Source: Lama guanicoe
Taxonomy: Eukaryota
Length of the DNA: 64,000 bases
NCBI GenBank assembly: GCA_013239625.1
Contig: MU053184.1
Coordinates: forward strand, 140,220 to 204,219
Direction: 5' to 3'
Part shown: piece by piece, positions 1-64,000 of the stretch
Numbering within the stretch: the first letter of the stretch is position 1
How the letters are laid out: each line of letters begins with the position of its first letter
The notes under the pieces: generated by a model
What the model was told of the DNA's origin: nothing
Databases searched by the model: none
Seen by the model: the letters and a program-made list of their open reading frames with translations, nothing else
Program-made: the position numbers and the translations under genes

Positions 1-659
1 GTGGCTTTTCTCTCTGGAACTAGGGAGGCGGCCCTACTCTCGAGGTCTTTTTTTCCCCTTTTCTTGAAGGATAACACGTTTGCAGCCAAACCCCCCGTTT
101 CCTGCCTGTGGACTCCCAGAAGTCTGGCAGCCTTCCTTCATTTTGGTCCTGTCCGTGTCCCCTTCAGTCCCGGCTGGCAGCATTTCTGCCGAGGTGGTTG
201 ACTGGATCCACGAGTCACTTGCCTGTTCTCTGTAGCAAACGGTGACCCAGCCACACCCCTGGTGTTCTCTCCAGGGCACGCATTGCCACGTTCTCTGGTG
301 CAGGTTGAGAATTTTCCAGATCTTCAAGTTCCAGTTTCTTTTCGCTTAGCACCTCATTCTTCAATTTATCTCTCTCCTCTCACCTTTTACTATAAGCAGC
401 AGGGAGAAACCAGGCCACATCGTCAACACTTGACTTACAAATCTCCTCAGCGAAATATCCCAGTTTATTCCTTACAAGTTCTACTTTCTACAAACAGTAA
501 GACACAGTTCAGCCAAGTTCTCTGCCACTTTGTAACAAGGATTCCCTTTCCTAGTCATACCTGCAATGATCCTATTTCCAAATAAGGTCACATTCTGAGG
601 TGCTGGGGCTTAGGGCTTTAACATACGAATTTTGAGGGGATGCACTTCAACTCATAACA
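1..659 (-). mobile_element. MaLR LTR (MLT1/MST-like), probably running off the window start
   Basis: Ends in the reverse-oriented MLT1 terminus 'cctatttccaaataaggtcacattctgaggtgctgggg...ttcaactcataaca'. Internal 'ttcagccaagttctctgccactttgtaacaagg' is MaLR-like. The extent below ~400 is uncertain. Confidence 0.65.
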
Positions 660-899
660 ACCCGTTAAATTTTCAGTGTTCTAGGAGGACCCAACCATCC
701 CCTCACCCAAGCTCCAAATTGCATTCATGACAAAGGTATCGTCACCTGACAAGAGAGCCACCACAGGTGTCAACAGTTAAGTCAGTACATTTCTGTGGAG
801 TTGAATTCATGGCAGGGTGACTTGCTTAAGCCCCGTGTCCTGGCCCAGCTGCACTGGCGGGTATTAAATAATAATATTCACCCTTTACCATGTTTCTGC

Positions 900-1060
900 A
901 ATACATGAAAGACTATCCTAGGGCCCTTATAGGTACTATGTAATCACTAATCTTAGAAAAACACTGCAAGGTTCTATTTGTAATGTCCATTTTATAGATT
1001 AGAAAACTGAGGCTCACATAGTTTAAGAGACCTGCCCATGGTCATAGACTGCAGAGATCC
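900..1060 (-). mobile_element. MIR SINE fragment
   Basis: Reverse MIR core 'ccattttatagattagaaaactgaggctcacatagtttaagagacctgcccatggtcatag'. Confidence 0.75.
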
Positions 1061-1213
1061 ATGCCTTGCAGTGCTTCAGAAACTTGTCACGTTCGAGTCA
1101 ATCTGGAATCAGCTATAGACCCGGTGTTTGATCTGCTTTGGCTAACTCATCAACACAGCCTCACCCCTGTCAGGGCCCTGGGTTCAAATACCCAGGAATC
1201 TTCTACTTTAAAC

Positions 1214-1270
1214 TTATTTATTTATTTATTTACTTACTTACTTTCTTATTTATTTATTTATTTATTTTTA
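1214..1270. repeat. (TTTA)n imperfect microsatellite
   Basis: Directly visible ttta/ctta tandem run. Confidence 0.9.
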
Positions 1271-1629
1271 GTTTTAGTTGGTTTTCCAGTTTGCTTCCAC
1301 ATCCATAGACGAGATCAACGGTCTGTTGACTTGGCCAGCACCTTGGCCCTTGCCTTGCTCCTTCCAGCCCTTCCAGGGGACCAGGCCCCTGCTCTTGACA
1401 TCCTGGCTGCTGGCTGCGCGCCTGTGCTTATTGGGAAGGGACTTCCTGGAGCAGGACTTGCCAGCGGGCGCGTGCTCTCCCTGTTTAAGCAGTCTCCCTG
1501 TAGACCGCGCCCAGCTTGGATCACACCCTCAATTTTCCAGGCTCTTGTGGACATTTTGATTGGTGCTGCTTATGCATCCCTTGGGTGGGGTGGGGTTGGC
1601 AAGTGAGAGAAACTACTATTGCTGGATAA

Positions 1630-1750
1630 TTAATTAACTTATTACTTAAATATTTTGGAGCACCTATCATTGTCAGGCACTATGCTACATGTTACTTTAA
1701 CAGTACTGAAAGCCACAACCATGGTCCCTGCCCGCTGGAGATCTCAGTCT
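1630..1750 (-). mobile_element. L2 LINE 3' end fragment
   Basis: 'aaatattttggagcacctatcattgtcaggcactatgcta...atggtccctgccc' matches the reverse L2 tail. Confidence 0.65.
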
Positions 1751-3579
1751 CACCCCAGACCCAGTTTACTCCCTTATTCTTGAGGTCTCATCTTTGGGAT
1801 CTCAGCATATTCCACAGCCACGGCTGCATGAATTAGACAGAACATGCACACAGGACAGAAGCCCGTGGAAATCTTCAGGTGAAATTTGCAAATAATCTCT
1901 GCTCCCCCCAATTTCAAGTTATAGCCATACTATGTCTCTCTCACCCACATGCACTCTAAGGCATGTAGATGCTACTCCTGGCTTGAGTAGATGCTAAAGT
2001 TGGGGGTACAGCTCATATTATGTCTATGCCAGAGGCCACAGTTTGGAGATACCCAGGAGAGAGTATGTTTTGTTTGTCAACGTCATCCATCCTGTGTACC
2101 ACGGAACCCCAAATTTGGTAACTGCACGTTAGGTCAATTTCAACAGATTATGGCGAACTCTAGTCAAACATCTTGGCTTCTCCTCAGTGATCCACAGCGG
2201 ATCTCTTATTCCACAAGTTCCTCTCAACGTGTTTTGAGTCTATTTATAAATGGCCTCTACCACCTCCAGGTCTGTTAAGTCCCCTAAGTTTCCTACCTGC
2301 TGTGTAAAGTCATATTCCCTTTCAGTTGTTCCCAGATGACTTTCTTCCAATTCGGAGGCTGCTCCCTAGTCCTCAGGTGTAGGGCTAGCTGAACAAGGCC
2401 AGGAACCACTTCTCACTTCCCTTCATCGTTATCTTCGGAGACTTTGATTAGATTGTTTCTGAGCCCCGGGCTTTCCAGGCAGAGGAAGCTGTATCATTTG
2501 AAACCCGTCCTCACAAGGCAGAGCCTGCCCCCCCTCGATCATCCTGGCTTCCTGTCACTCCGGGTCTGCTCTGGCTGTTGACTCGCTGGAAGTGTGGCAC
2601 CCAGGGCAGCAGGGGGCCTCCCAGGCAGGACCACACCCCTTGCCAGGGATAATGAAATCTCTTGGCCCCCTCTTTCTTGTTCTCACCCCCCTGAAGATTC
2701 CTTCCATCAGGCGTGTCCCTCGGAGAATTCTAAAGCAGCAGACATCCCGCACAAAGGGAAACAAATTTTCTCTGGGGTCACATCATGTGCTGTCAATCCA
2801 AGGGTCTGATTTTAGATTCTGAAGTTCTGAAAGACCCCAAAGAGTGGAATTCCCTGCTGAGAGGATGCACGGCTAGCCAGGGAGAGTCTCTTGAAGCAGG
2901 CTTTATTTCAAGTGTGAGGACCTGGTTTATTAGAAGCAGTAGGGGGAAAAACCCACACCTGAGACTTCTCACATGCTTGTGAAATTCAGATATGAGAAGA
3001 AACATTGTTGGGATCAATGAGAATCAGCTGGCCACCTGGCTGGAGGGAGATGGCGAGGAGGGGGTGGGGAGACTTTGAAAATTCTGCCCTGAATAGAGCG
3101 CCCTGGCTCCCTGGGGTTGGACAAGGATGAATGAGATGTGCTCTGGCTTGTGCTGACATCCAGTCCCTGGAGTGAATGGCGTCTGCCGCGGGAGGCGGGG
3201 GATTCTGTTCTTCTTTTTCAATAGAGTCTTTGTGGTGCCTGGTTTAGAATCTCTCAACCCTGCCATTCCGGCTCCCTTTGAAGGATGGCTTGTCAACACT
3301 GAGTGTTGGGTAAACCTTGAAAAGGTAGTCTTGTTCTTGGCCCAGTGCTGATTTAAAATTAGGTTTTCCTCTGTATTTGCAACTGAAGATCAACTCGAAG
3401 ACTCGGCTTAACTAAGAGCAGGCCAGTGAGAAAGAATAAGTAACCATGCTCGTGATTCCTCTGCCTTTTAGGGAACATCCACTGGAAAAAGTGGTTTTAA
3501 CCCAAAGTGACACGATTTTATGTTGTAGGTAGAAAAACCCAAATAGGGAGGTGAGGGAGGCAGAGGTGGAGAGAAAAGA

Positions 3580-3785
3580 TTATGGTTGTAGTAAAAGGAG
3601 CAGACTTTCAGGCCAGGCAAATCCAATCACTTTTGCTGGGCTGTGTGATCCCAGGCAAAGTAATTAACCTCTCTGGGATAATGGCATCTGTTGCACAGTT
3701 TGGCTTGAGAAATAAATGTTTTAATGTCTGTAAGATGGTTAACACCATGTGCAGCCCATAGGAGGTACACAATGAGCCAATAGCA
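3580..3785 (+). mobile_element. MIR SINE
   Basis: 'gctgtgtgatcccaggcaaagtaattaacctctctg' core plus tail. Confidence 0.75.
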
Positions 3786-4423
3786 GTGCATTCTGAGGAG
3801 GTTAGTTATGACTGTGGAGGGCAGGCGGTGGGGGACAGTCCCTTGGTCCTTCCTCAGGAGGACATGGACAGGAAGTGAGCACGATGTCATTGGAGGAGGC
3901 ATGGGAAGATCTGTGGCAGAGGATCGGTTGAGGACAAATGGTCTCACTTCATGACCATTCGTAATGGAGCAAATAATGGAACAGAATATGTTGATTGCAT
4001 GGTTGCTACTAATATAGGAAGTGATTACATATATTTTTTGATTTTTGGCAAGTGGAAACCTGCTCTTAGATAAAGAACTAGAGAAAATGGCAAGACATGG
4101 AAACACGACCCAGGGCTCAAAGGGTCTCAGTTACTTGAGAACAAAAGAACAGCGTATTGCGTCGGGTCAAACAGAACCCAAACACCTACCTGGGCCATAA
4201 GGTGGCCCTGGTGTGTCGGCCTGGGCAGCCTTGCCTGCTCTAGCCACCCATTCCATTCTGAGCTCTGTCATCTTCAGGGACACCTGCCCCAAAGCTATCC
4301 TTTTCTCTCCCCCTTGTCCCCAACATCGCAGACTGACTTAAAAGATCCCTCCTCGGGGCCCTCACTGTATGCCTTTGTATGCTTTTTTAATACTGTGTTT
4401 CATGAATTATCCTGTTGATCTTA

Positions 4424-5195
4424 GGGGACCTATTTTAGGAAAAAGAATATAAAATTGCACATAAAATTAATTTAGAATGAGAGGACAAATCATAACAAGT
4501 TACAAACATTTAAAAGCTGACATACGCCACAAGTCTCACAAACTTTGGGAAATTACTCACTAGTTTAATCAGTGAATCAACTGATAAACCTCTTTATTTG
4601 TACAATTTTTGTTTCACACTCTTCGATCACTTTTTTCCTATGACAATGATTTTGTAATATCGTCTATAGTGAAAATAGAAAGACAATCCACTCTTTTCTT
4701 TATCATAGTTGATTGAAATTGCTTCTTATTATTCATGATTTAAAATAATTTTATTCAGCTTCACAACTTGGTAATTTCATGTAAATTCTTAGGATTTTTG
4801 TCAAGTTTGGGAAAACACCAATCAAGTTTCTTTCCTATAAGAACCGTAAGATTTCAGGACATTTCACATTTTTTTTGTTGTTCATTGACTAACTTTCAAT
4901 GCTCTTTGAATTGATGATATTAGTAATGTTCCTGGAATCTAGAGTGGCTAGAAATAACTTTATTATACTTGGAATTTATCATGTTCTACAAAAACATATT
5001 CCACTACTCTCAAACTAAATGTTTCCCCAATTCAACTTCCCAAAAGCTGCATCCCCACAAATGCTCAAAACCACTGTAATGGCCTCTGACTCTAAAGGGG
5101 AAAGATAATGGAGGGTAAATTGCATTGGTAAGAGACAGCAGTAAACCAATTGAAGTTAAGCTGCCTTTTGCAAATTTTATAAAATTATATGACCT
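4424..5195 (-). mobile_element. hAT DNA transposon relic (Arthur1/Zaphod-like, hAT-Tip100) with transposase C-terminal remnant
   Basis: Minus strand ~4830-4670 translates, with stops and frameshifts, as LIGVFPNLTKILRIYMKLP..CEAE*NYFKS*II..QSTM..DCLSIFTI. This is the hATC dimerisation motif (FPNL..L.I..TLP.TSC.AER.FS.L..IK..RSTM). Confidence 0.8.
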
Positions 5196-7007
5196 TGATC
5201 TTCAGTACTATCCTGGTTCACTACCTCTATCCACTTGGCCGTGGACCTGCCGCCACTGGCACCTGGTGGAATGTCAGTTAGATGAACAAAGGGCACTTCA
5301 GGCCCCACTAATGCCTCCCCTTCTCCCTCCCTCTATCCAGTTCCTACCCAGCCTTCCCAGTCCAGCTCCCCTCCCACTTCCTCCTCCACAATCACCTGAT
5401 CCTGTATTGTTCCCAGCAACTTCCCACCTGCCTCTGCCCTATTCCCAGCGAGGTAATCATCACCCTGGGGGCAAGGGCACCTAGCACAGCTTTGGCACTT
5501 GAAGCAGGCACTCAGCAAGTAATTCTTGATAGACGGATTTGAAAATCCATCTGTTTTCTGTGGTTAACTAATTGGTGACTGCCATCCTGACCTGGACCAC
5601 TCACTGGAACCAGATGTTTCTCCAGGTTATTTTAAGGATTGCTTTATACATGGAATTTTGACTCCTTTTTCCAAAGATAAAGGCAAGCCTGCTGGGTTAT
5701 TGCTCTCTGCCTACAGAATGTACAGAAGAGAAAAGCCTTTCATAGATGACTGATTTCTAAAACAGATGTGCCAAGTTCCTTGGGCTAAAAACTCTTTAGT
5801 TGGAAATGAATCAGGGCATTTTTAATATGAGTTTTTAGAACACGTACTTTGAGCAATGCTAATAATGATCAGTGTGGTGGTGCCTTGGTTTAAGGCTTTT
5901 GAGGATAGAGAGGGCTAATAAAACCACCCAGAGGAACGTGAGATCACCTGATAGGGCAGAACTAATGAAGGACCCTGGGCACGAAAAGTGTCTCTTGTCA
6001 GAGAGGAAGTATTTGTGCGTGGTTTCATCCAACGATCCGCTTGACAAGGACAGAAATAGAAAACCGTTTGTGGCCACCTGGCAGAGATTTTCCTGGTGCC
6101 TTGGTTTATTATTCCTACTATTGTACTTCCTTCTTTCCTAAAAATCTCTTTTTTTCCCCCTCTTTGCCTTTTCAGTGGGCTTCAGCACCTTTTGTGAGTT
6201 TTCATCAGCACACTTCATTCTTTACTCAACAATGAGGAGATCAGGGAGGGAGAAGTGAGGGAACAAGTCTATTACTAATTGTGCTGGGAAGTCAGGGGGA
6301 GCTGGGCTGGCTTCCCTGTTGTTCATCCAGATCATGCTGTTCATTTTCCTTGACACATGCAAGAGGGAGATGAGGGTTCCTGTATTTAAATGAAGGACCG
6401 TGAGCATCGGGGGCTTCCTCTGTGGAAGGATGAAAATGATTATTTTTTGAGTACCTACTAAGTGCTGGGCTCTGTGCTCTGCACTGAGGCCAGAGGAGAA
6501 GGACAAGCCCCCTGTCCTCAGGGAGCACAAAAGCTCTCTAGCTTGAAGTTTGTCAACCTTGCAGCATGGAGACTGCAAATCCTTGACTGAACCCCCTCTG
6601 TGTTTTAAGAACTGTGAGAATGCAGAGAGGTACGTGGCCTCTGCCCAAGGAAGTCAGACCAGGCACCGTGTGGTAATGGCAGAGGCCTTATGTTCCTGGG
6701 AACGGAGGGAGAAACTGGTATGAGTTGGTAAAGGAGAGAAGGGGCAGAAAAGGAATACGGGACTTTACTTAAGAGGGTTAGCTCACAGCAGCCCGAGGAG
6801 GTGGCTGTTACTCCATTTAAAATAGGAGATGTCCTGTCTCAGAGAGGCTGGCTCTTCTTCTCAGGGTCCGATAGCCGGGCACGGTGCTCTGCAGAAGCTG
6901 GGCATGCCTTTTCATCCGTGTATCTTCCAAACCTCTTGGCACAGGATAAATCTTCAGTCAGTCCTTGGGAATAAAAGAAGTAACTGGCAGTTCTGGAAGC
7001 AGGTTTC

Positions 7008-7403
7008 TTTTTTTAAGTTGAAGTATAGTCAACTTACAATGTATTAATTTCTGGTGTACAGCGTAATGATTCAGTTATATGAATATATATATATATATTT
7101 ATATTCTTTTTCATTATAGGTTACTACAAGATATTGAAAATAGTTCCCTGGGCTATACTGTAGACAACTTGTTGTTTATCTATTTTATATATAGTAGTAT
7201 CTGCAACTCTCAGACTCCCAATTTATCCCTTCCCACACCCTTTCCCCCCTGGTAATTATCAGAGAAATGCAAATTAAGCTACAATGTGGTATCATCTTGC
7301 ACTGGTCAGAATGGCCATCATTAAAAAGTCCACAAACGATAAATGCAGGAGCAGGTGAGGAAAAAAAGGGAACCCTCCTACACTGTTGGTAGGAATTTAG
7401 TTT
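7008..7403 (-). mobile_element. Young L1 3' end with 5' inversion (minus 3'UTR 7008-~7255, plus-strand ORF2 piece ~7253-7403)
   Basis: Poly(T) then 'aagttgaagtatagtcaacttacaatg'. Orientation flips at 'ggtaattatcagagaaatgcaaatt' with TAA microhomology. Confidence 0.9.
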
Positions 7404-7409
7404 GGTTTC

Positions 7410-7838
7410 TTTTTTTTTTTAATTGAAGTATATAGTTGATTTACAATATTGTGCTAATTTCTGGTGTATAGCATAGTGATTCAGTTGTACACACACACAC
7501 ACACACATATATATATATTCCTCTCCATATTCTTTTTCATTATAGGCTATCACAAGGTACTGAATATAGTTCCCTGTGCTGTACAGTATATATCTGTATT
7601 ATATATAGTAGTGTGTATCTGCAAATCCCAAACTCCCAATTTATCTGTTCCTCATCCCCACTCCTCCTTGGTAACCATAAGTTTGTTTTCTGTCTGTGAG
7701 TCTGTTTCTGTTCTGTAAATAAGTTCATTTGTGTCACTTTTTTGATTCCTCATAGAAGTGATGTCATATGGTATTTTTCTTTCTCTTTCTGGCTTTCCTC
7801 ACTTAGTATGACCATCTCCAGGTTCATCCATGTTGCTG
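7410..7838 (-). mobile_element. 5'-truncated L1 3' end (cetartiodactyl type)
   Basis: T11 then 'aattgaagtatatagttgatttacaatattgtg...ttcatccatgttgctg'. 15-bp TSD ctggaagcaggtttc (6993-7007) / ctggaagtaggtttc (7839-7853). Confidence 0.92.
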
Positions 7839-8194
7839 CTGGAAGTAGGTTTCAAACTTAGATCCGAATCCAAGGGCTGTGGTCTTCTCTCTGCCCATGG
7901 TGGGTGCTACTGATGGGATTGGATAAGTCAAGACGAGTAAACAGCTTAGAAGAACAGACTGAAATTCCATTTTTTAATATCCTGAGTTTCAGTGACAATA
8001 GAACTCCTGAAGTTCCCTGGGATTCATGGGTCTGATGCTGAGAAGTGAGGTCAGGGCCGAAGGGGCAGACTTCTAGAACCACAGGGAGTGAGAAGAAGAG
8101 CTAAGACGGACATAGATGGAGAAGAGGGAAGGAGGGAGGCCTGGTGTAGGGAAATTGACCTTCGTGGCATCATTTGGATGGTCCAGGTTTGGTG

Positions 8195-8310
8195 GGCACT
8201 GGGGATCATTCAGTGCACCATCTCATTTGGCAGGTGAGGAAACTGAGAATTGGGAGGTTAAGTGCACACACAGTCGATGGCCGAACTCATGCTAGAACCA
8301 TGGCTCATGT
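8195..8310 (-). mobile_element. MIR/MIR3 fragment
   Basis: 'ctcatttggcaggtgaggaaactgagaattgggaggttaagtg'. Confidence 0.7.
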
Positions 8311-9054
8311 GCTCCGTACACCTGCCTGTCCAGTGAGTTGCTCATGGTTACCCATGAACAGATATTTAATGTGTCAGTAGCATTCATCTTTGCTTTGTAT
8401 TTCTGTTTTTTTAGAAAATAGAGATTAAGGGCAACTAGACAAGCATTAAAACCCAAGAAAGTGTCTCATGTTTTTGTGGTGAAGGGGCAGGTCATTTGCT
8501 CATTGATCTCTAAAAAAATGAAGCTTGTCATCACCTGACAGTGAAGATCTTGTCCCATAGTGTCCAGCATTTAGCATGAGTCTCCATTTGACTTTCCACG
8601 AGTATTGCATGGAACTGACGGAATGATGCAAGAAAGAATATCCTGTGTACAAATTTGATAAGCTCTTAACAATATGGTGCCTGACAGCCTCTCACTTAAA
8701 GAGAAGACAGTCTGTCAGTCAGCATGAAGCATGCTGAAATCTCCACTTCCATAAAGTTCTTTATGCCTGCAAAGCAGCTTTCTTCTTTCCAACTCTAAGT
8801 GTCTTTAATATAATATGCCAACTGGCAATTGGAGGCATAACGAACAGTAAGTTGCTTTCTTACTCTCAAGAACTTGTTATTCCCCTGACACCAGCAAGAC
8901 TCTGCCTCTGAGCGATGATGCATTAGCACTGTTTTCCCGTCCTCCATCCGGTGCTCTCTCCCCTACTTGGAGGGCAGGATGGAAGCAAAAGTCTTGGAAG
9001 GGTGGTGGCTGAGGGGCATGATAGTGTCCCCATCGTAGAGACGAGGAAGCTGAG

Positions 9055-9426
9055 TGTTACGGACGGAATTGTGTCCCCCAGATTCATACGTGTGAGCGCT
9101 AACCCCTGGTGGGTCTATATTTGGAGATAGTGCCTTTAAAGAGGTAGTTAAGGTTAGATGAAATCATACGGTGGGTCCCTAACCCGGTGGGACTGGAGTC
9201 CTTAGAAGAAGAGGCACACCAGGGTTTCACGCACACAGAGAAAAGGCCACGTGAAGACACAGAAGAAAGGCACCATCTGCAAACAAGGGGAGAAGCCACA
9301 GGAGAAACCAGACCTGCTGACACCTCGACCAGACTTCTAGCCTCCAGATCTGCGAGAACACCAGTTTCTGTTGTGTGTGCCCAGTCCGTGGTATTTTGTT
9401 ATGGCAGCTCTAGCCAAACGGATACA
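9055..9426 (+). mobile_element. MLT1B-like solo LTR, full length, inserted in a MIR
   Basis: TG...CA termini (tgttacggacggaattgtgtcccc ... ttgttatggcagctctagccaaacggataca). 5-bp TSD ctgag/ctgaa. The flanks rejoin into a reverse MIR core. Confidence 0.92.
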
Positions 9427-9494
9427 CTGAAGCTCAGGAAAATGAAATAAATAGCCCAGAAGTGGCTCGGCACGGGTCTGCATTCAGGCGGGAT

Positions 9495-9995
9495 CAGTAA
9501 TAAGCTGTGTGACACAGAGAGTCGCTGCGTGTCTCTGGGCCTGTTTCTTCATCTATTGAAAATAAAAGGAGCAAACCTTTGACCTCTGACATCCCTTCAA
9601 ATGTTGAAATTTTGTTTCTCAACAATTTCTTCTAAGCCTCATTTCCTTATTTGTAAAAGGGAATAAGAATATCTATCTTTCACAGTCTGAGGAATGTAAA
9701 GAGAATCCAATCAGTTAAATTGAAGGACTTTTAAATAAGGAAGGACTAAATGTGTGTAAGACAATGTCGCACCCAGATGTGCCTGGGCTCGAGTCCCAGC
9801 TGGCTCCTTCCTAGCCAAGGGGTCTCAGATAAGTGCTCTTACTGTTTCTCATCTTCCATTAGTTCATCTGCAAACTGGGCAGAACAAGGCTCCTTAACTT
9901 AAAGGGTTGCAGTAAAAAGCAGATGAGATGCTTCAGCACAGAGCAGAGACTATCACATTCTTCATATCAAGTCATGATAATTATTGTTATTATTA
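9495..9995 (+). mobile_element. Cluster of MIR fragments
   Basis: Three core-like segments: 'ctctgggcctgtttcttcatctattgaaa', 'ctaagcctcatttccttatttgtaaaaggg' and 'gcctgggctcgagtcccagct...catctgcaaactggg'. Confidence 0.65.
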
Positions 9996-11139
9996 AGGTC
10001 CCAGAATGGTGGGCTTGCCTTCCCTGGCTGGCTCTTGTCAGGGCATGGCGTTTAGAATGAGCAGGGTCAGCCTTCAGTTTGGACTCCAGGACACACAGGC
10101 CACGTGAGCCTGGGCAAGGCACTTAGCCTCTGCGAACCTTGAAGTTCATGCTGAGTGTTAGGTTAGTGCCTACTGTATAGATGATTAACTGAGATAAACT
10201 TTGACTGGCTTTGTCAATTATAAAGCTGTCTATAACTGAGAAACTGCTGCTATGAGCAAGGATCAAGTCCTCTATTGTCTGCCCATACCATGTACTGCCA
10301 AGAAGCTTGCTCAGAGGTGCCTGAAAGACGGGGCGAGTAGAAGGGATAGATGACAAATGTTTGCTGTAGTCAAGATAGCACACAGATGTGTCATATGAAA
10401 GCAGAATTAGTAATAGATTTTGAGGAGAGACGAAACGCGTTCCAAAGTTGTTCCTCTCCCCAGTCATTGCTAAAGAATGTCTCAGGGAGGGAAGTGTTGA
10501 CCAGACAAACCCTGTGAAGTACTTACAGCTAGTCCAGATAGAGTTGGAATATCTTTGTTAAATAAAGACACTCCCCAGTTGCTGCCAACAAGATCATTGG
10601 TGAGAAAGGTGAGGACTATTTCCTTTTCTCCTGGCTGGTTCATAAAAGCTAGATTTAAGGGATTTTGAGGTTAGGCCTGTGGTTCTTGGTTGTGACCCAT
10701 TTGAATTATCATAGGGTCAGGTGTATCGTAGGTTGAGGTCTATGAGGACGTCTCATGGCCAGTGGGGAAGGAGGAGTCAGAGCCTCCTAGGACCTGAGGG
10801 CTTGGGACCCAGCAGTGGCCTCTTTACTGATGGGGCCCACCCACCCTCTCCTCCTTCCTTCTCATTGGAAACAGGGGTTATGGTGATGGGTTAAGGGGTT
10901 AGAATGAGCAACATGAGGAGTGGGAATTGGGAGCACAGGCATTCTTTTTCAGGTCTCTCTCTCTCTCTGAATCATATTGGTTCAGGATACTTTCTGACTC
11001 CCACTGCATGAGGAACACCATCAGGCCGATGTAATTTCCTGAAATTCTACTATTCAGTAGTTTCTGTCAATTTCTATTAAGTGCTTTCAGATATCTTTGA
11101 ACAAAACTCATGTTAAGAAGCATATTGTCAGTATAGACG

Positions 11140-11858
11140 TTAGAGAAAACAGTGTGGAGATTCTTTAAAAGACTAAATATAGATTTACCATATGATCCAG
11201 CAATCCCACTCCTGGGCATATATCTGGAGGGAACTCTAATTCAAAAAGATACATGCATTACAGTGTTCACAGCAGCACACAATAGCCAAGACATGGAAGC
11301 AACCTACATGCCCATCAACAGATGATTAGATAACGAAATTATGGGGAAATATATACAATGGAATACTACTCAGCCATAAAAAAGAATGAAATAATGCCAT
11401 CTGCAGCAACATGGTTGGACCTGGAGATCATCATAGTAAGTGAAGTAAGCTGGAAACAGAAAGAAAAATACCACATGATATCGCTTATATGTAGAATCTA
11501 AAAAAAAAAATGAAACAAATGAACTTATTTATAAAACAGAAACAGACTCACAAACATAGAGAACAAGCTGATGGTTACCCAGGGGAAAGGGGGTTGTGGA
11601 GGGATAAATTGGGAGTCTGGGATTTGCAGATACTAACTACTACATGTAAAATAGATAGACAACAATGTCCTACTGCACAGCACAGGAAACTATATTCAAT
11701 ACCTTGTAATAGCTTGTAATGAAAAATAATACCAAAAGATGTATGTATATATATATAAATATATCTATATCTATATATGTATATATCTGAACCACTGTGC
11801 TGTACACCAGAAACTGACACAACATTGTAAACTGACTATACTTTAATTTAAAACAAAA
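11140..11858 (+). mobile_element. Young 5'-truncated L1 (ORF2 C-terminus + 3'UTR)
   Basis: 'ccatatgatccagcaatcccactcctgggcatatatc', 'aatggaatactactcagccataaaaaagaatgaaataatgcc', ending 'acattgtaaactgactatactttaatttaaaacaaaa'. Confidence 0.93.
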
Positions 11859-12021
11859 ATCTGATGCGAAAGGGAAAGGCTGTGCTTCTAAGAGATGGAA
11901 GGCAGAGAAACCCACTGCCATTTGCAAGATAAGCTGGTAATTGAATTAATTAAGAATTAATACATTATATGTATTAAAAGCAACAAAAGAAGCTTATTTT
12001 CAGAATGATGCAGTTCATATG

Positions 12022-12130
12022 TGAGATATATATATATGTATAGGGGTATATACATGTATGTATGTGTGTGTGTGTGTATATATTTATAAATATATATACA
12101 CACAAATTTATATATTTATAAATATATACA
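12022..12130. repeat. (TA)n/(TG)n compound microsatellite
   Basis: Directly visible. Confidence 0.85.
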
Positions 12131-12175
12131 CCTTTTTTCCCACAACTATTACTTAGCTATACTTTGCACAACGTG

Positions 12176-12390
12176 CAGTTGATTCTTGAGCAATGAGAGG
12201 ACTGGTGCGCTGACCCTCCACACTGTCAGAAATTCACTTGCAGCTACAGTTGGCCCTTCTAATCTGCAGTTCGGCATGCCCAGATTCAACCAACCATGGA
12301 TCATGTAATACTATGGTATTTACGGTTGAAAAAAATCCATGTACAAGTGGATCCATGCAGTTCAAACCCATGCTGTTCAAGGGTCAACTG
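12176..12390. mobile_element. MER8-like Tigger (TcMar) MITE
   Basis: Terminal inverted repeats cagttgattcttgagcaa ... tgttcaagggtcaactg, followed by TA. Confidence 0.88.
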
Positions 12391-12589
12391 TATTGTGGTA
12401 TTTTCTATTCTATTTTTTTAAAATGTTGGTCAAGACTGACTACACTGAAGTCATGATGCACAAACAGGATGTAACCCTCAGTTTGGAACCAGCGGACTGT
12501 TCCATGGCATTCAGAAACAGCAGGGCATCCCGTGAGCAGCCACTGAGCTGTACCTTTATTGTGTGTGTACCTCTGGGGCAGGATGTCAG

Positions 12590-12760
12590 CGGGAAGATCA
12601 TGGTCTGCGGAGTTAGACGTGGGCCAATATCCCAAACTGGTCTAAGCCCCCTGTTTCCTCATAGTGCCTACTTTGCAGAGGAATTGTAGGGTGGGGTGAT
12701 CCCATGTTTGTGAAAATGTCTAACTTACCTTGGCCCAAAGTAGGACTTCAATAAGCATGG
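12590..12760 (+). mobile_element. MIR fragment
   Basis: 'ctaagccccctgtttcctcatagtgcctactttgcagaggaattgtagg...aaagtaggacttcaataa'. Confidence 0.55.
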
Positions 12761-15489
12761 ACTCTCTCCTCCTTTCTAACCAAGTTGAGATCCATAATCT
12801 CTGACAATACTTGCAGATTCTTAGAACACGTGGCTCTGCTATGTCTGTCTGCTAGGTTCAGCGAGTCTTTGATGGGAAACAGAAGCTTGCTTGTCCACAC
12901 TAATTGCTTGGAGGGACTTCTTTGGGATTGAATTTCAATAATCTCAGGGTTGCCAGGGGTGTATTGTTAGCACTCGGTGAGTTTGGTGGTTAGGGACCTT
13001 GCAATACAGAAGGATGAGGTTTTTAGCCTTGGTTAGATGTCTTTCTGAGTACGAAGGCGTTGCACGCATAAATCAAGAAGATATGGGTGTCCGAAGCATT
13101 GCTTATTACAAAAGGGGTGCCGTTAGCATGAACCCAGGACAAGAGCAAGCTTACCAACAGCTGAGCCAATGAAACTGCTGCAGCCCCTCGTGAGCGATTA
13201 GGTGAAATGTGAGCACTCCATACCTGATTTCAGATTTTTGTGTCCCATGTTTGTCTTCCCACGATACATCCTTGCTCACAACCTGGACTCAGTATAACCT
13301 AGTCATCACTACCTGCTTGCGTCTTAGACACATCGTGGAAGGGTCTAGGTGGGACCTAAAAGTATACTGGAGGAGGGTAATTTGTTCTGTTCCTTGTCAT
13401 TCTGCAACTCACCAGCACTTGCTAACCTCCCATAGACCCCCATTCAGTTTGCTACTGGTGCTCTGAGACCTGCATTCTCTCCAGACATCCTGCTGCTACT
13501 TCATGCTGGCTGCAGGAGATGGCAAGCAAAAGCAAGGTTGCCCTCTCATCCCTCACTGACCCACGTGTGGACCCAGGCTTCCCGACTGCATAACCAGAAT
13601 CTTGTGTTTAACACAGTTGACTGAGGACTGGAGTTATCTCAGTGGGTGAGAACAGAAAACTCAGCCAGGTACCCCTGCCCCTCGTCATGCACCGTCACTG
13701 GAAGCCACTCTTTGACTTGCTGTTAAGCCCTGCCTCCCTCCGTGATCTTAACGGCCCATTCCTTAATTCATTCAGATAAGAATCCTCCCTTTCATCTTCT
13801 CTCGTACTTAAATTTTGCCTCCCTCTGGTACTTCCTCTCCCTGGTATCCCAGAGAGCCCTAAACTCGATTTATAATGCAATAGCTTCTCCCAAAAGGATG
13901 GGCTTTATCTTGCAGATTAGTTAAGTGCTTTGCTTCAATCTTTCTCTTTCTTTGCAGAAAACCCACTGCAGGCCCATAACTTTCAAAAATTGTCTTCACT
14001 CCTGAGACGTATGTTCTTTTTTCACTCTTAGAATTTGGAAATGCTTACAGTGTTTTGTTTTGGTCCACTCTGCTGAGGATGCCTATCAGCTGATGCCCCC
14101 CGAGTGGGATACCTTTAACAACCTCCATGCCCACCCCTGAAGTTCCCTCCTGGGTCTCACAGTGTTTCTGATGCCAAATCTTGTTTCTCTATTGCTAGGT
14201 GGCCAGCTTTTGGAGTGATGGGGACTATAGAGGAATGAGGAATGGACTTTGTTCTGCATAAGAAAGGATTGGGTCATGGTCACAGTTAGGGAGAGAGGGA
14301 GTCTGAGCAAGACTGTAGCAGCCAGGGGCTAGTTTCCACAGAGCAGGATTGAGAATCAAATATAATCTTGCCATAAGTGGCATCCTTCTGGCACTGGGTA
14401 ATAACAGTTCCTGGATCCCCTGTCAGGAAATATCCAAGGAGTAGAGACATCTGGCATATGTGGAGGACATCAGATGCATTAATATGTTATTAGGAGATGA
14501 TGGGAACAAATATTCAAACCAGGGACTTGGCTCTTATCAGTAGGGCTCTTGGAGCGTTAGGAGAGAAATTACCTTTTCACTTGAGATGCACAGCGTGTGT
14601 TCCGACCTGTGAGTCTGGTTTTGGAGTCACAAATGGAGATGCGCTGAGGCTGACAGAGGTGACAGCTCCTCACATATGGAAAACTGAATAATAACAACAA
14701 TTCCATTTGTGAAGAAGGGCTGGAAATTTCAACTCTAATGTGAGGCAGGGGCCAAGATGAACAGATTCAGATTGGAGTTTACTGGGCTCACTATTTCCCT
14801 TCGTAAGTGACAAAGGAAATAACGGTTGATGAAGTTGCCTCTAGGGGATCTGGGAAAGATTCTTTCTGCTATTTTAAAAAATGAGATTTCTCATAGAGGC
14901 AATTAATTACTACCAGCCATTCAATAAATGCAGCATTAGCTGGTTTAACAGTCAACCACAATATTGTCCATAACGCTTTGAACGGCTGAGTTGTAAATAC
15001 AGATTTCTGATACTCATAGAGAGGAATATCTGCGTATAAAAGGCATGGGTTGGCTTGTTTTTGTTTTCATTTTAATAAATGATGTGATGCAGCTCTGAAT
15101 ATAAAAGAAAAAATATATTTTTTTTACATTGGTTTGCAAAAGTACTGTCAAGACAAAAACTGGTTTTAAATGGGGATGGGAGACCGAATCTTGAGTCCTA
15201 GCTTCTAAGAAGGATTGACCATTTACAAAATTAATGTGTTCTAGAACACCAGTTGCTTTTGATTTCAATTAATTGTAAGAGTTTCTAAGAGTTTGGGTTC
15301 TAGAATCAGAGGCAAATCAACATGAGCCCATATTCTAGCCTGGTTTCTAGTTCTTGCCTATTTGACTAGTTAACATTGGTTACTTGCTCCCACTCCTGAA
15401 ATCAACCCTAGATTAAACTTAAGGATAGATTTTGCTTGTACGTTGGGCTCACTTGTGCACTGATGCTGAAGCTTCTGATTTAGAGGAGC

Positions 15490-17450
15490 AAGCATCTAAC
15501 AGGCGAATTCTTTCTTAAATAAAAGCTATAAATTCCAGACAAAATACCTAAAACAACTCCTTGAGGGATTCGGAGACCGAAACAAGATAGGCAGGTTTTA
15601 GAGATGACTTGGACCTTGAAGCAAGCCACTCCCATAGGGTAAGATCCATGGCTCAGTGGGAGCTGAAAGGCAAATACAAAGCCCTTTGTTTTGGGGCAGA
15701 GGAATTAGAGGTAAGAGCCTAGGTCAACCAGGGATGCCAGGGTGTGAGGGGGAAACCCTGAAAAGGAAAGAGCTAGTGAAGAGGAACTCCAAATTCTGTG
15801 TTTAAGCTCAGCCCAAGTTTCTGGCTGATTCCTAAATTAGGAATGCGTGGGACCAGCTTAGAAGCATCATGCAACTCAGGCTTAAAAAATTGAACTGAGG
15901 TCTGCACTCTCCCCACCTCAGGCTTGACAGTTTGTAGTTTGAGTCTAACCAAGTGAATTGTCTAACCAAAATAAAATGCCAACACTCTTTGAAAAAGTAG
16001 AATATAATCCAGAGTCTTTACAACTTAATATTTACAATGGCTAGAATACAGTACAAAATTACTCAACCTATTAAGTGCCAGGAAAGTATGACCTGGTCTC
16101 ATGGGAAGAAACAATTAATAGACACCTGGGCTGCTGTAATAAATGACCACAAACTGGGTGGCCTCCAACAATAAAGATTTATTCTCACAGCTGTGGAGGT
16201 CAGAAGTCTAAAATCAGTGTGTCAGCAGCGTTGTTTCCTCCTGGAGGCTCTGGGGAAGAATTTTTTCCATGCCTTTTTCTTAGCTTTTGGTAGCTGACAT
16301 TCCTTGCTCTTCCTTGGTTTGGGGCTGCATGTGTCCAGTCTCTGCCTCCGTCTTTACACAGCCCTCCCTTCTGTGTCTTTACCAGTCACATCTTCCTGAC
16401 CTTTCTCATATAAGGATGCATCGTATTTTACACCTAAAATTCTATATCCTGCCATATTAGCATTCAAATATAAACATATAACAAAAGTATCTACGGGTCT
16501 TCAAGGCCACAAAAATCCACTCTGAAAATACTTTTGAAGGAAGTATTCAAATACACAGAGAAACAAATCTAGTAGATCCTGAAAGAAATATATAAAATGA
16601 GGTGGACTAAATATTTTGGCAAAGGCTGGGTGTTTTTTGCTTCTAGAGTTAAAACTAAGAGAAGCAAAAAGAGAAAGTATATGCTTAACAATCCAGAATT
16701 AAAATTGTACACAGTGTCAAGAGGAGAGTCTGGAATGAGATATGTAGGTTGGTAGAGAAACCAAGGGATAGGAGAGCAGGGTAAAGTTTTTGTTTTGCTA
16801 GGGGGAAGCTGTAGGTATCCATATTTAAAAAGAAGGCAGGAGACGAGATTAATGAGAAAGCAGAGAATGTTCAATAAACTGAAATTAGAAACTAAAGTTG
16901 TAGCAACAGATTTTCATATATACTCATTATGAATCTAAATCCTCAAATTAAAAAGGCAGAGATTGCCAGATTAGATTAAAAATCCAGTTCTATGTTTTTT
17001 ATAAGAGGTTAACCATAATGAAGTAGAAAATTGAAAACAAAAGGATGGGAAAAGATATATCAGGTCAATATTAATGAAAAGAAAATTGATTTAATTATTC
17101 TAGTAGCAGAAAAATTAGGTTTTAAACATGAGAGAAATCTTAGGAGTTGAAAAGATCACTATATAATGACAAACAATTTGATTCATCAAGAAGATATAAC
17201 TTCTAAACATGTATGCAATTAATAAAATAGCCCTAAAATACACAAAGCAAAACTTGGTAAAACTGTAGGGATAAATGGATAAGTGCCCCATCATAGTGGA
17301 GAATTTCATCTCACCTCTTTTGTTTGTTAATAGGCTAAACAGACAAAAAGGTTGGTGAAGATGCAGATGATTTGAATGACAAAACTATCAGAGATAATCT
17401 AATGAAGATATATGAAATTCTGGAGCCAAAAATTAAAGAAAACTTGTATT
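15490..17450 (+). mobile_element. Old L1 (L1M-type) 5' region to ORF2 endonuclease domain, interrupted by an MLT1
   Basis: ~16930-17400 keeps EN motifs in decayed form (GWEKIYQ.., DHYIM..IHQEDIT.., PKIHKAK.., PIIVENF). 5'-UTR-like 'ccagagtctttacaacttaatatttacaatg'. Confidence 0.8.
16126..16430 (-). mobile_element. MLT1 (C/D-like) LTR fragment
   Basis: 'gggctgctgtaataaatgaccacaaactgggtggc...atttattctcacagctgtggaggtcagaagtctaaaatc'. Confidence 0.85.
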
Positions 17451-17558
17451 TAGTAGGTATTTAAGATGTTTAAAACTGGAGAGCTGTTTTTCTTTTTCTT
17501 TTTTTAGTGTATTACTTATATTTAAAAAATGTTACCTTCTTTTTGAGTGTTCTAATCC

Positions 17559-18962
17559 TGTGTTAGTTTTCTCTTGCTGTGCAGCAAATTACCTTAAATG
17601 TAATGGTTTAAACAACCCACACGTTTCTGTAGGTCAGAAGTCCAGCATAGTGTGGCTGGATTTTCTTCTTAGGGTGTCACCATGCTAAAATCAGGGTATC
17701 CACCAGGGCTCAGTTCTTATTTGAGGCTAAGGGTCCTTTTCCATACTCACTGGTCAGTGGTAGACTTCAGTTCTTCCTTGTTGAAGAAGTGAGGTTCCCA
17801 TTTCCTGGCTCACTGTCAGCTGTCATCTGCTCTCTGCTCTTAGGGCCACCCATACCTTTTCTCATGTGGCCTCTCCATGTTCAAGCTAGCTGTGGTTCAT
17901 GCAATCTTTCTCTTCTACCCTCCTCTTATGCCTCCGACTTCCTCTTATACCCTCCTCTCCTGCCACCTGATAAAGTTCTCTCCTTTTAAGGCCTCATGTG
18001 ATTAAATTAGTCCCACCTGGAAAATCTCCCCTTTTTTGCCAGGGGAGGGGAAGGTACTAGTATTATTCCTGTTTTTCTTTTTAATACAATTTTTAAAGAT
18101 TATGTTCTACTTACAGTTGTTACAAAATATTGGCTATATTCCCCATGTTATACAATAGATCCACGTAGCCTGTCTTATACCCAGTAGTTTGTACCTCCCA
18201 CTCCCCCATCTCCATATCACTGCACCCCGCCCCCACCACTGGTAACCCTAGTTTGTTCTCTGTATCTGTGAGTCTACTTTTCTGTTATATTCACTAGTTT
18301 GTTGTATTTTTTAGATTTCATATGTAAGTGATAGCATACAGTATTTGTCTTTCTCTGTCTGACTTATTTAACTTAGCCTAATGCCCTCCAACTCCATCCA
18401 TGGTGTGACAAATGGCAAAATGTGATTCATTTTTATGGCTGAGTAGTATTTCATTGCACGCATAGTTAACCAATCCACAACAAAGGAGACAAGAATATAC
18501 AGTGGAGAAAAGACAGCCTCCTCAACAAGCAGTGCTGGGGAAACTAGACAGCTACATGCAGAAAAAATGAAGTCAGATCACTCTCCAACACCACACACAA
18601 AAACAAACTCACAGTGAACCAAAGACCCAAATCCAAGACCAGATACCACAAACCCCTAGAGGAAAACACAGACAGAACACTCCCCGACATAAATCACAGC
18701 ATTATTTCTTTGGATATTAGTAGACAGAGGATGTTGCAGCCATCAAACCATCAGCCACTGCAGCTGTGTACCCCGTGGGGATTCAGGATGGAGAAAAATA
18801 GGATCCTGGGGCTTGAGAAGTCCCGACAATCTCTCTTGTTGAAGGTCTGCTGTGCCATGTCGTATAACTAAATCATGGGAGTGATAGATCATTAAATTCA
18901 CAAGAATCATAAATTAAATAGTGGACTCTTGGGGGTCATGCCTAGAAATTCTGCCTACCATA
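17559..18962 (-). mobile_element. MLT1 (E/F-like) LTR, split by the insertion at 18036-18824
   Basis: Begins 'tgtgttagttttctcttgctgtgcagcaaattacc' and ends 'cctagaaattctgcctaccata'. The halves rejoin across the insertion. Confidence 0.8.
18036..18824 (-). mobile_element. Composite retro-insertion: L1 3' end (minus, ~18036-18464) + L1 ORF2 piece (plus, ~18465-18715) + ERV LTR piece (~18715-18820)
   Basis: Three recognisable modules bounded by a degenerate TSD, gaaaatctcccctttt (18020-18035) / gacaatctctcttgtt (18825-18840), 12/16 identical. Confidence 0.8.
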
Positions 18963-18964
18963 AC

Positions 18965-19520
18965 CCCTCACCCATTTTTTCACCCTTGAGTCCTGTTATT
19001 TGTGTGTGTGTATGTGTGTGTGCACGCTTGTGAGGGTGAAATTCCATGACACAGTACTTTTGTTGGAATACATAATCTGTTCTATAAGAGCAATGATTGC
19101 ATTTCATAATTTACCATGTGATCGTATCTTTATCCTATAGGTATGAGTGATTTCATTTTCAGACATATGGGAGTTTTTGTAAATCTATCATTTTGTAATC
19201 TGTATTATGGTCACAGTAACAGACTGTAAAATATTAATTCTTTGGAATTTATGAAAACTTCATTTGAAGCCAGTAGCCATTACATAGGTTATTTTTATAA
19301 AGGTTCTATTTTTTTTCTCAAAATGAATTTCTGATCTCCATTTGATATAAATTTTTATTAACTGCTATTAAAATTTTTTACATTTTAGTTTGATGTCTAC
19401 ATCATCTATTAGTTTCTGAGAGAAGTATGTTAAAATCTTCAACTACAACTAATTAATTATTCCCATAGTTTTGATGTTTCAAGGCTATGTTTTAGGTACA
19501 TACAGGTCATTATATATTCC
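18965..19520 (-). mobile_element. Old L1 fragment, apparently continuing after the pseudogene at ~20876-20970
   Basis: 'catctattagtttctgagagaagtatgttaaaatcttcaactacaact...tttcaaggctatgttttaggtacatacagg' is reverse L1 endonuclease-region sequence. Confidence 0.6.
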
Positions 19521-19521
19521 C

Positions 19522-20861
<1,340 letters not shown>

Positions 20862-21644
20862 CACTAAATATTCTTGATTTTTTTTTGTCCATTTTACCTG
20901 AACATACTATCACTCCTTGTTTCTTACTACAATTTCTAGCCTTAAACTCTGGGTTATATTTTGACTTAACCCCGTTTGTTCGACATGAGGGAAAGCAAGT
21001 GGAGGTGGATCCTGGGGGTGGGGCGAATAAACTGTCTTACAGGGGAGAGGCCTCTGCCAACACGTGCAGGTGAGGGTCCTCATCAGCGGGGAGCTGGACA
21101 TTTCTGAAGCCAGAAGGTTCAGGGGAATCTAGGGATCAAAGTGTTAGTGCATCATCCCCCCGATTCCATCACGTGCTTCAAGGTCCCACTGACCTGCTGT
21201 AGTAGGCCTGCCTGTGTTTAGAACTGAGCCTTCTCTGGAAGCTCTGCTTTCTTGTGATTAAGTTCTCATCTTAGTCCTGATCCCCAGTTTTTCCTTTTCA
21301 TCCCCCAAGGAAGTCCTGTGGTTTTCCCACTCAGCTTTGAATTGATGACCCATCACCCTCAGCGTTTTGTTGTCCTTAGACACTTTAGACAGTCTCAGGT
21401 GTCCCCAGCTTCAGCCTTCCGATTCTCTTGTCCTTAAAATTCCCATTTCCCTTCTATTCTTTCAGTATCTGACTCAGTGCATTCCTTCCGCTGCTGTCCC
21501 ATCTCAGTTCAGCACTTGTGAGTGTTCTGCAGTTGCACTGCAAGTTGGTGCTGGGTGCAGACTGTGCTCCACCTCCCACTGGCAGTGGTGCCCATGGTCT
21601 GGTCCCATCTTAACACTGCTGTCTTGGACCATGGCTGCTGTTGA

Positions 21645-21990
21645 CTGTTCTACGTGAGATCTCCTGAGAGCAGGCTCTGAGACAGAGATCAGCATGTGGG
21701 GATTTTATCGGAGCATCCTCTGAGGGTCAACGGCAGTAGGGAAGGGTAGTTGGCAAGATGAGGGGGAAGATGAGGCAGACTTTCAGCATTGTCTCCAGTT
21801 GGAGCTAGGGATCTGGCCCTTTATATCTCTGCAGTGACCAGATACTGGGTGTAGGTTGCTCTGGGGATGGAGTGTGACCTGGAGTGACCTTTTTTCTTCA
21901 GCTGAGGGCAATTCCTGGAGAGCACTAGGAGCTAAGGGCACTTGGAGCAACTGCGGGAAGGGTGATGGGAGTGACACATTTGTGCTCCGG
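21645..21990 (-). mobile_element. Old ERVL-type LTR (LTR33/LTR16-like)
   Basis: 'gcaggctctgagacagagatcagcatgtggggattttatcggag...ggccctttatatctc...cttcagctgagggcaattcctggagag'. Confidence 0.65.
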
Positions 21991-22199
21991 GGAAGAATGT
22001 CAAACTCTTATTTATTATCTTGTTACCCGTTTCTCTGTCTCCTAGAGTTGACATGAAGATTAAAGGTTATATATGAAATGTACTTGGCACAGTTGATGTT
22101 CAACATATTATTATTATTAATGGTTTATTATTGATTGATTTATATATTAATATTTGCATTTATAGCCTTACAGTACTTCACCATGTATTTTTTCAGGGT

Positions 22200-25100
22200 G
22201 TTATCAGCTACAATTATCCATATTTTCCATGTGCCACTTAATCATAGCCATGATTTTGAATGGTGTTTAATATTTAATTCCAGTGGATTTGTCATAATTT
22301 ATTACATTATTTTTCACTTTGTATGTAGTTTTATGTTTGCAGTTATAATGCTGAGTTGGATATCTTCATGCATCAGTATATTTCTAGGCTTCAGATTATT
22401 TTCTTAGGCTAGAGTCCCAGAAGTGGAATTACTGGGTCAAAAACATTTTGCCAGCTTTTGATCAGGAGTGCCAAATGACTTTACAAATACATTATAGTAA
22501 TTTTACTGCCACTAGCAATATAAAGAATATCAACTTTTCTTGGAGCTTTGCCGACCATTGGTGTTGCCATTTAAAAAATTATTGCTTTTATAGATGAATA
22601 ACTGTAACTGGTTGAATGTCTTTTGTTTGATTACTGGTGAATTGCATATTTTCTAAATGTTTATTTACTAGTAGTAGTATTTTCTCGTATATGAATTATC
22701 TGTTTATGTTCTTTATTTACAAATTAATTGGGGATATTACTAGAGCTTTAAAATAATTTTATAGGCTCCTTATATAATAAAATTATTCATCCTATGCTGT
22801 ATTCAACATGCTTTGTTTGTCTGTTGTTTGCCTTTCTTTTACACTATGTTTTAGATATATAATGTTTTAGTTTTTAGATAGTCATATGGTTGATCTTTTA
22901 CCTGTAAGTAATCCATCCTTTTATAACTTAGTATCTTGTATCATCTTAAGGTGTCTCGTAAATGTTCAGTTTCATCCTTTTAATTTTTCTGACTTTTTTT
23001 AGCCAATTAATTCACCCAGAATTTATCTTGCCTCATGGTATAACATAAAGATATAAATAATTAACCAGCTATCATAACATTATTTTGTTGATAAAAGCTA
23101 GTCAAAAGAGGTGGGGTGGGGCAGGAGGTAGGAAAGATAAAAAAGCTTAGTAAGATAAAGCCCAGCCTTGGCAAGGAACAGAGCTGGAAGAAGTGGAGTT
23201 ATTCTGGAGGAAATGAAGATAGACAATTAGATATTGAGGAAGGATGTTGGAGAAGCCCTCGGCCAAGTGTGTGAAAGTTCCCACTTTGTAAAGTCTATCT
23301 GGGAAAGCTTCCCTGTCGCCTGTGTCCAAGGTGTCCTGTTTCCCTGGGGCCATAAAGGCAACCACGGTAAAGACTAAGGTGTTGTCGAGAAATCCTTTCT
23401 CTATTGGTTGGTATTTAACTCTAATTACTGCCTATTCTGTGCTCTGATCAAGCCATTTATTTTTGCATCACTACCAGACTGTTTTAGTTATTGACATTTT
23501 CCTTTATGTTCTGGGTTTGGAAGGGCTTCTTTCACCATCACCTTACTTTTTAATATACTTTACAAATTTTTTTTCTTGGTTATTCTTCCAAATTAACTTT
23601 GCGATAATTTTATCCAGTTTAAGGGGAAAAAAAGCCCATTGGGATTTTTGTTTAAATTGCTTTCAAGCAATACTTTAATTGAAAAGAACTGACATCCTTA
23701 AAATATTTAGACTTTTCATAGAAGAACATGCTGAGTCTTCCCATTTGACTAATACACTGTGTATCTCTCAGTAAAATACTCGAGGCTCTTACCCTTCCTT
23801 CTCCAATCTAGGTCACACACATTTCCCATTAAGATTCCATGTTCGTATTTTATATTTTTTTGTTCTATTGGGAATGGGTTTCTTTCCCCCCATGAAATGT
23901 TCTATATCTTTATGTTATAATTTTATTGATTTTTAAAAGTTGACTCAGTATTTTTTCAATGGATTTCTGAAAATAGTAGTAACTTCCCTGTTTCCTTTCT
24001 AATGCACACAACTCTCTTCCTATTTCCGTCTTATTACTGGTCAGAACCTCACTGTGGATATATTTGTTTTGTGCCTGATTTTACTAGTATGGTGTATGGT
24101 GGTATCAACTTTAAGAGTGATGTTTGCAGGTTTAAAACAAAAGTTTGTATGTTCAGTGAGACATGCTTCTATTTCCACTATTAGAAGATGTTTTATAAGT
24201 AGTAGATATTGAATATATTACTATATATCGAATACTTACTGTATTTTTAATCTTTTTATGATAAGGTTGTCTCATTTTTCCTAGTTGGTTTATTGGTGAA
24301 ATTATTACAGTTTCTAGTAGTGATCTGTCCGTGCTCTTCAGAAATAATCTGTATTTGATTATAATGGTCAAGTCTTTAGTTACTGACTTTTATTTACAAT
24401 TATAGTTGAGATTTTCATATCTATGTTTATAAATACTATTGATCTATAACTTTTAATTCTATAACTTTGTGTCATTTTGATATTTGTTTGGAATTTTATA
24501 GCTTTTAATATTATTTTATGTTCATCAAATGTTACAGAAATTTGTTTTTTTATTGAAGTATAGTTGATTATAGAAGTTTGTAACGGTGCTTTTCTTTCTT
24601 TCTTTTCTTTAGAAAGTTTAAAAAAAAAACCACCAGGAAGAGAAACTCATGCCAGGGATTTTTGAAGGGATAGTTAATTCTATTTAAAATTTTTTTTATC
24701 TTTATTCATTATTCTGTTCAGGTTTTATCTTTCATCAATTTTAGCATTTTTTTCCCAGAGTATTACCAATTTCATTGATGTTTTCATATGTAATAGTATT
24801 CTTTCGTTCTTATAACCTGTATATCCATTGCTAACAGTCCCTTTCATTAAAAAAAAAAAAAGTTTATTGGCCTTTCTCCCTCAATTCATGTCATAGATTT
24901 CATAGTTTTAAAAAATACCCAGATATTTAGTTTTATTTAGTAATTCAGTTGTCCAAAGACAGAAGCTACATGCACACACAAATTATTAGAAAATGAACAG
25001 TACAAATATTCAATGAAATTGCTAATCTGTTCCCGGTTTTCCCTTTCTTTTGTAGATAATCATTTTCTTCCAACCTGCAAAACAAAAGATTTCCTCTTTA

Positions 25101-26700
25101 TCCTTGGAGTTTATACTTCCCCTGGTTATACCTAGGTCAGTTCTTTCAACAATAATCTTGCTTTCAACACAGTTAGTTTTCAATATGAAGAGTCAAGCGT
25201 CCCTTGTGAAATTGTTCTTCTTTTCTTTTTAAGTCTTATGGCTTCTTCTTAAAATTTAGCTTTTATTTTCCCCGAAGTTTTACATGCACATTGTTTTAAA
25301 AGTCAAGTAATCCCACAAGACTTGGTATGAAGAACATCCCTCTCCCTGCCAGTCAATCCCCCTTCCTGAAATTTTCTATTTTCCAGAGGCATCCACTTTC
25401 ACAGCAGTTTCTTAATCTCCATTTTTTTCAGTAACATGTTTATTTTATTACATCTTGAGTCTTAGTTGTTGGCATCATCTGTTGTATTCCCATTTTGGAA
25501 ATTGTTTTATCCCTTCCCCTCTCTGTTTCTAACACACACACACACACACATATACTTCCTGGTCCCCATTCTCCCAATGTGGTCCTCTAACTTTTTTACA
25601 TTTTCTCCTTATTTTCTCTCTTTTTGTCTTTTTCCTCTGTGTTTTGGGAGATTTCCCAAACTTTATCTCTCATCCTTTTCTTTACTGTCATTTTAGTGGA
25701 GTTCCAGTATTGCTTACATCCGTGTGTTCACACTTCCTTTTTTAATCAGAAATCTAATTATTGCTAGCTTTCCATCCTCAACTTCTGGCATAAAAGAATT
25801 AGATCTGTTGCATCCATCTTCCTTGCTTCTTATATGTTTTCTTGACATTTACCTTTTTTGCTTTTCATTATGCAAGAATGTCATGAGCCAGTCTTTTAAA
25901 TTGTTCCCCCATTCCCCTTTTTAAAATGTCTTTCTTTTTCTTAATGCCTTTGTTCAATTTCTTTTTTTAAAAAATAGGGCGACTTAAAACATTTTACAAG
26001 AACTCTTCTATAATTTCCAGTTGCTCCATTTGCTCATGTTTTATTGACTATATAAATATATTTATTCAAGAAGCATGATACATTATTTCCTGAATTCCTT
26101 CTGTTTCTGTGGAAGCTGTTGGTCTCAAATTTTTCTAGGAGAACTTGGTTCTCCTCTTTCAAGTTGTTGGTTGGTCTCCTCACTTATTGCATAATTTTTT
26201 TTATCTTCTGATTTTTATGAGTGAAAGTTTTTATAAGTGAAAGTCTCATAGCTTGAGATCAGTCAGAAGTGACAGCTGGTGCAGATTTCATTAAGAAGTA
26301 TGGCGTATAAGCTGCGTGTGTGTGTGTCTGTGATTCTGTTTCCCCTTCTGGGCTTCTCTGCAGAGTAATCTGTTTCATCTCTTCATTCACTTCCTCAGAA
26401 TTTTAGGAGTGTTTCTCAGATTTGTTCTCTGCTTTCTTAATCAAAAAGTGGTTACTATTTGGCAACTGCAATTTTATTTTGGAGTAGTCTTTTTGATTCA
26501 ATGAAAGCCATGTCCAATGTTATCTTATTGAAAACACAAAGCACTTGTTTTTCCTAATATTGGTATGGTTTTGGAGCAAATTCTTTTGAGAGAGAGAATT
26601 TTACTCTGATGGTGCAAGAATTAGGTCTCATTACCTTGTGCTGGATATTTTCACTGCCTTTACTTGATTTTATTCTTTTCCTGTTACTTTGTTCCTGAGT
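22200..26700 (-). mobile_element. Long, highly decayed L1 (L1ME-like) with interruptions
   Basis: T-rich tract with L1 hallmarks 'agattattttcttaggctagagtcccagaagtggaattactgggtcaa' and 'tttaattgaaaagaactgacatcctt..atatttagacttttcatagaagaacatg'. Confidence 0.75.
24546..24567 (-). mobile_element. Extremely 5'-truncated young L1 tail (~22 nt)
   Basis: Poly(T) + 'attgaagtatagttga', flanked by ttacagaaatttgt (24532-24545) / ttatagaagtttgt (24568-24581). Confidence 0.8.
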
Positions 26701-26872
26701 TAGGAGAAATGTCAACCCAGTAGTGGTGAAGAGTCAGGAGGTGAAAATTGCCATCAATCCCTTTGTGTTCTGGCTGAACACTGTGCATTCCGTCTCTCAG
26801 GCTGACCACAGCAGTTCCTGTCTTATAGAAAGAACTGTGCACCCAGATCCAAGTTCTTCCAGTCCTCCAAGC

Positions 26873-27044
26873 CAGGGCTATCCAGCAGAACTTTCTGAGA
26901 TGGTACGAGAGCCTCATGGTACTATATCTGCTCTGTCCAGCAGAGGAGCCATTTGCGACATGTGGCTCTTGAGCACTTGAAATGTGGCTAATGTGAATTT
27001 GAATAGCCACATGGACCTAGTAGCTACCATAGTGGACAGAGCAG
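26873..27044. mobile_element. MER3 (hAT-Charlie) MITE
   Basis: 'gctatccagcagaactttctgagatgg...acatgtggctcttgagcacttgaaatgtggcta...tagccacatgg..tagtagctaccatagtggacagagcag'. Confidence 0.85.
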
Positions 27045-28449
27045 AGCTCTTGGCATCTCAAAGCATTCAGGTCGAGGAGAGGAGAAAATATCTCTTGCAA
27101 AAATAATTCTGAATCTAGACGAGAAGGAAGATGTCAGCCAGCAGCTCATGATCTTCTAAGACCCTTGGTCCACAGAAGCAGAAAGAAGCTTCAGGTGAGA
27201 CTGAATGGTCTTTTGATTTGAGAAAATACAGAGTCCATCAAAGAACAGTTGGACTTTCAATGTAGAAAGAAAGTACAGATGCTCGGGTGTAGAGACCTGA
27301 ATGTTCATTGTAATTGGAGAAAACAGATACATGGGACTCAAAACTACCTGTGACGGGCTGATTGTTCATCCTTGACCCATCATTTCTTAAATTCCCACTC
27401 ATACACGCATACCATCATTTCTTGCTTTTCGTTGTGGCTACACAAATGTCTCCTTTCGTAAGATATAGCAGGTAGAGTATTTGAGAGAGAGGTTTCCTTG
27501 CACTTTCACTACTTAGCCGTCTTCCCAGGATCCTCCTGATTTTACTGTCAAATTTGGAAAAGGAGCTAAGTGATCAGCCAGGCAGTTAAAATGATTGGTT
27601 TGATCATCTGGGAAGTGGGAGCTTGTAAAAGGCGTTTGTTTGAGCTCTCCACTTAATCTCGACAGCACCTTGCCATTGGACGCTCAATTTAATGTTAAAT
27701 TTAGGGGAGAAAATAGAAGAGGAGGGTTGTGGGTGTCATTTATCATCACTTCAAAGTCAGGGTCACCTCTGTCCTCACCTGCTGGGGTACTCCCCATCCC
27801 ATTCAGAGTCTTCAGTTTCCACTCACTTTACCCTGAAACTCCTTTCAGCAAAGCAACATCCCACCCTGCTTCACCCTAATCAGATTCCTTTTAAGTGAGA
27901 AAGATGGGGTCCATGATTACATCCTCAAAACTCCATCCATTTGGCACTGTGGCCGGGTTTCCAAACAGCCTACAGACTTCCTGTCAGTGAGCTCTGTGGC
28001 ATGGGTAGCACCCCAAGATGGCCTTATTTGCTTTCTGCGTTAAGCAGAAAAATTGGATTTAGAAAGCTTTTCCTAATCTGGATCTCTGCAATATATAATA
28101 AACTTCTTACATCTGTCACCATCAGCATTCTCCCTGCCGTCTTTACTTTTATGTTTCAAAGAGGAAAGACAGGGGTGCCCTTTCTTTCTGTTGCTATTCA
28201 AGCACTGTCTTGGGACAGCTAGCCCTGAAGATTAGGGGCATCTTCCTGGCTGGGATGATGGGGGACCGGAACAAATTTAGGATTGCCCTCTATACCAGCC
28301 ACATTCTGTCCTTATTAACTCTAAGGAGCAATTCTTGATCCTGGAAGCTTCTACGTGTCTTGAAACTTTTCAGATAATAAAATAAAAGTTAAGCCTAAAG
28401 CTCTTTGAACATCCTCTTTGTTGATAACATTGATTATATCCTGGAGATA

Positions 28450-28622
28450 ATGTTTTCAAAGTAGGGACTGAAGCCCAATTGCACCAGAATCATCTCCTGG
28501 ACTAGTTAAAATGCAGACTCCCAGACTCCCACCAGTCTCTACTGAATCAGAATCCCTGGGTGCAGGTCCCATCTGCATTGTAACACCTCCCTGGGTGATG
28601 TCTATGCTATTTGAGAGCCAGT
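28450..28622. mobile_element. MER5A/B (hAT-Charlie)
   Basis: 'ttaaaatgcagactcccag...tactgaatcagaatccctggg...ctgcattgtaacacctccctgggtgat'. Confidence 0.85.
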
Positions 28623-28699
28623 ATGAAAGAAGTAATGCTATTAAACAGTTCATTCAGTGGTCACTCTTAGAGGATGGGGAATCAGACAGCAGTGTTTTC

Positions 28700-28935
28700 A
28701 TCAGCAGAACAGTGACCCAGTGGAGAGTCAGGTATGAAGTATAGGAACCATGGAGGCACCGTCTTAAATCTTGTGACATTATTTGCTTGCTGTGGGACAA
28801 TAAGGAGTAAAGTTAGCCTCTCTGACTTGGTTTCTTTGTTTGCAAAGAATAGTAATGCTTACTTCACAGGCTTGATGAGTATGAATATAAATCATCTGGC
28901 ACATAGTAAGCCCTTGGTAAACATCTACTACTGTA
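28700..28935 (+). mobile_element. MIR SINE
   Basis: Core plus tail 'ctggcacatagtaagcccttggtaaa'. Confidence 0.7.
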
Positions 28936-30099
28936 ATTCCTCAGTGGATGCTAAGTTTTTAAAAATAGTTTTGTATGAAACAACTTTATTTTATGAAGCA
29001 ATCATTTATTTATCCATCAAAGACATGTACGCCTTCCAATTAAGTGTTCTGATGAGCTTGAGTTCTCCCACTGATGTCATTCTTGCCAGTTGTCAAGGAG
29101 CTTGGTGTCTCAGACTAAATTACCTTTTTCTTTTCTTTTCTTTTCTTTTTTGGAAATCTTCAAGTACTCCTGTATCCCCATGACTTGTCAGTTCCTGCTG
29201 GTACCTAAAACTCTGGTTGGCAGCTGCAAAACTTTAGGCCAATGTTTAGCTCACACTGGCCAACTGTCTCCCATATCCCATAATCGGGAGGACGATTCAA
29301 GAGGATTTAATTCTGGAGCCCATGGTTCCAACACCAGGCTCCCTCTCTGTTAGAGTTGTCCAGTGAGCATTACTCATCCTTTTTCCCCGAAACACTTTCT
29401 GGTGATTTGGGGGCTTATTTTTCCCTTCAGAAATGTCTGTCCTCATCCTTAACAGGTTAATGCTTGGCGTTAGGTTCACCTGCGTGGATGGAGTGCCTGG
29501 GGGGTCTGGCCCCTACATTATGGAGACGGCTGGACCAGCAGGGGGCATTTCCAGGTGGGTGCCCTGTGGTCCAGGCTCTCTCAGAGGTGCCTGAGAAAGT
29601 GAGGTGTCCTGACTGATAAGATTTGCACTCCACAGCCCTCTTCAACCACAGCAGCTCTGCATGGAATCCATTTCATATTTGAGTATCCAAGTATTTGTTT
29701 GAGAAAAGAGTGTCATTGTAAACACTGAACAACATCCTTTGAAAATTACTGATGTAGTCCAACATATTAAATCTTGAATTATGGCTGAGCAAACCTGTTC
29801 CATCAGGGAAATTAAATGCCTAAACTAAGGACCGATAGTTAAATCAATTTCAACGAACATGTAGTATGTGCTTACTAGGCAGCTGGGTAAGGATAGGGGG
29901 ACCAAGAAACATGGTCTCTGACCTCAGAGGCTGCAAAATCTAGGAAGGGAGCGCAAGAAAGGTATATAATTAACAATAATGCATGCAAATGTGCAAAAAT
30001 AAAAATGTAATGGGAACCCAGTGGTAGATAAAAATGCCAGGTAACGTGACATGCTAACTCTAGGTTAGGCCCTATGCTTGATTCTGGCTGTCTATCTAT

Positions 30100-30940
30100 T
30101 TATCTTTGTGAAATAGGCTCAGTTCCTCCAGTTTCCAGAGAAGGAAACCAAGATTTAGAGATTTACAGAGGTGTATCTCGCCCAAGTTCACATAATCAGT
30201 AGGTGGCAGAAGTTGGGATTCCAACAGAGGTGGTCTGACTGCAGAGCTCACATCCTTATCCACAGGGAAATCTAAAAACAATTCAACAGGAGGTAGTTTT
30301 TGAACTGGGCTCAAAAGGAGAAGGAGTTTTTAAATGGGTGGTGGAAGAGGATCATGGATGGGGAAAGCTTTCCAAGCAGAGTGGCCAGGACAGATGTAGT
30401 TCTGGAAGCCTGTTAAAACGGTGGCAATGCAATGTGGCCACATTTTGAAAATCCTTTGTAATTGCTTGGTAACTACTGGGCAATGGTTTAATGGGAGGTG
30501 GCATGGCCTGTTGCTTATGAGGGTTGACTTGGTCACCTGCCACTTCCCAGCTGACACCAGGCAAGTTACTTAATCTCCCTGTGCCTCAACTCTAAAATGG
30601 GAGCATAACTACCTTACAATATTATGAGGATTAAAAGGGGGTAATATACACGGGGCACTTAGCATAGTATTTTTCACATGGTAAAGATTCAATAAATGGT
30701 AGCAAATTATTTTTATTAACTGCCTTTTATTGACTTATAGCTAGTAAGACAAGCTAATATTTTAGAGCACTCTTGTGTGTCAGCATAGCACCAAACACTG
30801 CACGTGCATTATTTTAATCTTTATAACAGCAGCTCTGTGAGGTAGGAACTATTATCTCCCTAGTTTACAAATGATGAAACTGAGGATTCCAGTGCTGATT
30901 TCAGTGTCTGATTCCAGAGCTCTTAACCGCTATGTTTCAC
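30100..30940. mobile_element. Three MIR copies (~30100-30260 minus, ~30530-30720 plus, ~30750-30940 minus)
   Basis: 'ggcaagttacttaatctccctgtgcctcaa', 'tttacaaatgatgaaactgagg', 'cccaagttcacataatcagtaggtggcaga'. Confidence 0.75.
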
Positions 30941-31221
30941 TGTCTCCCGTTACACTGCACTACTTGGAAGTTTCATCAAGATTTGATGGAGGCAGGAGGT
31001 TGACACCATGGTTCACTGGCAAGAGAGGTATTTGGAATAAGTGGGCTTTTTAGCAACCTCTTCAAATTATATGAAGGAAATGAGAGCCAAATCCTCGGAT
31101 TCTATACCTCTTCAAGGGCCTATAACCTCTTGCTTAAGATCTGTGGCTTTACTTTATGCATACTCTTTTACCAGCCATTCCATAAACATATTTATTTTTT
31201 CCACAACTTTGTGAACGGCTA

Positions 31222-31700
31222 TATAAATTAGCTTTTGCTGTGTAACAAACTACCCCAGTATTTAGTGACTGAAAACCATAATTATTTATTTAGCTCACGG
31301 TTCTGTGGGTTGGCAGTTGGGCTTGGCTTAGCTAGGTGATTCTTCTTTTGGTCTTGACTGGGCTGACTCTTGTGTTTGAAGCCAGCTGCCAGATCTTCTG
31401 GGGCTAGTTGGTCTGATACGTTGTTCAGCCGGGATGACTCATTGCCACTCCTTCAGTCTCTCATTTCCTAGGATTCTAGCCTAGACTTGTTCTTACGGTG
31501 GCGGAAGAATTCCAAGAATTCCAAGAAAGAGGACAAACTCTAATGTGCAAGCACTTTTTAAGTCTTTGCATTTTTCACGTTTGCTATTTGTCTCAGTGGT
31601 CAAAGTAAGTCACGTGGAGTCCAAGCCCAGAGTCAGCGAGGGAGGAGAGAGGGCACATGAGAAAATTGGAGTGCATGACTGCAATAATTTATCAGCTAGG
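31222..31700 (-). mobile_element. MLT1 (H/J-like) LTR
   Basis: 'ttagcttttgctgtgtaacaaactacccc..tttatttagctcacggttctgtgggttggcagttggg...caaagtaagtcacgtggagtccaagcccagagtcag'. Confidence 0.8.
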
Positions 31701-33099
31701 CTAAGCAGATTCAGCCACATGCCAGTATAGACTTGGAAGGATCCTGGAGGAGGGCATCTCTTGTAGAGAGGTGCTAGGTATCCAGTTTACTTGGGAGCAG
31801 TTAGATATCCTCTTGGTGTGACTGTGATACCACATAGTACCAGAAGGGGCCATGACACATCAGGGAAGACACACTCCAAAGTTGTCCCCTTTGCATCCTG
31901 TATGCATAGTCCTTGAATCTGAAGGAGGTGCTTGTCAGAGATAGCATCTAATAGCTGGTGAGGGCTGAGCTATGGAATGACTGGTTTATTTTTATCTTTT
32001 ACCATTGCTGTGCCCCCAGGCTGGCATGGCCCGGAGAAATAGCTGTTACATCCATTAGAGTTTATGCAGCCCTTAAGATTACCTTGGCAAAGGCACCGGC
32101 AGCCCTCTCTAATCACTATCACTCCAAAGGGCCACTGAGTTGATCTTGCTTATGCTTGAAATCAGATCATGCTGGTATCATCACACAGACTCTCTGGGGT
32201 AATAATCTTTAGGCTTGAACATTCAATTTAGTTGCCATACCAATGGTTTTTGCAGTTTAATTTTTGCTCAACTTTCATGAAGAAAGAAAATGCTGTAAGG
32301 TATCTGAGGCTCTTGGTCTCTGGTATCAAGTTAGACACACATAATGTTTATAGCCCATTACTCAACCGGTCATCCCGGGAAACTGTAATACAGTCTGGTG
32401 AAAATAATTTTTTTAAGTGCTTTTTTTCCTCTCCTATAATTTTAATATGAAAGATGATATAAGAATAAAAATCCACCAAAACAAGGAAAATTCCTTATCT
32501 CATTATAAGTATCTTAAGAAATAGTATGGTCATACTTTCTTACCCTGAAACTTGAGGCTCAGAGAAAAAGATTCCAAGGGAATGAGATGATTCTGCCTGT
32601 CAGGGCTTAGCCTTGCTTACCACTGCTGCTGCCGTGTGGGATCAAGTTCTGGATCTTGGCCTCCCGTGACTTCAGTTTTGATTCCACTGGCCTCGTGTGG
32701 AGAGGCCTCTTTCGTGTGTGTGGTTTTCTTATAGTTTCCACAGATGCTTTTAACTGAGGGTTTGAGGATTCCAGGATTCAGTTCCCTAGGGACATTTTGT
32801 TGACATTAGACACTCAGCTTAGTTCATTCCGAGAAGAATTTGTGGCGCTCCTTCTGTGCCAGGGCCTGGGCCTGGCTGTGTATATACACACCCATGACCT
32901 CTGGGAACTTAGAATCCGGTGAAGTTTGGTGAAAGAGGCAGGCCTCTGGGCTCAAAGAATATCATATGATAAAGAAACCAAAAAGAAGTACCTAGAAGAG
33001 AGGGATTGGTTTTTGTGTATTGGGGTTGGCCGCTGACGCTGAAGGGATGTTTTGGAAGATGAACACAAAAGGACATTCCACCTGCTTTGTTGAAAACCG

Positions 33100-34020
33100 A
33101 GGACTAAAAAGCTTGAATGGACCACTGCGTCTTGAGAGATGGTGGGCTAGTTTGTAAACTACCTAAATCTGCTTGGCAAACTATCTCAACTATCTAAAAA
33201 TTCTGAGCAAAATGAATATGTCATAATTTTTAAATAAAAGGATGAGCATACTGGAGGGCAGGAAATTCTCTAAAGTTAAGAATGGAACAGGAGGAGGAGA
33301 CCACAGAGGTAAGTGAGGGATGAGGTTGCTGCCTGCTTGATTGTCAACCGCTGATAAATTCCAGGCGACCTGGATCTCTGGCTGCCCTAGCTGTGTTTTT
33401 GTGTAAGGGAGGCAGGCACAAAGGCCTGTATGGCAGGGAGGCCACTTGGGGGCTCCTAAGTAGAGCTGGGACCCATGAAAAGCAACACCCTCAGAGAAGA
33501 GGTGAAATAGAAAAAAATGTCCATTTCATGGAGGCAGGCAGCAAAAAACCTTGACTGGTTCAGACTGGCTGTTGATGGATGGAGAATGTAGCAATGCATC
33601 AGCTTTTACCTGAATTTGGGGTCTGAATTTACAATATTTGTGTGGCCTGAATAACCACAAACTGAGAATTTCAATTTAAAGCTGACCTGGCAAGCATGAA
33701 CACAAATCTCTGGAGGAATCCACACTGAGTCCATACTATGAAAAATTCCCATAGGCTGAGTCCCAGTGAACATGAACACATAAGCAGAAATCACAAAACA
33801 TACAAGGAAACAAAGCATCATGAGTGAGAGTCAACAGAGACAGCCAGTAATAGCAATGACCTCATATATTTAACATGTTTAAGAAACAAAAGAGGAAAAT
33901 AAAAATATGAATGAGGAGCAAGAGACTATCAAAAATGACCTGACATGAGATATTTGGAAAAGTTCTAAACAGAATGTCTGGAAATTAAAAAAATCATAAT
34001 TAAAATTTAAAATTCAATGA
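33100..34020 (+). mobile_element. Old L1 5'/ORF1-region fragment
   Basis: 'ctgaatttggggtctgaatttaca', 'aaaatcacaaaacatacaaggaaacaaagcatcatgagtgagagtcaacagaga'. Confidence 0.55.
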
Positions 34021-34039
34021 AATAATAGTCCTACAGTAA

Positions 34040-34450
34040 AAAATGGAGAAATCCATCAACAGCAGAAGGGACAAGTAAACTGCAGCATATTCATCCAACG
34101 GGATGTTACCGCTCAATGGAAAAGAACAAACCACTGCTAATACCAGAACGTGGATAAACCTCGTGGTATTCCAGTGAAGCAAAAAGAAGCCGGAGCACAC
34201 ATGCTGTGTGATTCCATGTATAGGGAGTTCAAACCCAGACAAAGCTTATCCATGACCGCTGTGGTCAGAGTAGTTACTGATTTATGTGAGAGGGTGTGGA
34301 TGCAGAACGAACATGAGGGAGCACTCTGGGGTGCTGGCAATGTTCTAGATCTTGATATAGGTGGTGCGTACATTGAGTGTGCACACCTGTCAAAGGTCAT
34401 CAGGCTGTACACTTAAGATGTGTGCTTTTACTGTGAAATGTGAGTTATAC
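34040..34450 (+). mobile_element. Old L1 (L1MC/L1ME-like) 3' end
   Basis: 'atgctgtgtgattccatgtatagggagttcaaa...ctggggtgctggcaatgttctagatcttgat...ctgtacacttaagatgtgtgc'. Confidence 0.85.
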
Positions 34451-34519
34451 ACACACGCACACATATTTGTGGGGGGAAGAAAATTAGGTAATATGTCTAT
34501 GATATATATATGTAAAGAT

Positions 34520-35160
34520 ATATCAAATAGTTCCTATTTTGTGTATATACCTTGATATTTATCATTTCCTTTGCTCCTCACTCCTTGCCCATCCTTCCAT
34601 ATTCATTTTTCTTTTTTCAGGAGTACATCATTTAGAAAACCCCAAAGTGAGGGTCTGTCTGTTGGTACTAAAATCTTGTCTTTCCCAATTTTGCTTTGTT
34701 CCCTTGATTTTTAAAAATTATTCTTTGGCCCTCATTCCCTCCGTTTATAATTGAGAATTACTTACTTTTCAAGACATTGGTGGTATCATCCCTTCCGCTG
34801 CTGACTTGCAACACCACTGACTTGCTCAGTCTAATTGATCGTTCTGTGTGGACAATCTGTATTTTCATCCTGGTCCTCCTCTTTGTCTTTGGCCTGCAGT
34901 TTTACCGTGATGTGTTTAGGTGTGGATTTCTTTTATTTATCCTGCATGGAGCTCATTAGACATTCTGAACCAAAGGATTCGTATCTCTCTTAGAGATTGT
35001 CCATTCATTGTATCTCCTAGAGCTCTGCACAGACCTCACTCTGGCCTCCAGGTCTCTTAGTGTCTGTCATTTTTGAGTCTTTGCCTCTGTGCTGAATTTT
35101 GTATATTTTTCTTAAGTTCCAGTTCACTTATTTTCTCTTTGGTGTATCTAATCTGGTCTT
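34520..35160 (-). mobile_element. Old L1 ORF1-region fragment
   Basis: 'ctgcagttttaccgtgatgtgtttaggtgtggatttcttttatttatcctgcatgg'. Confidence 0.7.
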
Positions 35161-37429
35161 GTGGGGTGGTCAAAGGACCTGTAAAGTGGGGCCACTGAGG
35201 ATTTTATTCTTTTAAATTGAGGTATAATTCACATTTCACACACACATATGTCAATAAAAGGAAGAACCAGAGTGTTGTGCAGGGTGGATTTTTTACGCAA
35301 AACACATAGCATACTGACTAAAGGCTAAAGCACGCTGTTCTAATGTCATTTACATCATGACTTGGGAGTTTTGTTAGATTTCGTGGAATTCCTAGAATTG
35401 CCACTGAACCACTGACCTGGTTGGATGGATCAGTTCTGCCATATCTGGTCACTGTCAGTGTTCCCCTCCATGATAATTGTTGAAAATAGCAACCCGACAA
35501 TAAGATTAAAAACAGATTTTATTCTTATAAGGCAAGTAAAGCCTGGAGATTAATTAAGAACAGATCTTCATTTACATAATTAGGAAATTATTTGCAACAT
35601 TGGTCCTAATAATCTTGGATTTGTTTGACAAATGTGATGATTTGTTTTGGGATAAATACGTATCCTTTGTAAATACGTTTGGTATTGATGGAGGGAAGGA
35701 CCTTTAGGGAGCAAAGACACTACCCACCTGCCCTTTGGAGTGCTGAACGCTGAACTCAGGGGGCATCCTTCTCAGTCCCTGGTAGGTGAGTACAGCGCCC
35801 CGCAGAGGGAGGTCTGCGCTTGCTGGCAGCCTCAGCTGATAATTCACGAATCCATTTTCTTGGCATTCTGCTGTCACTGTTGTAATGACAGACTGCTGGC
35901 TTTAAACCTTGACCTTAATTTTCTCGTTCTTTCCAGACGCCACCGATCCCTTCCATCTCACACATTCCTTTAGTGGCCTTTAATTCCTTAGTGAATATTT
36001 TAACCTAAATAAAAAGTTCATCCTTTCCACCTTCAAGAGGCAGCTTAGATCTCACCTGCCCTGTAAATTCTGCCCTGAATTCCCTGGCAGGATTAACCAT
36101 ACCCTCCTCCCTGCCTCCCTCCTACTCACATCCCCCTAGGGCGGTTATTGTTTGTAAATAGGGAACTCTGGGAATGGCAGAAAACTGTGAGCTTTCTGTT
36201 TCTGCATCCCTGGTGATGGGGCAGACTGTTATACTGACACGGAATTATTTTCATTTGAACAGAAATGGGGTTTGTGTGAAACTGTACCTGGTGACAACGA
36301 CATGAAACATCATGCTTCTTTATGTCTCAGGGAGCAGTTCCACTGACCTCGTCTTGTTGCATCTGCCTTCATTAGTTCGTTAGAGCAAATATGAACCCTC
36401 GATCGGTAGATAAAAAGCGCAAGATGAGAAAGTTTAAATGGCTCACACAAAGTCCCGCAGTTCGGGCAGAGGGTGAGCCAACAGAGAGGATGGCGGACGG
36501 GAAATAATAAGGAATAAGGTTTCTCTACTCCTCAGAGAAATCACTTCATTAATTTTCTGTCCATTTAAATCCAGCTCCGCCTTCTCTGGTCCTTTTCTTT
36601 ACAGGATCAGAGAAGCAGCCTTTTGATGGAAGGAAGATATACCACAGAGATGCTGAATGTGTGCTGACCCTCACATGGGGACCATTTTCCTGCAGAAGCA
36701 GCAATAATCATAATCATAATGCTTGCTTGAACTTGGCACTTTTCTTCTCTTCAGCATAGTCTGAAATTACCCGCTGGTGCCTTCGGCGTGGCCGTGAGGC
36801 TGCTGAACAGAGCAAGGCTGGGGGCAGCCAAGTGTGTTATTGTGGAGAAATTCTCGAAACTCCCAGGGCTGTGAATGATGGCTTTGGTGAATAAGCCGAC
36901 CTGGGCAGTTCAATAGGTGGGGTGGTCAGGAGGAAGCTGTGACACTGTTTCTCTAGAAGGAGTGGGCCGGAGACCTCGCAGGGGCTGTGTTGTGTTCAGG
37001 ACACTGGCAGAAAGGCCCAGAAGAAGACCACGCCAACCCTTTAGACTTAAGCACACAAAATCCTACTTCTCAGGGGCCCAGGAATGTCAGGAAATCGCGT
37101 TTCACGGGGGGTTGGAAGCATGATCAAAAGGAGTAATAACTCTTTGCCTTTTGTCTCCAGAAACAATGTCACACACAAATACGAGGATTCTCAGGTGTCA
37201 GTTTTCTCAGGTGTGGATGTAACCCATTTCTGCAGCGATCTTGGTCATGGAATCATGCAGTGTTTCTCCTTCGCAAAAAAGCAAACAAACAAACAAACCA
37301 ACAAACCCCCCAGAAATTGTGAGAATTTCAGAGTCTAGAAGGGAGCTTTTCTTCAATATATTTCTTCTGGCAATGGATAGGACAGATTCCCATAGCACAG
37401 ACCTTCCTGACTTCAACCAGGCACAGTTT

Positions 37430-37538
37430 TCTTTTCTTTTTTTCCCTTCTCTTCTGGGTTTGTGGAACTATAATTGACACATAACATTGTGTAGGTTTAA
37501 GGTGTATAATGTGTTGATTTGATGTACTTATGTATTGA
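37430..37538 (-). mobile_element. Short L1 3' tail
   Basis: 'tataattgacacataacattgtgtaggtttaaggtgtataatgtgttgatttgat'. Confidence 0.8.
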
Positions 37539-38334
37539 ATTAGGTGCCATTTTCAACCTGTGGCCTTTGAGCTGATGGGCAGAACATGCCCATAGGAATC
37601 CCCAGGGCACAAGTGACATCCTTGTGTTGATCGCAGGCTCTCCTTCGTAATGTCAGCCAGCAGGAGGGTGGTGCCACCTGGGCAGGAACGTGGGCTGAAG
37701 ACAGCTCTGGAGGTCCCAGGGAAAGGCAGAGCACTTCTGGAGGACAGGGAGCAGGCGTTACCCCTCCTGGTACCCCCCCAGGATGAACAGGGGCAATGCC
37801 TATTGTTACTGCTCTGAAAGAGCTGACTCCATCTGCTGAAGGAGGGCCGTCTCTGGGGTCAGGCAGGGTTCAGGGTGCGGGAGCTCTCTGAAGTCAGGCT
37901 GTCTGGAATATGGTGTCTGGAAGGACAGGAGCCAAAGGAGTGGCGGAGACCTGGTGTGGGATTAAGTGAACCCAGCCCCAGGATTAGGTGAACTTGTTAG
38001 CAGCGCTGGCTGCTCTTCCATCTCTGCCCCCAGGAGATGTTTCATCCCCTTAAATTCAAATGGAAGTGGAAAGTGAGGGCCGCCCACCCATGGGCCTGGG
38101 AAACGCGGGGCTTAGGGTGGGGGCTCAGTGCTAGTGTTCTATGCCCTTCTCTCCTCCCGAAGACCACATCTTCTTATTCCCTCAGACACAGTGTGCTAAG
38201 AAAGCCAAAGAAGGGAATTAACGTGAAAAAGAGAATTGGAAGTACTCTGCTGGGTTCTTTATAGACACGATCCATAAAAAACTTAACAACAGAATCCATT
38301 TTCTTATTTCCAGATACGCAAACGGAGGCTGATA

Positions 38335-38579
38335 CGAAGTCATCCAATCTGGGACACTTTTAAGAGTAAAGGGGGGTGCAAAAAGTCCTTCCAGTTACAC
38401 ACATGCATGTATTTTGCTAACCTATTTATTATCTGAGAAACTTGTTTTCTTATATTTTCAGACTTATGAAATAGTTCTACTGAAAAGCCCTTATTAAGAA
38501 TAAAATTCTTTCTTAAAAAAAAAATCAACAGACAGAAACCAGGACTGTCTCTGGCAAGTGGAGTTGTGTGGTTACCCTA
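38335..38579. mobile_element. MER81 (hAT-Blackjack), interrupted by a ~145-bp insert
   Basis: Left half 'catccaatctgggacacttttaagagtaaaggggggtgc'; right half 'aacagacagaaaccaggactgtctctggcaa..tgtggttacccta'. Confidence 0.7.
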
Positions 38580-40249
38580 ATACTGAGTTTTCCAAGGACA
38601 CACAGCTAGTAAGTGTGTCAGGCTTCAGAGCTGATCTCTTCCCAGGATTTCATGCTGGTTAATTGCGGGGGCGAAGTTTGCCGGAGATCCACTCGGTGTT
38701 CCAGAAGTTTGCTTTCAGACTCAGGCCTGCCCCTTTCCACTTGGAAGTTGGATTTGTCTGTCAGGCCATTTCTTCCCACCTCAGCTCTTCCAATATGGCT
38801 CCCCTGTTGCTGTATTTGCCAAGTCTCCTCACTGCTGGCACTCCCTGACAGCCGTGTGTCCCTTGGCCTGATTGCAGCCCTCCCCCTACCGTGACTGCTG
38901 GCACTCGGGTGTTATTAGGCCCCAGCTGTCTCCTCCTCCGCTTCTTGACCCTTCACTGCTCCCCTGGGCCCGGGCTGCTGGGTCTGTCTGCCTTGACCAC
39001 TGGCCTTCAAGCTCAGGTCTGGGCCCCTGGCGATGGCTCCCTCCCAGCACTGCTTTGCCTGCCTCTGCCCAACCTGGTCGGTAAATTCATCCCTGGCTGT
39101 GGTCCCTGCACCCCGCCTCCACACCCACATTCACAACTCGACAGTCGGCGAGATTTAATCAACTAGTTCATTGAGCAATCCAGGTGTATACCCACCTGAT
39201 TTGAAGTGATTTGGCTTAATGAAGATGATCACGTGACCCAGGTTTTCTGGGGCAGCCCTAATTTTAAATATTATGTCTCTTTGTCCTCCCAAAAACTGAA
39301 TACTGAAAATGCCACTATTTTGGCACATAAGCACCATCTTCTAGATTGCCTCAGGCAACCAGGGGAAAAAAAAAGGCGTACATCCCTAGTCAGACAATGT
39401 GCCCTACCTTTGGTTCAGGACACATAGGTCTCTGTTAAATCTTTATTTTTGTCAGCGTGGGTGAGCCTAAGAGAAAACAGCTTTTTTGTTTGTTTTTAAA
39501 AATCTCATCAGTATTGGTGTCCTGTTGGTGCCTCTGCTTTCTGTAAAAAGCACTTTATTGTCTTCATTGAATGGCCAGCATGTTTCTTGCTGAGGAGTGG
39601 CAGTTTCTGTGGTCTTTGTATCTCTAGTCAGCACCTAATACCATTTGTTGTGACAACCTAAGTGAAGTAGACACCTTCCCAGTGAGATCTGGAGGGTGTA
39701 TCTTCGGTGTTCTGTTCTGTCTTCTAAGCTCCCAGGGAAATCACATTCCTCGCAAATGTCCTTGGCTTTGGCTCCTCAGCTGCAAATGCCTGCCCCCGCC
39801 CGCCCTGGAGGGGAGCTGGGTGAGACCATGCAGAGACCTCAGGACCTCGGAGCACCCCAGCCCTAGGCTCCCCAGCCCCGCCCCAGCTGCATCCTGGTCT
39901 AGTTTGGCCCTCCAAGAAGACATTGCTTCTCCCGCAGGTGGCCTCCCAGGCCTGGTTCCAACCACTGAGGAAAGAAAATCTCCCCAGAAGGAAGGATATT
40001 TTGAGGGGGCACAGCTGCCAGAATGGGGAGGCTTGGCAGAGAGAAGTAGTCCCTGCAGTGGGTTCTGAGGACCACTGGTTCCCTGAGATGCTCCCCAAAG
40101 GGCTCTGTGGCCAACAGGCTTTACAGTGGCTCAGGGCAGCCACTGGCTTATGAAGTCTCTGAGAAGTTCTGTATTACAGTCACCAGCTTCTCCTCAGTAT
40201 ATTTGAACACAGCACCCCTCTCTCATCTAACAACCTTTCATATCTTAAA

Positions 40250-40460
40250 GAGTTGGGGTAGAGTCAGAAGGCCTTGCCTGAGTTCAAGTTCAAAATCCTC
40301 ACATTCACCTATGTCTCCTGGGATAAGTTACTTAGCCTTGGTTTCCTCAACAGGAAAATGAAGATACTGACAAATGACCCCGCTCAGGATTGTCGTGAGA
40401 GTTAAGAGGTGTTGGGTAGGAAAGCACTTGGCATACCTGTAAGATGTTTATGAAAGAAAC
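40250..40460 (+). mobile_element. MIR SINE
   Basis: 'ctgggataagttacttagccttggtttcctcaacaggaaaatgaagata..ctcaggattgtcgtgagagttaa'. Confidence 0.8.
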
Positions 40461-41539
40461 AAGGGGCTTTGTTTAGGTGCAAAATGCACTCAGCTAGCAC
40501 ACTTGGTAATGGAGAATAATCGCACGGACACTGCCTGGTCCAGAAGCTGCCCTGCCCTGTTTGTGGCTCTGCAGGATGCATTAGGACCAGCACATTTGGA
40601 ATGAAATGTCAGGAGTCTGTGACAGTTAAATAATGGAGGATGCTTTTGAATTAAAGCATGCTTTTAAGAAAATATTAAAGAACCTTGCAGCAAAATGTAG
40701 AATGAATGAGAGAGGAGAGGCTTAGGGTTTGGCTCAGTCCCTCCATCTACAGAATAAAGCCATGAATTAGAAAGTTGCCAAAGATGCAGCAGGAGGGTTT
40801 GGGTGGGCTCGCGGTCTAGGGGCAGAAAGGGTGGGACTGAAACCCATTCCAAGGAGGGGTTGGTGGGACCACATGCTCTCCAAGGGATCTGTATGTGTGG
40901 CTTGGGAGGTTTGCTTTGGAAACTTGACTTCTTTTCACGTCCACATAAAAATTAAGCCCTTCTTATTCGAATAACTTTTAATATCTTGGGTTTTTGTTTT
41001 CTTTAAACAGTTCATCAAGAGTTCCTGACCTGCACCCCATAGACCATTAGGACGATGGTGCAGGCCAATGGCTATGCTTTAAAGGTCCAGAAGTTCCCTG
41101 AAATTAGAAACAGAATTTTGTGTGCAGAGGCATATGTGCATTTTTGTAGGGAAGAAAGTTTTAAGCCACAAAGTGGGTTTTGGTTTCTGTGAGTTGTTTA
41201 AATCACACTTAGAATAAATTCCCCGGCCAGCAGAGTTCACGCTACAATTGATCATTGGACAGGGGCTCGGGGGCTCCTGTGAAACTCCTGGGCTTCTGTG
41301 ACTGGTCTGAGGCACTGGCTGCTCTGCTTCATCAGCACGACTTTGATTTTGCTTGGCCTTCCAGCTCTAGGGAGCTGTAGCTTCTCTGTGATTCCTCCTT
41401 CCCTCTTTGGCGTGCAAAGTCCTTGAAACCTGCTGTGGATGCCACTGTAAATCCTGGGTTACCCAAGGGTGGCTGATGTGACTTTCCCAATTACACAAAT
41501 TGAGCGAGCAGTGTGAACATCAGGCAACTCAGGCTCCTT

Positions 41540-42440
41540 GCATTTCAGTGGACACTTACTGGACACCTGTTGATGCCACACTCTGTGCTAAAACCTAGGT
41601 GCTGAGTGGTGATAGAAGATAACAAAGGGTGGCAGACAGTGCCTACCTTTCAGGAGCTTCCTGTCCAGTGGACTCAGAAAAATGAACAACCCATTATAAT
41701 ATACACAGTAAGAAAGAAGTGATGTAGAATCGTGGGCACTTTATCATCAGAGCTGTACTCTGACACTAATGCTCTGCGAGAGTGAGCCCGCCCTGGTGTT
41801 CTTAGGTCTCTTGGTTTGCTCTCTAACAAATCCTGAGGCGTGCCTGTCATGTGTCTGGCACTGGACTGGGTTCTGGGGATCTATTGGCAAGCAAACACAG
41901 ACAGGCCTTGTGGCTAGTGCAGAGGCAGACTAGTCAAATATCATACACACGTGCCCAAATGTAAAATTACAACTGAGATATGAGCTATAGAATGGGAAAC
42001 ATGGTGCCATAAGAGATAACTGCAGGGCACATTTGACCTCATCTCTGAAGGCTTCTCTAAGGAAATAACACTTGATTTTAAAAAATAGGAGTTAACTAGG
42101 TGAAAGGCTAAGGACAGGAAGGGAACCCAGACACCAGGAACAGCATGTACAAAGGCCCAGTGGCAGGGAGTAATCTAGTGCCTATTAGTAAGTAAAAGAA
42201 AGTTTGATGAGGCTGGAATTCAGAGAGTGAAGTGCACTGTGTAAAATGAGGCTGGACCAGACCATCAGGAGCTTTGTATTTTAGGTCGGGTTGGGGCCTT
42301 TATCTAAGTTCAATATCAAGTCATTAAGATGTTGCAAGTAGGAACGTGACAAGCCATTTTGACGGGGAAGATTAGGGAAGATTTCACACAGCGGTAGCTT
42401 TGGAGCTGACTTTTGAAGAATGAGTTGGAGGTGAGGAAAG
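41540..42440 (-). mobile_element. L2 LINE fragments
   Basis: 'gtgcctacctttcaggagcttcctgtccagtgg', 'ggaacagcatgtacaaaggcccagtggcagggag'. Confidence 0.75.
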
Positions 42441-43379
42441 GCCTTTATGGGAACAGCGAAGATGGAAAAAAAAAAAAAAAGAAAGAGTAGAGGTTTACAC
42501 AGTGCCTTAGGAGTGGTAAGCTGTAGTTATGAAAGAAGCTTCGTGGTTTTGGAGGAATGATTGGAAAAGTTAAGTGAAGCCAAGCCATGGAGAGCGGAGA
42601 TGCTGTGCCAGGGCACTCAGGCTTTATTGAGTGGCTAATCAGAATAATTCTATTGTTGGGGTAGAAACTGTCACTAGATTTCATTTTTGACATGGATTGT
42701 CTTTGGTCATCACTTTACATTGGGGTTGGTCACCTTGATTCCTGCTGAACCAAAGAATTGCACCAGCTTAGTCCACTGGAGGTGTTAAGATCCAGAAGTT
42801 CTCCCCTGCTCTGCCATCATTTTTGGCTGCACCAAGGGAGTTTTCTAAGCAAGGGAATAGGAGATAAACTTTATTAAGCGTTTGGAAAATCTCTTTTATG
42901 TGACAGCCACATTTTGAGACTTCTTGTCCACTGAAACAGTTTTGAACTTTTAAGCTCCCACCTTGTGGAGAAATGTTAAATGTCTTCATGGGGTTGGCAA
43001 TAGTTTAGCATGGAGAACATGCCTAGAAGATACCAAATGCTTGAGTCACTGCAGGATAAAGTGTCAATTCTGGGAAGGGAATGGGAGGACCCATTTGTTA
43101 AGCATAAATTGTAGATTGGAATAAAGGTTAGAAATAAGCCATGAAAATCATGTTTCTTCCTACGACATGTTCTGATGACAAAGATGTGCAGACGAGGAAA
43201 TGTCTAAGTATTGTTTTGAGATTTTTGAGATTGTATTTGTATATGCAATACTGCTTTTAAAAATTATGTGCATTATTTGTTGAGGAAGAGCCTTCCCTTT
43301 GAGATGTCTAAAGAAGGGAAGGAATGAGGATGGGAAATAGCTTTTATTGAGGATCTGATATATACGGGACATCCCACCT

Positions 43380-43890
43380 ACCGTATATTACTCATCCTAA
43401 TGACAACTCTGCAAATAAAGCTGTATTACACTTGTTTTATAGATGTGGTGAAGACATGCAGCTCGTAAGTGGCCGGGCTAAAATTTGAATTTAGGTCTGT
43501 CTCCAAGTGCCATGACTTTTGCATCATTTCAATTTTACAGACGAAAAACTAGAAACAGAGAGATTTCATTGCTTAGATGACAGTGCCGGGTCCCAAGTCA
43601 GGTTACCTGACCTGCCCCCTATCTGGCCTCCGGAAAAAATGGGGTGAGGTCCAAACAGTCATCTTCATAATGACTAACATGCATTGAGCACTATTCTAAA
43701 CTATTCACAGGTCTTCTCTCAGTTAATTCTCCAAACAAACCTATGAGGTAGGGACTTGTCTTATTCCTACTGCATAAAAGAGAAAACTGAAGCGAAGAGC
43801 TGAAATAATTTACTATGCTCACATAGCTTCTAAGTGTTACATTGTGACTCTCCCCGGGGCAGTCTGAGTCTAAAATCTCTGGGTGCAGCC
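43380..43890 (-). mobile_element. Cluster of MIR fragments
   Basis: 'attttacagacgaaaaactag', 'ttaattctccaaacaaacctatgaggtaggga..gaaaactgaagc'. Confidence 0.7.
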
Positions 43891-44899
43891 ACCTCGCCAC
43901 ACAGCCGAGCTTCCACGTAGCCTGAGAAGCTCTTGCAAAAGAGCCCCGTTCCCACTGAGACAGATGCTTCGGTTTTCTCACCTGCGCAGCTTGTTGGTCC
44001 CATGTTTCCCTTTATTTCCATTTTGTCCTGCATATCAAGACACTGCTTAGGCATGTCACATCAGGCTGTGGGAAAGGCCACGAAAGCGTTCCCCTTGACC
44101 AGCTCCTAATTCAGAGCGTTTTGTTCTAAGCATCCTGGAAGGATTTCACTAAGCGTAATTTATAGGGTCGTAAGCCATAAAACGCTGTTCCTTTCTGGGT
44201 AAGTTTCATTGACTGACTTGCAGGATTGATGGCTTATAAATAAATTGCTCCTATTCCTTGTCGATTTCTGTCCCTATCTTTGGGAAGGCGTGGTTGCCTT
44301 AAATATCTGCAAAGGGAAGAAATTGGATTAAGTGTTAGTGATGCTGCTGGTTCTCTCTCTTTGACATATTCTGAATATTTTACCCTTTTTTCCAGCGTGG
44401 GAATCTTTGTAGTCCTAATAGAATTATTCCTTGTATGGTGCTTTATGCAAAATGATTTTATTAATATTAAAATGGTAAATATTGTGACTCTGAAATGATA
44501 TGTTTTGATCACACTTTAACTGTGGCAAAAACACTTTTTTAAGGATCCTTTCAAATGTTGTTCTAACCTTATAGTCACATGCCTACACAGATACGGGCCA
44601 TTTGGGCTCAATTTAAAAAGATGAAACCCAGCTAATTCACCCACAGTAGTTGATGTAAATTATAAGGGAACAACAGTTTTCCGTCTCTAATGAATGTATG
44701 GTAGGTACGTTTCCAAAGAAATTTTAATCTTTCCTTTTCACTGGGATATGAAGCAAGTCTTAAATGGATTTTTGGACATTGGTTCACACAGCTGTGTTTT
44801 TCTGTTAATGTGGCCTTAACTAGTCAGACAGAGGCTCCCCCTCCAACCTCAGGAGAGAGAGTGGTACCCAGTAGCTGTGGCACTACCACAGTCTGATGA

Positions 44900-45450
44900 A
44901 ATAAAATGAGGTTAGGACAGGGGATCAGGAAGCCTCATTGCTAATACCAGCTGAATTAGGAAGACACCTGAGTGACTGGGGCAACTTCTCTTCCCCTGAG
45001 CCTCAGTTTCCCCACCTACACACTAAAAGGCTTGAATTAGAAAGTTGCTAAAGAGCCTTCTGGTATTAAACATTCCATGATTGTCTGGCTCTTGATAATG
45101 GCCATGGGTGAAATCCACAATGGCCTTCTCCCTAAGTGTTTAATACAGAATTAATACTTTTTCAATTACCATCCTCTCTAGTTTTCCCTTGGAGCAAGAA
45201 AAGGATTGCAGGAATTTATTGGACTTTCCACCCCTGAAAATATGAATCATATATTCTGTGCCTGTAGGCACCAGTGGAAGAGTTGGTTCTTTGCTATTTC
45301 TAACCTTTAACCTGCAAGGAAGATATGAATTGTCCCATTTTACAGACAAGGAAACCACAGTTCCGAGAGGTGAAATCACTTGCCCAAACTCGCACAACTA
45401 CCAAGTGGCTGAGCAGGGAGAAGCAGCCTGGCGAATGGGATGCTGAGCCT
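44900..45450. mobile_element. Two MIR fragments (~44900-45080 plus, ~45290-45450 minus)
   Basis: 'ctgagcctcagtttccccacct' and 'cccattttacagacaaggaaaccacag..aatcacttgcccaa'. Confidence 0.7.
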
Positions 45451-45783
45451 GAGTTTGCTGCTGTCTCCACAACCAGCCCCCCGTGACATCCATGGGGGCT
45501 GGAGCTGGAGCACAAACGGAGGCCCATGTACCATGAGTCTAAATATTTAAAAGTTATGCTCCGTGTTGACCATGAGGGGCCCTCGTTGTGTGGTGCACAG
45601 ACGGGGCACTGCTAGACTTGACTCCCCAGCGTCAAGGTCACTAGCAGGGTTCCCTGCCCTCTGGCCCAGCTCACCTGCTCCCCTCGGCTTTCCTCCAGAT
45701 GCCTTTGTGAGCTGGGAGACCGCGTGCTTCACAGCGTCCTGGAACCACAGCTTACAACTTTTGGCCAGCATTTCTCTAGCTCC

Positions 45784-46221
45784 TTCATTAGTTTCCTGGG
45801 GCTGCTGTAACACATTACGACAAACTACGTGGCTTAAAATAATGGGAATTTATTCCCACACAGTTGTGTTGTCCGGAAGCCTGAAATCAAGGTGCAGCAG
45901 GGCCGTGCTCCCTCTGAAGCTTCTAGGGAGGGATCCTTCCTTGCGTTCTCCAGCTTCTGGTGTCCCCGTGTACTTTGGTTTAGGACTGCAGGTCTCCAAC
46001 CCCTGCCTCTGTCTCCTTGTGGCCTTCTTCCCTGTATGTTGAAGTCGCAAATCTCCCGCTGCCTTTCTCTTCCTGGATTTAGGGCCTCAGTCTAGGATGG
46101 TCTCATCTCAAGATCCTTAACTAAATTATATCAGTGAAGACCTTTTTCCAAGCAAGATCACATTTCCAGGTGCTGGGGGTTAAGACATGTCATTTTGGGG
46201 ACCTCCATTCAACCTGCTGTA
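45784..46221 (-). mobile_element. MLT1C-like solo LTR
   Basis: 'attagtttcctggggctgctgtaaca...catctcaagatccttaactaaattatatcagtgaagacctttttccaagcaagatcacatt..ccattcaacc'. Confidence 0.88.
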
Positions 46222-46754
46222 GACCTGGATGCCACCAGCTGGGCTCCGCCAGACCTGAGGAGAAAGCATTTGATGTGCAGAGGAACAGATGCAGGCAGAA
46301 GGGATGTAGGGAAGAACCCTGTGCGGTAGAAACGGAGCAGGAGGCAGATGCAGAGAAGGACGGGAGCATTTAGCAGGAGAGATGCACTGTTGGCACATCA
46401 GGGGCCAGGACTCTGGGACGAAAGCCACATCAGACACCTGCCATCAACAGCCAACGAACGTGTGCTGAGGTTTTACTCTGAGGCCCGACAGGGAAGTCAA
46501 GGTGTCTGAGCCAATGCTGAGGCCCAGGGTTTGCAGACTGAGGACAGGAATTACCAACGGAAAAGAGCCCTGGATACAAAGCACGCTGAGACCCAGGTGA
46601 CACCACAATGGTGAAAACCAGCAGAAAACTAGGATGGGGTTGGATGGTGATCGGAGACGTAGTTTCAAGTCCAAAATTTTCTCAAGGGGCAGACAGCAAA
46701 CACTCAGAAAGACAGGCTAGGTGTTGGAATTAATCATTGTCATTGATAAATAAT

Positions 46755-46990
46755 ATCATTAATAATATTAATAGGTACCATTTATCGAGTGCTTCTTGTG
46801 TATCAGGAGGCTCTGGGCTGCACATTTTTACTGGCATTGTCTTGTTTAATTCTCGCAACAGCCCTCTGAGTGGGCACGATTTTTCAAAGGAGAATTTGAG
46901 ACTCAGAGAGGTTCAGGAACTTTCCTTCATTTCATAGCCCATGAGGGTAGGGGCTGTTATTCACATCCTGGGCTCTGTAAGTTCAGTGTC
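46755..46990 (-). mobile_element. MIR SINE
   Basis: 'taataggtaccatttatcgagtgctt...tttaattctcgcaacagccctctgag..tgagactcagagaggtt'. Confidence 0.8.
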
Positions 46991-49379
46991 TCTCCTCGTA
47001 GGCCCTGCCCATATCTGGCAAGGCCAATGGGACACAGAGTCAGGCCCTGGGAGAGGGGAGGCATCAAAACTTAGGGCCTCAGTCAAGGAGCTGGGGTTCA
47101 GGGTAGAGCCTCAAAGCTGGGAATTAATCAAAGAAGCCATCTGGACCCCTGGGTGGGGACTGAAGCAGAGGCCAGTCTGGTAGACCGGGCTCACCGCAGA
47201 GATGTCAAGGGCTGTGTGCAGGAGCTGTCATGGACCTCATGGCTTGCGCCTTGTATGTCGGATTGTCAGGGCAGCGAGACAGGCTCCTTGTAAGGAAGTA
47301 GCCTGATGACTGGGCAGCTGAGACCGTCTCTTCTAGGCGTTTCCATAAGCTGTTTCTGTTCTTCTTGCTTCAAACTCAGATCTGCTCAAGAGCAGCTTGG
47401 AGGCAAGAGAAGGGGCTGGAGGAAGGGGGATGGGTAACAGTGCACCAATCCCCGAGGAGCTAGAGACAGCTGAGGACGTGAGGCAGCAGCTGACATGCAC
47501 AAGGATGTGTCCCTCTGTGTGCTGGTGTGTCTGTGTTCAACCCGTGGGGGAAGGTGGGGGCTTGGCTCTCTTTTTTGATAACTCAGGTCGAGGCAGCAGA
47601 CTCTCATTGCAGCTTCTCCCAAGTTCCCCTCTGGTTTCTAGATCTTACCATCTCATAGAGTCTTTCTACTTCTCCTGTAAAAAGTTAAAGCCGATGCAAG
47701 TTCTCAAAAGAGAATTTCTCAAAATGAACTTATTAGCACTTTAGTTGTATAAATAAGTATTTTAATTTTTGTGGCGCACATTAAAGTTGGTGGATGGGAG
47801 ACCGTCAGAATTCTTAATCGTCATGAAATATGCTCTTAATAATCAGTCTTATTAAATCTAAATGAAATGCCTGTATGAGGCCCTATTTTAGTATTTTCTG
47901 AACTCACTGCAGCTTTTTTATCTCAAACAGCAACCAGAGTCATTCTAAATCATCATCAAATTAACTATTGATGCTCCCTTTCACCAGCGTTCCCTTCCTC
48001 CCCTATCCTGCCTCTCCACCACCCTCTCCACAAATCTCATGTTTTATGGATAAATAATCAGCTTTTGCTGCTCAGCAGAGGACACCCTTGGAGTGCTGGA
48101 AGGGAGAGCCAGTCACAGGGCAGGACAATCCCCTGAAGCTCCAGGAAGTCCGGGGAAAGCGTCTCTACAGAGGATGCTGCCCTGAATGAGAAGCCCTGGG
48201 CTCCGGCAGGCAGAGAGTGTCCCTTGGAACACAGCCTCTTCTGAGAGAGATGTCTGATTTGCTTCCTCAGTCAGTTTCTCTTGGCGGAAGGCCAGTGACA
48301 AGGTAACGCCTCATCTCAATTTCCTTCAGATGTGATTTGGAGGAAAGTAGCCAGCCAGCTTTTCAAGACCTTATCTTTTTTTTTTTTTCTGTAAGCTGAG
48401 AGGAAAATTATCAATGCAGAGATCTGAGTTGGCCAAAACTGTAGCGGCAGATACAATGCCATGTCATTTCAAAGTCTGGACGAGGTGGCGAAAGTTTTGC
48501 CCATGACTTTCCAAGGAGCAGGGAGCCGGAGAGCTCAGAGGTGACATCTTCCCAGTGGGGACAAACTCCCCCCCTTTCCTTACCGCGGGTAAGATGAGTT
48601 GGGCTTCTGCTGGAAGACAAGGGAAGGGGTAATGAAGCAGTGGGTCACGGGAGCATTCAGAGAGCAGATTTCTTATCCTAAGGTAACCAACGTCTCACTG
48701 TAGGTGCTACCCGAGTCTCTGAAGCCATCATAAGCGCCCACGCCTCCAGCAGGGACATGGAAGCCGTTCGCCTGGCTTTAGTTTTTCATGCCTTTACTCC
48801 CCTCCATTTATTAGAACAGCCTGGGCTACGGCTCTCCCCTTTCTTCAGTCCTTTTGTCATTTGATGTTACCCTGTCCCTCCTCTAGGGGTGGAGCTGAAG
48901 CTGGACCTTCGGTCAGGGCTGTCTGTTTTAGGGTCAGAGGTGGCAAATGGTGTAGGGGCAGGCCAGATGGGAAGAAGCCTTCAGGCTTCTTGAGGGAAAC
49001 ATCCAACTTGGCGATAAGTATCGTGAACGCTGATGTTCCTCGTCTACTTCCCCGTCTTGAAAATGGGGGCATTCTCCCTAGTCATGGGGCATGGGAGGGA
49101 AGCAGAAAGGCTTGAACACTGCCACCCCTGCCCCATCACAGGGAAGTCACTAAGGCCAGGGGTGGTGCAGCCATTTCCAAAGTGACACCGTTGTTTGCAC
49201 AGAATCCAGATAATTCTGCCCAGCTCCTGGCTCTGAACCCAACGCTTCCGTGACCTATGGGAACCTGACACTCCTCTTATTCTTCCTCGGTTCAACCTTC
49301 CCTAATCCCTTCTCAACACATCTAGGTTCTCTCTTGGCATCTGAGCTGCAGAGGCATCTTGGAATTTGGAAGAGGCTTC

Positions 49380-49580
49380 TGCTGGTGGGTCCCATCTAGG
49401 TTTGGATCCCACATCCACCACTCAACTGATGAGTGATCATGGTCAAGCTAGATAGCTTTTCCAGGTCCCAGTTTTCTCATCTTTAAAATGAAGATAAACA
49501 TTAGTGTCTCCCTCCCAGAATTAAGTGAGAAAAGGCATGTGAATTTCATGCCCCATGGTGAGCCTTCAGTAAATGCTACT
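49380..49580 (+). mobile_element. MIR SINE
   Basis: 'cccagttttctcatctttaaaatgaagataa'. Confidence 0.7.
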
Positions 49581-50329
49581 CCTCTCTTTTCTTCCATGAC
49601 AACAAATGTAATCAATTAAGGGACATCACTTAGATGCTGCCATGACACAAAACTGTCTGAGCCGGGGCTTGGCATTTCTCTTTTGTAAACTGCAGTTGTC
49701 ATTAGGCTGAAAGGAGCACAGTAGGTCGGGTTCAACTGTTTTTACACAAGGGAGAAAAATGCTTGTCGTGTAAGAACACACATCTCTTCATGAGGAGTTG
49801 GGAAGGAATGTTCCCAAGAACTGACATGAGGCAAACCAGGGGCTTTGCATGGGTTCACCTGTGCCCTAGGAATGTGATGGTTTCTGTTTCTCTCTGACCT
49901 GGCTCAGAAGGGCCAAAGGCCCATAGCACAGCTGTCACATACCCTCTGAGGGCCTTGCAGGTGGCCAGCTACGAGAACGTACCCGAGTCCTGGTTCTTCT
50001 CAGCCTTACACCAGGGTGACACTCCAGGTGCCAGGGCAACATTGTAGTTTAAATTTCTTCCCATCATTCATTCATTCATCAAACATCTATACATGTTCTT
50101 TTTAATGCTAAGCCCTGGGGATGCAACAGTGATTGGTAGAGCATCAGGATCAAAAATATTTACAAAATAATATTGCCTTTAAGTGATAGAATGCTACATT
50201 AAAATATGTATAATGACCAAGCAACTAACGAAAACCACTCCATGGCAGCAAATATGAGAAATGGCTTTGTTGTCAAAATCGGCCATTTAGAAGGAAGAAC
50301 TAGGTTTTGCTGGAATCACCTGAGCAGTG

Positions 50330-50550
50330 ATGGAAAAAGAATTGGATTGCAACCCAGGGTAGCTAGGTCTAAATCCTGACTTTGGGTTCTGGTTAAGTTG
50401 CTTAGCTTGTATGAGCCCCAGTTCCCTCCTGTGTAATACTGGAGACATAAACACTTTCCTTATGGTTTTGTTAAGAAGATTAAAGTCAGTGAAGCTCATG
50501 AAAACATTAGGTGCAGGGCCTAATACCAAGTGCTCAGTGAGTGGAGGCTG
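50330..50550 (+). mobile_element. MIR SINE
   Basis: 'tgagccccagttccctcctgtgtaatactggag..atggttttgttaagaagattaaa'. Confidence 0.7.
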
Positions 50551-51479
50551 ACACTGAGTTTGGAGAGGCTGCAGAGAGGGTCAGAAGCTTCAAACAAATC
50601 TCACATCAGATAAGGTTCAGGCAGCGTGACTTAGAACAGATGGGCTCTTCAATTATCCAAATTAAATTGGATGAAAAATCTACCCTGGAGATTTTTAGGT
50701 GAATTTAGATCCTGGACCTACTCTTCAGTATTTTAGCTCCTTCATCTGACCACCCACTGTGCAGAGTTGTTTTTCCTTTCATTTATCCAACACTTACCTC
50801 TTTCGAGCTCCGAGGGGAATCTTTTGTTCTTGTGGACCTTAATTCTTTATTGACACAAAGGGTCAGGAAGTCTAAGAGCAGAAGACGTGAATCGCGATGA
50901 AGTTTCTTAGCAGTATCCGCCTCAAGTATCCTCTTCTGGGACCGATTTAAAGTAAAAATGAGTTAGTCCTCAACTTCCTCAATTTTCCTACTGCCCTTAG
51001 CCCTGTCCCTGTCCCACAAAGCATCTGCTATTGATTTCAGTTGACCTCTGGAAATCAGGATTCATAGGCTGGGAAAATGACAGTGTTACTGTCAGCGCCA
51101 GGCTGGGTCCCCCACCTTCTGACTCCTGGCCCTGGCTCTTCTCCTTCCTTCAGTCACTAAGGTACTACTTGTGTTCATGCCAGGTCTGGCATTTCCTCTC
51201 ACCTGTACTCTCGAGAAGGGCACGCCTCCCCATCAGCCTCCTGAAGCGTTCAGCCAGGATCCTTACCCCTCATCCATCTTGGACAAATGCTCTAGTCACT
51301 GCAGTCTGGTACAAGGAAACCACCCCAGATTTATTCTGCGAGAGAGGATCAGTGCATCCCCACTGAGCAGACTTAACAAAACCTACGATTGTTTTACTCC
51401 CCTACTCTTCCCCTGCCACCACTGCCACTGATACTGTCCTTCCTGAGAAACCCAGTCTTGGCCATTACACAGCAATGTA

Positions 51480-51660
51480 TATGCTGTAACATACATTATT
51501 ATGGTTGATCCTCACAAACCCTTATGTAGCAGGTGTGGCATCATTACCGTTTTTTTAATCGATGTGATAAAAGCACAGACTTATGCAGTGACTCCCCTCA
51601 GCGCACACAGCAAGGCCAAGATGGAGCTGAATCTAGCACCCAGGTCCCTGATTTCTGGCC
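51480..51660 (-). mobile_element. MIR SINE
   Basis: 'tgatcctcacaaacccttatgtagcagg..cattaccgttttt..aagtgact/gcagtgact..agatggagctgaatctagcacccaggtc'. Confidence 0.65.
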
Positions 51661-52970
51661 AGTATTCTGGGCCAGGCCTCTCTCAAGGCACCAGTGATCT
51701 TTTGGGAAACTTACGCACCAGATCTTGGCATACCCTGTTTGAAATTCCTCTTCAGCTCCGTCCACCACCCCTGTGCACACTTGCAGGCCTCTTTCTTCCA
51801 GGAATGATTACGCAGAAAATGGGAGCTGACAGTGATAGATGGACTTTTCCATTTTCTGCTAACGCAGCTATGAAGTCAGAGCCCATTTTAATGAATGTCC
51901 ATTAAGGTCAAATTTGGAAAGCAGGTATTAAGAGTCATTGCCGCTAATTACACCCTGAGAGCTCTATTTGTATTTTCAAATTGGATAAAAAGGTTAGTAA
52001 AATGGAACATTTCAGCACAGGCTGGCTCCCGCTTCGCTCTCCAAGTTTTCGGAAATGATCAGCTGCCCAAACTTGCTGAGAAATAATGTTCTGCCTTCTT
52101 CCTGCCTCATGCCTCACAGGTGAGCCAGCACCACGAGGAGCGGCTGCCTCTTGAATCCTGTCAGTCTCTGGCAGATCCGATTACATCTGGGACCCTTAAG
52201 TGTACTTGAAGCAAAAGGCGCTGGTCTATTTTAATCCTTCTCCTTCTAGAAACTCGAAACTGTAAGGAGAGTCTTCCCGCTGACAGGTGGCTCCAGAAAA
52301 GTCGTCCATCTGCTGCTAATTACGGCAGAGAAAATTCACACAGCCCAGCTTTCAGTTTATTTGCTAAAGATCTCCAAAGGTGTAGCTGTCTTCCCAGATC
52401 ACAAGGCCTCACAGTATTACATCTATAGAGCCTGTTAATTATTTAAATAATTTAAAACCCAGGGCAGCTGGGAGCATTTAACAGAAGCCAGGCTGGCTAA
52501 GGCATGGTTTGATGTTCCGTGGTGGCCGAGGGAGAGGGGTCTGTTCTCACTGCTCAGAGTTGGCACTCACAGGATTTTGTTTTTCTCCTTCCCCTTCTTT
52601 CCAAGGGAAACTCAGAGAGCGGCAGGACTAGGCAGAATCAGCCCCATTTCAATCTTGATTTGCTTCGATTCCCAAACTCCAGGTCACCTCTGTCTCCTAA
52701 CTGTAGTCTCATCTGTAAAATGGGTATAATCTTCTCACTTCCTAACCCAGAAGGCTGCTGTGATCTTGGAATAGGATAACTTCCCAGAAAGTGCAGTGTA
52801 TAGAGTAAAGTAGTATGTAGAGATCTTTAGGCCCATTGAATAAATAGAAATGATAAAGTTTGATAGATCAGATGATGAAATAATTTAACAATAGAAGAAC
52901 AGATATTTTTTTCCTTCCCTGTACTTTTCTTTCCTTTCTTTCATGCATAATGTATTTATATGTATATGTA

Positions 52971-52971
<1 letters not shown>

Positions 52972-53002
<31 letters not shown>
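52972..53002. repeat. (TG)15 microsatellite
   Basis: Directly visible. Confidence 0.95.
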
Positions 53003-53006
<4 letters not shown>

Positions 53007-53018
53007 ACTATATACATA

Positions 53019-53642
53019 TGTAATGGAGCAGGACCCTGTGGGGCCTTCCTGGAACAGATCCCCCACCCCCACCATGTCCTCTGCTTGCTTCTTGTCTGCA
53101 GGAAGAACCATAGTCTGGTAGGCTTCCTCAAGTTCCAAAGAGTACATTTAATTAAAGAAGTGAGAAAATGCAGAAAGAAAGGAAGACAGTCAAGCAAGAC
53201 AGAATAGTAATAGCTTAGCCGCTAAATAAAGTCAAGGGCCTTTAGTCCCTCCTTGAGGACTATGGATAATATTCTGAGCCACATCCTTCGAGCTGTTTTG
53301 CAGAGACCGAAACCCCCACCAGGTGAAAGAAGTTAACCATGTGCTGCTCACAAGCACACAGACCCCAGACTGTTTGGAACCAGAAGGTAGATGATGTTGA
53401 CTCCCGATGACTTCACCACCAACCAATCCATGAGCCGATCACACATCCCACAGGCCTCCTCCCTCACCCTGTCTTTAAAAACCGTTCACTGAAAGCCTTG
53501 GGGAATTTGAGTCTTTTAAGCGCTAGCTAAGTGGACTCCTCGTCACCCTGCAGTAAATGCTGCCCTTTCCTTCACCACAACCAGGTGTCAGTACATTGAC
53601 TTTACTGCACGGGCAAGCAGACCCAAGTTTGGTTCAGTTACA
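53019..53642 (+). mobile_element. ERV1-class solo LTR (624 bp)
   Basis: Inverted termini tgtaa...ttaca. 4-bp TSD cata/caca. CCAAT ('aaccaatc'), TATA-like 'tttaaaa' and polyA-like 'agtaaa' occur in U3-R-U5 order. Confidence 0.88.
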
Positions 53643-53699
53643 CACACACGTATGTATGCATTTGTTTACTTATTCAATAATAATGACAATAAGTGTACA

Positions 53700-53860
53700 T
53701 CGTATTTTCCTCATTGGTTTGTGGCTCCGTCTCCCTCTGTTAAACTGGGAGTGCTTTGAGGATGGGGAGCAGCGTCTTATCACATTTACTCATATTTACA
53801 CGCCTGCTGCCTAGAGAGCCTGATGTGTAGTCGATGTTCAACATATGTTAAATTGAAGAG
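53700..53860 (+). mobile_element. L2 3' end
   Basis: 'ctccctctgttaaactgggagtgctttgaggatgggga..gcctagagagcctgatgtgtagtcgatgttcaacatatgttaaattgaa'. Confidence 0.7.
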
Positions 53861-56800
53861 CCTAGACATTAAGAAAATGAAACAAATGTGATTTTACTTT
53901 ATGAGGAAGTTATGTTCAGCATTAACCTTAATAACTGGCACTGAATCTGTCAAATTCAATCATTTTTGACATATTTGATGCTTTGTGTGCAAGTGCTAGA
54001 AATTCTGTAAATTTCTGTTCAAAAGACATACAGCTCCAAGCTGGGTGTGATGAGCTGGAACCCTCCCAATCTGTTCTCTGGATTCTGTCCTTGGCCATTG
54101 GGCTTAGCCTTACATCAGAGCCTGATTTTCAGGTATAAACTGAAGGTAGAATGGGGTTAACCAGGTGACGTAGGTTACATCGTCTATCCCCTGATGGCCT
54201 TAACTGGGGAGCCAGAAACTGGTTCCGAGTTGAATCACTTGAAGACGCAGAACGTGCACAAATAAAAGGGAATAATTCTACGTGAAAATGGCAAAACAAA
54301 GAGACAGTGGTGAGGTCAAGGATGAGTCACCTCATAGGACAACAGCTGTGTTGGGTCACCTCTGACTCAATCTGGCTCAATTGTTGTGTTGTATTTGGAT
54401 GTCCTTTAACCTAAACAATTTTATGGGAATACAGTTCATACAGTTTTCCGTGTATTCAGGTTCCTGTGGAGGGAAGGTTGGGAAATAGATATGATGAAAA
54501 TGATGTCAATCTAGATGGTGATGAAAACGTCTTAAAAAGGGCTGGAAAAGGGTTGGCCGACTAGTGAGAAGGTTTTTATTCCAAAATGTCCTATTAGATA
54601 AACCTGGTTGCAATAGCGGTTGATTTTATTTTTAAAATGTTTTATTCTGCCTCTGCTCTTTGCAGACTGTCTACTGCTGGTTGTTCAATGCTCCTCTATT
54701 CTTGGAAAGGTTACATGTGCACAGAGGCTGCAAAGCGGGCCCTCGCCTCCTTGTGCCCTGACATTGTTGGGGATCTCAGTTTTGAACTCAGTCACCTCAC
54801 CCACGGGGCCTTTAGCACCTCCTGTTCTGATCTCGCCGGCTCCTTGCCTCATGACCCCATCCCTTGAAGCTGAGCCTCACTTGGCCTCACTTCTCTGGCT
54901 TTGGTCCTTGGTTTCTTTTCTCAATCTCTCCCTCTAGTTTCACAGCCCACAAGCCTGCCAGGCAATCTCTTCCTGCCTCGTGTCGTCTCTGACAGCAGGA
55001 CTTCTCTCCTGGTCCTCTGGCCCCACGAGTGAGACTTGGACAAGTCATGAGGTAGGCAGGCCGCATGCGATTCTTCCTCTAATCACTCCCGTCTTCCGGT
55101 CTTTTCCATCCTCCCTTATTCTGTTTTATAAGCTCCCCTGGCAGGATTTTCCAAAATCCTGATTGTGCTCAAAGCATTACATAAGTTGATTGTCAGAGAT
55201 ACGGTTCTCGCTCTTTCTTCCACCTCTCCCTACAATTAATTTCAAGACTTGAGGAAAATAAAAAGACGCTCCCATGTTAAAAAAGGTCAGGGAATAATTG
55301 ACTCAGAATCCATGTATCATGAATTAGTACTTATTATATATTGTTGCATGATATTCCTCGTTTATTTACACTGTCTCTGTAACCAGATGGTCAGTTAGTT
55401 CCTGAAGTGAATCCTTCTCTCTTGTGTCTTTCTGTGCCCACACTTAAGCATAAGGCTATGAAGTGTTAATTATTAAGTGACCATAATCTACCCATTAACT
55501 CCTGCGTAAGTGCTGTGGCTATCACTGGACAGCTGCTAAAAATCATACCCTTCTCTGTCCTCATCACTTTAAAATGAGATACTTCTGTAAACCAAGGCCA
55601 GTGAGATAGTATTTTTGTTTATCAAGAGGAGTTATTGGTGAGAGTTTGCCAAAGCCTTAATGCGATATAATGATAGCTTATGTAGCTAAACAACTATTTT
55701 GGGGTGATTTTCTATTTGAGCAAAGATTATTTCTGTGATAAAGTGAAGTATGTATGTATGAAAAAAAATTTTTTTTGGCTATTATTATTTTTTAAACACT
55801 CCAATGTGTGGCCAGATGTTTTGAGAAAATACCTGCTTTGTCACTACTCCGTGGAGCTGTAGCCAAGGTACATTTTGCTTTGCTAGTGCAGAAGTGGCCT
55901 TTCTGTGACCAGTAAGAATTTCTTGGCAATCCTGAATCAAAATGTCCTGGCCAGAACCTAATTTGGGGAATTGTATGTTTTTCTCACTAATTAACTCCAT
56001 TGTTTCAATTAGGAAAAAAACTATTCCTTCCAGCCCAGAATACTGTCTCTGTACAGGAAGGTGGCTTTGAAATGCTTTCACAGTGAAGGCGACAATTTGT
56101 ACTGAGCTCACCCAGCCTCCCTCACAGCCACGTTCTCAAGATGGCTGGCCCTGTTTTTTGAGGCTCAGTGTGTTGGAATCAAAGGGCTGCGTAGAGTCCG
56201 AAGTGACATCAAAGGAGTCCAGGAGGAGCTAAAAGGATTCTTATTATCTACATCTTATGGATGAAGGCTCATGGGAGTCAAGTGTGTTGTGCAGGCTCAT
56301 CAGGATTAGAAAGTGGAGAAATCAAGATGAGAAGAATATAGGTCTCTTCTCTCCTTGTCCAGGCAGAGTAGTTCTACTACGTGGCTCGCATGGAACTCAC
56401 ATCCTTGAAAATGATCTCCTTAGAGGTCTGGTAACTAGCCAAATTAATCAGTCATAAATTCTAAAACATACCAGTCACTTCACCCTCCTGGTGGAGAGCT
56501 GAAGGCACACTTTGAACCTAGAGTACAGAAGGCAGTCAGCAGCCTGTGATCTTTGGCTAGGAAGTCTAAAATTACTTCCTCCCTATTAATGCAAATTATT
56601 GTAATTAACATTGGTGATATATTTAACTACTTTCTATATGCATTAAGCTTTGGGAAAATAGCTATAAATATTTTGGTGGTGTGTGATAGTAAATTAATTG
56701 CAGTACTGACATGAAAATGATTTAGAACCTTGTTGATCTGTCAGCTTATTTCCCCAAACGACTTTTCCCCTTTGGGCCAGGAAAAAAAAGTCACCAAAGA

Positions 56801-57204
56801 TACCTTTGCCTTTGACAGATGCTTTTCTGTTGAGCTGTCATCCCCATACTGACTATTTCAATGTTCAAGAAGAATGGTAGAATGTGAAAGATGCGAGTTT
56901 GACCTTTCAGAAGAGGCTCTGGGAGCTAATGGATGGAGGATAATATCAAACCACCCTTTTCTATTCTCATAAGATTTCCTGTCTCACTTCACCCACAAAT
57001 AAATGAGCATAATACACAAGATCTGGGGTCAGATACATCCTGCTCAAAATAGGCTCTAACAGCAGCTTCACAGTTGTCAATGTTGACACCAGAAGGGTAA
57101 GAACAGAAACCACATCACCATTCCTAGAGCTTCATGATTTTTTTTTCAACTATTAATTTATAGGTTATCATCCCAGTTAATATCTCATCTTGATTCACTA
57201 AGCT

Positions 57205-57615
57205 TCCTATGTTGACTCCTGCCTGCGTGAAGAACAGCTTTTTATCTATTTGTTCTGAATCTGCACTTGTGAAAACTGTGTGTACTATTCTCTGTTCTGG
57301 TGTTGCTGGTTAATTGGGTAGTGAGTAGAGGTACGCTGGGAGAAGGTGTCTGATGCTGCAGCCACTGCAAAATATAGTTCTCGCGAGAACACTATGTCCA
57401 TGATACTATCTCCTATTGTTTCCAAAGCTGCTAGTCTTCGGGTTGCTAACCTTGTCAGAGAATTGGAGCAAACGTTTCCTTCCCAGCGTTGTGATTCTTT
57501 GTTGCCAGCAGCTGGCACATCTGATACCCAAATCCTTATTCTTACTCAGCATTTCCTTCCTAATGATGCCTAGAATTGTGCTGATTTTGTTCAAGCAGCT
57601 GTACATTGATCAGTA
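57205..57615 (-). mobile_element. Ancient CR1/L3-like LINE ORF2 C-terminal remnant
   Basis: Minus-strand peptide 'NKISTILGIIRKEMLSKNKD' resembles CR1 'KANRMLGIIRKGIENKT'. Further 3', 'cagattcagaacaaatagataaaaagctgttcttcacgcaggcaggagtcaacatagg' resembles the CR1 RF.TNKRK.FFTQR.VNLW segment, in the expected order. Confidence 0.55.
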
Positions 57616-58084
57616 TCTTTTGGAAACAATGATTCTTAAATCCATTGTTTACAACCTTTTCCTTATGTATTAGAAGGAGAGGATCTTCCCATTTAAGATT
57701 TATAGATGAAGTGCTATTTTAAAGATTGGACTGTGTTGTAAGAACTTGGAGGTTAAGAATAGTTTTATTCATGATTGTATACCTCATGATGCCTAAAATC
57801 GTATTTAAACATAGGAGATACACAATCCAAAGTCTCTAAGTTAAACTGAACAAAATAAATGACTGTGGCTTTTTGTGGGCATCATCAACAAGTTATCTAA
57901 TGAGAGATGGAGAAAACTGGACTTTAGAAAAGATGCTGGCATATGGTGGTGAGCAATGAGGTCACTCATGGCTTCAGTGGATAATTCATTATTTAAGTTA
58001 CTTATTGCATTCCTGTTATGCTGCAGGCATTGTGCTAAGTTGAAGAAAACTAGAATGTGGTTTGGAATACCTCTGGGGATAATC

Positions 58085-58760
58085 ATAACTACTTTTTAAA
58101 TTCTTTACTGAAGTTATATAATATATAATCTACGCACAGTAAAATGTATAAGTCTTAAGTGTACAGCTAGATAAACTTTTTACATTTATGCACATAGGTA
58201 CCCATCACCCAGATCAAGTTATAGAATATTTTCACCCCTCCAGAGAGTTCCCTCATGTCCCTTTCCTATTAATTACCCTTTGCTACAGAACTAACCATAT
58301 TCCTACTTCTACCCAATATATGCTGGTAGAAGTTTGAAGAAAGTTCTATCTAAACTGAGAAAATACTTAAAAAGAAAATAATATATTATTTCAGAAGTAA
58401 AAGCTGGATGAGAAGGAACACAAGAGTGAATAAACACCACAGAAAATTCCTTAAGAGAAATAGAAGATAGAAAAGAGGGAAAAAATGTTTAAATCAAAAA
58501 GAAATTGAAAAACAAAACAGATTAGTGAGAAAGTGTTACAAAAGACAGGCAGTGAAGAGCCAATATATGTATAATAGAAAGAAAGAAATCAAAGCATGGA
58601 ACAGAATTAATATTAAAAACTCTAATTCAATTAAAATTCCCTGATATAAAAGATAAATAAAAAATATACACTAACAAAAAAAGCATTTTTCCCCCCTGGG
58701 AAAATCAGTCCAATGTGGCCAAACTGGCTTCAAAATGGAAAGAAAAAGCTTCTTTGAGCA
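58085..58760. mobile_element. Old L1 fragments (3' end minus ~58085-58320; ORF1-like plus ~58320-58760)
   Basis: 'aaaatgtataagtcttaagtgtacagctagataaactttt..cccatcacccagatcaagttatagaatatttt', followed by an A-rich ORF1-like tract. Confidence 0.7.
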
Positions 58761-59949
58761 TCCAGACCATAATATTGAGTCATTCACAAGAGAGGGTTTG
58801 TGAGCTTGGAACATCTTACACGTGGTCCTACCTGGGATCTGAACACCTGGAACAGGCACATGACATTTTGAAATGTGCTACCTGGCTTTGCTTAAAAAAG
58901 CCATACTCCTATTGCAACAGTATTTCCAATTTGTTAAGCACATCTGATTTGGAGCAACACCCTGGAACTGAATGGGGTTGAAGAGCTGCCTCAAGAAATG
59001 CATTCTAGTTCTTGTCTCCATTGTGCCCTGTACATCGCATTTCTACAGGAATGGCATTTGGGCATTTGGAAAGTTGTAGTGCCTCGTTGCATGTCCTTGG
59101 TCCCCACATCCAAGGATCGTTACTGTTGCCAGATTGTATCGCTTGTGGAAAGATAGGACACAGTGTTTGAAACTAATGGACTACATTTTGCTGAATAACA
59201 TTTTTCTTCTTTTATTTGCCCCTAATACAAATAATTTTGAGATACTCTAAAAATAATTGTATTGGATACAACTTTCCTTTTGGAACTGAACTGAAATAAC
59301 CATGTCAGAAGCCAACAAGCAGATGGTATAAACTTTCCATTTCTGCTGACCTGGGCTAGATTTTTCTTAAAGCAGAAGAGAGTTTTCATGCCCTAAGATC
59401 TCAATGCTTTGTGGTACCTTTCGACAATAGCAGGTTCAGGTCACTCACTGAAGACCCACATTTGTTTTGAATCTAAATAATCTCAATGTTATCTCACTGT
59501 TTAATTACTGTAAATGATTGACACCAGAAATGCTGAACGTGAATCTGGAAAACTCCTAAATTTTGCTGTTAATGAGCCCAACATCATTTCTGACTTTTCC
59601 CTCAGACTTTGTTTCAAGGTGTTAGGGCCCTGTAAACTCCTTGTACTTTTTTTTTTTTTCCTGAATGATTTCAGAACCATGTAGAGGAAGCTAAAGGTCT
59701 CTCAGGTCAGTGGACTTGTGGGTCCCGTTTTCCCAGTTCCTGGCAGACCAGAGGTAGTTCATGACTTCCTCTGTGGTTTCCCCTTTCCTTCCCAGTGTTG
59801 TCTTTTTCTCTCAAGGGTACTGCTGCTTCTCAAGGCTCTACCTCCACTCAACAACGCCGACTACACTCATTCTGTTAGGTGCTTGCTAGACACATCCACT
59901 TTTCTAACTTGATCCCTGTAGGGACTGACTTGTATATGGCAGGACTATG

Positions 59950-60070
59950 TCTCCCTCCTTTTTTATTTTAAACATGAGGAAAACTGAAGTTTATTAAGGT
60001 GGTAACTTGCCTAGGGCCACAGAAAGTAAGTTACAAGGTGGAGACTTGAGTATTAAGGCTTTGAAACCAA
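59950..60070 (-). mobile_element. MIR fragment
   Basis: 'attttaaacatgaggaaaactgaag..ggtaacttgcctagggccacagaaagtaag'. Confidence 0.75.
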
Positions 60071-61659
60071 AACATTTGATTGTGTCTCCTGAAGGGAACA
60101 TTGATAAGCAAATTGCAAGCTTCTTTTCACAACTTCTTTTGCCTATTTGTTTTCACTTCCCCCTCCCCACACTGGTGGACCTTCATTGTTCCCTTTCACA
60201 GCCTGAATCCTGTCTGTCCTTAAAAGTCAGCTCAGTCTCTGCCAAAAGCCATTCCAGCTCCTCTTATTTCTTTCCCTCTGCCTTTTTCCAAAAAGACATT
60301 TTAGTTCAGCCTCAGTCTCCTAATCTCACCCCTAGCCTTTCCCGGTTGGAGGGCGGGGAGGGGACGTGATGCTGGCTGGATGGACTGACTTGCCCAGGTC
60401 TTAGGAATGCCCCTTGCCTGTCTCCATACCTCCAGTCCAAGCCAAGCAGACCCTGGAAAGGAGTGGCCTGGATGCCAGTGTGGATTCCTGTTACTCCAAT
60501 TAGAATCCCAGCTTTCCAAGACTGGATGAAACCGGGCAGAAACAACCCCCTGCACCCCAGACCTTGGACCCATGAAAGTTGGCTTCTTTGCGGGAAATGT
60601 CCTCTGCCTCCTGTCTTGAAGTGCTGTGCTCTAAAAAGTCAGAGTGGGTTGCGAGAAGCCCTACTTAACCCCCACAGGCCGCCTGTCTCGGCACCATTTC
60701 CCCGAGCCCTTGGTTATTTTTACCCTCTCCCCGCTTCTCCCCATTCTTCAGGTGCTGGGCGAGGTGGCGTTCATTTGGCTTTGCTTCTGACACAAGATAA
60801 ACGAGCTTGGGGCCCTCGGTGATTCACTCTGGCTGCCAGGGGGTTCCAAAATAGCAAACTATTTTTCATAACAGCAACGTGATATGAAGGGAGATGCAGC
60901 AGGTGCACTCAGATTTCCCATCGCCGTCTGGGGCCAGTGGTGGAGGGAGAAGATTCATTAAAGTTTGCACTTGTGTCCAGGAAAAAGAAGGGCCCCCTCT
61001 CACAGTGGCTGTTTCCCTTTGGCTAGGTCAAGGTCTCGCCTCCTGAAGGCGAATCCTGTCCTTGGCCAAGGTGGAAGTGCAGTAAAACAGCAGCCTGGGC
61101 ACCCCCATAGAGTTCCCTGCCTTTTTTCCTTTCATCGTAGGAAGATAAGGTTATGGATGTGACTATCTATTGAGTTTTGGGGGTTTAAAAGAATTTTTTT
61201 TAGCACTATCTTGTGTATTAAGCAAAAGAGCAAGAATTCTTAAAAGTTTCAATATTTGACATTTCAATTCATTAAATGTGTGGTCAGTTCAGAAAGTTTA
61301 AAGGGCAAACTTCTCTTTTGTTCTCCCCGTTCCCAAAGATGTCAAGGTGAAAGATCAGACTGACATTGCCGCTGTGAGTTTCTCTCACGCTCTTGACTCA
61401 TTAGGAAAAGGCTTCTGCTTTCACAGCATTAGTTGTTATTAAAAAGTTGGTCCCCAGCCCCACATCTGATGCTCCCCCCTTTTCCCCCAACATGAATTAT
61501 GCACATGTTTTTAGGGTGAAAATTATAATAAAGCAAAGAGGATTTTAATTTCTACTTGCATATACTCCTAGTTTCCTTTTGATGTTTCTCCCCTCATCAA
61601 GTTAATAAATCTTCCTGGTTGGAAATGAACTAAAAATAAAACTGAAGTGTATGTTAGAC

Positions 61660-61713
<54 letters not shown>
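61660..61713. repeat. (TAA)18 perfect microsatellite
   Basis: Directly counted. Confidence 0.95.
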
Positions 61714-61714
<1 letters not shown>

Positions 61715-62659
61715 CTTTTCAAAAGTGGAGCGAGGCTAGGGGATACTTCTTTTTCTTTTTTGTAAAATGTCCAGAGTCAAGGCCAGAGTATGAAGGAGCA
61801 AGTTTTATAAGCACTAGCTTCATGCTAGTGAGCTGTAATTGAGTGCAGAAGACACTGCATTCTGTCTTATAATACATCTTAATTTAAACCTTTCTTTTCC
61901 CAGGGGACCACAGGGTATGTGGTGCATGAATAAATAAATGCCATGACTTATTTCGGAGCCTCCAATCATAATACAATTATATGCATTGCAAATTTTCATA
62001 TGCTGCTTTTAGTTTCTAGGTTTTTTTTCCCCAATTATTAAACTGAATTGCACAAAGAGATATAACTCAACCCAGGCACAAAAATGGAATCAGAGAGTTT
62101 AGTCAAACTAGACAGCAAAATCCCCTCCTTTGTGAGCTGGACCCCATCGAAGAACTAGTGATTACGTTTCACACGGAGTTACACTAATTGTTGGCGTGGG
62201 TCAGTCAGGCGCACAAAGACCAGGCATAGAAAGACAGAGCTGTGACTTTCTTTTATTTCCGTGCCTTGCTGGATTTTAGAGACCATTTCTCTTCTCAAGT
62301 CAGTGGTAGCTCCTAATCCTACCAGAGGAAAATAATACATTTTTCCTCCTCAAGAACAGCATTTTCTTTCCTCGGGTCACTAAGATCCATTTGCTAAATA
62401 ACTCTTGAAGTCTAAAAAATTGTCTGTGAGTAGCCAGAAGAGGTGAATTCAACCTTGCAAATAGTTCTCTGAAACCATCACCTGCCTAAAAAGCCTTTTC
62501 TCTCTATACAGTGTGTGTCAGTCCTAGCCACACGGGGTAATTTGCCATCTCTAGTCTCCCCTTCCTAACTATCTCTGATCTCTATGTCTCTCTCTCTCTC
62601 TATTAAAAAAAAGAAAAAAGAAAAAGAAACAAAAAACAAAAAACATAAGAGAAATGCAG

Positions 62660-62920
62660 GATTGTGGAGAGATTAAGAGTACAGATGTGTAATCCTACAG
62701 ACCAGGGTCTGAGTCCTGTATTTTCTCCTTCCTACTTATTTCCCAGCTGTGTGACCATGGGCAAGTTACTTAACCTCTCTGTACCTCAGTTTTCTCACAT
62801 ATAAAAAAAAATAATAATAGTTCCTATCTCATTGAGTTGTTGTTAGGATTGAGTGAGCATATAAAGTGCTCAGCAGAGTATCTGCATGATCCCAAGAAAT
62901 ATTAGCCATGATTATATCAA
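62660..62920 (+). mobile_element. MIR SINE, near full length
   Basis: 'cagctgtgtgaccatgggcaagttacttaacctctctgtacctcagttttctcac..ataataatagttcctatctcattgagttgttgttaggatt'. Confidence 0.9.
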
Positions 62921-63734
62921 AAGCATCTTACCACAATAAATCCACTCAGTTTGTGATTTCCTATACCAATTGAATTAAGAAATTGAAAACAATCAGATAT
63001 TTGGATTGACCTAATTTGGGGGCTGATAGTCCCTTTCATTTTGTCACATCAAGGAAAGCAGACATCTCCTCCCCTCCACATAGCCCAGGCTTGTGCACTG
63101 AGTTTGCTACCTTCACGTGTATGGCCACACTCTCCCCGACAAGATCGGATGAAAAGGGAATTGAGGACAAAGCAGGGTTTCGGGTTGATTTATTTTCTTG
63201 TCTACTTGGACACATCGACTTATTTTCTCTCTCTTAATATTTAGGGTCCTGATGATTCCTCTCTCGCTAGAAAGCTCAAGATCTGGGCTCACAAACCCCC
63301 TGGGAGACTGATTACTATAAATCACCGCTGACCTCCTATCCACTTAAACCCAGAGGTCAGAACTTTAAAGACGCTGTAAAGAGTTTACAGTGGTGCATTT
63401 AGGCTTCAGCTTTAACGTAACCTGATAGTGCTGTGTGGGAGAGATAACCGTGGCTAATAGGCCTGCTGGAGCAAGATAGGAGGCCAGCATCCTAAGGCTG
63501 GTGGGAGAGGTAGAGACTTGGGAATGAAGGTCACAGACAAGGATGGCACACTAGCCACTCTGGCCAGTAGGTGGGGCCATAGTCCATGTCCACCAGCCAG
63601 GTGGAGCCCCCTGGATGCTTTGTGCTGTCTTTGATTTTCCTTTTTCCTTTGAAACTTGATGTCTCTTCCCTCTCTCCCTTTTCGTGGCTGCCAAAGTTAT
63701 TTTATGTTGCCATACATTTTCTTCCTTCCCTTTC

Positions 63735-63870
63735 TTCATTCTCTTTCAATTCACTTCACAGATACTTGAGTGCCTACTGTGTGCCAGGCACTGGGACAAG
63801 CAGTGTCAACATAGGATTGATTAAGGCTCACAGGGCCTCTGTGTTTTGGATGCTGACATTTAGAGATGTA
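63735..63870 (-). mobile_element. L2 3' end
   Basis: 'cagatacttgagtgcctactgtgtgccaggcactgggac'. Confidence 0.8.
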
Positions 63871-63872
63871 AG

Positions 63873-64000
63873 CCAGTGCATCTCCGACGTGAATGTGTAT
63901 GAAAATCATCAGAGCATCTTGTGAAAATGCAGATTCTGATTCAGGAAGTCTCGGGAGAACTAGAGATCCTGCATTTCTGATAAGATCCTGGGGGACGCCA
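63873..64000. mobile_element. MER5A-like, cut by the window end
   Basis: 'cttgtgaaaatgcagattctgattcaggaagtctcggg..ctgcatttctgataagatcc'. Confidence 0.8.

Follow-up and report, generated by a model that had tools for sequence, protein, structure and literature searches.

Promiscuous editing of long, near-perfect double-stranded RNA by ADAR converts about 50% of sites, far above polymerase error rates, and the avian retrovirus A>G hypermutants described in reports from the 1990s represent ADAR-edited RNA that was fixed by reverse transcription. Genomic fossils of editing enzymes are well documented for APOBEC3 (G>A) but not for adenosine deamination. In ADAR hyper-editing clusters, G is depleted upstream of the edited sites, as set out in the available text of Porath (2014; PMC4365171). 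For endogenous retroviruses, the accessible part of a screen for APOBEC describes other cluster types as "very rare" (Knisbacher 2016; PMC4866542), and a review passage says of ADAR as a mutator of retroelements that its role "has not yet been determined" (Goodier 2016). A 2025 paper on A>G-rich endogenous MMTV considered ADAR and, in its accessible portion, reports that no ADAR context was found. A search of CC-licensed PubMed Central and bioRxiv texts returned no report of an A>G or T>C hypermutated LINE copy, which is weak evidence of absence. With regard to architecture, 31% of human- and chimpanzee-specific L1 insertions are given as 5'-inverted and ascribed to twin priming in the available sections of Kojima (2010) and, for twin priming, Meyer (2010). 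L1 chimeras are documented to arise by template switching and by RNA ligation; in the cases covered by the accessible text of PMC13174262, the second RNA has the same orientation as the L1 RNA.

Here, we describe one-strand T>C hypermutation in the inverted piece of an old LINE-1 (L1) insertion within the window, i.e. the whole 64-kb stretch of DNA that was analysed. The hypermutation is real and statistically clear. Shown here are how the locus is built, in which direction, how densely and from which ancestral state the bases changed, and that the changes are confined to the inverted piece. The tract is most likely an adenosine-deamination fossil, for which ADAR is a plausible agent. The features of the locus, in window coordinates, are the following:

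18072–18456, minus strand: LINE-1 3' end (ORF2 C-terminus, 3' UTR and short A-rich tail), from translations and protein and blastn matches.
18455–18457, no strand: inversion junction of the two L1 pieces, with antisense 3'-module homology up to about 18456 and sense ORF2 homology from 18455.
18455–18715, plus strand: LINE-1 ORF2 fragment from downstream of the reverse transcriptase (RT) domain, inverted with respect to the 3' module, from blastn to L002 and L003.
18461–18685, plus strand: strand-coordinated T>C tract with 24–25 sites versus L002, about half of the ancestral T, from site tabulation versus L002 and homologue alignment.
18686–18715, plus strand: unedited outer end of the inverted fragment, in which 10 of 11 reference T are still T.

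Natural L1 copies for comparison were collected by degenerate pattern, which yielded four loci (L001–L004) from metagenome contigs and none from either the viral or the genome contig collection. The minus strand of 18072–18456 encodes ..MKYYSAIKMNHILPF..SQTEKDKY.., followed by the 3' UTR and an A-rich tail that appears as T5-C-T5 at 18072–18082 on the plus strand. A protein search with the 67-residue read-through of this module, with longer proteins requested, gave 12 matches at E ≤ 1e-3, all of them short ORFs, and no full-length ORF2. At the nucleotide level, the module matched L001 over 115 nt (77%) and L004 over 97 nt (73%), both on the opposite strand. To the right of the junction, the plus strand of 18455–18715 reads as sense ORF2 (..KG.KNIQW.KDSL.NK.CW..) and matched L002 with 78.2% identity over 262 nt (E 7e-55) and L003 with 77.5% over 218 nt. 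Together with the Pfam family RVT_1, which was found upstream of the fragment-homologous part in L003 (96.8 bits) and L004 (67.1 bits), these matches bear out the initial annotation of 18465–18715 as an L1 ORF2 fragment. Pfam, which has no model for this part of ORF2, returned no family for either the fragment-homologous protein or the 3'-module read-through.

In L004, RVT_1 (3–410) precedes the fragment homologue (from 1013), which is followed by about 725 nt and then by the 3'-module homologue (1973–2069). This order indicates that a single kind of element supplied both pieces in the window and that some 0.7 kb is absent between them. The two pieces lie in opposite orientation and form a 5'-inverted L1, the inverted one stemming from further 5' in the L1. 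At the junction, about 2 nt (TG, 18455–56) can be assigned to either piece and may be microhomology. Blastn against the collected L1 copies gave no match beyond the right end of the fragment at 18715, and no further copy of the ORF2 piece was detected in the 64-kb window. A search for a target-site duplication (TSD) of at least 9 nt found no shared word between 18020–18072 and 18690–20500, and the best local match was a 7-mer that lies within the element. The extent of the insertion event is therefore not proven; the duplication of an old element may have decayed.

Several other repeats were recorded in the course of the comparison. Two more-diverged L1 3'-end fragments lie at 7258–7835 and 11145–11641, with 67–73% identity to L001 and L004 and about 70% to the module at 18060–18465; of these, the one at 11 kb provided the control comparison with its third reference. 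At 18997–19022, 52967–53007 and 12055–12088, short (TG)n/(CA)n microsatellites match a (CA)n tract in L004 and gave spurious blast hits. In minus orientation, L002 carries an insert of about 230 nt that ends in an A-run at approximately 250–460 of the locus, just after the part compared, which we take to resemble a tRNA-derived SINE of cetacean/ruminant type. The sequence that follows L003 is presumably BovB-like. Neither the L002 insert nor the sequence following L003 had a match anywhere in the window.

The segment 18471–18700 (230 nt) is composed of A104 C66 G36 T24, with dinucleotide counts of TT 0, TC 11, TA 7, TG 6 and CG 1, which agrees exactly with an earlier count by hand (24 T, 66 C, no TT and 11 T before C). 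Its T fraction of 0.104 is the minimum of all 230-nt segments taken in steps of 10 across the window, and the TT-free run that starts at 18466 spans 236 nt, compared with 139 nt for the runner-up. The second T-poorest segment, 46221–46450, was rejected as a further case of hypermutation, being plain G+C-rich sequence with skew and without L1 homology. Likewise rejected was 38801–39060, the A-poorest segment, with an AA-free run of 188 nt, which is G+C-rich, pyrimidine/purine-skewed and without L1 homology. As indirect support for the sequence, 80–88% of the 31-mers sampled from 17000–20000 were present in 19 public runs (4 organism labels, 8 studies), a figure that covers the surrounding 3 kb, not the 230 nt specifically; the assembly itself may have been built from some of these runs.

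For site tabulation of the fragment, L002 and L003 served as references, and L001, which has an internal deletion, and L004, which aligns over only about 70 nt, were left out. Both usable DNA references belong to other lineages and are about 78% identical to the fragment. Across 18468–18701, comparison with L002 gave T>C at 24 of 46 sites, C>T at 2 of 41, A>G at 4 of 102 and G>A at 11 of 44. By Fisher's test, the excess of T>C was significant against both A>G (p = 3e-11) and C>T (p = 1e-6). L003 gave a similar T>C count of 22/47, and the columns in which both references agree (198 of 233 kept) gave T>C 17/38 and C>T 1/34. Differences at 18548, 18621 and 18665 are private to L002. The changes are thus overwhelmingly one-directional T>C on the plus strand, as first proposed, and they constitute a dense one-strand A>G cluster on the minus strand, as is typical of ADAR hyper-editing. 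Their extent has to be restated: about 22–25 T>C changes, roughly half of the ancestral T, are present, and these are not "most" of the C residues.

The L002 piece has at least 8000 protein homologues, and the best 120 of these were aligned to polarise the changes. At 12 of the 13 codons in which T>C alters the amino acid, the residue of the T codon is kept by 104–118 of these 120, and at the remaining one F occurs in 58 and Y in 40. The residue found in the fragment itself occurs at these 13 codons in only 0–6 of the 120. Since the homologues keep the residues of the T codons, the T bases are ancestral, and the T>C changes have introduced stops plus proline and threonine replacements into a conserved ORF. 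Two TG>CA cases (18478–79 and TGG>CAG at 18530–31), along with a surviving CG at 18685–86, fit the earlier suggestion that edited TG sites became CpG and later decayed. Such decay at edited sites implies that the T>C changes came first and that the event is old.

A G>A cluster on the sense strand of the retroelement, as expected from APOBEC3, was not found: G>A versus L002 is far below T>C, and 3 of the 11 G>A differences are TG>CA steps and another 3 are private to L002. Neutral ageing and APOBEC do not account for the pattern, in line with the initial annotation. An APOBEC trace on minus-strand cDNA was also considered and rejected, as about 6 G>A versus 3–4 C>T are left after removal of CpG steps and L002-private differences, which is not significant. 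The six non-CpG G>A differences on the plus strand of the fragment are located at 18464, 18489, 18546, 18565, 18617 and 18672; on a minus strand that was once cDNA, they would have the polarity of APOBEC, and their imbalance against C>T is too small to be relied upon.

The limits of the tract are sharp. The first T>C is found at 18461, about 6 nt from the junction, and the last at 18685. Of the span originally claimed, 18465–18715, the tract accounts for all except the final 30 nt or so (18686–18715), which retain T, and it begins slightly further left. The single T>C in this outer end, at 18708, is ambiguous, as the homologues have L in 64 and F in 53 cases. On the other side of the junction, the nearest 60 nt are T-rich, yet only 0–1 of 21–25 reference T have changed to C. 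The adjoining 3' module, which had been proposed as an internal control, is clean: over 118 nt compared with L001, T>C affects 3 of 44 sites, C>T 4 of 31 and A>G 4 of 25, and the T>C difference between tract (24/46) and control (3/44) has p = 2e-6. A>G shows no excess in the 3' module either, with 4/25, 1/22 and, where two references agree, 0/15. As the tract stops at the junction, the changes belong to the inverted piece and not to the locus, which counts against a process acting after insertion.

When read on the minus strand versus L002, the edited fraction by upstream base was 12/17 for U, 6/8 for A, 4/12 for C and 2/7 for G. Upstream U or A was thus associated with editing at 18 of 25 sites versus 6 of 19 for C or G (p = 0.014), a comparison that is confounded by CpG reversion. 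The C class in particular is deflated because an edited TG becomes CpG, which can revert to TG. The sparing of TC that had been reported persists as a trend only, with 2 of 7 sites edited versus 22 of 37 elsewhere (p = 0.22); its direction is that of the upstream-G depletion in Porath (2014). By downstream base, the edited fractions versus L002 were 8/15 for G, 5/6 for C, 6/8 for A and 5/15 for U, i.e. without the downstream-G enrichment of ADAR. Overall, the neighbour bias fits ADAR weakly: it is compatible with the enzyme and is not proof of it.

T>C on the plus strand equals A>G on the minus strand, and the edited strand could have been either antisense RNA or nascent cDNA. In twin priming, both cDNAs copy the L1 mRNA, so the plus strand of the inverted piece is RNA-sense. 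Under this route, ADAR acting on the L1 mRNA predicts plus-strand A>G, which was seen at only 4 of 102 sites. The initial annotation had taken the minus strand as the RNA template of the insertion. That step is not established, as a 5'-inverted architecture normally reflects twin priming with L1 sense as the template, and the proposed polarity requires that antisense L1 RNA was the template of the piece, reached by a template switch, by RNA ligation or as the transcript of an older inverted L1.

We give roughly even credence to the reading in which antisense L1 RNA was edited by ADAR and then reverse-transcribed to provide the inverted piece. One old LINE-1 retrotransposition event would have joined the minus-strand 3' module head-to-head to an ORF2 piece of opposite orientation. 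On the minus-strand version of that piece, about one adenosine in two would have been deaminated before or during the event and read as G, thus producing T>C on the plus strand. The piece would have existed as antisense L1 in RNA, base-paired with sense L1 RNA and promiscuously A-to-I edited by ADAR, whereupon the L1 reverse transcriptase would have copied the edited RNA with C opposite each inosine. Two routes may be envisaged: the reverse transcriptase could have switched template from L1 mRNA to antisense L1 RNA, or the two could have been ligated; alternatively, the entire RNA could have been the transcript of an older, already inverted L1 that ended at the L1 polyadenylation site. Which enzyme acted, that the edited strand was RNA, and how it came into the insertion are inferences.

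Antisense RNA is favoured as the edited molecule because about 50% of sites are changed over 225 nt in a sharply bounded tract, as is known of ADAR on long double-stranded RNA, because mismatches or mutant enzymes were needed to edit hybrids efficiently, and because the other cDNA of the event is clean. Against it, a template switch onto antisense L1 RNA or the mobilisation of an inverted progenitor is much rarer than twin priming. A local inverted partner for double-stranded RNA was not found within 2 kb, where only chance matches of at most 25 nt touch the insertion. In cell assays with L1 RNA, the available text of Orecchini (2017) reports no editing in over 2.5 kb and restriction by ADAR1 that is independent of editing.

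Possible though unlikely is twin priming of a single L1 mRNA, with the nascent minus-strand cDNA deaminated by ADAR at dA within the RNA:DNA hybrid to give sense T>C. This would make use of the commonest route to a 5'-inverted architecture (31%, available sections of Kojima 2010), and its polarity fits without an extra RNA or a rare insertion route. The biochemical precedents come from the accessible text of Zheng (2017), in which dA within a long DNA/RNA hybrid of perfect match is a substrate of ADAR2 in vitro and the ADAR1 deaminase keeps its neighbour preferences when acting on DNA, with TAG (94%) at the top of the range and GAC (19%) at the bottom; moreover, the L1 ribonucleoprotein is bound by ADAR1 according to a passage in Orecchini (2017). 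However, the accessible text of Zheng (2017) does not show conversion of about 50% of matched dA:U pairs in hybrids; there, editing was efficient only with dA-C mismatches or mutant enzymes. In addition, the first cDNA of the event, which is the plus strand of the 3' module, shows no A>G excess (4/25, 1/22 and 0/15). Ordinary twin priming with ADAR deaminating about half of the nascent-cDNA deoxyadenosines paired with L1 RNA is something we regard as rather improbable, and we know of no natural germline example of ADAR cDNA deamination. If it were true, the locus would be a natural germline trace of ADAR as a DNA mutator acting on a retrotransposition intermediate.

Less credible is locus-specific mutagenesis of DNA after insertion, for example by a WA>WG-biased, error-prone repair synthesis or by deamination in a germline R-loop, which we hold to be quite improbable. 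In its favour, the mutated A tends to have A or T upstream (18/25 versus 6/19). A or T in that position is the motif of polymerase eta, and strand-coordinated clusters are known from repair synthesis. Nevertheless, the tract ends about 6 nt from the junction and the T-rich sequence to its left has only 0–1 T>C among 21–25 T, a boundary that a process acting on the locus need not respect. Furthermore, some 22 changes of one type at half of the sites over 225 nt far exceed the misincorporation rates known for polymerases.

Twin priming combined with misincorporation by the reverse transcriptase, i.e. dG opposite rU from a skewed dNTP pool to yield sense U>C, likewise has the polarity that twin priming predicts, and retroviral reverse transcriptase yields U>C hypermutants in vitro when dNTP pools are biased. 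This account is nonetheless highly improbable, given that the 3' module from the same event is not hypermutated, that the first 30 nt or so from the top-strand primer are clean, and that a depletion specific to dATP in a germline nucleus is ad hoc. Finally, we give next to no credence to the absence of any hypermutation, i.e. to C residues inherited from a source L1 subfamily, which the initial annotation had itself named as the observation that would overturn it, or to an alignment artefact: the only two DNA references come from other lineages at about 78% identity and the synonymous T>C at 18517, 18520 and 18526 is supported by L002 alone, with C in L003, but 17 T>C sites are backed by both references, and the 0–6 of the best 120 homologues that share the fragment's residue at the 13 nonsynonymous codons, together with stops and proline or threonine in a conserved ORF, contradict such a subfamily.

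The locus works as a strand tag, as the direction of the changes identifies the strand that was edited. Counting such clusters genome-wide in L1 pieces with and without inversion could reveal what share of "5'-inverted" L1s derives from antisense RNA and whether ADAR touches cDNA. A single locus is an anecdote that speaks to existence and not to frequency.

When compared with known systems, the locus differs from the avian A>G retroviral genomes in that those are exogenous and carry inverted duplications, whereas this is a germline LINE-1 fragment. With APOBEC3 retroelement fossils, as presented in the available text of Knisbacher & Levanon (2016; PMC4866542), it shares a strand-specific enzyme signature frozen in an integrated copy with a damaged ORF, but their signature is sense-strand G>A, in contrast to the sense-strand T>C of the present LINE. 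Like the ADAR clusters of double-stranded RNA (Porath 2014; PMC4365171, accessible text), it displays dense one-strand A>G over a few hundred nucleotides, with a non-significant trend towards fewer edited sites after an upstream G. Those clusters, however, are RNA–DNA differences, whereas the present one resides in genomic DNA, lacks downstream-G enrichment and has no partner within 2 kb.

With 5'-inverted L1s from twin priming, the locus has in common the pieces of opposite orientation, the upstream origin of the inverted one, the internal loss of L1 sequence and what may be a short overlap at the junction; it is unlike them in that the TSD search was negative, some 0.7 kb between the pieces is absent and one strand is hypermutated with the wrong polarity for editing of L1 mRNA. 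ADAR action on DNA in hybrids, in the portion of Zheng (2017) available, is known only in vitro and mainly with dA-C mismatches or hyperactive mutants, yet it would produce dA>dG in the cDNA, following the neighbour preferences of ADAR, and this would match the polarity observed here under twin priming. Lastly, U6/L1 and other chimeric L1 insertions (PMC13174262, accessible text) differ in that the second RNA here would be antisense L1, so that the product mimics a twin-priming inversion. They share with the antisense-RNA reading that we prefer, and which requires it, the copying of a second RNA onto a truncated L1, at its 5' end, within a single TPRT (target-primed reverse transcription) event.

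What the first reader, a model, noticed from the sequence alone, without database searches (positions are those of the whole stretch)
18020..18840. LTR + inverted L1 + L1 tail inserted as one unit: candidate LTR-driven composite retroelement
Seen: read on the minus strand, the insert is ~105 nt of ERV LTR ('..ctgcagtggctgatggtttgatggctgcaacatcctctgtctact'), then antisense L1 ORF2, then a sense L1 3'UTR and a short A-tail. All lie between one degenerate TSD pair (12/16) inside an MLT1 whose halves rejoin. Known: twin priming produces 5'-inverted L1s but does not add LTR sequence. Inference: a source locus had a 5'-inverted L1 sitting in or behind an LTR. The LTR transcribed it, and L1 machinery re-mobilised the chimeric RNA. 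This also explains why the editing signature lies on the antisense L1 strand. If multicopy, it is a non-autonomous composite family.
Basis: partly seen in the sequence, partly recalled or inferred. Interest (0 to 1): 0.7.

Follow-up and report, generated by a model that had tools for sequence, protein, structure and literature searches.

The report
Re-copied inverted L1 with RNA-editing scars
This is an old, dead retrocopy of an already inverted L1 element that carries the scars of RNA editing and picked up a stray, promoterless piece of an LTR on the way; it is a curiosity of retrotransposon biology, not an LTR-driven mobile family.

Summary
An ~800-bp insert sits in an old LTR-like repeat between target-site duplications (better read as 15 of 18 plus a 5-nt indel). 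On the minus strand it holds about 100 nt of an LTR, 260 nt of antisense L1 ORF2, the sense L1 3' end, a 34-nt non-L1 tag and a short A-tail.

The inverted-L1 unit is not unique. Two other loci share the same inversion junction. One (L042, own TSD and poly-A) shares the non-L1 3' tag. The other (L022) shares 10 of 12 testable T>C changes in the arm. The arm carries 26 T>C against 1 C>T, only on that strand and only in that segment, with an ADAR-like 5'-neighbour bias. So an already inverted L1 was transcribed, edited as RNA and copied again.

The piece is antisense U3 (about positions 24-140 of ~440), the canonical promoter points away, the L1-LTR junction is unique, and the sibling L042 continues as L1 past that point. 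It is most likely a one-off capture during integration.

The lineage is tiny (3 loci found) and old. Interest is moderate.

The parts
17922..18031 (.). Left half of the host repeat (old MaLR/MLT1-like LTR; the name is recalled, not tested against a library)
   Evidence: Aligns to six other copies (L090-L095). The alignments end at 18021-18034.
18009..18031 (.). Left copy of the target-site duplication
   Evidence: The same stretch of the intact copies L090 and L091 aligns here and at 18819-18835. 15 of 18 aligned bases match, with a 5-nt indel.
18032..18037 (-). Short A-tail of the retrocopy (a T-run on the + strand)
   Evidence: Read directly from the sequence.
18038..18071 (-). Non-L1 tag between the L1 end and the A-tail; read as a 3' transduction from the source locus
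   Evidence: The 19-nt core (18053-18071) recurs next to the L1 end in L042 (1 substitution, 3 deleted bases) and in none of the 30 other L1 3' ends examined. An exact pattern finds only these two places in the genome.
18072..18084 (-). A-rich remnant of the source L1's own tail
   Evidence: Position relative to ordinary L1 3' ends.
18085..18459 (-). L1 3' part in sense: the last ~47 ORF2 codons (18454 down to 18314), a stop at about 18311-18313, and the 3' UTR
   Evidence: 81-84% identical to 28 ordinary L1 3' ends. Translation. Transitions are balanced here: T>C 474 against C>T 494 summed over 51 copies.
18456..18460 (.). Inversion junction J, where the antisense L1 3' part meets the sense ORF2 arm
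   Evidence: The same junction is present in L022 and L042. The window lacks 17 nt there relative to L022.
18456..18715 (+). L1 ORF2 arm, roughly ORF2p residues 907-994 by extrapolation. It is sense on the + strand, so antisense in the retrocopy's RNA, and it is hyper-edited
   Evidence: 26 of 60 majority-T columns read C, against 1 C>T. Pairwise sums are T>C 658 against C>T 29 over 28 copies. ADAR-like 5' neighbour: U/A at 21 of 26 edited sites against 14 of 33 unedited, p=0.004. ORF2 identity through L084.
18714..18818 (+). Fragment of an old ~440-nt LTR family, about LTR positions 24-140 (5' part of U3). It is sense on the + strand, so antisense in the retrocopy. Firm to 18809, possible to 18818
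   Evidence: It departs from most copies at 9 columns. No T>C excess: 25 against 56. A 2-nt overlap (AT, 18714-18715) with the end of the L1 arm, read.
18819..18835 (.). Right copy of the target-site duplication
18819..18967 (.). Right half of the host repeat
   Evidence: Local alignments to L090, L091 and L093 continue from the duplicated stretch onwards.

Best explanation
The insert is one L1-machinery (target-primed) retrocopy whose sense strand is the window's minus strand. It landed in an old LTR-like repeat and made a 17-23-nt target-site duplication.

Its template was not an ordinary L1 mRNA. It was the transcript of an older L1 copy that had already been 5'-inverted by twin priming, read a few tens of bases into that copy's 3' flank. 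In that RNA the ORF2 arm was antisense. It was in double-stranded RNA with L1 sense sequence and was heavily deaminated A-to-I (ADAR type). Reverse transcription wrote the edits into DNA as T>C on the window's + strand.

The ~100-nt LTR piece at the retrocopy's 5' end is an antisense, promoterless bit of U3 from an unrelated old LTR family. It was captured in this one integration, either by a template switch of the reverse transcriptase at the end of first-strand synthesis or by second-strand priming on another LTR-containing RNA. It did not drive transcription.

Shown: the anatomy, the TSD, the junction shared by three loci, the shared tag, the shared edit set, and the uniqueness and orientation of the LTR piece.

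Inferred: the polarity of the edited RNA, ADAR as the editor, the order of events, and the way the LTR piece was captured.
For: 1. Clean insertion. Intact copies of the host repeat read through the site, and the flanking stretch is duplicated.

2. Inherited inversion junction. L022 and L042 have the same junction. A junction-core pattern finds only L042 and L022, with 0 in the control. A wider pattern finds only the window and L042, with 0 in the control.

3. L042 is itself a retrocopy. It has a 10-nt exact TSD and a poly-A. It carries the same non-L1 tag right after the L1 end. It is the only one of 31 L1 3' ends examined that does, and an exact pattern finds only 2 places in the genome.

4. 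Column 18324 in the 3' part. The window, L042 and L022 all read G, against 5 of 45 ordinary copies.

5. Editing. 26 T>C against 1 C>T in the arm. There is no excess in the 3' part or in the LTR piece. The 5' neighbour of the edited A on the minus strand is U/A at 21 of 26 sites against 14 of 33 unedited sites, p=0.004, and G at 2 of 26 against 9 of 33.

6. Shared edits. In the 29 majority-T columns that L022 covers, the window has C at 12, L022 at 11 and both at 10 (p=3e-5). Without three possible subfamily sites, 7 are shared (p=4e-4). L042 is unedited, with 2 T>C in 49 columns.

7. The LTR piece.
- It is antisense U3.
- None of 39 scored hits crosses the L1-LTR junction, and none of 19 LTR copies runs into L1.
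- L042 continues ~70 nt further in L1 at that point.
- No other copy carries the edited arm at more than 82% identity.
Against: - No source locus was found. A search with L042's tag plus L1 end gave no second match to the tag among the 40 scored of 1094 candidates.
- These searches score only the best 40 candidates, and the exact patterns lose most old, diverged copies. The lineage size (3) is therefore a lower bound, and a missing source is weak evidence.
- L022's architecture is not a simple 5'-truncated copy. A 135-nt edited sense piece is nested in an otherwise continuous antisense L1. It needs an extra template switch or a conversion event.
- The shared edits require a DNA-level edited ancestor. 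That is either the window locus itself or a locus that was not found.
- The double-stranded partner of the arm is not identified.
- The 3'-neighbour G enrichment often seen with ADAR is absent: 6 of 26 against 8 of 33.
- Neither the window's nor L042's target site shows the usual L1 endonuclease motif (read).
- The same LTR family lies 420 nt outside L042's TSD in the matching orientation, an uncomfortable coincidence. That LTR departs from most copies at 18 of 91 columns and the window shares only 1 of them.
Confidence: 0.6

Rival explanations
1. A source locus had the inverted L1 sitting in or behind an LTR. A transcript that began in the LTR ran through the inverted L1, and L1 machinery copied the whole RNA. 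The LTR is then part of the mobilised unit. An intermediate edited copy inserted in an LTR could be that source.
For: - All parts lie inside one TSD pair.
- The unit minus the LTR was demonstrably re-mobilised.
- A DNA-level edited ancestor of the window and L022 must have existed and is not in the assembly, so a lost intermediate is possible.
- An antisense start inside an LTR cannot be excluded from the copy alone, because a promoter is not transcribed.
- L042 happens to have an LTR of this family 420 nt upstream in the RNA sense.
Against: - The piece is antisense U3. The family's TATA and AATAAA point away from the L1.
- No other locus has the L1-LTR junction: 0 of 39 scored hits and 0 of 19 LTR copies.
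- L042 shows the source RNA continuing as L1 beyond the switch point.
- L042's LTR lies outside its TSD and shares 1 of its 18 private states with the window's piece.
- On the minus strand there is no GT at the LTR breakpoint in the family copies, so splicing does not explain the joint (read).
Confidence: 0.15
2. Recurrent template switching. Ordinary L1 reverse transcription repeatedly jumped, at a palindromic microhomology near the 'GTATAC/TATATA' site, onto one abundant, ADAR-edited cellular RNA that contains antisense L1 ORF2 followed upstream by antisense LTR. The window and L022 would then be independent chimeras with the same second template, not copies of a composite.
For: - In L022 the antisense L1 resumes exactly where it left off after the 135-nt edited piece, as expected for an excursion onto a second template and back.
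- The two junctions differ by 17 nt.
- Short AT-rich palindromes lie at both joined L1 sites.
- Template switching by L1 reverse transcriptase is an accepted route to chimeras (passages of preprint 10.1101/2025.02.02.635956).
Against: - The window and L042 share a non-L1 tag 3' of the L1 end. All three share G at 18324 in the 3' part. This ties the 3' parts together as well.
- L042 has the same junction but no edits.
- No genomic locus for such an RNA, with an L1 arm abutting the LTR, was found.
Confidence: 0.12
3. An ordinary, independent twin-priming event at this site, with the junction at a microhomology hot spot. The T>C cluster would come from something acting on the second cDNA strand, such as misincorporation by the reverse transcriptase or deamination of the DNA strand of an RNA:DNA hybrid.
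For: - The structure looks like twin priming.
- Palindromic microhomology lies at the junction.
- An ordinary L1 (L023) is 5'-truncated within ~10 nt of the same point, so that point may be a preferred stop.
Against: - The inverted arm does not abut the 5' TSD, because the LTR lies between them.
- About 715 nt of L1 is missing between the arm and the 3' part (coordinates).
- The same edit set in a second locus and the same 3' tag in a third are not expected from independent events.
- The first cDNA strand shows no matching excess: A>G 295 against G>A 338.
Confidence: 0.08

Closest known systems
Twin-primed (5'-inverted) L1 insertions (Ostertag and Kazazian 2001; recalled, not read here; the mechanism is also summarised in passages of preprint 10.1101/2025.02.02.635956)
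   Same: An antisense 5' L1 segment is joined to a sense 3' L1 segment with a poly-A, inside one TSD pair. There is microhomology at the inversion junction.
   Different: Here the inversion was inherited and was not made at this site. The junction recurs at three loci. About 715 nt is missing between the two segments. A foreign piece separates the arm from the 5' TSD.
L1 3' transduction lineages (siblings traced by shared flanking sequence; recalled)
   Same: A short non-L1 tag between the L1 end and the poly-A is shared by two copies with different TSDs and different tag lengths (about 34 nt and about 95 nt).
   Different: The inferred source is a defective, inverted, ORF-less L1 rather than a full-length active element. 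The source locus was not found.
Chimeric L1 retrocopies such as U6/L1, 5S/L1 and Alu/L1 (preprint 10.1101/2025.02.02.635956, abstract and passages)
   Same: A non-L1 segment is fused to the 5' end of a 5'-truncated L1-derived cDNA within one TSD pair. Template switching or twin priming on a second RNA are the accepted routes. Antisense partners are attributed to twin priming.
   Different: The partner here is a fragment of an interspersed LTR, not a small structured RNA. It occurs only once, and the L1 part is itself a composite.
Composite or derived non-autonomous elements moved by L1 (SVA: PMC3287187, seen only in the search listing; HAL1, recalled)
   Same: An RNA that encodes no working L1 proteins is copied by L1 machinery and ends in an L1-type tail.
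   Different: Only 3 loci were found. There is no sign of a promoter of its own and no amplification.
ADAR hyper-editing of inverted-repeat RNA, and edited retroelement RNA re-entering the genome
   Same: The footprint has the ADAR hallmarks: a strand-specific cluster of one transition type, depletion of G 5' of the edited base, and confinement to the segment able to pair with L1 sense RNA.
   Different: Editing is normally seen in RNA only; here the footprint is fixed in germline DNA of an L1-derived copy. Passages of PMC2873906 call editing of retrotransposons followed by re-integration 'expected to be rare'. Passages of PMC5224506 report no editing of L1 RNA in a cell assay.

Membership tests
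L1-mediated (target-primed) retrocopy | Target-site duplication flanking the insert, with an intact host sequence once the insert is removed | tested here: met
   The intact host-repeat copies L090, L091 and L093 read through the site. The duplicated stretch is 18009-18031 / 18819-18835, with 15 of 18 bases matching plus a 5-nt indel.
L1-mediated (target-primed) retrocopy | Poly-A tail at the 3' end next to the TSD | tested here: met
   Six A on the minus strand (18032-18037), short as expected for an old copy.
L1-mediated (target-primed) retrocopy | Insertion at an L1 endonuclease-type site (TTTT/AA on the primed strand) | tested here: inconclusive
   The reconstructed site reads C-rich, then TT, then G. 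It is not the usual motif, and the TSD end is ambiguous because it runs into the T-run.
Twin-priming event at this site | The inverted segment starts directly at the 5' TSD | tested here: not met
   About 100 nt of LTR lies between the TSD and the arm.
Twin-priming event at this site | The inverted and direct segments are nearly contiguous in L1 (small deletion or duplication) | tested here: not met
   In the contiguous L1 copy L023 the arm maps to 1501-1758 and the 3' part starts at 2476, a gap of about 715 nt.
Twin-priming event at this site | The junction is private to the event | tested here: not met
   The same junction is present in L022 and L042.
   In 8 family copies read in full, the TATA-like box and AATAAA lie 3' of the captured part and point along the + strand, away from the L1. 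The captured part is about positions 24-140 of ~440.
   None of 39 scored non-self hits (of 981 candidates) crosses the junction. None of 19 LTR copies continues into L1. The siblings L022 and L042 lack it.
Re-mobilised inverted-L1 lineage (3' transduction siblings) | The same internal junction in copies with different flanks and their own TSDs | tested here: met
   The window (TSD) and L042 (10-nt exact TSD). For L022 no ends could be defined.
Re-mobilised inverted-L1 lineage (3' transduction siblings) | A shared non-L1 sequence 3' of the L1 end | tested here: met
   The window and L042 only: 1 of 31 loci examined, and 2 places genome-wide by exact pattern. L022 lacks that region.
Re-mobilised inverted-L1 lineage (3' transduction siblings) | An identifiable source locus | tested here: not met
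   No further match to the tag among the 40 scored of 1094 candidates. The search has low sensitivity.
ADAR (A-to-I) hyper-editing footprint | A dense cluster of one transition type on one strand only | tested here: met
   26 T>C against 1 C>T in 261 nt, with none in the neighbouring segments.
ADAR (A-to-I) hyper-editing footprint | Neighbour preference (5' U/A favoured and G disfavoured; 3' G favoured) | tested here: inconclusive
   The 5' side fits: U/A at 21 of 26 against 14 of 33, p=0.004, and G at 2 of 26 against 9 of 33. The 3' G is not enriched: 6 of 26 against 8 of 33.
ADAR (A-to-I) hyper-editing footprint | A double-stranded RNA partner for the edited segment | not testable with these tools
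   The source transcript is unknown. L1 sense RNA is the obvious partner, by inference only.

The most novel reading that the evidence does not exclude
A twin-primed, 'dead-on-arrival' L1 served as a source and was retrotransposed again at least twice. Its antisense arm made the transcript an ADAR substrate, and the A-to-I edits were written back into the germline genome. The edits then act as a built-in record of which strand was RNA. Inverted L1s would be a recurrent, overlooked route by which RNA editing becomes heritable DNA change.
Probability: 0.5. Interest if true: 0.5.

Novelty: new variant of a known kind. Interest (0 to 1): 0.4.

Why it matters
5'-inverted L1 copies are usually treated as terminal products. 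This small lineage shows that one was transcribed and copied again by L1 machinery, and three things trace it: an inherited inversion junction, a transduced tag and a shared edit set.

It is also a clear example of ADAR-type RNA editing fixed in germline DNA through retrotransposition. A paper read here calls that outcome 'expected to be rare' (PMC2873906, passages). Another found no editing of L1 RNA in a cell assay (PMC5224506, passages).

For annotation, the practical lesson is that a strand-specific transition cluster can tell a second-generation copy from a primary twin-priming event. A foreign fragment inside the TSDs need not be a promoter.

The copy itself is old, broken and without any sign of function.

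Tried and rejected
- Splicing as the origin of the LTR-L1 joint. The L1 side has an AG in most copies, but on the minus strand the LTR copies show no GT at the breakpoint. The nearest GT is 8-10 nt further on, and those bases are absent from the window (read). Rejected.
- L042's neighbouring LTR as donor of the window's piece. Rejected, because the window shares 1 of that LTR's 18 private states.
- L042 as the original insertion next to the tag sequence. Rejected, because its own TSD encloses the tag and a poly-A.
- The 21-mer around 18468-18488 as an edit marker. It turned out to be partly a subfamily state shared with the ordinary copy L023. Those three sites were left out of a second test.
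- Search for the source locus with L042's tag: nothing.
- Search for a full-length sister with the same edits: best hit 82%.
- A sequence-only profile of the three junctions could not be run on this genome.
The run listing alone shows only that runs under five organism labels hold half or more of the sampled words.
- Pfam on three short translations of the window's pieces: no hits. PDB sequences with the arm's translation: no hits. Pfam on five ORFs of ordinary copies: one weak RVT_1 hit below its cut-off.
- Earlier findings of this scan: nothing.
- I recall the tag as resembling the MIR core. An in-window BLAST gave no support either way, so I do not name it.
- No library of interspersed repeats was on hand, so 'MLT1-like' and any name for the 440-nt LTR family remain recalled guesses.
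Full report
**Setting.** The window is part of a 2.05-Gb genome held as G000. All comparisons with other copies were made inside that genome. No library of interspersed repeats was on hand, so the family names used here (MLT1-like, MIR-like) are recalled and untested.

**Anatomy (and later calls).** On the + strand the region reads as follows:

| Coordinates | Feature |
|---|---|
| to 18031 | Host repeat, left half |
| 18032-18037 | Six T (the A-tail on the minus strand) |
| 18038-18071 | 34-nt non-L1 tag |
| 18072-18084 | T-rich remnant of an L1 tail |
| 18085-18459 | L1 3' end, antisense |
| 18456-18715 | L1 ORF2, sense |
| 18714-18809 (perhaps to 18818) | Fragment of an LTR, sense |
| from 18819 | Host repeat, right half |

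- The 3' part is 81-84% identical to 28 ordinary L1 3' ends. On the minus strand it translates into the end of ORF2, with the stop at about 18311-18313.
- The ORF2 arm is 79-82% identical to ordinary copies.
- In one such copy, L084, the open frame just upstream of the homologous stretch matches human LINE-1 ORF2p residues 699-850 with E about 1e-48. By extrapolation this places the arm near residues 907-994.
- In the contiguous copy L023 the arm maps to 1501-1758 and the 3' part begins at 2476. About 715 nt of L1 is therefore missing between them.

**The insertion is clean.** Six other copies of the host repeat align to the left half up to 18021-18034. In L090, L091 and L093 the same stretch aligns both to 18009-18031 and to 18819-18835, and the copies then continue with the right half. 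The target-site duplication is therefore 17-23 nt, with 15 of 18 aligned bases matching and one 5-nt indel. The site does not show the usual L1 endonuclease motif.

**The LTR piece.**
- A 115-nt query gave 397 first-look candidates and 39 scored non-self hits at 74-86% identity.
- In 19 of 19 fetched copies the match is confined to 18714-18809 and does not run into L1.
- The copies resemble each other over about 430-445 nt. Most of the eight read in full begin TG and end CA. They carry a TATA-like box and an AATAAA in their 3' third, all on the strand that is the window's + strand.
- The window's piece is thus about positions 24-140 of U3, in sense on the + strand.
- In the retrocopy, whose sense strand is the minus strand, the piece is antisense. 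The family's own promoter points away from the L1.
- A query across the L1-LTR joint gave 981 candidates. None of the 39 scored non-self hits crossed the joint.
- The joint has a 2-nt overlap (AT).

**The inversion junction is shared.**
- A query across it found L022 spanning it, 1 of 39 scored non-self hits.
- The whole insert found L042 spanning it, among 40 scored of 10,151 candidates.
- Aligned, L022 and L042 have the same junction. The window lacks 17 nt there.
- A junction-core pattern finds only L042 and L022 in the genome. A wider pattern finds only the window and L042. The reversed-pattern controls found none.
- These exact patterns miss most diverged copies, so three is a lower bound.

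**L042 is a sibling retrocopy.**
- It has an exact 10-nt TSD, a poly-A, the L1 3' part, the same junction, and an arm that runs about 70 nt further in L1 than the window's arm.
- Directly 3' of its L1 end it carries the same non-L1 sequence as the window, with 1 substitution and 3 deleted bases over the 19-nt core. It is the only one of 31 L1 3' ends examined that does.
- An exact pattern for tag plus L1 end finds only these two places.
- In L042 the tag runs on for about 95 nt before the poly-A. In the window it runs about 34 nt.
- This is what 3' transduction from one source with two polyadenylation points looks like.
- At column 18324 in the 3' part, the window, L042 and L022 all read G against 5 of 45 ordinary copies.

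**The editing signature.**
- Against the majority of 25 ordinary copies, the arm departs at 46 columns. Of these, 26 are T>C and 1 is C>T. 60 columns are majority-T.
- Pairwise sums over 28 copies give T>C 658 against C>T 29.
- In the 3' part the sums are 474 against 494 (51 copies). In the LTR piece they are 25 against 56 (21 copies).
- Read on the minus strand these are A>G changes.
- Their 5' neighbour is U or A at 21 of 26 sites against 14 of 33 unedited sites (p=0.004). It is G at 2 of 26 against 9 of 33. The 3' neighbour shows no G enrichment.
- This is the pattern expected of ADAR acting on an RNA in which the arm was antisense. An ordinary twin-priming event copies L1 sense RNA, and editing of that RNA would give A>G on the + strand, which is not seen.

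**L022 shares the edits.**
- In the 29 majority-T columns that L022 covers, the window has C at 12, L022 at 11 and both at 10 (p=3e-5).
- Three of these are also C in the ordinary copy L023 and may be subfamily states. Without them, 7 are shared (p=4e-4).
- L042 is unedited, with 2 T>C in 49 columns.
- So the window and L022 descend from one edited DNA copy, which may be the window itself. L042 comes from the unedited line.
- No other copy of the edited arm exists above 82% identity among the 40 scored of 3801 candidates.
- L022 is odd. Its 135-nt edited piece is nested in an antisense L1 that resumes exactly where it stopped. This needs a further template switch or a conversion event. I could not define its ends.

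**Reading.** The simplest account has five steps:
1. A twin-primed L1 copy arose somewhere.
2. It was transcribed into its 3' flank.
3. One such RNA gave L042.
4. Another was hyper-edited on its antisense arm and gave the edited line, to which the window and the piece in L022 belong.
5. At the window's integration, reverse transcription left the source RNA about 70 nt before the point L042 reached, and about 100 nt of an LTR-containing RNA was added before the joint to the target.

The last step could be a template switch or second-strand priming on another RNA. Both are accepted routes to L1 chimeras (passages of preprint 10.1101/2025.02.02.635956).

**Against this account.**
- No source locus was found, and the searches are insensitive.
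- L022 needs special pleading.
- The double-stranded partner of the arm is unknown.
- An LTR of the same family lies 420 nt outside L042's TSD in the matching orientation. That LTR is not the donor: it departs from most copies at 18 of 91 columns and the window shares 1 of them. I take the proximity as chance, helped by a query that contained LTR words. L065 is another such locus.

**Age.** Outside the edits, the window departs from the majority at 26 of 386 columns in the 3' part, 20 of 261 in the arm and 9 of about 95 in the LTR piece. That is roughly 7-9%, in line with the TSD. The copy is therefore old. Runs under five organism labels, from 8 studies, hold 54-69% of the stretch's sampled words.

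**Literature seen.**
- Preprint 10.1101/2025.02.02.635956: abstract and passages.
- PMC5224506: passages reporting no editing found in L1 RNA and an editing-independent restriction by ADAR1.
- PMC2873906: passages stating that re-integration of edited retrotransposons is expected to be rare.
- PMC4866542 and PMC5974252: passages, nothing used.
- Searches listed no paper whose title or abstract start describes re-mobilised inverted L1s or ADAR footprints fixed in L1 copies. The library is partial and I did not read the listed papers in full, so this is not proof of absence.

**Verdict.** The LTR is a one-off, antisense, promoterless passenger, and there is no composite family beyond three old loci.

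Noticed in passing
L042:2606-3036 (G000:C8676, about 420 nt outside L042's TSD): A full-length LTR of the same family as the window's piece lies next to the sibling retrocopy, in the matching orientation. It is not the donor: the window shares 1 of its 18 private states. The proximity is unexplained and is taken as chance.
   Followed up: partly
L022 (G000:C9012, around 891160-891420): A 135-nt edited sense ORF2 piece is nested in an antisense L1 that resumes exactly at the break, with AT-rich repeats on both sides. It looks like a reverse-transcriptase excursion onto a second template and back, or a conversion tract.
   Followed up: partly
L023 (G000:C12520, around 16558895): An ordinary L1 copy is 5'-truncated within about 10 nt of the point where the inverted arms begin. 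That point in ORF2 may be a preferred stop for reverse transcription.
   Followed up: no
window 18031/18032 and L042:1428/1429: Neither retrocopy of this lineage sits at a typical L1 endonuclease site. The primed strand ends in C-rich or GAGAGC sequence rather than a T-run.
   Followed up: no
window 17906-17967: Two tandem ~30-nt copies (83% alike) lie inside the host repeat's left half.
   Followed up: no
window 18997-19022: A short (TG)n microsatellite lies just past the host repeat.
   Followed up: no
window 18762-18766 versus the LTR copies L003-L016: The LTR family has an indel-prone stretch. Most copies carry about 10 nt that the window lacks, and L042 and L002 lack different, overlapping bits.
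   Followed up: no

Follow-up and report, generated by a model that had tools for sequence, protein, structure and literature searches.

How did one short piece of L1 come to carry C in place of about half of its T, while the sequences joined to it changed in the ordinary way? The piece lies in a 64-kb stretch of genomic DNA (the window, by which we mean the whole stretch that was analysed). An earlier note, made from the letters of this stretch, had described 18465..18715 as an L1 ORF2 fragment with one-directional T>C change and had suggested that it might be a fossil of hyper-editing by ADAR. The anomaly in base composition is real. Between 18471 and 18700 (230 nt) there are 104 A, 66 C, 36 G and 24 T, and among the dinucleotides no TT, 11 TC, seven TA, six TG and one CG, so that the 24 T, 66 C, absence of TT and 11 T followed by C counted earlier are reproduced exactly. 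This is the T-poorest 230-nt stretch of the window: the minimum of 24 T is reached at 18468, compared with a 0.1 percentile of 31 and a median of 68. The sole other stretch of the window with 30 T or fewer, at about 46221, is ordinary G+C-rich sequence. A further extreme stretch, near 38841, is likewise ordinary and G+C-rich.

The fragment belongs to a composite that occupies 18053-18822 of the window. Its parts are given below, where L067 denotes a second locus with the same composite and Rep-X is the working name used here for a dispersed repeat of roughly 400 nt.

18053-18079, minus strand: patterned A-rich tail of the composite (window 18053-18095 aligns locally with L067 1328-1360)
18080-18454, minus strand: L1 3′ module (end of ORF2 and 3′ UTR), sense on the minus strand, with 81-84% identity to many L1 3′ ends
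18455-18713, plus strand: L1 ORF2 fragment (matches break at 18455-18457; ordinary copies align over 18456-18714)
18461-18685, minus strand: putatively hyper-edited core, with A>G on the minus strand (T>C on the plus strand) at 25 of 49 ancestral sites
18690-18713, plus strand: unedited end of the L1 fragment (1 of its 10 ancestral T has changed), next to the deletion junction beyond which Rep-X follows
18714-18822, plus strand: internal piece of Rep-X (about positions 27-135 of the repeat; in the family alignment the copies begin about 26 nt further left)

The two L1 pieces stand head-to-head. In L1 coordinates about 600-700 nt separate the regions from which they derive: of ORF2p, the fragment reaches to about residue 1000 and the 3′ module takes up again at about residue 1229, and in intact copies the gap measures 505-720 nt. 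The minus-strand translation of the 3′ module has a sole match, to residues 1230-1256 of the 1275 residues of L1 ORF2p (E 0.09). The ORF2 fragment corresponds to ORF2p residues of about 915-1000, and a comparison copy of the same stretch, once translated, matches human L1 ORF2p over residues 919-996 of 1275 (E 1.9e-25). This fragment is sense on the plus strand and hence antisense in a minus-sense RNA; the strand that would have been edited carries the L1 3′ module in sense orientation. The earlier assignment to L1 ORF2 is thus confirmed, but the limits have to be moved, with the piece itself extending over 18455-18713 and its changed core over 18461-18685. On the plus strand the A-rich tail starts with GGTAC; it is common to the window and L067, and in alignments the tails of other L1 copies are unrelated to it. 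An ATTAAA hexamer is present on the minus strand (TTTAAT at 18080-18085 on the plus strand), 27 nt upstream of the end of the unit shared with L067, a position compatible with a transcript ending there, although this is only a hint. Rep-X, judged by its sequence, looks like a solo LTR. An old repeat on the left side of the composite ends near 18038.

As reference for the substitutions we used real copies from the same genome (2.05-Gb assembly), taking the column state common to at least 60% of the copies. The comparison copies are 27 of the best 40 of 3,796 candidates and were chosen as the best matches to the edited query; such a choice favours copies with the same C residues, and its bias therefore runs against a conclusion of hyper-editing. 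Over 252 columns the fragment differs from these 27 copies at 44 positions, 26 of which are T>C, the others being seven G>A, five A>G, two A>T and one each of T>G, C>T, A>C and G>C. With seven copies as reference, there are 24 T>C among 41 differences. When each of the 27 copies is scored against the rest, it shows 7-22 differences, with 0-5 T>C apiece (67 of 400 when pooled), and the T>C share of the fragment compared with that of the copies has a binomial p of 2.9e-10. Leaving out T>C, 18 of the 252 columns differ, and the fragment then resembles both the copies (mean of about 15) and the control module described below. One mismatch type dominates the cluster, as in an ADAR footprint, and the claim of a one-directional change stands when it is tested against real copies, with 26 T>C against one C>T and five A>G. 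The earlier note had itself raised the objection that an ordinary L1 subfamily might already carry these residues; at each of the 26 sites with T>C, no more than six of the 27 copies have C (range 0-6), and so no subfamily carries these residues. DNA editing by APOBEC3 was also considered. G>A makes up 7 of the 44 differences (six of them found only in the window), compared with a mean of about 2.3 per copy; the excess is weak, and the main signal lies elsewhere.

The 3′ module, proposed earlier as an internal control, served as such and has an ordinary, symmetric spectrum. Compared with 11 copies it shows 36 differences (eight C>T, seven T>C, six G>A, four T>G, three T>A and two A>G, with other types making up the rest), and among the 29 changes found only in the window four are T>C. 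The Rep-X piece, compared with 15 copies, has 16 differences with a single T>C; it was copied together with the composite and is free of editing. The T>C burst does not extend beyond the segment that is antisense L1 when read on the minus strand. Inside this segment the change is dense and bounded: 25 of the 49 ancestral T in 18455-18689 have become C, compared with one of ten in 18690-18713, a part that is nearly unchanged although most of its ancestral T stand in a TA or TT context. A high density inside a bounded tract, between flanking modules that are normal, is again a feature of ADAR footprints. No polymerase is known to err at a rate anywhere near 25 in 49, and conversion of about half of the adenosines is the level expected for promiscuous ADAR editing of a long perfect duplex.

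The changed sites also depend on their neighbours. Sorted by the next base on the plus strand, T has become C at 15 of 20 sites before A, 6 of 8 before T, 2 of 10 before C and 2 of 11 before G, that is at 21 of 28 sites before A or T versus 4 of 21 before C or G (Fisher p = 1.5e-4). Read on the minus strand, A>G has occurred at 15 of 20 sites with a 5′ U, 6 of 8 with a 5′ A, 2 of 10 with a 5′ G and 2 of 11 with a 5′ C, and G is depleted one base 5′ of the changed A. The sparing of TC pointed out previously is real (2 of 10 changed), but it is not specific to C, as TG is spared too (2 of 11). As far as the sequence tells, this context matches the 5′-neighbour rule of ADAR on the minus strand. 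Depletion of G upstream of the edited A in hyper-edited RNA clusters is reported to be the known ADAR motif (PMC4365171), and 5′-GA is described as a weak ADAR target (PMC8586724). Since T>C before G creates a CpG, the low fraction for a 5′ C may be partly secondary, through later CpG decay; of the T>C-before-G sites, 18530-18531 today reads CA and 18685-18686 still reads CG. An enrichment of G on the 3′ side, the other half of the ADAR motif, is not seen among these sites (7 of 16 changed with a 3′ G versus 18 of 33 with other bases, which are small numbers). Context alone is insufficient to identify ADAR, the 5′ rule also being the hotspot of pol eta.

Does the composite exist elsewhere in an unedited form? 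When both L1 pieces together served as the query, a single further locus turned out to cover the junction, L067 on contig C8676. The composite lies there at 1328-2017, with the same inverted L1 arrangement, the same junction, the same A-rich tail and the same neighbouring repeat as in the window. The alignment of L067 to window 18069-18715 extends over 660 columns at 74%, and 18719-18809 is matched by the Rep-X of L067. Outside 18053-18822, no homology was found between the window and the flanks of L067, nor in the 30 kb around L067; homology between the two loci stops at 18053, and the flanks further left align to L067 with a score no better than shuffles. L067 is thus a paralogous, source-type locus with unrelated flanks, as is looked for in the case of a retrocopy. 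It is unedited. It has T at 22 of the 24 alignable T>C sites, its ORF2 piece (L067 1693-2017) has 85-88% identity to ordinary copies, and the changes in the fragment that are private to one locus number 39 in the window (22 T>C) versus 16 in L067 (two T>C). As this unedited locus has the same junction and tail, the inversion is older than the editing.

The two loci differ in structure as well. The L1 homology of L067 (1693-2017) continues 62 nt beyond that of the window, and the Rep-X of L067 is complete and lies 420 nt away from the L1 fragment there. The window is without 507 nt that are present in L067: the 62 nt of L1, a 420-nt stretch of other sequence, and the 26 nt with which Rep-X begins. 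This internal deletion has a 2-nt microhomology at its borders. The missing 507 nt continue both elements seamlessly, so that the window form is derived and the L067-type form ancestral; the window copy is the structurally derived one. By eye, two smaller gaps are seen as well, one of about 14 nt in the window, at the inversion junction, and one of about 25 nt in L067, inside the 3′ module. The private substitutions shared by the window and L067 (four and eight in the L1 parts) are within the range of random pairs, and one of the 16 Rep-X differences of the window is shared with L067. As there is no excess of shared private substitutions, L067 is not demonstrable as the direct source: either the copying followed closely on the original insertion, or a third locus gave rise to both. 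Junction-spanning DNA searches for further composite copies gave half-matches only, among the best 40 of 1,596 or 2,834 candidates. A pattern search for the junction gave 11 matches, versus six for the reversed control, and by the matched strings alone two of the 11 are the composite, namely the window and L067.

The ancestral composite has the layout of a twin-primed, 5′-inverted L1: an inverted upstream L1 segment is joined to a tailed 3′ segment, and the two stand head-to-head in opposite orientations. Twin priming goes back to Ostertag and Kazazian (2001) and is taken up in PMC11702581, in whose data set the breakpoints lie 1-10 bp apart, with deletions in 22 of 32 cases and duplications in ten of 32. 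The breakpoints of the ancestral composite are about 600-700 nt apart, and so lack the closeness described in that account.

These results show a one-directional, clustered and context-dependent change, together with an unedited sister locus sharing the junction. They are probably best explained by ADAR hyper-editing of a minus-sense RNA with the antisense L1 segment in it, followed by copying back into DNA. Of the models weighed, editing of the minus-sense RNA ahead of reverse transcription is the only one that yields T>C on the plus strand and limits it to the part able to pair with sense L1 RNA; it is the model of the earlier note. Window 18053-18822 would accordingly have been copied secondarily from an older composite, made up of an A-rich tail, an L1 3′ end, an inverted ORF2 piece and a neighbouring repeat, and we infer that the route led through RNA, by way of a minus-sense transcript. 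The ORF2 piece, antisense in this transcript, would have paired with sense L1 RNA of the then-active family to give a long near-perfect duplex. An ADAR-type adenosine deaminase, which is the enzyme we infer, would have turned about half of the adenosines of that strand into inosine, with a preference for A after U or A. Reverse transcription would have read inosine as G, and entry of the cDNA into germline DNA would have left T>C on the plus strand. The template proposed in the earlier note, a minus-strand RNA containing the antisense L1 piece, gains support from the unedited L067 with its identical junction and tail. Its poly(A) at the left end, on the other hand, has to be given up: what stands there is the patterned A-rich tail common to L067, not a fresh poly(A).

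The sole tail of the copy is the inherited A-rich one, with no poly(A) run after it. For a target-site duplication no match passed any of four cut-offs (8 to 15 nt, 0 to 3 mismatches), the same result as with shuffled sequence, and the copy therefore lacks the marks of a canonical L1-mediated insertion. An 8-mer with one mismatch near 18053 and 18713 was rejected as a target-site duplication because it is too weak. Splicing was rejected as the cause of the 507-nt gap, the borders by eye not being GT..AG even when the 2-nt microhomology or editing-created sites are allowed for; the gap could be a template jump or a later deletion. A complementary (inverted) partner that would make the RNA double-stranded was found neither in the 64-kb window nor within 10-20 kb of L067 (30 kb around it), and the duplex must therefore be assumed to have formed in trans, the partner strand presumably being L1 mRNA. 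Pairing in trans with L1 mRNA of the active family may, as a tentative extension of this reading, not only have caused the editing but also have delivered the RNA to the L1 reverse transcriptase, whether as a passenger of the L1 RNP or through template switching. If true, this would explain why the copy has neither a poly(A) nor a target-site duplication of its own, and why 507 nt were skipped beside an end that was still unedited and still paired. Hyper-edited antisense-L1 retrocopies would then form a general class. They would preserve, as fossils, the sense/antisense L1 dsRNA of germline cells, and would make repeat ages misleading by shifting a sequence by about 10% at once.

We may wonder at this stage whether the same pattern could arise with no RNA stage at all, through DNA-templated copying or repair by an error-prone polymerase of the pol eta or pol iota type placing G opposite T. 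The hotspot of pol eta is WA (A preceded by A or T), which equals the preference for A after A or T seen on the minus strand, and a copy with neither poly(A) nor target-site duplication, but with a deletion at a 2-nt microhomology, is what templated DNA repair can leave. The conversion, however, is 51% (25 of 49) over 225 nt. The misinsertion rate of pol eta is about one tenth of this, and pol iota adds only a few bases at a time. Moreover, the change stops exactly at the antisense-L1 border, while the 3′ module and Rep-X, copied along with it, are normal. A polymerase tract has no reason to respect such a border, and we regard this origin as unlikely. A DNA duplication might instead have come first, with the fragment later overwritten by cDNA of the locus's own hyper-edited transcript, through RNA-templated repair or gene conversion. 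This sequence of events would account both for the absent poly(A) and target-site duplication and for a changed tract that ends sharply within a homologous unit longer than itself, but it calls on two rare events where one suffices, there is no inverted partner in the window to make the transcript double-stranded in cis, and the left end of the shared unit coincides with the L1 tail, which fits RNA-based copying better than DNA duplication. It is, if anything, the more unlikely of these two alternatives.

A joint origin of the inversion and the T>C change during the L1 insertion itself is highly improbable. In such a scheme, ADAR would have acted on the DNA strand of a hybrid formed in twin priming, or the reverse transcriptase would have misinserted G opposite U. 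ADARs are reported to deaminate dA in DNA/RNA hybrids in vitro (PMC5389660), ADAR1 is reported to bind the L1 RNP (PMC5224506), and A>G is found on the minus strand, the one that the cDNA of a twin-primed segment would form. Against this, L067 is unedited although it has the same junction, tail and neighbouring repeat, so that the inversion predates the editing; this rules out editing during twin priming, be it by ADAR on the hybrid or by misinsertion, and the first-strand cDNA (the 3′ module) is unaffected in any case. Editing of a hybrid in the later, RNA-mediated copy, for which the cDNA is the plus strand, predicts A>G on the plus strand, where only five are seen. Least credible of all is an origin in an assembly or sequencing artefact, in ordinary ageing or in an L1 subfamily with these C residues. 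Old L1 copies do differ at 7-22 sites over this stretch, which carries no weight beside the T>C share (p = 2.9e-10) and the rarity of C at the changed sites (0-6 of 27 copies). As for an artefact, at least half of the sampled 31-mers of 18300-18900 are present in 14 public runs from at least six studies under three organism labels. The share in these 14 runs is 0.70-0.72 at the level of the word index, and the best holder may be the source sample. RNA runs in the word index hold 0.05-0.20 of the sampled words of 18300-18900, a figure that says nothing on expression.

Editing of the minus-sense RNA followed by reverse transcription has close counterparts. In cultured human cells, three of 235 L1-mediated pseudogene insertions are reported to carry clustered T>C changes confined to inverted Alus and attributed to ADAR (PMC11702581, Mendez-Dorantes et al., preprint). 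In those insertions as described, and in the window as we read it, an RNA would have been hyper-edited in a double-stranded repeat, reverse-transcribed and fixed, with the changes confined to the repeat that pairs. The cases of that preprint are somatic and experimental and involve inverted Alu pairs in cis, whereas the window holds an old, germline-fixed copy in which an antisense L1 is edited and for which no partner in cis was found; unlike those insertions, the window copy has no recognisable poly(A) or target-site duplication. ADAR-type A>G tracts are also reported in integrated proviruses, of BLV and, as cited in the same paper, of HTLV-2 and STLV-3 (PMC8025556). There too, local A>G hypermutation of an RNA template was kept after reverse transcription and integration; the BLV-type cases, however, are infectious retroviruses with tracts of about 70 nt and at least seven changes in the LTR, whereas the window has 25 changes over 225 nt in a non-LTR fragment that a chimeric RNA would have carried. 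The hyper-edited clusters of transcriptomes (Porath et al. 2014, PMC4365171) share with the window a dense one-directional A>G change in repeats with depletion of 5′ G. They are, as presented there, RNA-DNA differences, whereas ours is a DNA-DNA difference between paralogs with no 3′ G enrichment. As for L1 RNA, one study reports that it found no ADAR1 editing over more than 2.5 kb (PMC5224506). The full-text literature searched contained no description of a germline L1 or retrocopy fossil of ADAR hyper-editing; an earlier description is possible.

The window therefore appears to hold a natural, germline-fixed, L1-antisense instance of a known process, with its own unedited reference copy. It would be a germline-fixed case of an ADAR-hyper-edited RNA written back into a mammalian genome, in which the sister copy serves as a built-in reference; in the literature searched, as far as those sources describe it, the same process is represented only by infectious retroviruses and by the three of 235 insertions in cell culture. 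A parallel lies in the DNA editing of retrotransposons by APOBEC3, which, as Carmi, Church and Levanon are said to have described in 2011, turns C into U on the cDNA and so yields G>A on the sense strand of the element. Both amount to a deaminase burst fixed in the genome, by which one retroelement copy jumps in a single step. In our case, by contrast, the change would be A to inosine on RNA, read as A>G on the RNA-sense strand. A single step by ADAR, as by APOBEC3, could thus shift the sequence of a retroelement copy by about 10%. The fragment appears to diverge at 44 of 252 columns, compared with 18 of 252 without T>C, and such a difference distorts both the dating of repeats and their assignment to subfamilies. 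From strand-asymmetric A>G clusters in repeats one could in turn gauge the rate at which edited RNA enters the germline, and tell which RNAs were double-stranded there.

The fragment of L1 ORF2 for which we favour ADAR-type RNA editing also carries seven G>A changes, six of them private to the window, compared with a mean of about 2.3 per comparison copy. They are found in the contexts GG>AG (three), GA>AA (two) and GC>AC (two). The change at 18531 is accounted for by the decay of a CpG that editing had created; the others could be due to chance or represent a weak cytidine-deaminase trace. To the right of the fragment, and also at the sister locus L067 of the same genome, lies a dispersed repeat of about 400 nt that we call Rep-X. 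It has TGT at its start, the flanks of 15 copies are unrelated to one another, and it looks like a candidate solo LTR family. The features concerned here and below are as follows.

Window 18464, 18489, 18531, 18546, 18565, 18617, 18672: G>A sites of the edited fragment
Window 18714-18822: Rep-X, internal piece
L067 2437-2830: Rep-X at the sister locus
L067 1332-1692 (G000:C8676:22734092-22734452): L1 3' module (end of ORF2 and 3' UTR)
G000:C7496:4182328-4182639, minus strand: L043, ordinary copy of this part of L1 ORF2

Elsewhere in the window, the A-poorest stretch (38700-39170) and the second T-poorest stretch (46200-46500) are both G+C-rich and of non-repetitive appearance; neither is a hypermutated repeat.

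Among the ordinary ORF2 copies, A>G on the L1 sense strand accounts for 10 of the 18 differences in L043 (0-5 in other copies). These sites are scattered, mostly in an AA context within an A-rich sequence, and the excess may be due to chance. Two of the 11 comparison copies of the 3' module, L011 and L017, each show 15 C>T changes on the L1 antisense strand (G>A on the sense strand). Since many of these lie within a C-rich tract where the alignment is poor, they may reflect alignment noise rather than APOBEC-type editing.

The 3' module of L067 itself shows a one-directional bias, on the same strand as in the window fragment but milder: 16 T>C versus two A>G, whereas the 11 ordinary copies pooled give 56 versus 55 (Fisher p = 0.0035 for the comparison with L067). 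An ADAR-like neighbour context is absent from the changes in this module (12/94 versus 4/47). The changes are dispersed across the module, and L067 is possibly itself a lightly edited, RNA-derived copy.
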